Shown here: positions 1-34,257 of the stretch, piece after piece | Position numbering within the stretch: the first letter of the stretch is position 1 | How the letters are laid out: every line of letters begins with the position of its first letter | DNA from: a virus | Taxonomy: Duplodnaviria > Caudoviricetes | Strand: one strand, 5' to 3' | DNA: 34,257 nt | Virus record (IMG/VR): IMGVR_UViG_3300031716_000035 | Location: 1 to 34,257 of that record | Program-made: the position numbers and the translations under genes | Notes under the pieces: generated by a model | Seen by the model: the letters and a program-made list of their open reading frames with translations, nothing else | What the model was told of the DNA's origin: nothing | Database searches by the model: none

Positions 1-7
1 TGCTGAT

Positions 8-589
8 GTGGCAGTCCTGTTTGCACGCGCAGATAGCGTCTACAAGACGCTGCCCGGGTGCGATGTATGGGACGCCGAGCGCGACGCACGCAAGTGGCAT
101 GGTGGCTCGCCTGTTATCGCCCACCCGCCGTGCCGCGGTTGGGGACGCTTGTCTCACATGGCCAAGCCGCGCTTCGACGAGTTGAACCTCGCTGTCTTCG
201 CCGTCGAACAGGTCCGCCGCTTCGGGGGCGTGCTCGAGCATCCGGCGTTCTCGAAACTGTGGGCACGATGCGATCTGCCGTCGCCGGGTGCACGCGATGA
301 ATTCGGTGGCTGGACACTCCCGATTCATCAGCACTGGTTTGGCCATCGCGCGCAGAAATCTACCTGGCTATACGTCATTGGCTGCCAACCTACCGAGCTG
401 CCGTCCATGCCTATGAAGCTCGGCAAAGCTGAGTACGTAATTGCGTCGAGCCTACACCGCAAGAGCAAGTCTTCGTGGACGCGACCCGAAGTTCCAGATG
501 CAGAGCGCGAGCACACGCCGGTCGAGTTGGCCATCTGGCTTGTCGAAGTAGCGCGCCGCTGCAGTGTCAGAAGCGAATTCACCGCCTAA
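8..589 (+). CDS. Short, divergent DNA cytosine-5 methyltransferase-like phage protein (possibly 5'-truncated by the window edge)
   Basis: Has AHPPC (catalytic PC, motif IV-like), VLEHP (ENV/ENP-like) and WFGHRAQKSTWLY (motif VIII-like). No canonical FxGxG. The frame is open to the window start. Confidence 0.6.
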   Translation: MAVLFARADSVYKTLPGCDVWDAERDARKWHGGSPVIAHPPCRGWGRLSHMAKPRFDELNLAVFAVEQVRRFGGVLEHPAFSKLWARCDLPSPGARDEFGGWTLPIHQHWFGHRAQKSTWLYVIGCQPTELPSMPMKLGKAEYVIASSLHRKSKSSWTRPEVPDAEREHTPVELAIWLVEVARRCSVRSEFTA

Positions 590-602
590 CTCGAGACCAA
601 CC

Positions 603-1163
603 ATGACAGCCACACTCAACGATCAGCAGAAAATGGGCATTCTCCAGCAAATCCCGGTCACGCGCGACGAGAATGGCTTTTGGTCGCACCCGGACCTCAT
701 TCACTTCTGGCATGTCGAAATGAACGACGCCGAGCATTGCACGAAAGAGCAATGGGCCGATCTGGAGCGTCGGGCTGGCATCAAGACGCAAATCGTCACT
801 CTTGAAAGCGAACCGCTGGAACACCCAGCGTACGTTTCGTACTTCGACAATGGCAATCCCGACATATCCGAATGGGATCCATCGCCGCCGCCTGGTTGGT
901 GGCTGATCGACATTTGCGACAACGAAGATGGTCCGTTTGCTGTGTGGGCGACGCATGCCGACGCCGCCCCCCCCCCTTCCGCGCGCCAACGATGCGGAAG
1001 CCGTAGGCGAAGAAATTCACGTGCATATCGAGGGGCGCGATGTTTATCAGTTGCCGCTACTGGCGTCGGGCATGGAACTACCGACGGGCCCGCGCTTCGT
1101 GGTGCATGTGCCGGCCGTGAAGTGTACGTGTGCAGCGTGCGACGGCAGCGGCATCGACGGTGA
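603..1163 (+). CDS. Phage early accessory protein; probably the N-terminal part of a larger gene frameshifted at the C10 tract
   Basis: ATG at 603. Protein-like acidic/aromatic sequence (RDENGFWSHPD...SYFDNGNPDISEWDP...DNEDGPFAVW) runs up to the C run at 967-976, then an Arg-rich off-frame-looking tail follows. Confidence 0.6.
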   Translation: MTATLNDQQKMGILQQIPVTRDENGFWSHPDLIHFWHVEMNDAEHCTKEQWADLERRAGIKTQIVTLESEPLEHPAYVSYFDNGNPDISEWDPSPPPGWWLIDICDNEDGPFAVWATHADAAPPPSARQRCGSRRRRNSRAYRGARCLSVAATGVGHGTTDGPALRGACAGREVYVCSVRRQRHRR

Positions 1164-1656
1164 CTGCGGCGACGACGGTCGCGCGATCGACGTTAAATGC
1201 GCCGCATGCAATGGGTCCGGCGGCACTGCGCCAGCCACCGCAGCGTATGCAGGGGCGACGAACATCGAAGTGATGCGCGAAGCTTTTGAGAAAGCGCGCC
1301 CAGCAGTTAAAAAGTTCCACTACCAGTGGGATATGTCCCGACAGCGCTATCTGCTCGACGGCGACGAAGATCGCGGACAGTACATGCAGAACGAGTTCGC
1401 AGAATGGTGCGAAGCGTGGTGTGAGGCCCTCGCCGCCCCCGCACCCGCAGCCACCGCACCTGCTGCGCTGACGGATGAGCAGATCATCGAGCGCTGCCGG
1501 GCTGTCGGTATCAAGTGGGTTCCGCCAGAGTTGCCCGACGATTGCGATCACGAAATTGGCTTTCCGGGATCGTTCGACATGGCGAGCATGGACGAAATGC
1601 GCGCCCTTCTCGCCACCAACCCCAGAAATAGCACTGATGCAGGGGAGGGATCGTGA
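955..1656 (+). CDS. Modular accessory protein with DnaJ-type Zn-finger repeats; likely the C-terminal part of the 603 gene
   Basis: CAACDGSG and CAACNGSG (CxxCxGxG) and Ala/Pro linkers. No convincing start of its own. The stop overlaps the next GTG (GTGA). Confidence 0.6.
   Translation: MPTPPPPLPRANDAEAVGEEIHVHIEGRDVYQLPLLASGMELPTGPRFVVHVPAVKCTCAACDGSGIDGDCGDDGRAIDVKCAACNGSGGTAPATAAYAGATNIEVMREAFEKARPAVKKFHYQWDMSRQRYLLDGDEDRGQYMQNEFAEWCEAWCEALAAPAPAATAPAALTDEQIIERCRAVGIKWVPPELPDDCDHEIGFPGSFDMASMDEMRALLATNPRNSTDAGEGS
967..976 (+). repeat. C10 homopolymer at an apparent frameshift
   Basis: Ten consecutive C. Removing one joins ...THADAAPP to LPRANDAEAV... Confidence 0.8.
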
Positions 1657-1880
1657 AGCTTCACGGAATGGACATCATCCTCAACCCTATGCTCGACGCA
1701 ATGCCCCGCATGATGGTCAGCCCTCGCTTCGCAGAGCTTATGCCGCCCGAGTTTGTGGCCGACCTCAATGCATGGATGAGAGAGTTCTTCGGAATATCGG
1801 AGCCGAAAATCCTCAGTTACGGCGGACGGCTTTATATGGGGCCGAAGATGTTTGAGGAAGTGAAACGGAGGATTGGATGA
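1653..1880 (+). CDS. Hypothetical phage protein (75 aa)
   Basis: GTGA overlap upstream, ATGA overlap downstream, purine-rich RBS. Confidence 0.75.
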   Translation: MKLHGMDIILNPMLDAMPRMMVSPRFAELMPPEFVADLNAWMREFFGISEPKILSYGGRLYMGPKMFEEVKRRIG

Positions 1881-2173
1881 CTTCCACTGCTGACCTGATT
1901 GCACGGCTGCGCCTGATGAGTTCTGGCCTTGAGCAGCAAGCCGCAGACGCCCTCGAAAACCTCCAGCGCGAGCGCGATGAACTATCAAACGCACTCGCTG
2001 CCGCCAAAGCCGACGCTGCAACCGCATGGGAGCGTCACGCAATGGCAACCCGTCTCGGCAACGCAGCGCGGCAGGAACTGGCCGATGCGAAGAAGGAGAC
2101 CGAAGACATTCGCGCCGTCCTCAAAGCCGCCAGCCCGCGAGCATTTGCGCAGATGGAGAAGATTCATGACTGA
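1877..2173 (+). CDS. Hypothetical coiled-coil phage protein (98 aa)
   Basis: ATGA coupling, GGAGG RBS, Ala/Leu/Glu helical sequence. Confidence 0.75.
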   Translation: MTSTADLIARLRLMSSGLEQQAADALENLQRERDELSNALAAAKADAATAWERHAMATRLGNAARQELADAKKETEDIRAVLKAASPRAFAQMEKIHD

Positions 2174-2588
2174 GAACGTAATTACTCTACCAGCCACAGA
2201 ATTGCCCGCACCTAGGCTTCAACTCCGCTGGGCGCATAGCACGCAGCGCCCCGGCTACGGTTGGGAATGCCACTATGAACTTGTTTTGCCCTTGGGCGAA
2301 TACGACATTCGTCGCGAGAGCTATGACGAGGACGGCAACGAACTCGAAAAGGTAAGCGAACTCGTAGTGCCCATCAAGCCGCCAAGCCTGCGTGGCAGTG
2401 ATGCAACTCCATGCACCGCCCAGGATGGAAGTCGCTACTACGACACCCCATACCGAGACGGCGCGCACGCACTCTGGGATGCAAAGGTGCTAGGCAATCC
2501 ACCGATCTTCGTAATCGCGCCGGACGGCACCGCATTCGCCAGGCCTTCCGAAGACGACGCCGCAATTAAATCCGGGAGCGAGGGATGA
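2166..2588 (+). CDS. Hypothetical phage protein (140 aa)
   Basis: ATG at 2166 preceded by GGAGAAG and overlapping the previous stop; ends GSEG*. Confidence 0.7.
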   Translation: MTENVITLPATELPAPRLQLRWAHSTQRPGYGWECHYELVLPLGEYDIRRESYDEDGNELEKVSELVVPIKPPSLRGSDATPCTAQDGSRYYDTPYRDGAHALWDAKVLGNPPIFVIAPDGTAFARPSEDDAAIKSGSEG

Positions 2589-2797
2589 GCACTGACTACA
2601 GCCTTTATTGCAGCGCATGCCGCAAAGAATTAGAAACGGTTGCTTCTGGAAGCATCGCGTATGGCGACAAGCTGTGGCGCGATAAAAAAGCGCTGGACCA
2701 TCTTCAAGAATTTCTTTTTACGCATGCCGGTCACACGTTGATCTTTCAGGATTCGCAGATCGTTGACGACATGAAAGATGATGGGAGCGAGGGATGA
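2574..2797 (+). repeat. 15-bp direct repeat GGGAGCGAGGGATGA flanking the 70-aa gene
   Basis: Exact copies at 2574-2588 and 2783-2797; each contains an RBS and the ATGA start/stop overlap. Confidence 0.9.
2585..2797 (+). CDS. Small putative Zn-binding protein (70 aa)
   Basis: YCSACRK plus THAGH; ATGA-coupled at both ends. Confidence 0.7.
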   Translation: MSTDYSLYCSACRKELETVASGSIAYGDKLWRDKKALDHLQEFLFTHAGHTLIFQDSQIVDDMKDDGSEG

Positions 2798-2991
2798 AGA
2801 TCCGTCTCGACGAATGGCTCAAGCGCGAGTTCGACCCGCCGCCTGCGATCCGTACGGCGCGCCTGTGGATCAACGCGGGAAAGATATACCCGGCGCCGGT
2901 GAAGGTCGGTCGGTCATACTATGTGGAGCAAAATGCGGTGTTTCAGGACGGCACCGTTCGCCCGCGCCTCGCACAACGAATTCCACAATAA
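2794..2991 (+). CDS. xis: Excisionase (lambda Xis family)
   Basis: 65 aa with LDEW...PPPAIRTARLW...GKIYPAPVKVGRSYYV, typical of lambdoid Xis; lies directly upstream of int. Confidence 0.92.
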   Translation: MKIRLDEWLKREFDPPPAIRTARLWINAGKIYPAPVKVGRSYYVEQNAVFQDGTVRPRLAQRIPQ

Positions 2992-2993
2992 CG

Positions 2994-4079
2994 ATGAGCC
3001 CCAGACCACGCATGCGCCGTCGCGCCAACTGGCCCGACAATCTCCATGAGCCGCGCCCAGGGTACTACACGTGGCGCGACCCTCGCGACGGAAAAACCCA
3101 CATACTCGGCCGCATTGATCTGGCGCTAGCAATCTACGAGGCGCAGGAGGCGAACGTTGTTGCAGCAAAGTCGATGCCGACGAAGACGCTCGCCGAGCGC
3201 ATTTCCGCGCATCGAGAGACTATCGCCGACCTGCTGCAGAAAATGCCGACCACCGGCGTCAAGCCGGCAACGATCCAGCACCGCAAATACCGCGACCGGT
3301 TCATCGAGAATGCGATCGGTACCATACCCTGCGCCGACCTGACCACGAAGCACGTCGCCGACATGCTGGAGAAGATCGAGGCCGAAGGAAAGATGCAATG
3401 GGCAGTGCAGATCCGCAGCCGCATGAAGGCCCTGTGCCGCCGCGGCATGGCGCTGGGCTGGATGACGGTGAACGTCGCGGACCAAACGGACCGCGCGAAG
3501 GTGGTGGTGAAGCGCAAGCGCATGTCTCTCGACGTGTTCAACAAGACGCTTGAGAAGGCCCCGGAAGTTGCACCTTGGCTGCCGAACGCGATGCTGTTGG
3601 CGCTGGTTTCCGGGCAGGATCTTTCGACAGTAGGAACATGGGAACGCGCTGCGCAGCAGGACGGCTATGCGATTCTGACACGCTCCAAAACGGGCGTGCA
3701 GATCGCGATACCGCTCAAGCTGCGGCTCGACGCAATCGGCATGTCTCTCGAAGACGTGATCGCGCGCTGCCGCTCAACCGGTGTCGTTAGCAAATACCTG
3801 ATCCACCACATCAGGCCCAACGTGCACGCGCCACGCGGATCGAAGATCAAGCTGAAGACGATCTCAGAAAAGTTTCTTGCCGCACGCCGGCTGGCCGGAT
3901 TCGAAGCCGAAGACGATCCGACCTTCCACGAAATCCGCAGCCTGTGCAAGCGCCTCTACATGCAGCAGGGCGGCGTCGATACAAAGGCGCTCCTCGGCCA
4001 TCTGAGCGACGGAACAGCCGCGCTATATGAGAACGCGCGAGGCCTTGAACCGATAAAAGTGAAGATTGCGGCCGGCTGA
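2994..4079 (+). CDS. int: Tyrosine recombinase/integrase, lambda Int type (361 aa)
   Basis: N-terminal arm-binding domain (PDNL...YYTWRDPRDGK...LG), SKTG, FHEIRSL (HxxR), LLGH and catalytic Y (TAALY). Box I reads SGQDLST instead of TGQR. Confidence 0.93.
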   Translation: MSPRPRMRRRANWPDNLHEPRPGYYTWRDPRDGKTHILGRIDLALAIYEAQEANVVAAKSMPTKTLAERISAHRETIADLLQKMPTTGVKPATIQHRKYRDRFIENAIGTIPCADLTTKHVADMLEKIEAEGKMQWAVQIRSRMKALCRRGMALGWMTVNVADQTDRAKVVVKRKRMSLDVFNKTLEKAPEVAPWLPNAMLLALVSGQDLSTVGTWERAAQQDGYAILTRSKTGVQIAIPLKLRLDAIGMSLEDVIARCRSTGVVSKYLIHHIRPNVHAPRGSKIKLKTISEKFLAARRLAGFEAEDDPTFHEIRSLCKRLYMQQGGVDTKALLGHLSDGTAALYENARGLEPIKVKIAAG

Positions 4080-4290
4080 GTTTTGAACAAGTTTTGAACA
4101 CTCGTTGAACACGCCTTGCTGGACAAGGCTGAGCGGCCGACGATCCATGTCGAACTGGTAGCTCGGGAAAACGAATACAAGGTACTGATTTATATAAACA
4201 AAACACCGTTCAGTGACCCTCTGAAAAGGCGCTGGAAAAGGTGAATCCGTCCTATACGAATCAATGAGTTACGCAGGGTATTGAACATAG
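4080..4290. other. attP-like recombination region
   Basis: Arm-type TTGAACA repeats (GTTTTGAACA 4080-4089 and 4091-4100, GTTGAACA 4104-4111, TTGAACA 4281-4287). IHF-consensus sites CAAGGTACTGATT 4178-4190 (minus strand) and AATCAATGAGTTA 4259-4271. AT-rich and non-coding, with phage genes on both sides. Confidence 0.8.
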
Positions 4291-4333
4291 CCAGCTATCT
4301 AACCGGATAGCCGAACCGGCGCGCCGAAAGGTG

Positions 4334-4339
4334 TAGAAT
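4334..4339 (+). promoter_or_regulatory. Possible -10 element (TAGAAT) for the acyltransferase cassette
   Basis: TAGAAT about 40 nt upstream of ATG 4381; no clear -35. Confidence 0.35.
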
Positions 4340-4380
4340 CGCGCCCGCACATTTAGAACAACCAGACACGCGAGACCAAA

Positions 4381-5562
4381 ATGAGCCCATACAGCGTTCT
4401 TCCGTACTTCGCGGTTATCGGGTTGGTTACCCTGCTGTTTTCCGCGCCCGCCTTCCGCTTCCTGGATCCTGCGCCGACCGCGCGCCGCGCCGCAAGTATC
4501 GACGGAGTGCGAGGCTTTCTGGCGCTGAGCGTAATGATTTACCACTTCCCGATAGCACTGGGCTATGCGCGGACTGGGCAGTGGCTTGCCCCCACGGCGC
4601 CCTTCTACGACCAGCTCGGCAATATCGCGGTCGCAGTCTTCTTCATGATCACCGGCTATCTGTTCTGGCAGAAGGCGGCCGATTCGAATGGCCACCCCGA
4701 CTTTGGCGCGCTGTATGTCAACCGGGTATTCCGGATCGCGCCGGTCTATCTGGTTGCGGTAGGTGCGATGCTGGTGATCGTCGCAGCGCGCACGGGCTTC
4801 ACGCTGCACCAGCCGCTGGTGAGGCTCGCGATCGAACTCGCGCAATGGGCGGCGCTCGGCGTGCTCGGCATGCCGGACATCAACGGATACGCCGCTCAAT
4901 ACGTTCTGGCTGGCGTGCTGTGGACGCTGCGCTTCGAATGGCTGTTCTACCTGTCCCTGCTGCTGACGGCGCGCTTCGCCACGCGCCTGCATGGCGTCGC
5001 CCTCCCGGTCTTGGCGATCTGCGGATGCTTCGCTGCGTCGCTCGTCGTGCCGGCGCGCACGTGGTTCCTGATTGCGCTGTTCCCCATCGGCATGCTGGTC
5101 GGCGCGGCGCGGCGCGGGAAACCAGAGGCCTCCAATCACCAGTTGGTGAAATCGGGCGCGGCGCTGGCTTGCCTCGCCGCGGTGTTCGTCTTCTGGTCGA
5201 CACCGTTCGGCCCGCTTCAGGTGATCCTGCTCGGCGCGTTCTTCTGGCTCATGTGTTCGGGCGCGACGGTATTCGGCCTGCTGCGTTCGCGCGCTGCGCA
5301 GCGTCTCGGCCATATCAGCTACAGCACCTACCTGCTACAGGGGATCGTGCTCACGCTGGCGCTATCTGTCGGGCCGGTGCGAGCGATCGCGCAGGGGTCC
5401 GGCTATTGGCTGGTCGTACTGGCCTGCGCGCTGGCGCTTGCCCTGCTCTCCGCCGCGTCATATGTCGTGATCGAGAAACGTGGCATTGCGGCCGGACGTC
5501 GATTCGTCAAGATGCTGGGTGAGCACCGGCCGAGTCGCATCGCGGCGCACGATGGGGCGTAA
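4381..5562 (+). CDS. Membrane acyltransferase family 3 (Oac/OafA-like O-acetyltransferase)
   Basis: IDGVRGFLALSVMIYH, AVAVFFMITGY, YVNRVFRIAP, WTLRFEWLFY, LGHISYSTYL and SYVVIEK motifs; multiple TM segments. Confidence 0.92.
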   Translation: MSPYSVLPYFAVIGLVTLLFSAPAFRFLDPAPTARRAASIDGVRGFLALSVMIYHFPIALGYARTGQWLAPTAPFYDQLGNIAVAVFFMITGYLFWQKAADSNGHPDFGALYVNRVFRIAPVYLVAVGAMLVIVAARTGFTLHQPLVRLAIELAQWAALGVLGMPDINGYAAQYVLAGVLWTLRFEWLFYLSLLLTARFATRLHGVALPVLAICGCFAASLVVPARTWFLIALFPIGMLVGAARRGKPEASNHQLVKSGAALACLAAVFVFWSTPFGPLQVILLGAFFWLMCSGATVFGLLRSRAAQRLGHISYSTYLLQGIVLTLALSVGPVRAIAQGSGYWLVVLACALALALLSAASYVVIEKRGIAAGRRFVKMLGEHRPSRIAAHDGA

Positions 5563-5565
5563 TGC

Positions 5566-6249
5566 ATGCGGAGGACGGCAATAGCTGCCGCGCTGGTGAT
5601 AGTCGCGGCTTGCGGGTGCGTAAAGGAACGACGGGCTGTCCTGATCGCCGCGGAAGGTGATTCGACGACCTACGGTGAGCAGGTTATCGGCGGCATCTCA
5701 AAGAGGACTGCTAGCACTACCCCTGCGCTACTGCAGGCCGCATTGCGCGCAAGGTTGGGCCAGAATATCCGAGTGGAGAATCGGGGCGTGCGCGGTGCTA
5801 CCGCAGCGCAGATCCTGAACGGCACGGCTACCTACATCGGCAGCTACGCCAAACCCTACGCGGACGCCGTGAAGACAGACCCGGCGCAGATCGTTATCTT
5901 CAACTTCGCGATCAACGACAGCGCGCCGACAAATCACGAAAGCCCCACCGAGTACCGGAAGGCGCTCACGCTACTCGTCGAGTTGGCGCGCAGCGCCGGG
6001 AAAATGGTGGTGCTCGAGGAGCCGAATCCGGTGGTCGGAAACACCGCGCTTTCACAATACGTCGAGACGATCAAGCGGGTGGGCGCGGAACAGGGGGTTC
6101 CGGTAATCCAGCAGTTTGCGCACACCCAGACGTTTTATGACTGGCCAGCGCTGCTGACCGATGGTATCCACCCCGACGACCGCCTCTATTCAATCAAGGC
6201 GCAGCGCGAGTACGAAGTCATCGCGCCGCTTGTGCGATCGCTTCAATAG
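5566..6249 (+). CDS. SGNH/GDSL hydrolase-family protein with lipoprotein-like signal
   Basis: All four blocks present (GDS, NRGVRG, NFAIND, DGIHP). N-terminus MRRTAIAAALVIVAAC ends in a lipobox-like VAAC. Starts 3 nt after the acyltransferase stop. Confidence 0.88.
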   Translation: MRRTAIAAALVIVAACGCVKERRAVLIAAEGDSTTYGEQVIGGISKRTASTTPALLQAALRARLGQNIRVENRGVRGATAAQILNGTATYIGSYAKPYADAVKTDPAQIVIFNFAINDSAPTNHESPTEYRKALTLLVELARSAGKMVVLEEPNPVVGNTALSQYVETIKRVGAEQGVPVIQQFAHTQTFYDWPALLTDGIHPDDRLYSIKAQREYEVIAPLVRSLQ

Positions 6250-6265
6250 CGGACCGGATGTCCCC

Positions 6266-7105
6266 TTAGCGACGGCGCCGATACTTCAGGCTACCGTTGC
6301 ACGTCATGGTGCTGGTAGCGAAAGATGCCTGCCCGACCATGAATACCGTGGTTGTGGACGCAAGAAGAATGCGGGCGGCGGGAGCCGCAAGGACCTGGTT
6401 TGCGCCGGTCGTGAGTGTCGCATTCAGAAGGGAATAGTCGCCGACGGTCGGGAGCGTGTTAGTCGTGGTGCTAACTCCCGCAGCAATACTGTTTACCGTA
6501 GTGGTTCCGGCCGGCACGAAGACTACAGACCCCCAAACGTCATAGTCGCCAGCGGCCAGAGATAGGCTGTCGCAGGTGACTGGCGTGTTAGCCACCATCG
6601 ACGTGCCGCTCGCGCTATTCGAGTTGAACTCGCCAACGCTTCCCGCGGCTGCGTTATTGGCAGCCGTCGTGCCTACGATGCCACCAGTCTGGGACGTCGT
6701 GAGCTTGCCGCCGATCACCATGTCGCCTACGTCATTCAGGTTGAAAATGACGGCCGACCCGGCACTGTTCACGACCTGCAGATTCCCGCTGAGAACCTGC
6801 AGCGTCTTGTTGGGCGTCGTGCCGCCGTTTCCGGAAAAGAATAGCGCGGAGCCCGACGAAGTATTGCTGTTGGCTATGACCGAAAGAGTCGGCCCCGAAC
6901 TGGCCGAACTGGTGATGCTGATCGGCACCGTGAAAGCCGACGTAGGTGTCGGCGTGCCCCACGCGGGCGCGGCGGTCGAGCCGGTCGATACGATCGCCTG
7001 CCCCGCGGTCGAGCCGGTCGGACTGATGAGTTGCACGGGCACCGTGGTCGCCGCGAACGCAGCCGATGCGCAAAGCGCCAGCAGTGCTCCAATGAGTTTT
7101 TTCAT
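6266..7105 (-). CDS. Fibre-like beta-rich protein with a Sec signal peptide
   Basis: MKKLIGALLALCASAAFA|A signal. Thr/Ser/Gly-rich body with GIVGTTAANNAAAGSVGE and LSLAAGDYDVWGSV segments reminiscent of phage fibre C-terminal domains. Alternative GTG start at 7114. Confidence 0.7.
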   Translation of the reverse strand: MKKLIGALLALCASAAFAATTVPVQLISPTGSTAGQAIVSTGSTAAPAWGTPTPTSAFTVPISITSSASSGPTLSVIANSNTSSGSALFFSGNGGTTPNKTLQVLSGNLQVVNSAGSAVIFNLNDVGDMVIGGKLTTSQTGGIVGTTAANNAAAGSVGEFNSNSASGTSMVANTPVTCDSLSLAAGDYDVWGSVVFVPAGTTTVNSIAAGVSTTTNTLPTVGDYSLLNATLTTGANQVLAAPAARILLASTTTVFMVGQASFATSTMTCNGSLKYRRRR

Positions 7106-7106
7106 G

Positions 7107-7349
7107 TCATTCACCGTCAGGAATTACGGCGTCATCGCCGATGGTTGATGTCAGGGCGTTGTCGCAGTGGCCCGGGTTGATCCAGCCAAGGAATCTGCAC
7201 AGCACGCAGCCCCACGTGCGGCCAGCGGCGCGCGCCTTCGCTGCGCGCTCGCTGATGGTCTCGTTACTCGCGCCGAACAGGAAGATCACGTTCACGCCGA
7301 TGTCGAGCCACTTCAGGATGTTCAGCAGATATTTGCCAACGATCTTCAT
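7107..7349 (-). CDS. Small phage membrane-associated protein in the lysis region (80 aa)
   Basis: Hydrophobic N-half and a NETIS...WGCVLC...HC pattern; ATGA-coupled. Confidence 0.75.
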   Translation of the reverse strand: MKIVGKYLLNILKWLDIGVNVIFLFGASNETISERAAKARAAGRTWGCVLCRFLGWINPGHCDNALTSTIGDDAVIPDGE

Positions 7350-7912
7350 TTCTGCGCTCCCGGCGGCGTCGATTTGGCCAGCAGGTCATTCACCTGTACG
7401 GTGTCGCTTGTCGAGCCGAACCAGAAATGCATGACGACGAGCCATGCGGTCCCCAGCGTGCCGACGAAGGAGAAGATGACCGCCTTGTTGCCTTCCGGGA
7501 CGTTCACGAAGAACAGCATTGCGAGCATCCCGAAAAAGCCCACTGTGACGAAAAAGGTCAGCCATGCCGGGACAGGAGACTTGTTCGCGGTCTGCATGTC
7601 GCGCGCGCTGACGGTGTCCTGAACCTTCAGGCCGGCGAGCGTCTCCGTATCCTTGAAGCCTGCCTGCGCCATCGCGAGCGCATAGTCCTGATCCTTCGCG
7701 CGGATCGCCGCGAGCTGCTCAGGAGTGGCGCCGCTGATCGCGGCGGCAAGCGCGCTGGTGCGATCATCCGTCGACGCGTTGGGCGATGGCGTGAGGCCGA
7801 ACACGCTTTCCAGCGCCGTGACAGCGCCTCCGGCGAGCGGGCCGCCGATGGCTGTGGCGATCGTCGGGGCCAGGGTCTTGATGACGTTCAGTGCTGAATC
7901 CCACGCGCTCAT
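7346..7912 (-). CDS. Holin-like protein (3-TM holin family)
   Basis: APTIATAIGGPLAG N-terminus, SARDM, two C-terminal TMs ending FWFGS; immediately downstream of the endolysin (ATGA). Confidence 0.75.
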   Translation of the reverse strand: MSAWDSALNVIKTLAPTIATAIGGPLAGGAVTALESVFGLTPSPNASTDDRTSALAAAISGATPEQLAAIRAKDQDYALAMAQAGFKDTETLAGLKVQDTVSARDMQTANKSPVPAWLTFFVTVGFFGMLAMLFFVNVPEGNKAVIFSFVGTLGTAWLVVMHFWFGSTSDTVQVNDLLAKSTPPGAQK

Positions 7913-8391
7913 GACGCGGCCCTCCGTAGATTCTTGCCGATACGATTGGTCCACCCTTCGCCGAAGGTGCCCCACGTCTTCAGGCTGGTGTAATAGAAGA
8001 TCCGAGATGCGTTGAACAGCATCACGATCTTCAGCGGATCGGCAGCGCGCACTGCGGCGACCGTGATCGCGCCAACTGAGCCGTCGGCCGTCACGCCAGC
8101 GGCCTCCTGGAGCCACTGCGCCGGGTGGCCGCCGTTATAGGCCGCGTCGAAGATCTGGAAGCCGACGCGCGGGTCGAACTGGTCGCACTGATACGGGTCC
8201 CAGTAGAACTTGCGAGCGATCGCCTTGGCGGTCTCGAGCGGCAAATCCTTCATCGCCCCCTGATAGCCCCAACCGTGCGCGACGCGCGCCGTGATGCCCC
8301 ACATGGTCTCGCCGCCGGGATCTGCCGGATTGTTCGAGTAGCCGCCCTCGTTGCCGATCAGTGCGGTGAATGCGTCGTCAAAGGCGCTCAC
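7909..8391 (-). CDS. Endolysin, glycoside hydrolase family 108
   Basis: NEGGYSNNPADPGGETMWGIT signature, then peptidoglycan-binding C-terminus (LQEAAGVTADG.VG..T; FGEGWTNRI). GTG start in a GTGA overlap. Confidence 0.93.
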   Translation of the reverse strand: MSAFDDAFTALIGNEGGYSNNPADPGGETMWGITARVAHGWGYQGAMKDLPLETAKAIARKFYWDPYQCDQFDPRVGFQIFDAAYNGGHPAQWLQEAAGVTADGSVGAITVAAVRAADPLKIVMLFNASRIFYYTSLKTWGTFGEGWTNRIGKNLRRAAS

Positions 8392-8576
8392 TGGATCACC
8401 TTCTTTCCGTTGTTGCGCCGCAGGTAATACACCTGCAGCGCGATATAGATCAGCGTCGCGACCGAGACCATCGCGGACAGATACCAGTTCAGATCGTGCG
8501 TTCCGAACCACTGCCACAGATTGATGCCGACCGGCGGGCTCGAAGCGGCCACGCTTTTAACGATGTCGTTTTTCAT
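8388..8576 (-). CDS. Small holin/antiholin-like membrane protein (62 aa)
   Basis: One clear TM (LSAMVSVATLIYIALQVYYL) and a basic tail; directly upstream of the endolysin. Confidence 0.7.
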   Translation of the reverse strand: MKNDIVKSVAASSPPVGINLWQWFGTHDLNWYLSAMVSVATLIYIALQVYYLRRNNGKKVIQ

Positions 8577-8599
8577 GAAAATCCCCGTAGCTATTTGCC

Positions 8600-10579
8600 C
8601 TAGTTGAGCGCTTCGAAAAATACGGTGGTGGGATCAAACAGCGTCCCGGCCTGATTCTTTATCTGGAAGCTGAAGCCGGCCTGCGATTGCGAAACCATCG
8701 ACACGCCGACGGCACTCTGCCCAGCAGCGTCCGGCATGATATTGAGGACATACGGCGCAAGCGGTGGCTGGCGCAGGAAGGTGACGGTGTATGAGCCGGT
8801 GCCGGTCCGCGAGACCGATGCGTTCTGCAGGAGGACCGTCGCGGCAGATGCACCCAAGAAGGAGCCGTACGCCCACGCGCGGCCGCTGCGCGGAAGCGCT
8901 GCGAGCGACGTGGTTTCGCTGTAGATGTTGCCGCCGTTATCGATGAACTGGACACCGGGACCAGACGCGAAAAACGGTCGGCTCGGATCCGGCGCATACG
9001 AGCCAGTGCTGAAGAAGCTGTTTCCCTCAAGCAGAACCGTCACCGGACCACCGCCGCTGCTCGTCACCGAGATATTGTTGCGCACGAAATTGGTATTGCT
9101 GATGCGCTGGAACAGGCAACCGCGAATGATGACCGTGAGCGCAAACGGCGACGTATTGTCGATCGAGATATCGGCGACGCCCGCGCTGTTTTCGAAGTAA
9201 CAATTGTCGAACGTGATCGGGCCAGCATTGCCGAACACACCCGAAATGTTGCCGACGAATCCACCTGTGCCGAGGTTGCCTTGCGTACCGTTACTCTCGA
9301 ACGAACAGTCCCGAAAGATGAGGCTCGAGCCCATCGACGAGCCCAGCACACCGGCCAGCGAATTCGACTGCAGCACCAGGCTGGCGAACGCGATTTCGTT
9401 GCACGGTCCGAGCGACGTTGTATCGAGAAAGATGCCGTACTGGTTCAGGTTGAAGAACGAGGACTGCACGCGCGCGGAGAAGCAGCTGGTCAGGTTCAGG
9501 CCGACTTGCATCTGCTGGATGATGATGTTGCTGATTTCCCACCACGCCTTGTTGGTGAGCACCATCCCGTTATTCGTCTTCGCCTGCGAGAAGTCCTGCA
9601 GCGTGAAGCCGCTATACCGGTCGAGCGACACGATGCCTTGGCCTGCGCCCGTGTTATCCGAGCCCTTCAGCGTCATCGCGTAGCCGGTGCCTGAAAAACT
9701 CAGGATGGAGTTCGCGATGCTTTCGCCGATGATGTCGATGCGCGGCGATGCCGAGCCCGGATTTGGGAATGTGTTGGAGCTGTAGTCGGCGCTTAGGCCG
9801 GCGCCAAACTTGTATATGCCAGCGGGAATCCAGAAGCCATTGCCGCCTACCGTGAGCATGGTTTGCAGGTCAACGGCGTTGTCGGTCGTGCCATCGTTGA
9901 CCGCGCCGAAGTCCTCGACGGTCACGAAGTCGCTGAGCTTCTGCTGCACAGTGCGACGCGCGCCGCCTGGGAATGTCGGCAGGTAGGAGAGCTTCGAGCT
10001 ATTGATGCCGGCGCCGGCCGCCACCGTTGCGTCCGTCACGCTGCCCGCCGGCGGCACGCCAACCGCGACCGTCGTGCCGATCTTGACGGTGACGATCGTG
10101 GTGCCCACCGGGATAGGAGACGTGAACGTCAGCGTGAGGTTGCTGAGCGTCGCGATCTGATTGTCGGCCTGATACACGCCGTCGAAAAAGATCCACGTGT
10201 TATTGATCGAACCAGGGCCGACGCTCAGTGTGAGTTGCGTGGTCGTGCCGGGTGTAAAATCCGTGCCGGCAACGAAAAGATCGTCGGTCAGGTCGCCAGT
10301 GAGACCCGCGTTGGCGTCCTCGGTAATCTGATCCCAGATGAGATTGCCTTCGACGTCATAGACCACCTGACGGTAAGTGCCCGAGCCCCAGATGATCGCT
10401 TCGCCGGCCGCGTCGAGAATCACCGGATTGGTGTTCAGGATCGTCTGCGCGGGATCTTGCCAGGTGCTTTTGAGGGTGCTGGTATTCGGGATGTAGAAGA
10501 ACACCTGGCCGCCAGCGAGCGGCTTGCCGTTCCCATCGAGGAACGTCTGTTTTGCATTCGGCAGTAGCGTAGCCGTCAT
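8600..10579 (-). CDS. Tailspike / receptor-binding protein with beta-helix (probable polysaccharide depolymerase)
   Basis: P22-type virion-attachment N-terminus (FLDGNGKPLAGGQVFFY...NTNPVILDAAG), TVEDFGAVNDGTTDN pectate-lyase-3-like start, and Asn/Phe-ladder beta-helix repeats (FRDCSFESN, FDNCYFEN). Confidence 0.88.
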   Translation of the reverse strand: MTATLLPNAKQTFLDGNGKPLAGGQVFFYIPNTSTLKSTWQDPAQTILNTNPVILDAAGEAIIWGSGTYRQVVYDVEGNLIWDQITEDANAGLTGDLTDDLFVAGTDFTPGTTTQLTLSVGPGSINNTWIFFDGVYQADNQIATLSNLTLTFTSPIPVGTTIVTVKIGTTVAVGVPPAGSVTDATVAAGAGINSSKLSYLPTFPGGARRTVQQKLSDFVTVEDFGAVNDGTTDNAVDLQTMLTVGGNGFWIPAGIYKFGAGLSADYSSNTFPNPGSASPRIDIIGESIANSILSFSGTGYAMTLKGSDNTGAGQGIVSLDRYSGFTLQDFSQAKTNNGMVLTNKAWWEISNIIIQQMQVGLNLTSCFSARVQSSFFNLNQYGIFLDTTSLGPCNEIAFASLVLQSNSLAGVLGSSMGSSLIFRDCSFESNGTQGNLGTGGFVGNISGVFGNAGPITFDNCYFENSAGVADISIDNTSPFALTVIIRGCLFQRISNTNFVRNNISVTSSGGGPVTVLLEGNSFFSTGSYAPDPSRPFFASGPGVQFIDNGGNIYSETTSLAALPRSGRAWAYGSFLGASAATVLLQNASVSRTGTGSYTVTFLRQPPLAPYVLNIMPDAAGQSAVGVSMVSQSQAGFSFQIKNQAGTLFDPTTVFFEALN

Positions 10580-10683
10580 TTTTTATCGCCCGATAGCGTG
10601 ACAAAGGGAGCTTTCGCTCCACCTGTCTCTGCCCTTGGGAGACGCTTTAACGGGCCGCTGCCGCCACTTAGGATGGCTAGACC

Positions 10684-10893
10684 ATGACCACCGAACAGAT
10701 ACTGCGAGCCATCGGAACGTCCGCTGGCATGTCCATCGTGTACGCCTTCAAGTGCTCAGCGGCTGCCCGAAAGGAGCGCCGGCAAGCTCCCGGGTACGAT
10801 CAGGCGGCCGAGACCCGAAACAGCCTGCCCTACCGGCTGGGCAAACTGTGGGCGCGCTGTCAGCGCCGCGGCGGCCGCGCGCTGTCCAAGTGA
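10684..10893 (+). CDS. Possible small antisense moron protein (69 aa)
   Basis: ATG in the intergenic gap with AGGATGG upstream; overlaps the 3' end of the ejection-protein gene by 138 nt. Confidence 0.4.
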   Translation: MTTEQILRAIGTSAGMSIVYAFKCSAAARKERRQAPGYDQAAETRNSLPYRLGKLWARCQRRGGRALSK

Positions 10894-12993
10894 CGTGTAC
10901 GGTAGCGAGCCGATGCCGATGCCGCCAAGCGTCGCCAGCGTCGATCCCGGCGCCGTCGCGAGGCCCGCAGCTACCGATCCCGGCGCGAGCAGCGACATAA
11001 GCCCGCGGCCCACCGTTCCCGAATCCGGATACTTCGATCCCAGCACCCGCTGGCCTGCGCCTGACAGGTCCTGCATCAGCGCATTGCCCGTCGCAAATGC
11101 TCCCTTTCCCACCGACTTGTCATTCGCGCGCACCGCCGACTGAAGCTGTGCCGCGGTAAACATGCCGCCGTTGTTCGCAGCGCCCGTCGATGCGGCCGCC
11201 GAGCGCAGGCGCACGAAGTTCGCCCACGCCTCGTTGGCGCTCGCCAGTTGGTCCGTGAGGTTGCTGGGGTTGACGCGCGCGAGATTGCTATCGACCGCAT
11301 CGCGCAGCGCGCTGACCGCTGCGCCGAGCTGGCGGTTATCGAATGAGGGATCACCCAGGTAGCCGCTTGCCGTCTTCGCCAGTTCGCTCTGCACGCCCTT
11401 TAGCGTCTGACCATCCATGTTGGCCTGCGGGCCGAGCTTGTCGAAGATCTGCGTCTTGAGGACCTTCATGAACGTAGCCTGCTGCGCGTCCGGCAGCTTG
11501 TTCGCCATCTGCCCGAGTTGCGTCACATCCGCCTGAAATTGCGGATCGACGCGCAACTGCATCTGCGGCAGCACGTTGTCGTATACCGCGCCGATCTGTT
11601 TGCCAACCTGCTCGATGCCATCTTGCCCGACGGTGCCTGAAAACTTCTGGCCGATCGGCGCGAGTGCTTCGTTGTAGGCAGCCTGGTTGAACTGTGAAAG
11701 TGCGCGCTGCTGTGCATTTTTTATCATGTCCCCCAACAGCGGCACGCTAGTAAGCTTATCCTCCGCGCGAGCCCATGCTCCACCTAGAATCTGGCCCGGC
11801 GTCGGCGTGACACCTTTATCGATTAGCAACCGGATGTCCGGCGATACACTGGGTGAAATTACGCGGCCGGCTAACCCAGCCAATGGCGACATTGCGCCAC
11901 CAGTAGCCGCTCCCACGCCAATCTGCTTGAGTTTTTCTAGAGCGAAGTCTTGGCTATCTGCGTCAACAGGAGACAAGGCTGCTGTCACACCACCCATGCC
12001 AGCGCCAATCGCTGCCATCCCGGGCAATGTTTTCGACACTGGTGCAAGCGCACCGAGCGGCGCCGTGGCCGCGATCGAACCAGCGATATTTCCCGCGCCG
12101 GTCGCAATCGGATGTGCAGCCTGATATGGAGCGACCTGCTGCGCGCCGCTCGCCATGCCCTGAGCGGCATTGCTATTCAGCCAATTTCCCGCATTCCCGA
12201 TCGCCGCCATGAGGCTCTGCCCCTGCGGCGTCATTTTGTCTGCGCCGATGGTCGAGAGGTATTGCAACCCATGCCCAAGCAACTGCTGCGCGCCGAGCGC
12301 CGTTTCCTGCACGCCGCGGCCAAGGCCTGCGCCGAACGATGCCAGGCCGCCCGGCTGCGCCTGCGACGGTGCAGCCTGCTGCGCGCGCGCATCTGCAGCC
12401 TCCTGCGCGCTGATGGGCACAATCTCAGGCGTCTGGAGGCCCTGAGGCGCGGGCTGCTGGGCAGCAGATTTGTTCAGCGCCGCGAAGATGGCATCGTCCG
12501 ATTGCGGCCCTTGCTGCGCGGTCGGTGCGGCACCAACAGAGAAGTGCGCGAAGATCGCATCGTCGCTTTGCGGCGCGCCGGCCTGCGCGGTCGGAATGCC
12601 GGGGAGCGTGGAGGACGTCGAGCCAGCCTGTTGTGCGCCGATTCCGCCGGCCGCAAGCACCTTCTGCGGATAGGCAGCATTCACCGGACCCCACTGCGAT
12701 CTATCCTCGCCGCCCTGATAGCGTCGCAACGCGGTCGTAACGTCCGGAGACGAGTCGAGCAGTTGGGAGAGCAGCTGCGTGCCGCCCATGATGTTCTGCG
12801 TCGGGTCTTTCGGGTCGGTGATGCCGAGCGACTTATAGTTCGACGGCATGATCTGCATCAGGCCCGTAGCGCCCTTGTTCGACACCGCATTCGGGTTGTT
12901 CGTCGACTCGGTGCCGATCACGCCACGGATCAGCGCCGGATCAACGTTGTACTTCTGCGCGGCTGCCTGAATGATCGTGGAATAGTCAGCCAT
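10756..12993 (-). CDS. DNA ejection (pilot) protein with N-terminal lytic transglycosylase domain
   Basis: SLT motifs (KYNVDPALI...IGTES...AVSNKGATGLMQIMP...NIMGG...YQGG) followed by an Ala/Gly/Gln-rich ejection-protein body. Confidence 0.88.
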   Translation of the reverse strand: MADYSTIIQAAAQKYNVDPALIRGVIGTESTNNPNAVSNKGATGLMQIMPSNYKSLGITDPKDPTQNIMGGTQLLSQLLDSSPDVTTALRRYQGGEDRSQWGPVNAAYPQKVLAAGGIGAQQAGSTSSTLPGIPTAQAGAPQSDDAIFAHFSVGAAPTAQQGPQSDDAIFAALNKSAAQQPAPQGLQTPEIVPISAQEAADARAQQAAPSQAQPGGLASFGAGLGRGVQETALGAQQLLGHGLQYLSTIGADKMTPQGQSLMAAIGNAGNWLNSNAAQGMASGAQQVAPYQAAHPIATGAGNIAGSIAATAPLGALAPVSKTLPGMAAIGAGMGGVTAALSPVDADSQDFALEKLKQIGVGAATGGAMSPLAGLAGRVISPSVSPDIRLLIDKGVTPTPGQILGGAWARAEDKLTSVPLLGDMIKNAQQRALSQFNQAAYNEALAPIGQKFSGTVGQDGIEQVGKQIGAVYDNVLPQMQLRVDPQFQADVTQLGQMANKLPDAQQATFMKVLKTQIFDKLGPQANMDGQTLKGVQSELAKTASGYLGDPSFDNRQLGAAVSALRDAVDSNLARVNPSNLTDQLASANEAWANFVRLRSAAASTGAANNGGMFTAAQLQSAVRANDKSVGKGAFATGNALMQDLSGAGQRVLGSKYPDSGTVGRGLMSLLAPGSVAAGLATAPGSTLATLGGIGIGSLPYTSLGQRAAAAALTARPQFAQPVGQAVSGLGRLIVPGSLPALLSGSR

Positions 12994-14501
12994 CACTGGC
13001 CTCCCGGCATCTGGATCACGCCGCTGCGCACAAGGTTTCCGAGATCACCCTTGAACTTCGCCAACTGCTGCGGCGACTGGCGTTTGATGAACGACTGCTG
13101 CTGCGCCGGCGTCATCGAGGTGAACGCGAAGGCATCGGGGTTGACCGCGCGGTTCCACTGCGACTGCCACTTGTTGAACTGGTCGGTCGTGAGGCCGGAG
13201 TTCTGGAACGCATAGTCCTGCGCCTGCCGCATCTTCTCGGCAGCGATCGTCTTCGTCAGGATGTCTTCGTTCGCGATGTTCGAGATACCCGGGTTCGCAT
13301 TGCCCGTCACCGCCGCATTCAGGCGCGCATCCGTACCGGTGCCCAACGAACCCGAGACCGACGAAGCGTAGTTCGTCAGGATCTTCTTGTACTCGTCGTA
13401 GCTCGCGATCTTCGTCGGGTCCGTGACGCCCATCGCCTTCAGCGCATCGCCGACGCCCGGCGTCGATTGCAGCGCGCTGGCGAGTGTATTGCGCCAGTCG
13501 GTGCCGGGGCCGGTGGTGATGTTCGACAGCGCATCGCGCGCGGTGCCAAGCAGGTTCAGGCGCATCGGCGCGTCTGCGGCGGCATCGTGCAGCGTCTGCG
13601 CGGCGGTATTCGACGTGCCGCCCTGCGCGGTCATGGCGGCCTGCTGGCCCGGTCCCAGCGCGGTCTGCACACCCGGCGCCGTGCCAGCTTGTCCGCCAGC
13701 GTTGAGACGGCCGTTATAGCCGCCCGTCGGCGCGGCGCCGGGAGCGCCACCGCCAGCCAGCTGCTGCGCCTTCGTGATCGCATAGTGCGCGCCAGTGGTC
13801 GGATCGACCGTATCGACGTTGGCAGCGAGTTCACCCGGCGTCAGGGTGTTATTGATGGCGCCGGCCTGCGACACCTGCCCGGTGAGCGGATCGCGATTGA
13901 TGAATGCCGTCTGGCCGCCGGTGTTGACCGTCTGCCCCTGCGGCAGCAACAGGCCGGCCTGCTGCTTCGCGTCCTGCAGCGATACCCAGTGGTTCTGCAC
14001 CCAGCCCGGCAGGTCCTTGTCGTCCTGCGGCAGCTCCTTCAGGTACTGCACCGCCTGGTCGCTCGAAATCATGCCGCTCGACAGACCGCCGCTCAGCGAG
14101 TTGACCACGTCGCCCTTGGTGACGCCATTGCCCTTTTGCAGCAGGCCGCCCAGCTGCGAATCCCAATAGCCGATCTGCTTCTGCACGCCCTCGAGCTTCG
14201 CGTTCTGCGCGCCGTACTGCGCGCCCTGCATCTGGTAGAGCTTGGTCGCGACTTCGGGCAGGTTATAGGCCGATGCCGGGTTCTTTGCGAGCGCGCCCAG
14301 CGCCCCCGGCACGTTCACATTGCCGCTGGGGTCGGTGTTGCCCTGGATGGCGAGCGAAGCAGCCTGATTCGCGCCGATCTGCTGCTGCAAGGCCTGACGC
14401 TGCAACTGCGCCTGCTTGATCTGGTTCACCTGGCCGAGCAGCTGCAGCGGATTGATCTGCATCGTCTGCGCTTGCGCCGGAATGCTCGTATCGAGTGGCA
14501 T
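12993..14501 (-). CDS. DNA ejection/transfer protein (502 aa)
   Basis: Gln/Ala/Gly-rich, Cys-free; middle gene of the three-gene ejection cluster of P22-like phages. Confidence 0.75.
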   Translation of the reverse strand: MPLDTSIPAQAQTMQINPLQLLGQVNQIKQAQLQRQALQQQIGANQAASLAIQGNTDPSGNVNVPGALGALAKNPASAYNLPEVATKLYQMQGAQYGAQNAKLEGVQKQIGYWDSQLGGLLQKGNGVTKGDVVNSLSGGLSSGMISSDQAVQYLKELPQDDKDLPGWVQNHWVSLQDAKQQAGLLLPQGQTVNTGGQTAFINRDPLTGQVSQAGAINNTLTPGELAANVDTVDPTTGAHYAITKAQQLAGGGAPGAAPTGGYNGRLNAGGQAGTAPGVQTALGPGQQAAMTAQGGTSNTAAQTLHDAAADAPMRLNLLGTARDALSNITTGPGTDWRNTLASALQSTPGVGDALKAMGVTDPTKIASYDEYKKILTNYASSVSGSLGTGTDARLNAAVTGNANPGISNIANEDILTKTIAAEKMRQAQDYAFQNSGLTTDQFNKWQSQWNRAVNPDAFAFTSMTPAQQQSFIKRQSPQQLAKFKGDLGNLVRSGVIQMPGGQ

Positions 14502-14508
14502 AAGTCAC

Positions 14509-15168
14509 CTATGCGAGGAAGGCGAGCGCGGCCAGCCCCGCGCCAAGCAGGTTCTGCGAACCCTGCGTGGTGGCATTGGCTGCGCCGATCTGGCCGGCGG
14601 CGCCCGCGTTCGCGCCGCTCATGATCGTGTTGCCCACGTTCGTCGCGTTCTGCATGCCAGCCTGCCCGATGCCAGCTGCCGAGTTCTGGCCCAGATTGAC
14701 CAGGTTCGCGAGGTTGCCGTAGTTGGTCTGGTACTGCTGCAGCGCGTTCTGGTACTGCTGCTGGTACGTGTTGCTCGCAAGCCCGGTAGTGTACTGATCG
14801 ATACCCTTCAGTTGCGCGCCGGACAGGTTGAGCCCCTTGGCCGACATGGCGTTATCGACGCCCTTCATGCCCTGCTGCAGCGTGAACTGGTAACCAGGCG
14901 TCTGCTCGAGCTGGCCCTGCGTCGGATTGAACTGGAAGCCGCCACCGTTGATCAGCTGCATCAATTGCGGAATCGCCTGCGAGCCGAGATTCATATACGG
15001 CGACAGGTTCTGCTGAAGCTGCTGGAATTGCTGGTTCTGCAGGTTGGCGGCGTAGTTGGCGGCCTGCTGCTGCATGCTCGCGGCGGACAGGGATGCATCG
15101 GCCGCGTTCTGCCCGCTCAGCCCACCGGCGATATCGCCCGGGTCAAGAACCTTCTGAACGAAACTCAT
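14509..15168 (-). CDS. DNA ejection protein, P22 gp7-like
   Basis: LSPYMNLG, LEQTPGYQF, GLNLSGA and NLVNLGQNSAA motifs; synteny. Confidence 0.8.
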   Translation of the reverse strand: MSFVQKVLDPGDIAGGLSGQNAADASLSAASMQQQAANYAANLQNQQFQQLQQNLSPYMNLGSQAIPQLMQLINGGGFQFNPTQGQLEQTPGYQFTLQQGMKGVDNAMSAKGLNLSGAQLKGIDQYTTGLASNTYQQQYQNALQQYQTNYGNLANLVNLGQNSAAGIGQAGMQNATNVGNTIMSGANAGAAGQIGAANATTQGSQNLLGAGLAALAFLA

Positions 15169-15577
15169 CGTCGCATCCCATCAAAATGAGCGGATAGTGT
15201 TTGCCGTCGCGGATAGCGCGCCGCTCGATCTCGCCTATCCGCCTGAACCCAAAACGCCGCGCCAGCAATAGCGCCGCGCGGTTCCATTCCGGTATCGGCG
15301 CGATGAACTGCTGCACGCCGCGCCGCTGCATTTCCGCCAGGCAATCGCGATACACCTGATCGACCGCGCCGGCGCCGCGCCGTAGCGCCACATGCACTTC
15401 CCACGCGACACCGTCGATGCGGCGGAACATCATGAAACCCGCGTCGCCCACCCTCAGATACGTGTACTGCGCATCCGGCCCGACCTCATCGCGCGCCACG
15501 CCGTCCTCGCGCACGCATTCCCACACATGCGGATCCCGCATCACGTCAGCGACGAAATCGGGCTCCGCGTCTTTCAA
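15143..15577 (-). CDS. GNAT-fold virion assembly protein (P22 gp14-like)
   Basis: TTG start overlapping the upstream TGA; WEVHVAL and NRAALLLARRFGF..IG GNAT-like motif; position before the gp7-like gene. Confidence 0.7.
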   Translation of the reverse strand: MKDAEPDFVADVMRDPHVWECVREDGVARDEVGPDAQYTYLRVGDAGFMMFRRIDGVAWEVHVALRRGAGAVDQVYRDCLAEMQRRGVQQFIAPIPEWNRAALLLARRFGFRRIGEIERRAIRDGKHYPLILMGCDDEFRSEGS

Positions 15578-15915
15578 CGGATGCCGCCTACCTGATACGT
15601 CTCGGCTGCCGTCGGAGTGATGCCGGCCGCCGTGTTGTTCGAGAACGTGATGGCGAGCGTGTTGGCCGCGCTCACGCGGCAATTCACGACGCCGAGACCA
15701 GCCTGCGACGTCGGCTTCGTCACGTACACCACATCGCCCACCGCAATGCCCGGCAGCGCGAAGGTCTGCTCGGCAGTCGTGTTCGCCGCCACCGCGGCAG
15801 GCGAGATCGTCAGCGGCAGGCGATAGATCTGCGTCACCTTGTCGCCGGGCGTGCCCTTGAAGGTCAGCGAGGCGACCACCGGTTCATCCGTTGCAACACC
15901 GAGAAAGCTGGTCAT
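15574..15915 (-). CDS. Small beta-rich tail/structural protein (113 aa)
   Basis: AGGAG-type RBS region; PAAVAANTTAEQTF...GIAVGDVV pattern; lies in the tail cluster. Confidence 0.7.
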   Translation of the reverse strand: MTSFLGVATDEPVVASLTFKGTPGDKVTQIYRLPLTISPAAVAANTTAEQTFALPGIAVGDVVYVTKPTSQAGLGVVNCRVSAANTLAITFSNNTAAGITPTAAETYQVGGIR

Positions 15916-15925
15916 TTCATGCTCC

Positions 15926-16273
15926 TTAGGAAGGCGATCCGGAGGTCTCGTAGACGCCCCCGGCGATGGTTACAGCGGTTGCGGTGACGGCCAGCGCCTG
16001 AAGCGTCATGCCGGGATCGAGTTGCAGGCCGATCGCCTGCGGCGGCACATACGACTGGCCGGCCGCCAGCGAAAACGCGGAAAGGATCGTGTTGCCCGCG
16101 ACAGCGCTGCCACCCGACGGCACGCGAAACAGCGTCACTGCCACCGGGCTCGCGCTTGTGTTGGTCAGCGACAGGTTGTTGATCGTCGACGTGGTGTTCG
16201 TCGGCGCGGTGTAATAGGTGGCCGCCGAGGTCGTCAGTTGCGCCGCCGCGATGGCTTTCGGAATGCGTTGCAT
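15926..16273 (-). CDS. Small beta-rich tail/structural protein (115 aa)
   Basis: YTAP...LTNTSASPVAVTL...LDPG pattern; GAGG RBS; tail cluster. Confidence 0.72.
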   Translation of the reverse strand: MQRIPKAIAAAQLTTSAATYYTAPTNTTSTINNLSLTNTSASPVAVTLFRVPSGGSAVAGNTILSAFSLAAGQSYVPPQAIGLQLDPGMTLQALAVTATAVTIAGGVYETSGSPS

Positions 16274-16275
16274 GG

Positions 16276-16575
16276 CTACCTCGGGATGACAGTGATGGTG
16301 GGCACGGTCAGATACGTGATCGTCATGACGTCGCCCGCATTCATTTCGAAAATCTCGCCGCCGGCAAGCAGCCCGACAGTCAGCACCACCGCGCCGCGCG
16401 CATACGATGCAGCGCTGATCGTGCCGCCGACGATGTGAATCGCCTGCCTGCTGGTCGCGCGATAGGTGAATGGCGATGCGCCGACCGTGACCGTGCGAGG
16501 CGCCTGCGAACCGCTCGAGTCCGCGAGATCGGGGACCGAGAAAATCATGTCGGCGAGGACGTTCTGATCAGCCAT
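16276..16575 (-). CDS. Small tail protein (99 aa)
   Basis: TVTVGASPFTY...VGGTIS...GDVMTITY beta-rich; 8-nt overlap with the upstream gene. Confidence 0.65.
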   Translation of the reverse strand: MADQNVLADMIFSVPDLADSSGSQAPRTVTVGASPFTYRATSRQAIHIVGGTISAASYARGAVVLTVGLLAGGEIFEMNAGDVMTITYLTVPTITVIPR

Positions 16576-16873
16576 TTGCCAGCACCATTTCGCCAAGGTC
16601 GTCGGGCTGCCGGCGCAGGGCCTGAAGCTGCTGCACTTCGAGCGCGAGCGATTGCAGGCTCTGCGCGAGGTTCTGCAGCGAGAACACCGTTTCGAGCGCC
16701 AGCACGTCATCGATCGTCAGCGACTCGGGTGTGACGCCGCCGCTGCCGCCCGTGCGCCGCCAGAGCTGGATCAGGAACAGGAACCACGTTTCGGTGACGA
16801 CGCCGGTCTTCGGGTCCGTGAACGGGACATTCACAAGCGGCACATCGGTCTGAATGGTCGGCGGCGTGCTCAT
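16568..16873 (-). CDS. Tail protein at the gp26/needle position (101 aa)
   Basis: ATGA-coupled to the gp10-like gene; TWFLFLIQLWRRTGG followed by a short coiled coil. Confidence 0.65.
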   Translation of the reverse strand: MSTPPTIQTDVPLVNVPFTDPKTGVVTETWFLFLIQLWRRTGGSGGVTPESLTIDDVLALETVFSLQNLAQSLQSLALEVQQLQALRRQPDDLGEMVLANG

Positions 16874-18297
16874 TGGTTATTCGACTCCGCCTGGATCCAC
16901 GCACCGAGCAGCGCGGTCTTAACCGGAGCCGACCACGATAGTTCGAACACGCGATCACGTGCCATGCCGAGACGCTGGTACTGAAGCGACGTGATGTACT
17001 CACCTTCGAGCCCGAGGCTGATGCTGATGGCGTTGCCCCACGACTTGCCGCGCGTATCGCTCCAGCGCAGGAAGACCGGCACCGGGTCATACGTGCCCGT
17101 GCCGTTGCCGACTTCCATGTTCGCGAGGAATTCGCGGTATCGCATGCGGTCGCTGTTGTCGTCGACGCTGTGCATGAACGAGCGGATGCGCGGGATCGGA
17201 TTGCCGTTGTCCGTGTACGCGTTCACATCGAACAGGTACAGGTTGCCGTTCTCCCAGTCGCCGACGATCGGCATGCCATAGGCCGACGCATAGCAGTTCG
17301 CGCGGTGCCGGTGCAGGTTGCCGTTCCCGTCGATCCAGTTGAGTTCGTTCCACTGCTGCGTGGACAGGTCGTACTGCCAGGTCTTGTCGGCAGTCGGGAA
17401 CGTGAGCACGTAGAAGAAATGCCCCTCGATCTGGTACGTGAAGCCGATCGCGTCATCGATGCGCGCGTATGTGGCCAGTTCGTTATCGAGCGCGTGCGTC
17501 GAAATCTGGATAGCGTTGAACTGCGAGGTCCGGTTGACGTAGCAGTTGCCCTGCGGCGACTGCGCGAGCCAATAGACCTCGCCATCCATCTGCGCGATCG
17601 AGCCGGACGCGGCGCAGCCGTGCTGCATGAACACGCCCGGCAGCCGCTCGAAGGCGAATGTCGTGTCGCCTGCGTTAAACCACACTTCGACCGTCTCAGC
17701 GCCGAGCAGGTAGATATAGCGCTTGGCTACCGCGATGCCGATCAGCTTGTCGGAGTACGCAGACTTCGAAGCAAAGTCGGTCGCATCGAACGAGATTTCA
17801 TCGTTCAGCGAGATGTACCACTCGCGCGTGCCCGGCATGTTCAGCACAAGGAAGCCGTCGACGAAGCCGACCGTATTGCCGCCCGCGAACACGCCATCGG
17901 TAATCGGCGCGAACTTGTCGTCCGTCAGGTCGATGGTGTATCCGGCGCTGGTGCCGTCGACGATCACGACGAAATTGGCGTTGTCGACCATGTCCACCGG
18001 ACCGCTGTCGGTAGCCATGTCGCCCAGGCTCTTGAGCGTGAACGACGAGTCGATCGAGAACACCGTGGCGCCGCACACGCCGTACAGCGTGCCGTTAGAT
18101 GCGAACCAGAGCCCGCGCCAGCCAGTCCCGAAATCGGGTGTCGCGGTCGCTTTGAGCGTGAGGCCCGGAGTCGGGTAATAGGTGAACGGGAACGACGAAT
18201 CCTTCGGGTTCTGCTCCGCATACAGACCGATGCAGCGCTGCGCCTCCGCGACCAGGCTCTTGGCCGAGTACGCGCCTGTGACCAGCGGGAACTTCAC
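16870..18297 (-). CDS. Packaged-DNA stabilization / tail hub protein (P22 gp10-like)
   Basis: 475 aa; TPGL, FVDGFLV, TVEVWFNAG, GHFFYVLTFP..TWQYD, LRWSD..G..W and RDRVFEL motifs. Confidence 0.88.
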   Translation of the reverse strand: MKFPLVTGAYSAKSLVAEAQRCIGLYAEQNPKDSSFPFTYYPTPGLTLKATATPDFGTGWRGLWFASNGTLYGVCGATVFSIDSSFTLKSLGDMATDSGPVDMVDNANFVVIVDGTSAGYTIDLTDDKFAPITDGVFAGGNTVGFVDGFLVLNMPGTREWYISLNDEISFDATDFASKSAYSDKLIGIAVAKRYIYLLGAETVEVWFNAGDTTFAFERLPGVFMQHGCAASGSIAQMDGEVYWLAQSPQGNCYVNRTSQFNAIQISTHALDNELATYARIDDAIGFTYQIEGHFFYVLTFPTADKTWQYDLSTQQWNELNWIDGNGNLHRHRANCYASAYGMPIVGDWENGNLYLFDVNAYTDNGNPIPRIRSFMHSVDDNSDRMRYREFLANMEVGNGTGTYDPVPVFLRWSDTRGKSWGNAISISLGLEGEYITSLQYQRLGMARDRVFELSWSAPVKTALLGAWIQAESNNQ

Positions 18298-19040
18298 GGC
18301 GAACTCCCGATATAGAAGTCACCGTAAATGTTGTAGGTGCCCGTGTTATTGCCCTGCAGCGCGATTGGCATCTGCAGGCGCGGAATCTGCGCGTTCACTT
18401 CTTCGATGATCGACAGCGATGCGGCCGCCTTTCTCTCGGCCACGTCGCTCACCGGCAGCCCGTAGAACGGGTATAGCTCGAGCGTCAGATTCCACATGAG
18501 CGCCGCGCTATATTCGGGCGGCAGCGCGAGCGTATCGCTCAGGTTCTGGAACTGCTGAAGCTGCTGCATCACGGTCAGAAAGATCTCGTACTGGTTGCTG
18601 GGTAGCGGCCAGATGAAGACGTTGCCGATCGGATACGCAGCGTCGTAGAACGCGTACCGCGGGAAGGAATTCAGGTTCTTGATCGATATCCGGTTGTAAT
18701 CCTCGCGCGCACGCAGAATCTCAAGCGGATAATCGACCGGCAGCGGCGTGTTCTGGTTCTGGCGGAAGAACGCCGATTCCAGCTTCGCCGGCCGCGGCAC
18801 ATCGAAATCGGCGCCCGGGCCGACCGTGTACGACAACGCGCCGGTGCCCTGCTTCGATACCGTCACCAGCTCGTAAATCATGTAGCGGCGGCGCTGCAAC
18901 TGCGCCATCAGCATGTTGAGGAGGTTGAAGCAATCGTTGATGTCTTCCGCAGCCGCGGTCTGCCCCACGCCGAGGACGTTGGCCGTCTTCAGCGCGAGGT
19001 TGATCAGATCGCGGGGCGTCTGCGGAAGCGGAGAGGTCAT
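18294..19040 (-). CDS. Head-tail adaptor (P22 gp4-like)
   Basis: DLINLALK...GVGQ N-terminus and LPPEYSAALMWNL..EL.P.YG C-terminus; synteny. Confidence 0.8.
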   Translation of the reverse strand: MTSPLPQTPRDLINLALKTANVLGVGQTAAAEDINDCFNLLNMLMAQLQRRRYMIYELVTVSKQGTGALSYTVGPGADFDVPRPAKLESAFFRQNQNTPLPVDYPLEILRAREDYNRISIKNLNSFPRYAFYDAAYPIGNVFIWPLPSNQYEIFLTVMQQLQQFQNLSDTLALPPEYSAALMWNLTLELYPFYGLPVSDVAERKAAASLSIIEEVNAQIPRLQMPIALQGNNTGTYNIYGDFYIGSSP

Positions 19041-19041
19041 G

Positions 19042-19443
19042 TTAGTGCGACGTCCAGGCCGAACCGTTGCACAGCACCGGCACCACCACCGCGCCACCGC
19101 CAGTGAGCGCAGCGTTATAGGTCGGGCTCGTCGCGTCGGTCACGACCAGCAACAGCGCCTTCGACGATGCGTTGCAGGCCGGCAGCGTGGCGACGGTGAA
19201 CTGCGCCGGCTGCATCTGCACAGAGCCCGCGCTTTGCGTGCTCATCGAACCCGCGCAGAACGGCAGCGCCGAGCCGACCGACACGCCCGAGCCGTTGTAA
19301 TAAGTGCTGCCCTGCAGGAAGAACGTGCCGCACTGGTTGTTGATGGTCTGGAAGCCGTTGCTCGGGTTGAACTGAGCCTGCGCAGACAGCGAAGCGGCGA
19401 GGCCTGCAAAGGCCACGGCGAGCGAGACAAGAATCTTCTTCAC
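19042..19443 (-). CDS. Decoration/fibre-tip-like protein with a Sec signal peptide (133 aa)
   Basis: GTG start with AAGGAG RBS and GTGA overlap; KKILVSLAVAFAGLAASLSAQA|Q signal; C-terminal FTVATLP...VTDA...GGGA...PVLCNGSAW; 4 Cys. Confidence 0.72.
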   Translation of the reverse strand: MKKILVSLAVAFAGLAASLSAQAQFNPSNGFQTINNQCGTFFLQGSTYYNGSGVSVGSALPFCAGSMSTQSAGSVQMQPAQFTVATLPACNASSKALLLVVTDATSPTYNAALTGGGAVVVPVLCNGSAWTSH

Positions 19444-19688
19444 GATTGACACTCCTTGGCGTCGTTGATCAGTGTCTTGAGCTTCTCGACGCCAGTCCGC
19501 GGATGCGGCGACAGTCCGAGTTCGCGCGCCTGCGCCATCAGCGTTTCGCGTTCGTCATCGCCGCCGGTGGCCGCCGCTTCCTCGTCTGCGTTCTCGACGA
19601 TGATTTGCGAGCCATCGGCCAGCGTCACCCACTTCGGGTACTCGACGAAGACGTACGGTGCGGTGAAGTTGCGCATGTTCGGATGCAT
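19440..19688 (-). CDS. Conserved small protein downstream of the coat gene (82 aa)
   Basis: GAGGGG RBS; EYPKWV...IVENADEE and L..QARELG...H.RTG.EKL helical tail. Confidence 0.78.
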   Translation of the reverse strand: MHPNMRNFTAPYVFVEYPKWVTLADGSQIIVENADEEAAATGGDDERETLMAQARELGLSPHPRTGVEKLKTLINDAKECQS

Positions 19689-19700
19689 CGATTGCCCCTC

Positions 19701-19731
19701 AAAAAAGGAGCCGAGGATGTGCCCCGGCTCC
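19701..19731 (-). terminator. Rho-independent terminator after the coat gene
   Basis: Minus strand GGAGCCGGGG-CACAT-CCTCGGCTCC followed by T6. Confidence 0.85.
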
Positions 19732-19757
19732 AAACCCACCACCTGCCGGAGACTCGG

Positions 19758-20963
19758 TTAAAGGATGTCGGCCACCGCGACCGCCCATTCCGGACGAATG
19801 GCCGCGAAGCCATACAGCACGTCCAGACGCGTGATCAGGTTGTCGCTCATCACGTCGTAGCCGGTGATCATCCGCATCGCGCATCCGTCGAACTCCGCGC
19901 GCGCCGACTCGACCACGCCAGCCGTCGGCATGACCAGGTCAGCCGTGGCGAGCGTGAAGGCTTCGGGATAGAACGCGATGTTCTGGCGATAGGACGAACC
20001 GGCCGGCAGCACCAGCGCGACGGCAGCGCCGTTGGCGGGCGATGCGGTGACGGTGTTGAACGCAGCCGGCGCGGGCACGATGGCCGGATAGATTGGGATC
20101 GACGTGGCGCCCGTGGCGACGTTTGCGGTCACGATGAACTGGCGCAGCGCACCCTGCGTCTGGCCCGTCAGGCGGTTGATCGCGTTGACGCCCGCGATCG
20201 TGATGATGTCGCCCGCGTTGAGCGTGCCGGTAATCGCATTCACGGTCAGCGTGTTGCCGGTCTGGTTCGCGCCGTTGACCGTGCCGCCCGCCGAGAACGT
20301 GCCGTTCGTGTGGATCTGGACCGTCTGGTCATCGAACCAGTCGAAGCCCAGCGTGTCGGTCGTGATCATGCCGGTTTCGTACTGATCCGAAATCTTCTTC
20401 TGCGGATTCAGCAGGCCCGCCAGCGTCGGCACAGTGCGCGCTTCGGTGATCATGTCGAGGATGATCGAGCGATCCATGCGCGGCGCCAGATTCTGCGAGA
20501 GCTGCGCGCCGGCGTTCAGCCAGGTGCTCATGTCCGGCGAAACCAGGTTGCCCGAACCATCGGTCTTGAATGACAGGTTCGATGCCGCATTCGATACGCT
20601 GATCAGATCGCCGGCCATCGACGCCGCGAGACGGTTCACGGCGGGCGCCAGAATGCGCTCGCTGTAATCGTCGAGGGACATGGTCTTTTCGGCGGTGCCG
20701 AACGCGACAGGCACGTTCTTTTGCGTCGCGACCGTGAGCGTGGTGTTCTGCTCGTTGGTGCCCTGCGGAACAATCGCCGGGCCGGTGTTCACGACATAGT
20801 CGTTCGGCAGGCGGATACGCAGGGTGTTGCCGATCTTGGCGCCATCGCGCGCGAACTGATCGTCGTATTGCCGGTTCACCCGGCGCAGGAAGGCGTTGGT
20901 CTGGCTAAACAGACGCACCGCCTCGTTGGTGACCATGTTGATGGTCAGCAGGCTGTTGGCCAC
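19758..20963 (-). CDS. Major capsid protein, P22 coat family (401 aa)
   Basis: GTG start with GGGAG RBS; ANSLLT, KIGNTLRIRLP, LAPAVNRLA, AFTLATADL and RLDVLYG...IRPEWA motifs. Confidence 0.93.
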   Translation of the reverse strand: MANSLLTINMVTNEAVRLFSQTNAFLRRVNRQYDDQFARDGAKIGNTLRIRLPNDYVVNTGPAIVPQGTNEQNTTLTVATQKNVPVAFGTAEKTMSLDDYSERILAPAVNRLAASMAGDLISVSNAASNLSFKTDGSGNLVSPDMSTWLNAGAQLSQNLAPRMDRSIILDMITEARTVPTLAGLLNPQKKISDQYETGMITTDTLGFDWFDDQTVQIHTNGTFSAGGTVNGANQTGNTLTVNAITGTLNAGDIITIAGVNAINRLTGQTQGALRQFIVTANVATGATSIPIYPAIVPAPAAFNTVTASPANGAAVALVLPAGSSYRQNIAFYPEAFTLATADLVMPTAGVVESARAEFDGCAMRMITGYDVMSDNLITRLDVLYGFAAIRPEWAVAVADIL

Positions 20964-21314
20964 GTTGCTCTCCCGAGGCAAAAACGAAGAAGCCATTGCT
21001 GGCGGCTTGTCTCTGCCCTGCGGAGACCTGCTTGACGGGCCAATCCGGCGATTACGGCTCGCCTTAGCCTATGAAACCCTTTGCGCTATACCGCTGCGCT
21101 ATCGGTGATTCGGAATCTATGTGATGGGAAAAAAGCTGTCTACAGCACATGCTCGCGGCTGGACTCGATCGCATGCGTTCGGATTGGCCGGTGATCAAAT
21201 CCGGCTTGCACCTACTGGGAGAGGCGGCGAGTCCAGGCGTGAGAACGCGAAAGACCCACGCCGCCCGTATCAAGCTGCGGCGCCGACCGCCGCTGACAGC
21301 GTGGGTTGATCTGC
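20964..21314 (-). ncRNA. Candidate structured non-coding RNA / coat-gene leader
   Basis: 350-nt gap with no credible ORF, many stems and an internal hairpin plus T6 (see findings). Confidence 0.4.
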
Positions 21315-22055
21315 CTAGCGCCGCTTCCGCGCGTTCTTATTTCTCCACGCGATGAACCCCTTCGGGTCCTTGTCCGGATCAGGCATCCCGCCGTCGGATC
21401 GGCTCGAACCGCCCTCCAACCCTTCGACCGGCGGCGGGGCCTTGCTGATCTGCTTGCCGAGTTCCTTGGCAGCCTTCGGCGCGAGCTTCGTCAGTTCGAT
21501 GGCCATCTGCACCGGATCGAGCGATGTGATGCGCGCGGCCTCGCTCAGGTTCTCGGTCTTGCCGAGATAGGTCACGACTTTCTCGGCGCCCGGCACATTG
21601 GTGAGGACTTTCAGGAAGTCCATGCCGCCGATGTCTGCCATCTGCAGGTTGTCGACCGACTTCTTGAAGGCCTCGCCAAACTCCTTTTCGCCCGCATCGT
21701 TGATCGCCGCGATCTTCGAACTCAGGTCCTGCGCGCCGACGCGCTCCTGATACTTGCGCTCGGCGGCCGCGTCGACCAGCGCGTGCACGTCGTGCTGCTG
21801 CGGCTGCGGCGACACGGCATTCGGATCGCCGCCCGCGCGAAGCTGCGCGATCAGCGTCTCATGCTCGCGCACACGCGCTTCAGCTTCCGCCGCGCGCTGC
21901 TCGGCTGCCCGGCGGGCCGCGGTGATCTCGCTGATGCGCTTCGGCACCCAGCTGGTATCGGGCTGCTGGCGCTGCTCGGTCTGCTGCTCGACCGGTTGCG
22001 TTTCGGGCTGCTGCTGGCCGGCCTCGACTTGCTGCTCGGTCTGGACATCGCTCAT
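21315..22055 (-). CDS. Scaffolding protein (246 aa)
   Basis: Gln/Glu-rich N-terminus, KRISEIT coiled coil, SKAPPP and basic C-terminus; lies between portal and coat. Confidence 0.85.
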   Translation of the reverse strand: MSDVQTEQQVEAGQQQPETQPVEQQTEQRQQPDTSWVPKRISEITAARRAAEQRAAEAEARVREHETLIAQLRAGGDPNAVSPQPQQHDVHALVDAAAERKYQERVGAQDLSSKIAAINDAGEKEFGEAFKKSVDNLQMADIGGMDFLKVLTNVPGAEKVVTYLGKTENLSEAARITSLDPVQMAIELTKLAPKAAKELGKQISKAPPPVEGLEGGSSRSDGGMPDPDKDPKGFIAWRNKNARKRR

Positions 22056-22420
22056 GGTGCTCTCCGGTGAATGCGTGATCAAAATTAATTGAGGTTGACT
22101 TTTTGTACGCGGCGCTCTTTGCCTTGCGCTACATTCCCGCTAGCGAATGCAGCGACTGCTTGAATCGTGCACATCCATGAAAAATCTCGCGCGCCGACCG
22201 CACTTCTGTCCCACAGATCAGCCAGATCGCTGCTATCGAATGAAATGTTTCGTTGAACGCCATCATCGAGACGATCAAACCGAGCAACGAAGGAATCGGA
22301 AGAGATTGAGTACTCGCATATCACGCGCATCCCACCCCAGTAATAAGCGCATCGTGAGGGATTATTTTCGTAGCCCGCAGGTAGCGGTAAATCATTCGAT
22401 TTCATGGGTGCTCTCCGGTG
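22056..22420. repeat. 14-bp direct repeat GGTGCTCTCCGGTG flanking the moron
   Basis: Copies at 22056-22069 and 22407-22420; both are the RBS of the downstream minus-strand gene. Confidence 0.88.
22085..22405 (-). CDS. Moron-like hypothetical protein (106 aa)
   Basis: ATG with GGAGAG RBS; visibly AT-richer than its neighbours; flanked by a 14-bp direct repeat. Confidence 0.7.
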   Translation of the reverse strand: MKSNDLPLPAGYENNPSRCAYYWGGMRVICEYSISSDSFVARFDRLDDGVQRNISFDSSDLADLWDRSAVGARDFSWMCTIQAVAAFASGNVAQGKERRVQKVNLN

Positions 22421-22421
22421 G

Positions 22422-24596
22422 TTACTGTGGTGCTGCCTGTGGTTCTTGGACTGGCGCCAACACGCTCTGAATGCCGCTGGCGTACAGGTTGGCGGGATCG
22501 GTCTGGTCCGGCTGGATGCCGGCGTCCGGATTCGGCGCGCGCAGAATCTCGGCCAGCGCCTTGCGGATGATCGGTTCGAGCGCGCCATCGCCCATGCGCT
22601 CGGCAATCACCTTCAGGCGGTCGGTCTCGGCCTTGAACGAATTCAGGATGGCCGTGTTGTCGTTCTCCATGCGCAGCGCGAGGTGGTTCAGGCCATCGAT
22701 ATCGACGCGCTTCTGCTGGAGCTGCTGCTCGATCGACTTATCGTGCAGCGCCTGCTGCATCTGGGTCATGACCTGGTGCGCCTGCTGCAATTGCTGCTGA
22801 AGCGCCTGCACCTGCGGGTCGATCTCCCCGAACACAGCCGGGTTAGTCGACTTGATCCAGTTGCGCATGCGCTCGGCGAGCTTGTCGGCGCTCGGGAAGT
22901 CGGCGTTGCTCATGTACAGGTCGCCAATCACCTGCGCGAGCGCCGGCTGAGCGGCCAGCAACTGCGTCTGTGCATCGAATGCCTGCTCGCGGCGCGTATC
23001 GAAGCTGGGGCCGGCCTTCGCGATCACGTTGTAGCGGCCGACCGACGGGTTGAAGATCGCGCGGATCTTCGCTTCGCCCTTGTCCTCCGACTGCTTGACC
23101 GCCTGAGCGCCCTTCGGATCGATCTGTATCTGGCTTTCCTCACCCGATTCCTCGTCGGTGATCAGCAGCACGCGGCGCGTGTCGTAATACTTCGGGATCG
23201 CGTCGATCAGCTGCACGCCGGTGAAGCGAATCGCATCGGCCATGGCGTCCTGATAGTTGAAAGTGACGCGCTGCCCCTGCTTCTGGCGCTGCTCGATCGA
23301 GATTCCGCTGACCTCGTTGCCCTGCTCGCTGAAGGTCGATTCGTACTGGCCGCTGGCCATCATCATCTGGTGCTCGGCGGTCTGCATGCCATCCATGAAC
23401 ACAGGGGCGCTCACCGGCGGCTGCGTGCGCTCGGGCTTCGGGATCTGGTTGCCCTGCTCGTCGATGTGGTTGTATGGCAGGTATGCGTGATTCTGCGTGT
23501 TGGCGGTCGCCCAATAGTTCTCGTACCCTTCGACGGCCTCGCCCGGCGCGGTCCACGGCTGCTTGGACTGCAATGCACCGTATTCCAGCGCCGCCGATGC
23601 GTTGTAGTTGTACGCGCGCTGCGAGTCCTTCAGATAACGCGTGAGGCCCTTACGATCGAGCTTGCCCTCGATCACGATTTCCTCGCCGGGCACGCGGATG
23701 ATCGGGATGTACTTGCCCAACCACACCGAGCTTTCGACGATCTCGTCGCCGACGATCAGATGCCACCGTACCGTCCACTTCGGTACACGGCGGCGCTCGG
23801 CCTCACCGCGCTCATGCGCCTGCTCGAGCAGCGCGTGGCCCTCAACCGGCACCGATGACTGGCGCGTCAGCACCACATTGCCATCCTCGCCCTCGACCGC
23901 GTAGAGCCATTCCTTGCCCTCGTCGCGCTCGTAGTATTCGGCCACGCGGATCGTGTCCTTACGGTTCCACGATAGCTCGCCTTCGCCCATCACCGCTTTA
24001 CCCGTGGCCTTCGGATACTTTTTCTCGGCCTTGTCGCGTGGCATATCGTCGAACACGAACGCAAAGCGCGCGTCGGACCCGTCCGTCTTCTTGATCATCG
24101 GGTCCATGTAGATCGACAACGGATCCTGTACCTCGCGGATGAAAAGGTCCTGGTCGAAGCTGTCCTCGTCGACGTAATCGGCCACGATGCGCCAGTAGCC
24201 GATGCCTCCGCCGACTTGCATCTCCATGGCCTTCTTGTACGCTTGCTGCGCGTTCGAGATGTACTCGATGCGGCGCACGACCTGTTCGAACACCTGCGCG
24301 CTCTCATAGGTCGATTCGTTGCCGGTCGCGCTGATCTTGATCGACGGCTTGTTCTCCTTGCCGAAGTTGACCACGTGCAGCCAGTGCGTGTGCGTCTTGT
24401 TGATCGTCACCATCGGCTGGCCGGCGATCTGGCGCGCGGCGCGCACCGCGGCATTCCACTGGTCCTGATTGTCTGGGTCGGCGAACAGGAAGCGGATATC
24501 GTCCTTGAACTTCGACCGGAACTCGCTTTCCCACGATACGCAGCTTGCGAAGCGCTCATGCGCGCGGGCGATGATGGTTTTCTTCTGTTCGGCCAT
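22422..24596 (-). CDS. Portal protein, P22-like (724 aa)
   Basis: DQW, TINK, GGIGYWRI, DP..KK.DGSDA, KYIPII, DSQRAYN, SGI.I..RQ.QG and GPSFDTRR motifs; long C-terminal coiled-coil barrel. Confidence 0.92.
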   Translation of the reverse strand: MAEQKKTIIARAHERFASCVSWESEFRSKFKDDIRFLFADPDNQDQWNAAVRAARQIAGQPMVTINKTHTHWLHVVNFGKENKPSIKISATGNESTYESAQVFEQVVRRIEYISNAQQAYKKAMEMQVGGGIGYWRIVADYVDEDSFDQDLFIREVQDPLSIYMDPMIKKTDGSDARFAFVFDDMPRDKAEKKYPKATGKAVMGEGELSWNRKDTIRVAEYYERDEGKEWLYAVEGEDGNVVLTRQSSVPVEGHALLEQAHERGEAERRRVPKWTVRWHLIVGDEIVESSVWLGKYIPIIRVPGEEIVIEGKLDRKGLTRYLKDSQRAYNYNASAALEYGALQSKQPWTAPGEAVEGYENYWATANTQNHAYLPYNHIDEQGNQIPKPERTQPPVSAPVFMDGMQTAEHQMMMASGQYESTFSEQGNEVSGISIEQRQKQGQRVTFNYQDAMADAIRFTGVQLIDAIPKYYDTRRVLLITDEESGEESQIQIDPKGAQAVKQSEDKGEAKIRAIFNPSVGRYNVIAKAGPSFDTRREQAFDAQTQLLAAQPALAQVIGDLYMSNADFPSADKLAERMRNWIKSTNPAVFGEIDPQVQALQQQLQQAHQVMTQMQQALHDKSIEQQLQQKRVDIDGLNHLALRMENDNTAILNSFKAETDRLKVIAERMGDGALEPIIRKALAEILRAPNPDAGIQPDQTDPANLYASGIQSVLAPVQEPQAAPQ

Positions 24597-24598
24597 GG

Positions 24599-24886
24599 TT
24601 AATCCCCCGTCCACGCGTCTTGCAGGATGAATTGCGGCATGTCGTCAATCCAGATATCGACGGGCCGACCCAGCGCTTCCATATGCGGTTTCTTTGCCTT
24701 CCGATCGGTGTATTCGACGCGGCTTGCGCGTTCCGAAAGCTGCTCCGGGATGACTTCGGACCATTCTCGCCGGCGCATCGTCACAACCTCGACCGAATGC
24801 CCTCGAGCCTTGGCAAGCGTGATGAAGCAATCCCACATCTCGGGGTCGGCGGTGTAAGTTTTGTCGTAGTCGAGCGCGATGCGCAT
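24599..24886 (-). CDS. Minimal HAD-superfamily hydrolase (95 aa)
   Basis: IALDYDKT (DxDxT), VVTMR, K, and IWIDD.P motifs. Confidence 0.78.
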   Translation of the reverse strand: MRIALDYDKTYTADPEMWDCFITLAKARGHSVEVVTMRRREWSEVIPEQLSERASRVEYTDRKAKKPHMEALGRPVDIWIDDMPQFILQDAWTGD

Positions 24887-24889
24887 GAT

Positions 24890-26281
24890 CTAGCCCATCC
24901 AGTAGCCTGGCTGCGTTCGCCCGGGGTTGAGAACGCGTGGTCCCTTCGGTGCATCCTGTTTATTCTTGCTGCGGTCGCGCACCAAGCCAGGAAACAACTC
25001 GGCCAGCACCCAGATCCATGCGTCCGCACGGTTTGGCGAGCCTTCGCCGATGTACCCGACCGTCGAGAACGCGGTCATCTCGTCCTCGAGCTCGCGAAAA
25101 TCGCCCACGTGGCGCACCTTCCCCTGCTCGTAGAGCGCAGAGAACGGCTCGGCCCGCACGTGCTTGCCGCGCGTGGCGGTGACCATCTTGAAAGGAGTGC
25201 GCGGCCGCGCCGTCAGGATCGTGTGCTGGACCATCGCGCCGCCGTAGTTGGTCTCGCCAACCACAACGTCTGCAGCGTGCCGGTCATAGGCGCTCGTCGC
25301 GACATTGGCCCACGTGGCGGGACCAGCCTTGATCGTGCAGTCCTGAAACAGATAGGCAATCCCATCTGTGCCGAGACCGCCGGCCACAATGCCGATCTCG
25401 TCGTTGTCCGCGTTATCGACGTCGCCCGAACCGCTCGGGTCCACGCCGATGACCACGCGCACGAACTCGGGCAGCTCGCGGCCCGGATCGTGTCGCCACT
25501 TATCGATCGTTTCCTCTGCGAACAGTTGGTTTGGCGTAGCGTCACTGAATTCGCCCTTCAGGAACCTCTTCTGGAGCCTCGCGCTCATGCCTTGCAGCGT
25601 GTCAAGGTATGACGAACTCAGGTTCTCGACGTTGTCCTTCGGATTGATCTGGAAGCTGGCGTAGTCCGCCGGATTGCGCAGCGGCTCGCCGGTGTCCGGA
25701 TCGATCTTCTTGATGAACCGCTTGTATGTCCAGTGCGCCTTGGACGGCGGGTTGCAGTCGTAATAGGCGCGCATCTTGAGCTGCTGCGGCGTCCGCCCCT
25801 CGATCTTCGTCATCACCTGCTGTGCGAGGCGCGTCACCGCAGTATCGACCGATGACATCGGGATCTGCGAACACTCGTTGAAATAGAGCGTCGCGAATTC
25901 CTTGCCCAGCACCTTTTCGACGCGCTCCTTGTCGTCCAGACCGGAGAACCATATTTCGCTGTCGAGGTCGTGGCCGTTCTCGTCCTTCTGGCCCGTGTGG
26001 ATCGTCGCGTAGCCGTCTCCCTTGTGCATCATGTAGCGCACATGCGGGAATGCCAGCTTCATGACCTTCGGGAAGGTGTCGAGGACAATCGATTCGTGCA
26101 CGTGCAGCGCGCGGAACCGGAATATGCCGTGTCGGCTGCCGGGTGCCTTGATCGCGCGCATAACGATGTTGCGCACATGCAGGAAGGTCTTGCCGCTACG
26201 CGAGCCGCCGAACAGCATCAGGTGCGTAGCGTCGCCAGCTAGAACGCCCTGCGCCACTTCCTGCCGCTCGGTCAGCTTCAT
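24890..26281 (-). CDS. terL: Terminase large subunit
   Basis: Walker A GGSRSGKT, Walker B LYFNE, DCNP coupling motif, nuclease IGVDP / GETN / SPNRADA. Confidence 0.93.
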   Translation of the reverse strand: MKLTERQEVAQGVLAGDATHLMLFGGSRSGKTFLHVRNIVMRAIKAPGSRHGIFRFRALHVHESIVLDTFPKVMKLAFPHVRYMMHKGDGYATIHTGQKDENGHDLDSEIWFSGLDDKERVEKVLGKEFATLYFNECSQIPMSSVDTAVTRLAQQVMTKIEGRTPQQLKMRAYYDCNPPSKAHWTYKRFIKKIDPDTGEPLRNPADYASFQINPKDNVENLSSSYLDTLQGMSARLQKRFLKGEFSDATPNQLFAEETIDKWRHDPGRELPEFVRVVIGVDPSGSGDVDNADNDEIGIVAGGLGTDGIAYLFQDCTIKAGPATWANVATSAYDRHAADVVVGETNYGGAMVQHTILTARPRTPFKMVTATRGKHVRAEPFSALYEQGKVRHVGDFRELEDEMTAFSTVGYIGEGSPNRADAWIWVLAELFPGLVRDRSKNKQDAPKGPRVLNPGRTQPGYWMG

Positions 26282-26526
26282 AGCGCCTCGTCGATGGAGG
26301 ACGCCACCACCTGAATCGGACCGCCAGCAGGGCCTGAATGTTCGGCCTGCACCTGGCTCAGATCAGGCAGCGTTTTCTTGAGCAGGATTTCAATGGCTTT
26401 GAGGCGGGAAGGAGGAAGATCCTTGGTTTTACCAAGAGCATGATTTTGCAGGACATTCAAAAGCTGACTGACCTGTATCTTGGTGCGCACATCGTCCTGA
26501 TGCGTCTTCCTCAGTCGGGCAGCCAT
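26278..26526 (-). CDS. Probable terminase small subunit (82 aa)
   Basis: ATGA-coupled upstream of terL; KAIEILLKK.LPDL and EHSG..GGPIQ tail typical of small terminases. Confidence 0.7.
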   Translation of the reverse strand: MAARLRKTHQDDVRTKIQVSQLLNVLQNHALGKTKDLPPSRLKAIEILLKKTLPDLSQVQAEHSGPAGGPIQVVASSIDEAL

Positions 26527-26693
26527 CAGCGGCCCCGAATGTCGCCTGCGGTGAGGCGCGCCCGCATGACGCGAAGGTGAAGGTGATGCGCGGCCATACG
26601 AGCGCGCTGCTGGCGCTCTTCGGCCTGGATCAGATGATCGAGCTCGCCCGCAAAGAGTGCGCGGCGAAGCTCGGCTCGCTTCGGCTTGGTCAC
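26526..26693 (-). CDS. Small basic hypothetical protein (55 aa)
   Basis: GTGA overlap upstream and TGATG overlap downstream. Confidence 0.55.
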   Translation of the reverse strand: MTKPKRAELRRALFAGELDHLIQAEERQQRARMAAHHLHLRVMRARLTAGDIRGR

Positions 26694-26866
26694 TTGCTCA
26701 CGCCCCGTTCTTTCGGCGCTTTCACGCCATTGACCTTCACCGGCTCGGCCTTCGGGCCCGGCGGCGGATTGCCACCATGGAAGCTGCCCGCCTTCGCCGT
26801 ACGCGATGCATGCGCGCAGCCCGTTGCCACCTTCATGTTGCCGCCGTCCTTGATGCCGCTGCCCAT
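26690..26866 (-). CDS. Small Gly/Lys-rich protein (58 aa), probable first late gene
   Basis: RBS context CGGGAGAGCGAC-ATG nearly identical to the coat gene's CGGGAGAGCAAC-GTG. Confidence 0.65.
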   Translation of the reverse strand: MGSGIKDGGNMKVATGCAHASRTAKAGSFHGGNPPPGPKAEPVKVNGVKAPKERGVSK

Positions 26867-26936
26867 GTCGCTCTCCCGTGAGGTGGTGTACCAATGACGT
26901 GATACGCGCGACTCTATGTGACGGGAAAATTTCGCG

Positions 26937-27209
26937 CTAGCCGATGGTGAGGCGATCGCCAACGCGAAAGTGGCCCCACTCTCCTGTAACCTTCGTGATC
27001 CGATACGAGCCCAACACGCCCAACGCCTCATCCGTGATCATCTGGATCGTCAGCAACTGATTGCCCGCGCGAAGTTCCGCGACGGGCACCACGATCCCTG
27101 ATTCAGTCTCGGCCATGCCCGGCGCCAGCTTCATGAGCGAAGATGCACGCACGATTGCTGGTGCGGCGGCGAGCGCCAGCACAGAGCCAAGGAATCCGCG
27201 TCGATCCAT
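26937..27209 (-). CDS. Twin-arginine (Tat) signal protein with a coat-N-terminus-like segment (90 aa)
   Basis: MDRRGFLGSVLALAAAPAIVRA; GGAGG RBS; NQLLTIQMITDEA resembles coat NSLLTINMVTNEA. Confidence 0.75.
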   Translation of the reverse strand: MDRRGFLGSVLALAAAPAIVRASSLMKLAPGMAETESGIVVPVAELRAGNQLLTIQMITDEALGVLGSYRITKVTGEWGHFRVGDRLTIG

Positions 27210-27541
27210 CACTGCCTCCGAAATCCCCGCGCCAGCTTTGCCAGCGCCATCAGGTCATACCCAACGAGTTGCCCCGTCATATGCGCGGGCTGGGTGCGCG
27301 GACCGGCCATATTCGGCTGATAGTCCACGCGTACCCAATACCGCGGCGCGCGATGCTCCCGGCTCACGCCTGTCATGCCCATCGCGCCAGTGGCATGGCC
27401 GGCCTGCAGCACGCGCTCAACGTCCTCCGCACTGCCTTCGTAGAGCAGCGCCAGGCATTGCGGCGTGTATGGCTTGCCCGGCACCAGCGTGGCCAGTAGA
27501 CATTCGAGCGTGAGCGGGAGACGGACTTTGCGTGCGCGCAT
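27209..27541 (-). CDS. Hypothetical protein, possible winged-HTH regulator (110 aa)
   Basis: AGGAG RBS; YTPQCLA...SAEDVERVL...G..., PRYWV pattern; sits at the Q-equivalent position. Confidence 0.5.
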   Translation of the reverse strand: MRARKVRLPLTLECLLATLVPGKPYTPQCLALLYEGSAEDVERVLQAGHATGAMGMTGVSREHRAPRYWVRVDYQPNMAGPRTQPAHMTGQLVGYDLMALAKLARGFRRQ

Positions 27542-27549
27542 GCTGGCTC

Positions 27550-28260
27550 CTACAGATGCCGCTCCGCCGTCTTCACCCACGACTCAAGCTCGCCCGGCAG
27601 CATGGCGAAGTCGCGGCGCAGCAGGCCGATAATGCGGCGAAGGAGCGGCGTGTGGGGGTGTTCAGCGGCGGTATCGCTCGGCGAGTTCGGCGCGGCCGAT
27701 CCATTGGCTTCGAGCGCCGAACCTTCGCCAGTCGTTTGCGAGCCAAAGTTGGCCGCATTCACATCGGAAGAGGTCAAGGGGGATTCGGTCGAAGCCGAAG
27801 TCGAATTGCTCGAAGCGGACTGGAGGCTCGCCGCCTGGACGTTTCCCTGCTCACCTTCGCCGCCATCCGTCGCACCGGGCGCAGAGCCTTCCGTTGCCTG
27901 CTCGTCCGACGAGGCACCACCAGCAGCGTTTGGGGCGTCAGCGGCACCGGCTGCGGCTGAAGAACCAGCCAGCGCATCGTTCGCGCTCGACGCCGAACCT
28001 GAACCACTCGGCGTGAGCGCGGTCGCGTTTCCCTCACCAATACCCTGCTGCTCGCTCGATTTCGCGGTCGTATCCGCGACCGGTTGCGAGGTCGAACCGG
28101 ACGGCTCCCCCGATTGCGCGACCACCGGCGCGTCGGGGTGCAGGAAGTGCTCTACCTTTTCTTCGAGCGCATGCATCGCGCCCATGATCTCGCCAGCGAT
28201 ACCCTGCGGCTTGTCTTCGTGCTGGATCTGTTGTGCTGCCTGTGCGATGGGATCGCTCAT
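27550..28260 (-). CDS. Low-complexity, largely disordered protein (236 aa)
   Basis: Ser/Ala/Gly/Glu-rich middle between two short amphipathic helices. Confidence 0.7.
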   Translation of the reverse strand: MSDPIAQAAQQIQHEDKPQGIAGEIMGAMHALEEKVEHFLHPDAPVVAQSGEPSGSTSQPVADTTAKSSEQQGIGEGNATALTPSGSGSASSANDALAGSSAAAGAADAPNAAGGASSDEQATEGSAPGATDGGEGEQGNVQAASLQSASSNSTSASTESPLTSSDVNAANFGSQTTGEGSALEANGSAAPNSPSDTAAEHPHTPLLRRIIGLLRRDFAMLPGELESWVKTAERHL

Positions 28261-28298
28261 CTCTTGCCTCGTTTCGTGGGTGGGAAAGCGGGAGCGCG

Positions 28299-28679
28299 TT
28301 AGGCGCCGAAAGCGGCGATGCGCTCGCCGAGCACCGCGCTGTACATCGTCATGATGTGGGCCTGCGTGTTCAGCCGCTCCTGTTCTTGCCATGGCAGCGC
28401 GGCAAAAATGTCGGTGGTCTTGAACTGGCCCAGCTTCTCCCGCTTTGCGTCGAGATCGGCTTTCTCGTCGACGACACGTTGCTGGTGGGGTGCGAGTTGC
28501 TTCGTCATGCTCTGCTCCTGTGGGTTGGACTGCTCGGGATGCTTCTCCATCGCGCGCCTGAGCTGCGCGTCGAAGTCTTGTTCGCGCCGGCGGTCGTGGC
28601 CGCAGACGCATCTGTTCTGGCGCAGGCACTCGGTGGTGTGCGCGCAGTGCCATTGGGCGATGTCGGTGAGGATGGTCAT
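28299..28679 (-). CDS. Phage coiled-coil protein (crAss001_48-like C-terminal domain); alternative start at 28508
   Basis: PHQQRVVDEK..L..K..KL..F...L..Q...M..YS.VL..RI pattern; AGGAG RBS before ATG 28508. Confidence 0.7.
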   Translation of the reverse strand: MTILTDIAQWHCAHTTECLRQNRCVCGHDRRREQDFDAQLRRAMEKHPEQSNPQEQSMTKQLAPHQQRVVDEKADLDAKREKLGQFKTTDIFAALPWQEQERLNTQAHIMTMYSAVLGERIAAFGA

Positions 28680-28987
28680 AGCGGCGCCTCGATCGCGTAT
28701 GCGCGGAAATCCTCGCTGCCTGTCTCGATGTGCTCGAGGTTTCCCACGCGGTTGGTCTTAAACATGCCCATCGGCAGGAACACGCGATCAAATACGCCGT
28801 GCCATTTACCAAGGTCGGTAGGGCTACCGTTGTCATATTTGGTCGGCCCGCATGCGCTGCACAGCCGCTTTCCGCGCCGGTCCTCCATGCCGTCCCATGC
28901 GTACCACTGCGGAAACTGGTTGCAGCCTTGATGCGCGAGTGCGGTGTTTTCGCAGCAACCGCAGTGTTGGCATTGGAAAAGGCTCAC
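28676..28987 (-). CDS. Cys-rich Zn-binding phage protein (103 aa)
   Basis: FQCQHCGCCENTA and LCSAC; GTGA/ATGA coupling. Confidence 0.78.
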   Translation of the reverse strand: MSLFQCQHCGCCENTALAHQGCNQFPQWYAWDGMEDRRGKRLCSACGPTKYDNGSPTDLGKWHGVFDRVFLPMGMFKTNRVGNLEHIETGSEDFRAYAIEAPL

Positions 28988-29460
28988 GCTGCCTCCCGTG
29001 CCGTCACCGTGACCGCGACAGCCAGCGCCGCCCACGCGTGCGACGAGACGCCGTACAGCGGCCCCGGCTGAGACTTGGTGCCCACCTGAGGCGTCTTGCC
29101 GCCGCCGGTCCGCGGGAACATGTCGAGGAGCGCCTGGCGGATGTTCGGGTCCTTGGCCTTGGCCGTGCCGCACAGGTGCAGCTTAACGTCGCGACGATAG
29201 ATGAGGCGCACAGCGTCAGGCGAATGCCACGCCTGCTGGAAGCGACCGATCCACACGCAAGTTTCGAAGACCTCGCGCCCCACCGCCATGCCGTAGCTGG
29301 CGATCATTTCGATCGCGAGCGTCGCGCCGTTGTCCGGCATCTTGCCCAGCGAGTGCAGCAGGTCAGCGTTGGGCATCACGCCGGACTCACCGACTTGTGA
29401 GCCGTCAAAAAGGCACCACCCGCTCTTGTCCGTGCCCGGGTCGATTGCAAGGGTCAGCAT
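28984..29460 (-). CDS. RuvC-like Holliday junction resolvase
   Basis: LAIDPG, AIEM, FET..WIG.F and HAWAALAVA RNase-H-fold motifs; nin-like region. Confidence 0.78.
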   Translation of the reverse strand: MLTLAIDPGTDKSGWCLFDGSQVGESGVMPNADLLHSLGKMPDNGATLAIEMIASYGMAVGREVFETCVWIGRFQQAWHSPDAVRLIYRRDVKLHLCGTAKAKDPNIRQALLDMFPRTGGGKTPQVGTKSQPGPLYGVSSHAWAALAVAVTVTAREAA

Positions 29461-29816
29461 TTTCCAGACCCTCCGCAAAAGCGGCATTCCTCGGAATCGT
29501 AGCCGCCTCCATTGGGCAGAAGACCGCCTACTTCACCGCGCCCATTGCATGCGGCACACGTCTCGCCCTCCACCCGGTAGCACGGCCGATCCGCCCGATG
29601 CAGTACGCCGGGCAGCGAGGGGGAGCCGCAGGTGCAGAGCCAACCAGAGCGGTCATTGCAATCCGGGCATGGATCACCGCCTTCGTCAGGCGCATAGTAC
29701 GAAGGGCCTCCGATCATCCCGTGCCCATTGCATGTCTTGCACACCGGCTCGCTGCGCGTAGTGGTCGCTTCGGCTTTTGGACCGGAAGCATCAAGGTCAG
29801 GTTTTGTCGTGGTCAT
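29454..29816 (-). CDS. DnaJ-type Zn-finger protein (120 aa)
   Basis: CKTCNGHG, CPDC, CAACNGRG and CRFCGGSG; ATGA overlap with the helicase stop. Confidence 0.7.
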   Translation of the reverse strand: MTTTKPDLDASGPKAEATTTRSEPVCKTCNGHGMIGGPSYYAPDEGGDPCPDCNDRSGWLCTCGSPSLPGVLHRADRPCYRVEGETCAACNGRGEVGGLLPNGGGYDSEECRFCGGSGKC

Positions 29817-30775
29817 CGTTTCCACTCCTGTTTCCATTCGCCGGTCGCAAAGTCGATGTAGCGGCGTCCGGCACCGGCTGCCTCGAGCATCTGCTGGCTT
29901 TGTTTGTCGAACCACAGGCTGATGCGCCCTTCCCATGAGTAGTGGCGCTGCTTGGCGCAGATCAGCGTCGAATCGGGGATCAGCGCGAGATCGCCCAGCT
30001 TTTTCGCATCCTTTTCGGCCTCGACTTGCGCCTCTTTGCGCTTGTTCCGGAACACGATCAGCACGTTGTCGACGAGATCGGTAATCTCGCCAGCGCCCTT
30101 CACCGAGAACTTGTCCGGCGCGTCGAATTCCTTCTCGCCCTTGCGCATGTGATGCACCAGGTGGATGTGCAGGCCGGTGTCGCGCGCCAGCACACACAGC
30201 GCGTCGACGAAGTTCTTCTGCCCGGTGTAATCGTCCGGCGCGAGCCCACATTTCATGAGGCTATCGATCACCAGATGGTCGATGCCGAGTTCCTTGCGGC
30301 AGTAGCGCGCGACGGCGAGCATGCGGGCCGGTGTGACCTGGCCGCGGTGCGCGTAGATCCACAGGCGATCATCGGTCCAGCGGTGAAACCGGTTGATGAT
30401 CTCGGCCGTCGGGACGTAGGAGCCGGCCGCCATGCGGTTCATGTTGCGCATGGTGACTTCGGGTTTCATCTCGAACGACGCGATGCAGGCGCGCGCACCT
30501 AGCACCATCGCGTTGAGCATCACGTAGCTGAGCTGGCCGGACTTGCCGTGCCCGTTCACGCCAGCCCACAGCGAAACCTCGCCCGGGCGCATCATCAGGC
30601 GCTCGCCAACCTTGCCCCATGGCATGGCATGGCCGATGACCTGCTGCTGTTCCTCGCCGTGGAAGTAGCGAACCACGTCCTCTGCCCATTCGGACGCCGG
30701 TCGGACATCGGCGCGGCCATCATCCTCGTCGTTGGCGTAGGCCTGCCAGTCGATGTTGTCGGGGATCAGGCGCAT
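29813..30775 (-). CDS. DnaB/SF4-type replicative helicase ATPase domain (320 aa)
   Basis: GVNGHGKS Walker A, SFEM, LVIDSL, HLVHH.RK, KG.G.ITD..DN and KQR motifs. Confidence 0.87.
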   Translation of the reverse strand: MRLIPDNIDWQAYANDEDDGRADVRPASEWAEDVVRYFHGEEQQQVIGHAMPWGKVGERLMMRPGEVSLWAGVNGHGKSGQLSYVMLNAMVLGARACIASFEMKPEVTMRNMNRMAAGSYVPTAEIINRFHRWTDDRLWIYAHRGQVTPARMLAVARYCRKELGIDHLVIDSLMKCGLAPDDYTGQKNFVDALCVLARDTGLHIHLVHHMRKGEKEFDAPDKFSVKGAGEITDLVDNVLIVFRNKRKEAQVEAEKDAKKLGDLALIPDSTLICAKQRHYSWEGRISLWFDKQSQQMLEAAGAGRRYIDFATGEWKQEWKR

Positions 30776-31272
30776 GAGGCACCCCGCTCGTTGGCGATTT
30801 GCAGCAGCAGACCGAATGCGCGGTCAAACGGGATCGGCAGCGCGTGGCCAAGCTCCTGCCACAGCCGTTTCGCAACCTTGGCGCCTTCGGCGTACCACTT
30901 CGGGCCGACAGCCATCGGGAACCAGTCGAACAGGCCGAAATCACCTTCCGGGTGTGGGACGACGCGCATTTCGCCGCAGTCGATGCGCGGGCCTTCGACG
31001 AACGTCAGCACCATGCGGTCGGGCACCGCGGCAGCGATATCGGCGAGCTGGCGCAGCACGTCGCCCATCTGCACCGAGCGCGAGACGAACACCTCGACCT
31101 CAAGCCCCTGGATGCAGCGCCACTCATACGACCGCGCGGCGTCAGCGATCAGCGTGACGTTCGTGAAATCGTTGAGCGGGCCGACGAACGAGAGCAGCAC
31201 AGGCAGTTCCGGCACGACGCCGCGCATGCGCAGGTCGACCAGCGATTGAGCGTTGAGCGGGAATCGGCTCAC
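30766..31272 (-). CDS. Hypothetical replication-region protein (168 aa)
   Basis: GTGA-coupled to the initiator; lies between initiator and helicase. Confidence 0.7.
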   Translation of the reverse strand: MSRFPLNAQSLVDLRMRGVVPELPVLLSFVGPLNDFTNVTLIADAARSYEWRCIQGLEVEVFVSRSVQMGDVLRQLADIAAAVPDRMVLTFVEGPRIDCGEMRVVPHPEGDFGLFDWFPMAVGPKWYAEGAKVAKRLWQELGHALPIPFDRAFGLLLQIANERGASCA

Positions 31273-32069
31273 AGGGCACCTCGGGTGAGATCGTCGTAGT
31301 CGCTGGCGACGGATGAACCGTTGACGCCGCCGGCTTTCAGGGCCCCGGCGTATTGGCCGAATTTCTCGGCGTTGAAAAGCGTGGCTGGCCGGAGGTACTG
31401 ATCCATCTTCGGGTCGTTCAGCCATTCCCCGACCTTGGCATCGACAACCGCCTTCAACTGATCGACTGTCGCCCCCTCCTTGATCCTGGCGAGGATCAGT
31501 TTCGTGTTGGCCGGGACGGCTTCGAATTTTCGGCCGGCCCTGTCATTCAGGTAGGCGATAACGTCGCTCGCGACGTCCTTTTGTTGGTTGTCTTTTGAGG
31601 TTGTCTTTTGTGTGTACCGATTTGGTACTATCGCTGGTACCGATTTGGTACTAGGGGAGTACTGATTTGGTACCAGTACCAATTCGGTACTAGCTGGTAG
31701 TACCGTTTCAGTACTACGTGGTACCGTTTCGGTACTAGCGGGTGATACCGATTTGGTACTCCCCCATGTGCGGTATTTCTTGTTGATCTCGATCACCGAT
31801 CCGAACTTGCCGGACTGCTTGTCGATCACATTCATTTCAACGAGCTCACCAAGCGTCTTCACGACGTGTGGGCGCGCGAGGCAGCATATGGCGGCAATCT
31901 GAGAAGCGGACATGTCGTCGCGTTTCTTGTTGTAGCCGTAGGTTTTTCGGATGATCGTCATAAGGACTTTCAATTGTCGGGCCGAGAAATGGAACGCCAA
32001 AATCGCATCGAACAGCTCATTGGCGAGCCGTGTGTACCCATCTTCGAGTTGAGGCGTTTCTTCTTGCAC
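31269..32069 (-). CDS. Replication initiator (lambda O-like N-terminus; conserved phage C-terminal domain)
   Basis: LEDGYTRLANEL...RKTYGYNK N-terminus and M..YLRPATLF..KF..Y C-terminus; contains internal iterons. Confidence 0.9.
   Translation of the reverse strand: MQEETPQLEDGYTRLANELFDAILAFHFSARQLKVLMTIIRKTYGYNKKRDDMSASQIAAICCLARPHVVKTLGELVEMNVIDKQSGKFGSVIEINKKYRTWGSTKSVSPASTETVPRSTETVLPASTELVLVPNQYSPSTKSVPAIVPNRYTQKTTSKDNQQKDVASDVIAYLNDRAGRKFEAVPANTKLILARIKEGATVDQLKAVVDAKVGEWLNDPKMDQYLRPATLFNAEKFGQYAGALKAGGVNGSSVASDYDDLTRGAL
31614..31759. repeat. Replication origin iterons (7 x 15 bp, GTAC-N7-GTAC)
   Basis: Units start at 31614, 31637, 31659, 31676, 31700, 31721 and 31745; consensus GTACCGATTTGGTAC; adjacent T-rich tract ~31579-31611. 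Confidence 0.9.
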
Positions 32070-32104
32070 GGATCACTCGTTGCTTTCGAGTTGGGCTTTG
32101 AGCT

Positions 32105-32185
32105 TCAAAGCGATTTCCAGAAGACCACGCAGCCCAAAACAAACGAAGCCGCCATGAACGAGGCCATCAGGGTTCCGATATCCAT
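32105..32185 (-). CDS. Putative 26-aa membrane peptide
   Basis: TGATG overlap with the cII-like stop; single hydrophobic segment. Confidence 0.45.
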   Translation of the reverse strand: MDIGTLMASFMAASFVLGCVVFWKSL

Positions 32186-32577
32186 CACGCCGCCTTTGAC
32201 TCGAGCAAAGCGACACGCGCGCGGAGGCGCATGATTTCCGCTTCCGGAGAGTCGATCAGTTCGGCGATCTGCTTCTTGCGCATGTCGGCGTATTGGCCGA
32301 TCGCCCAGTTGGAACACAGGTGCTGAAGTACCAGCTCCTGATCGGAGGTCAGGTAGCCCTGACCGTTCTTGACCTTGGCCAGATGCGGCGGCCGGAAGCC
32401 AAGGTATTCCGCGATCTCGCTTTCCCGGATACGGCGCACACGCTTGTCCAGGCAAAGGCGGATGGCATCCCCGTAGTCCTCGCAGCTTGCAATTAACCCT
32501 TCATCGATCAATCGCGGCTTGGGGATCTCCATAAGCACCGGGAGGGCAAGCTGCATAAGGTCATTGAAATTCTTCAT
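32185..32577 (-). CDS. CII-like transcriptional regulator (130 aa)
   Basis: HTH-like ESEIAEYLGFRPPHLAKVKNG; lies between cro and the initiator. Confidence 0.65.
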   Translation of the reverse strand: MKNFNDLMQLALPVLMEIPKPRLIDEGLIASCEDYGDAIRLCLDKRVRRIRESEIAEYLGFRPPHLAKVKNGQGYLTSDQELVLQHLCSNWAIGQYADMRKKQIAELIDSPEAEIMRLRARVALLESKAA

Positions 32578-32659
32578 CGTCTTATCCGTTGTTAGCCATT
32601 GCGTTAACCGTTGTGCAATGCGCCAAATAAAGGCGTCACAAGGACGCCAAATGAAAAAT

Positions 32660-32947
32660 TCAAACGACCAGGGGTTCGAGCTTTCTGCTCTTGTTCACAC
32701 CGCCGACCGGCGGTTGTGCATCGTCGGATGCAGCCATCGAATCCAGCCCATCGCCCCAGATATCCGGGCGCAGTTCAGCGAGGGTGAAGCGCGAGTCGTA
32801 CGCGACGATCCGTTTGCACAGATCTGCGCTGGGTTTGCGCTTGCCGAGCGAGCAGTTATAGAGGTAGTTCACCTTTGCACCCACAGCTTCGGCAAAGGCC
32901 TCGCGGTCGGGCCGCTTGGTGATTCGAAAGTACGTACGCAGGTCCAT
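32660..32947 (-). CDS. cro: Cro/YdaS-like repressor
   Basis: AFAEAVG...YL....G.RKPS and ELRPDIW motifs; divergent from cI. Confidence 0.82.
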   Translation of the reverse strand: MDLRTYFRITKRPDREAFAEAVGAKVNYLYNCSLGKRKPSADLCKRIVAYDSRFTLAELRPDIWGDGLDSMAASDDAQPPVGGVNKSRKLEPLVV

Positions 32948-32951
32948 GTCT

Positions 32952-33049
32952 ATACCGTGGTGGTTTGTAGGTGCGACCTGAGTATAGACCATTCTGGTTT
33001 ATCTACACAAACCTTTTTGGGCGTTTATCAAAATGGTTCAAAACGGTAG
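32952..33049. promoter_or_regulatory. OR operators and PR promoter
   Basis: ACC-N5-GGT palindromes at 32952-32966 and 32986-33000, imperfect copies at 33009-33023 and 33025-33039; minus-strand TTGTGT-18-TATACT (33010-32981). Confidence 0.75.
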
Positions 33050-33059
33050 GCTGGACCAC

Positions 33060-33542
33060 ATGAAGACTTGCAAAGAGATGCGCCTAGAGAACGCCAGGAC
33101 GCTCGCCGGCAACCCCGCGGCATTCGCCCGCAAGCTCGATATGTCCAGCCAGCAGGCGAACGCGCTGATCGGCCCCAATCCCGTCAGAGGCATAGGGGAT
33201 GAGAAGGCGCGCGAGATCGAAAAATGCTACGGGAAAGAAACTGGATGGCTGGATCACGATCACGAATCCGCACAACACGATTCGTCGAACAACGATCGAT
33301 ACAACGCTCTGAGCGAACAGGCGAAAAGCCTGATTTCGTGTGTCATTGATCTGGACAGGGTTGGCAATCTGTCCCGATCAACGTTCCTTCTGCATACTGG
33401 TTTACTCCGACTTTCAGCAGCAGCCTCAGAATTACACACTGGCTCCGCGAGAGCCGAAATGATTGCCGACATCGAGAGGCTGATTGGCTCCGCATCCGAA
33501 ATACCGGGGGCCACCGATGAACCGAGACATACAAGGAAGTGA
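33060..33542 (+). CDS. CI-like immunity repressor without an S24 peptidase domain (160 aa)
   Basis: N-terminal HTH (RLEN...AAFARKLDMS...IG...AR.IE......GWLD); divergent from cro; flanked by operators. Confidence 0.78.
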   Translation: MKTCKEMRLENARTLAGNPAAFARKLDMSSQQANALIGPNPVRGIGDEKAREIEKCYGKETGWLDHDHESAQHDSSNNDRYNALSEQAKSLISCVIDLDRVGNLSRSTFLLHTGLLRLSAAASELHTGSARAEMIADIERLIGSASEIPGATDEPRHTRK

Positions 33543-33687
33543 AGTTGTGAACCTGGCCCGTTACAGGGCCAAAACGCAGCAAAAGCAGGAAAAGCACCGT
33601 AGCGATCAAGAAAGACTGCTGGACGAGATCACGTACCACATCCTTATGGCCGCAAGAGCCATCGCAGCTCGTACCCCACCCAAGTAA
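33517..33687 (+). CDS. Small basic protein co-transcribed with cI (56 aa)
   Basis: VVNLARYR motif; GGGGG RBS; followed by a terminator. Confidence 0.6.
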   Translation: MNRDIQGSEVVNLARYRAKTQQKQEKHRSDQERLLDEITYHILMAARAIAARTPPK

Positions 33688-33700
33688 GCACCCTCCCTTC

Positions 33701-33728
33701 GGCCCGCCTCGTGCGGGCCTTTTCGTTT
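33701..33728 (+). terminator. Rho-independent terminator of the immunity operon
   Basis: GGCCCGC-CTCGT-GCGGGCC followed by TTTTCGTTT. Confidence 0.85.
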
Positions 33729-33792
33729 CCGCTCCGCACAATCCCCCCCTATTGGGCAGCTCAGCCCGATAGAAAACTATTTGCTCTAGCTC

Positions 33793-33834
33793 AAACCATT
33801 ATGGTTGTACATTTAAACCGTTTTGGTCTATGAT
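33793..33834 (+). promoter_or_regulatory. OL operators and PL promoter
   Basis: AAACCATTATGGTTG 33793-33807 and AAACCGTTTTGGTCT 33815-33829; TTGTAC-18-TATGAT. Confidence 0.78.
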
Positions 33835-33877
33835 CCTCTCAACGCTGCACGACACGCAGCGATCAGAGGGGAACGAG

Positions 33878-34036
33878 ATGAGCAAGACCGAACACGATCG
33901 CGGTTACGACGCCTGCCTTGATGGCGAGCCGCTCGATCTGAACCGAAGCGACGCCTGGATCGATGGCTGGAATGCGGCGAACGAACTTCGTCAGAGCTGG
34001 CTGGACCTCTGCGACACCGCGGATTTCTTCGCCTAA
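33878..34036 (+). CDS. Small Rmf/CrpP-like protein (52 aa), first PL gene
   Basis: GAGGGG RBS; HDRGYDA..DG......S.AW.DGW..A pattern. Confidence 0.6.
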   Translation: MSKTEHDRGYDACLDGEPLDLNRSDAWIDGWNAANELRQSWLDLCDTADFFA

Positions 34037-34071
34037 CAACCGCGCCCGCTACGGCGGGCATGGAGACTGAC

Positions 34072-34257
34072 ATGCAAGTCGCAACGTTCAAGGTCTGCGC
34101 CGCCATCAAGGCGCTTCACGATGCCGCTGATGAGCTGGTTTTTCAGCGTGGCAATCCGGGCGTTGTCGCCGCGGAGTGCATCAAGGCGATGGCTGCGCTC
34201 GAGGCGTCGCTGTCGGTGGCTGGCGAGCCGCGCGTGATGCGCGTGGTTGGCGAGACG
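34072..34257 (+). CDS. Hypothetical early protein, 3'-truncated by the window edge
   Basis: GGAG RBS and ATG at 34072; open to the end (MQVATFKVCAAIKALHDAADEL...). Confidence 0.65.
   Translation, partial: MQVATFKVCAAIKALHDAADELVFQRGNPGVVAAECIKAMAALEASLSVAGEPRVMRVVGET

Follow-up and report, generated by a model that had tools for sequence, protein, structure and literature searches.

Prophages and satellites are known for inhibitors of virion assembly, small proteins that engage structural proteins through native-like interfaces, and to our knowledge none of these carries a twin-arginine (Tat) leader. Virion proteins are also seen by host defences, as capsid, portal and tail proteins are described as immune triggers (PMC13581612, PMC12578639, PMC13728456), and a conserved capsid peptide of 29 residues is reported to be sufficient to trigger Lit (PMC3014915). 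The STAND capsid sensors Avs7, Avs8 and Avs10 are described as binding a folded interface of the A-domain, and Avs sensing appears to be aimed at monomers (PMC13581612). In the P22 coat, the N-arm is reported to be the scaffold-binding site (PMC9965877). Signals for the Tat pathway follow the consensus Z-R-R-x-hydrophobic-hydrophobic, and small unfolded cargo is reported to be tolerated if it lacks exposed hydrophobic stretches, while unfolded cargo that has them stalls translocation and impairs growth (PMC13673990). Non-covalent complexes are also exported by Tat, with PaoABC and HybOC of E. coli given as hitchhiker substrates (PMC4273604).

We analysed a 90-residue phage protein, P0001, that the original prediction had read as a Tat signal fused to a mimic of the phage's own coat N-terminus. 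At the level of sequence, the analysis establishes a two-part build, coat origin of the payload, selection on both parts, a match between payload and virion type, and optional presence. The design, in which a single export leader stays fixed while pieces of the phages' own virion proteins are exchanged behind it, is undescribed in the literature searched, which returned no description of the family and did not include most subscription papers. The decoys treated in 10.1101/2023.04.06.535777 are described as host ones, not phage ones.

The gene and its phage

The window, i.e. the whole 34,257-nucleotide stretch analysed, is a phage record that CheckV puts at 99% completeness. It encodes an integrase, a repressor and O-like and DnaB-like replication genes, together with a P22-like head module of terminase, portal (PF16510), scaffold (phrog_8865) and coat (PF11651), and the phage is likely a temperate podophage. 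The sequencing run that best covers the region comes from a soil metagenome and may be the source sample. The P22-type major capsid protein P0002 (19758–20996, minus strand; N-arm at 20904–20960, insertion-domain strand at 20193–20228) matches PF11651 (E 6.6e-38) and phrog_283, and its nearest named relative is the coat of Pseudomonas phage PAE2 (61.5%). The scaffolding protein (21315–22055, minus strand; phrog_8865) has a basic C-terminus. The terminase genes (24890–26526, minus strand) comprise the large subunit at 24890–26281 and a probable small subunit, assigned by position only, at 26278–26526. Next to the integrase, at 4381–6249 on the plus strand and opposite the late genes, lie a gene for an O-acetyltransferase (phrog_3333) and an adjacent one whose match is tail-fibre-like; the two possibly form a lysogenic surface-conversion cassette.

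The P0001 gene occupies 26937–27209 on the minus strand; its 273 bp translate into 90 residues beginning MDRRGFL. As had been noted, it lies just upstream of the packaging genes, ending ∼410 bp before the probable small terminase gene in the same orientation, with two small ORFs between. Its GGAGG ribosome-binding site (27215–27219, minus strand) is set within the final codons of the gene upstream and precedes the ATG of P0001 by 5 bases; the TGA of the upstream gene overlaps this ATG. The upstream ORF (27209–27541, minus strand; 110 residues, no family) is syntenic in relatives with and without the P0001 gene. No sigma-70-like promoter was found in 26200–29600, and the P0001 gene sits inside the rightward-to-late operon. 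No family in PHROG, Pfam or NCBIfam gives P0001 a name, a match to NsdA falling far under its cut-off; P0001 itself matches neither PF11651 nor phrog_283, the ESM Atlas returned no usable match, and none of the RNA datasets listed contains the region. The surrounding stretch from resolvase to terminase (26526–28836) is a variable island of small ORFs, different in each of the relatives L076, L078, L079, L082 and L090; here it has a low-complexity acidic ORF (27550–28254), a crAss001_48-like ORF (28299–28679, PF21825) and small basic ORFs.

In the relative L076, whose terminase is 96% identical, the two flanks of the P0001 gene are joined with nothing between, and the upstream gene ends in the same residues, written in synonymous codons without the GGAGG. 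By this comparison the gene is optional, and the difference in L076 is a gain or loss of the gene together with its ribosome-binding site. A second joint, in run X1, skips 26940–27238 and has only 26 letters on one side, so the empty site rests on L076. The leader is present in two of 159 loci from relatives by terminase or coat, and both of these are the phage analysed here; the loci extend 10 kb each way rather than over whole genomes, and at least 1.5 kb of upstream sequence is covered in 57 of the 80 terminase loci.

An allele of P0001 with ∼93% identity is present on two contigs of one run, at depths of 6 and 3.5, the latter low enough for errors. It differs at 26 codons, 17 synonymous and 9 non-synonymous, on 72 and 198 sites, respectively; in the coat-like part there are 10 synonymous versus 7 non-synonymous changes on 32 versus 97 sites. 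Two of the changes restore the coat residue and four give the commonest residue of the family. Across five close homologs, pN is 0.00–0.11 for the leader and 0.13–0.37 for the payload, with pS mostly 0.3–0.96. By these counts both parts are under purifying selection, which is stronger on the leader, and, judged by its ribosome-binding site, its coupling to the upstream gene and this selection, P0001 is a working gene.

Origin of the payload and nature of the leader

The resemblance between the segment NQLLTIQMITDEA of P0001 and NSLLTINMVTNEA of the coat, originally counted as 9 of 13 identical residues, is confirmed. Taken as a pair, the two proteins give a BLASTP E of 3e-4, weak and barely above chance; the pair score was reached by 8 of 3000 shuffles, and one of the 215 other ORFs in the window, an antisense shadow ORF, outscores P0001 against the coat (53 versus 50). 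The family gives a much larger body of comparisons. A first homolog search returned 34 proteins, several of which match the coat over 55–60 residues (P0028, E 3e-19), and hhalign placed these 34 on coat residues 13–67 (P 95.9, E 5.5e-9). We then used a profile of 117 of 168 homologs, picked by eye for an N-arm payload. In the genome this profile has two matches only, the P0001 gene and the N-terminus of the coat (E 3.9e-15), and among the longer proteins of a 5.8-billion database 24 of its 25 matches at E ≤ 1e-6 are PF11651 coats. A coat HMM matched 154 of the 168 homolog payloads (E < 1e-3), compared to one of 1680 shuffles. These results are decisive for a coat origin of the payload at the level of the family, which is weak from the pair alone, and the similarity on which the original prediction depended proves both significant and conserved across homologs.

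Within P0001, residues 49–66 (27012–27065, minus strand) align as a diverged copy of the P22-type N-arm helix, coat residues 13–31. The terminal motif FRVGDRLTI had been read as a copy of AKIGNTLRI in the coat. A subfamily profile places it instead on coat residues 257–268 (E 2.2e-4, versus 0.21 for coat 54–61), and AKIGNTLRI was rejected as its source, although a motif of that type does occur in some family members. Residues 79–90 (26940–26975, minus strand) are therefore annotated, from this weak profile alignment, as a likely copy of an insertion-domain strand. Coat 257–268 falls within the stretch matched by the 126-residue PDB chain 6mnt_A, and the P22 domain boundaries place it in the insertion domain (PMC9965877). 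The payload of P0001 thus likely combines the N-arm helix with a strand from far along the coat, skipping the ∼225 coat residues that separate them.

The copy is not specially close to the coat of its own phage, which ranks 10th of 31 coat clusters for the payload, and 50th of 90 for the helix alone, where most of the 90 are near-ties from close relatives. Over the helix, 38 of 57 nucleotides are identical between P0001 and its own coat, and the same codon is used at five of the nine shared residues. A recent duplication from the own coat was rejected on these figures and on the higher scores of other coats; the low DNA identity and the rank of 10 of 31 suggest that the copy is old. P0001 is also among the most worn copies, with the second half of the N-terminal match absent in four of five close payloads. 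Thus, the P22-type coat origin of the mimic stands, and the word ‘own’ was too strong. The full-length coats found by the family profile are 393–425 residues long, and the four inspected begin at the N-arm with no leader; none of the 25 longer matches has the leader fused to a full-length coat (7,998 candidates scored), which is weak evidence. A match from the queries of GenBank phage records, in Xanthomonas phage PBR31, was set aside as a chance match upstream of the coat, with an in-frame stop and no leader.

The N-terminal part, residues 1–22 (27144–27209, minus strand), is a predicted Tat signal peptide. Its D-R-R-G-F-L fits the twin-arginine consensus, as first reported; residues 5–20 are uncharged with a hydropathy peak of 1.74, and R21 provides a basic c-region residue. 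A cleavable signal is laid out with P at −6, V at −3 and A at −1, and P0001 has P17 followed by V20-R21-A22, which we take to be the likely signal peptidase site, with cleavage after A22 by general signal peptidase rules. There is no second membrane segment, the highest 19-residue hydropathy being 0.93. P0001 scores 14.7 bits against PF10518 (E 0.031), under the curated cut-off of 22.7 bits; 24 of the 34 homologs match this family at E ≤ 0.5 (best 4.6e-4), and five of the 34 have a TIGR01409 match at E ≤ 0.1, P0001 not among them. The predicted cleavage site is followed by an x-S-L-M extension (residues 23–26; 27132–27143, minus strand), which is conserved in the family, although the search patterns selected for it in part. 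When DNA was scanned with only the downstream motif, so that the twin arginine was not required, at least 120 stretches with 115 distinct sequences were returned. Among the matches listed, 112 of the 115 carry the full RR motif at near-fixed spacing, with RR 14–15 residues before the PAIVRA motif in 104, and the other three look frameshifted or chance; the twin arginine, whose conservation had been in question, is conserved among them. Among the loci fetched, the leader was not found on any bona fide bacterial Tat substrate. The AlphaFold2 model of P0001 has a pLDDT of 63 and a pTM of 0.26, with a helix at 55–67 only; the Atlas model has a pLDDT of 0.48 and no structural match with TM over 0.4.

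Family, payload sources and neighbourhoods

P0001 belongs to a very large family: searched with a profile, 1.84 billion representatives yielded 5,638 clusters (50% identity) at E ≤ 0.001 and 934 at 1e-10. With one pattern, the family was found in nine of 185,579 species genomes, all of them metagenome-assembled, and three queries of 50,697 GenBank phage records found no leader-bearing gene, which may be why the family has been missed. The leader matches lie on short ORFs only (218 of 218 have 260 residues or fewer), and in the loci fetched this one leader is followed by payloads that differ greatly, with a median length of ∼72 residues.

Payloads match larger ORFs in frame (E < 1e-3) in 24 of 192 clusters, compared to one of 384 off-frame controls, and at 30 bits nine of 76 match a source within their own loci, compared to none of 380 controls. 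The other 168 clusters have no detected source in what is a small locus database, and seven of 67 payloads match a PHROG at E ≤ 0.01. The sources are mostly virion proteins: major capsid families (phrog_283, 1357, 212, 9953, 371 and the T4-like phrog_138), the portal phrog_156, tail collar proteins, one GroES-like protein and two without known identity; 15 of the 22 payload targets were scanned, the rest being P22-type coats. From the P22 coat, the pieces copied include the N-arm, ∼84–125, 204–260, 323–340 and 371–386, often in shuffled order. In the longest single-domain payload seen (L379:8663-9136), the leader is followed by the greater part of an insertion domain of the P22 coat type (E 7e-11). 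Tail collar payloads are supported for L327 and L359, with L437 grouped there, and the payload of L059 matches phrog_332. Those of L020/L384/P0034, L023, L063, L059/L341 and L066 we take, from labels given by eye, to be non-capsid pieces, presumably the starts of tailspike beta-helices, a domain of lectin-like type, an esterase of which two motifs are left, part of a portal and a polymerase motif. GroES-like genes (phrog_3188) occur near leader genes in two P22-like head regions (L240:7741-8115 and L015:682-1260), and the payload of L262 weakly matches GroES (E 0.007).

Payload type follows virion type. In seven of seven long loci with a P22-coat payload the phage has a P22 coat (five in the locus, two elsewhere on the contig), compared to one of 48 long loci with other payloads, which were searched within the locus only. 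The own coat ranks 1, 1, 1, 1, 3, 3, 7, 8 and 10 of about 31 across nine cases. L025 was dropped from this test because its coat frame is without the N-terminus: on the same contig, the P22-type coat frame at L325:1260-1620 (G002) has no intact N-arm in all three frames, and the leader gene at L025:1863-2198 has a good N-arm copy. The broken frame may reflect misassembly or damage to the coat gene, and, if the break is real, the mini-gene might supply the arm.

Sixteen neighbourhoods were examined, one of which gave no gene list. Six of the genes lie inside or just before head operons, i.e. four between terminase and portal, one between scaffold and coat and one before the small terminase, and three lie among replication or recombination genes, with the others unassigned. 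Two or three leader matches are present in 28 of 279 leader-positive loci, some of these loci being the same contig and not all extra matches having been checked; they include L038, L047/L052, L425, L008, L044 and L048/L376. L038 and L425 have two leader genes each, with different pieces of one capsid type.

Possible roles and comparison with known systems

Our preferred reading, to which we give a probability of roughly 40%, is that P0001 would be a bait for capsid-recognising host proteins, with a Tat tag that removes them. It would be expressed together with the head genes, and through the N-arm copy it would bind a host recogniser of newly made capsid protein, either a capsid-sensing immune protein or its chaperone cofactor. 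The leader would be recognised by TatBC, carry the complex to the translocase and out of the cytoplasm, and be cleaved after A22, so that the partner would be removed by hitchhiker export, membrane tethering or turnover. The outcome would be protection from abortive infection in hosts with a matching sensor.

A constant leader with many swapped payloads points to a constant host-directed module and a variable bait. Since the leader is common to phages with unrelated capsids, it would have to face a host target, of which TatBC is the simplest, and since the payload keeps the frame of its source, is under selection and agrees in type with the virion of its phage, it would have to be recognised as virion-like. 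The alignments indicate that the payload keeps the conserved positions of the coat while synonymous sites diverge. The patchy presence fits counter-defence genes, where it is usual, but is not specific to them. Thus, the membrane-targeted decoy of the original prediction is retained as the leading reading, in a more general form than was proposed, and the poisoning of competing phages suggested with it appears less likely because the payload matches the own coat type and the gene has no sigma-70-like promoter of its own.

Several observations count against a bait. An N-arm helix and one insertion-domain strand cannot present the A-domain interface read by Avs proteins, so the sensor would need to be of another, peptide-reading kind; a capsid fragment could also trigger such a sensor and not block it. 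As the scaffold docks on the N-arm in P22, the partner could also be a viral protein. Sources are missing for 168 of the 192 payload clusters and PHROG matches for all but 7 of 67, constraint is much stronger on the leader than on the payload, the copy in P0001 is among the most worn, and the positions of the genes are not uniform, with 3 of 16 neighbourhoods among replication or recombination genes.

A viral partner is the basis of the first alternative, which we regard as unlikely: the N-arm copy would bind the scaffold of its own phage, or coat monomers that are unfolded, and these would be tethered at the membrane or exported by the leader, to pace head assembly, clear misfolded subunits or hold free coat monomer below a sensing threshold. 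The P22 N-arm helix is reported to dock on the scaffold C-terminus via acidic residues (PMC9965877); the scaffold of this phage ends in a basic tail, 89% of the payload helices keep the glutamate, and they are slightly more acidic than those of coats (net charge −0.37 versus +0.22, p 0.015, for sequences that are not independent). The payloads also keep the conserved hydrophobic positions of the coat and match their own coat type, and the apparent aim of Avs sensing at monomers (PMC13581612) would suit a lowered monomer level. A complex prediction for payload residues 44–90 with the scaffold's C-terminal region scored 0.00 against a mark of 0.32, with controls not folded, and is counted neither for nor against. 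However, L076, with its 96%-identical terminase, and nearly all close relatives lack the gene in the loci searched, so it is no core assembly factor. Furthermore, the payload of P0001 shows no particular closeness to the coat of its phage, the pieces behind the one leader come from unrelated capsid, portal and tail proteins, and the loss of own subunits should cost burst size.

Less probable still is that the leader is the working part, occupying or stalling the Tat translocase or a signal-binding chaperone, with the payload a tolerated stuffer from abundant late genes; export of host envelope proteins would be blocked, or the membrane weakened before lysis. The lower pN of the leader (0.00–0.11 versus 0.13–0.37), the conserved x-S-L-M behind the predicted cleavage site and payloads that are swapped, shuffled and worn freely, most of them without a detected source, are in line with this, as is the report that unfolded hydrophobic cargo stalls Tat and impairs growth (PMC13673990). 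A stuffer, however, would need no frame match (24/192 versus 1/384; 9/76 versus 0/380), no retention of the coat motif after synonymous divergence, no match to the own coat type and no paired copies, as kept by phages such as L038 and L425 with different pieces of one coat, and these features count against action of the leader only.

We consider it very unlikely that P0001 is a weapon against co-infecting or superinfecting P22-like phages, with the fragment entering the rival coat or binding its scaffold and being removed via Tat. The helix of P0001 does score higher with other coat subtypes than with its own coat, the gene is optional, and a phage with an integrase and a repressor is likely temperate. 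In the family, however, the own coat ranks first in four of nine cases and always in the top third, and, with no sigma-70-like promoter in 26200–29600 and a start codon that overlaps the upstream stop, expression from a lysogen is unlikely. An equally improbable role for the cleaved 68-residue peptide beyond the inner membrane, as a decoy for envelope-facing sensors or defences or in superinfection exclusion, is in keeping with the cleavable layout of the leader as generally known, the lack of a second membrane segment (highest hydropathy 0.93) and the existence of a periplasmic anti-phage effector, HXS (PMC13128918), but the coat is made in the cytoplasm with its N-arm inside the shell, so no envelope sensor would be expected to meet the N-arm, and late expression follows DNA entry.

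Returning to the bait with an export tag, its general form, in which uncultured phages would copy conserved pieces of their own virions behind one fixed Tat leader and an immune receptor that grabs the piece would be exported by the host translocase, is put forward tentatively and is rather doubtful. If it is true, the payloads, which number in the thousands, would naturally chart the linear virion epitopes recognised by bacterial immunity. Removal of immune sensors would make the family a new counter-defence class acting by target relocation, with payloads as candidate epitopes for unknown sensors; action on assembly or on Tat would still connect phage growth with the Tat pathway in a new way. 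The 273-bp gene comes with a natural empty-site control.

Compared to known systems, P0001 shares with the P22-type coat (PF11651, phrog_283; PDB 8skg and 6mnt by sequence) the N-arm helix motif and, more weakly, one insertion-domain strand. It retains ∼30 of 412 coat residues, and, with the spine helix, the A-domain and the P-domain all missing, it cannot make up a capsid subunit; the HK97-type fold of PF11651, with P-domain, A-domain and E-loop in about 400 residues, does not fit a protein of 90. With Tat signals (PF10518, TIGR01409) and the hitchhiker substrates PaoABC and HybOC it has in common the motif, an uncharged h-region, a basic c-region residue and the V-x-A end. Unlike known Tat substrates, it is phage-encoded, has a Pfam score under the cut-off and a conserved x-S-L-M running on from the leader, and its cargo, for which export is predicted, is a patchwork of 60–70 residues with no compact predicted fold.

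Among immune triggers, the Gol peptide of T4, with Lit and EF-Tu, is likewise described as a short conserved piece of a major capsid protein that the host recognises as a peptide (PMC3014915); Gol belongs to the capsid protein itself and sets off defence, whereas P0001 is a separate, export-tagged gene proposed to remove the recogniser. Tad3–Tad6, which bind ThsB (PMC13728456), are likewise small optional phage genes with the same proposed class of target, but they are described there neither as copies of virion proteins nor as carrying an export signal, and for P0001 the binding is proposed. Finally, the payloads of the P0001 family match the phage's own virion type, unlike the prophage and satellite inhibitors of virion assembly.
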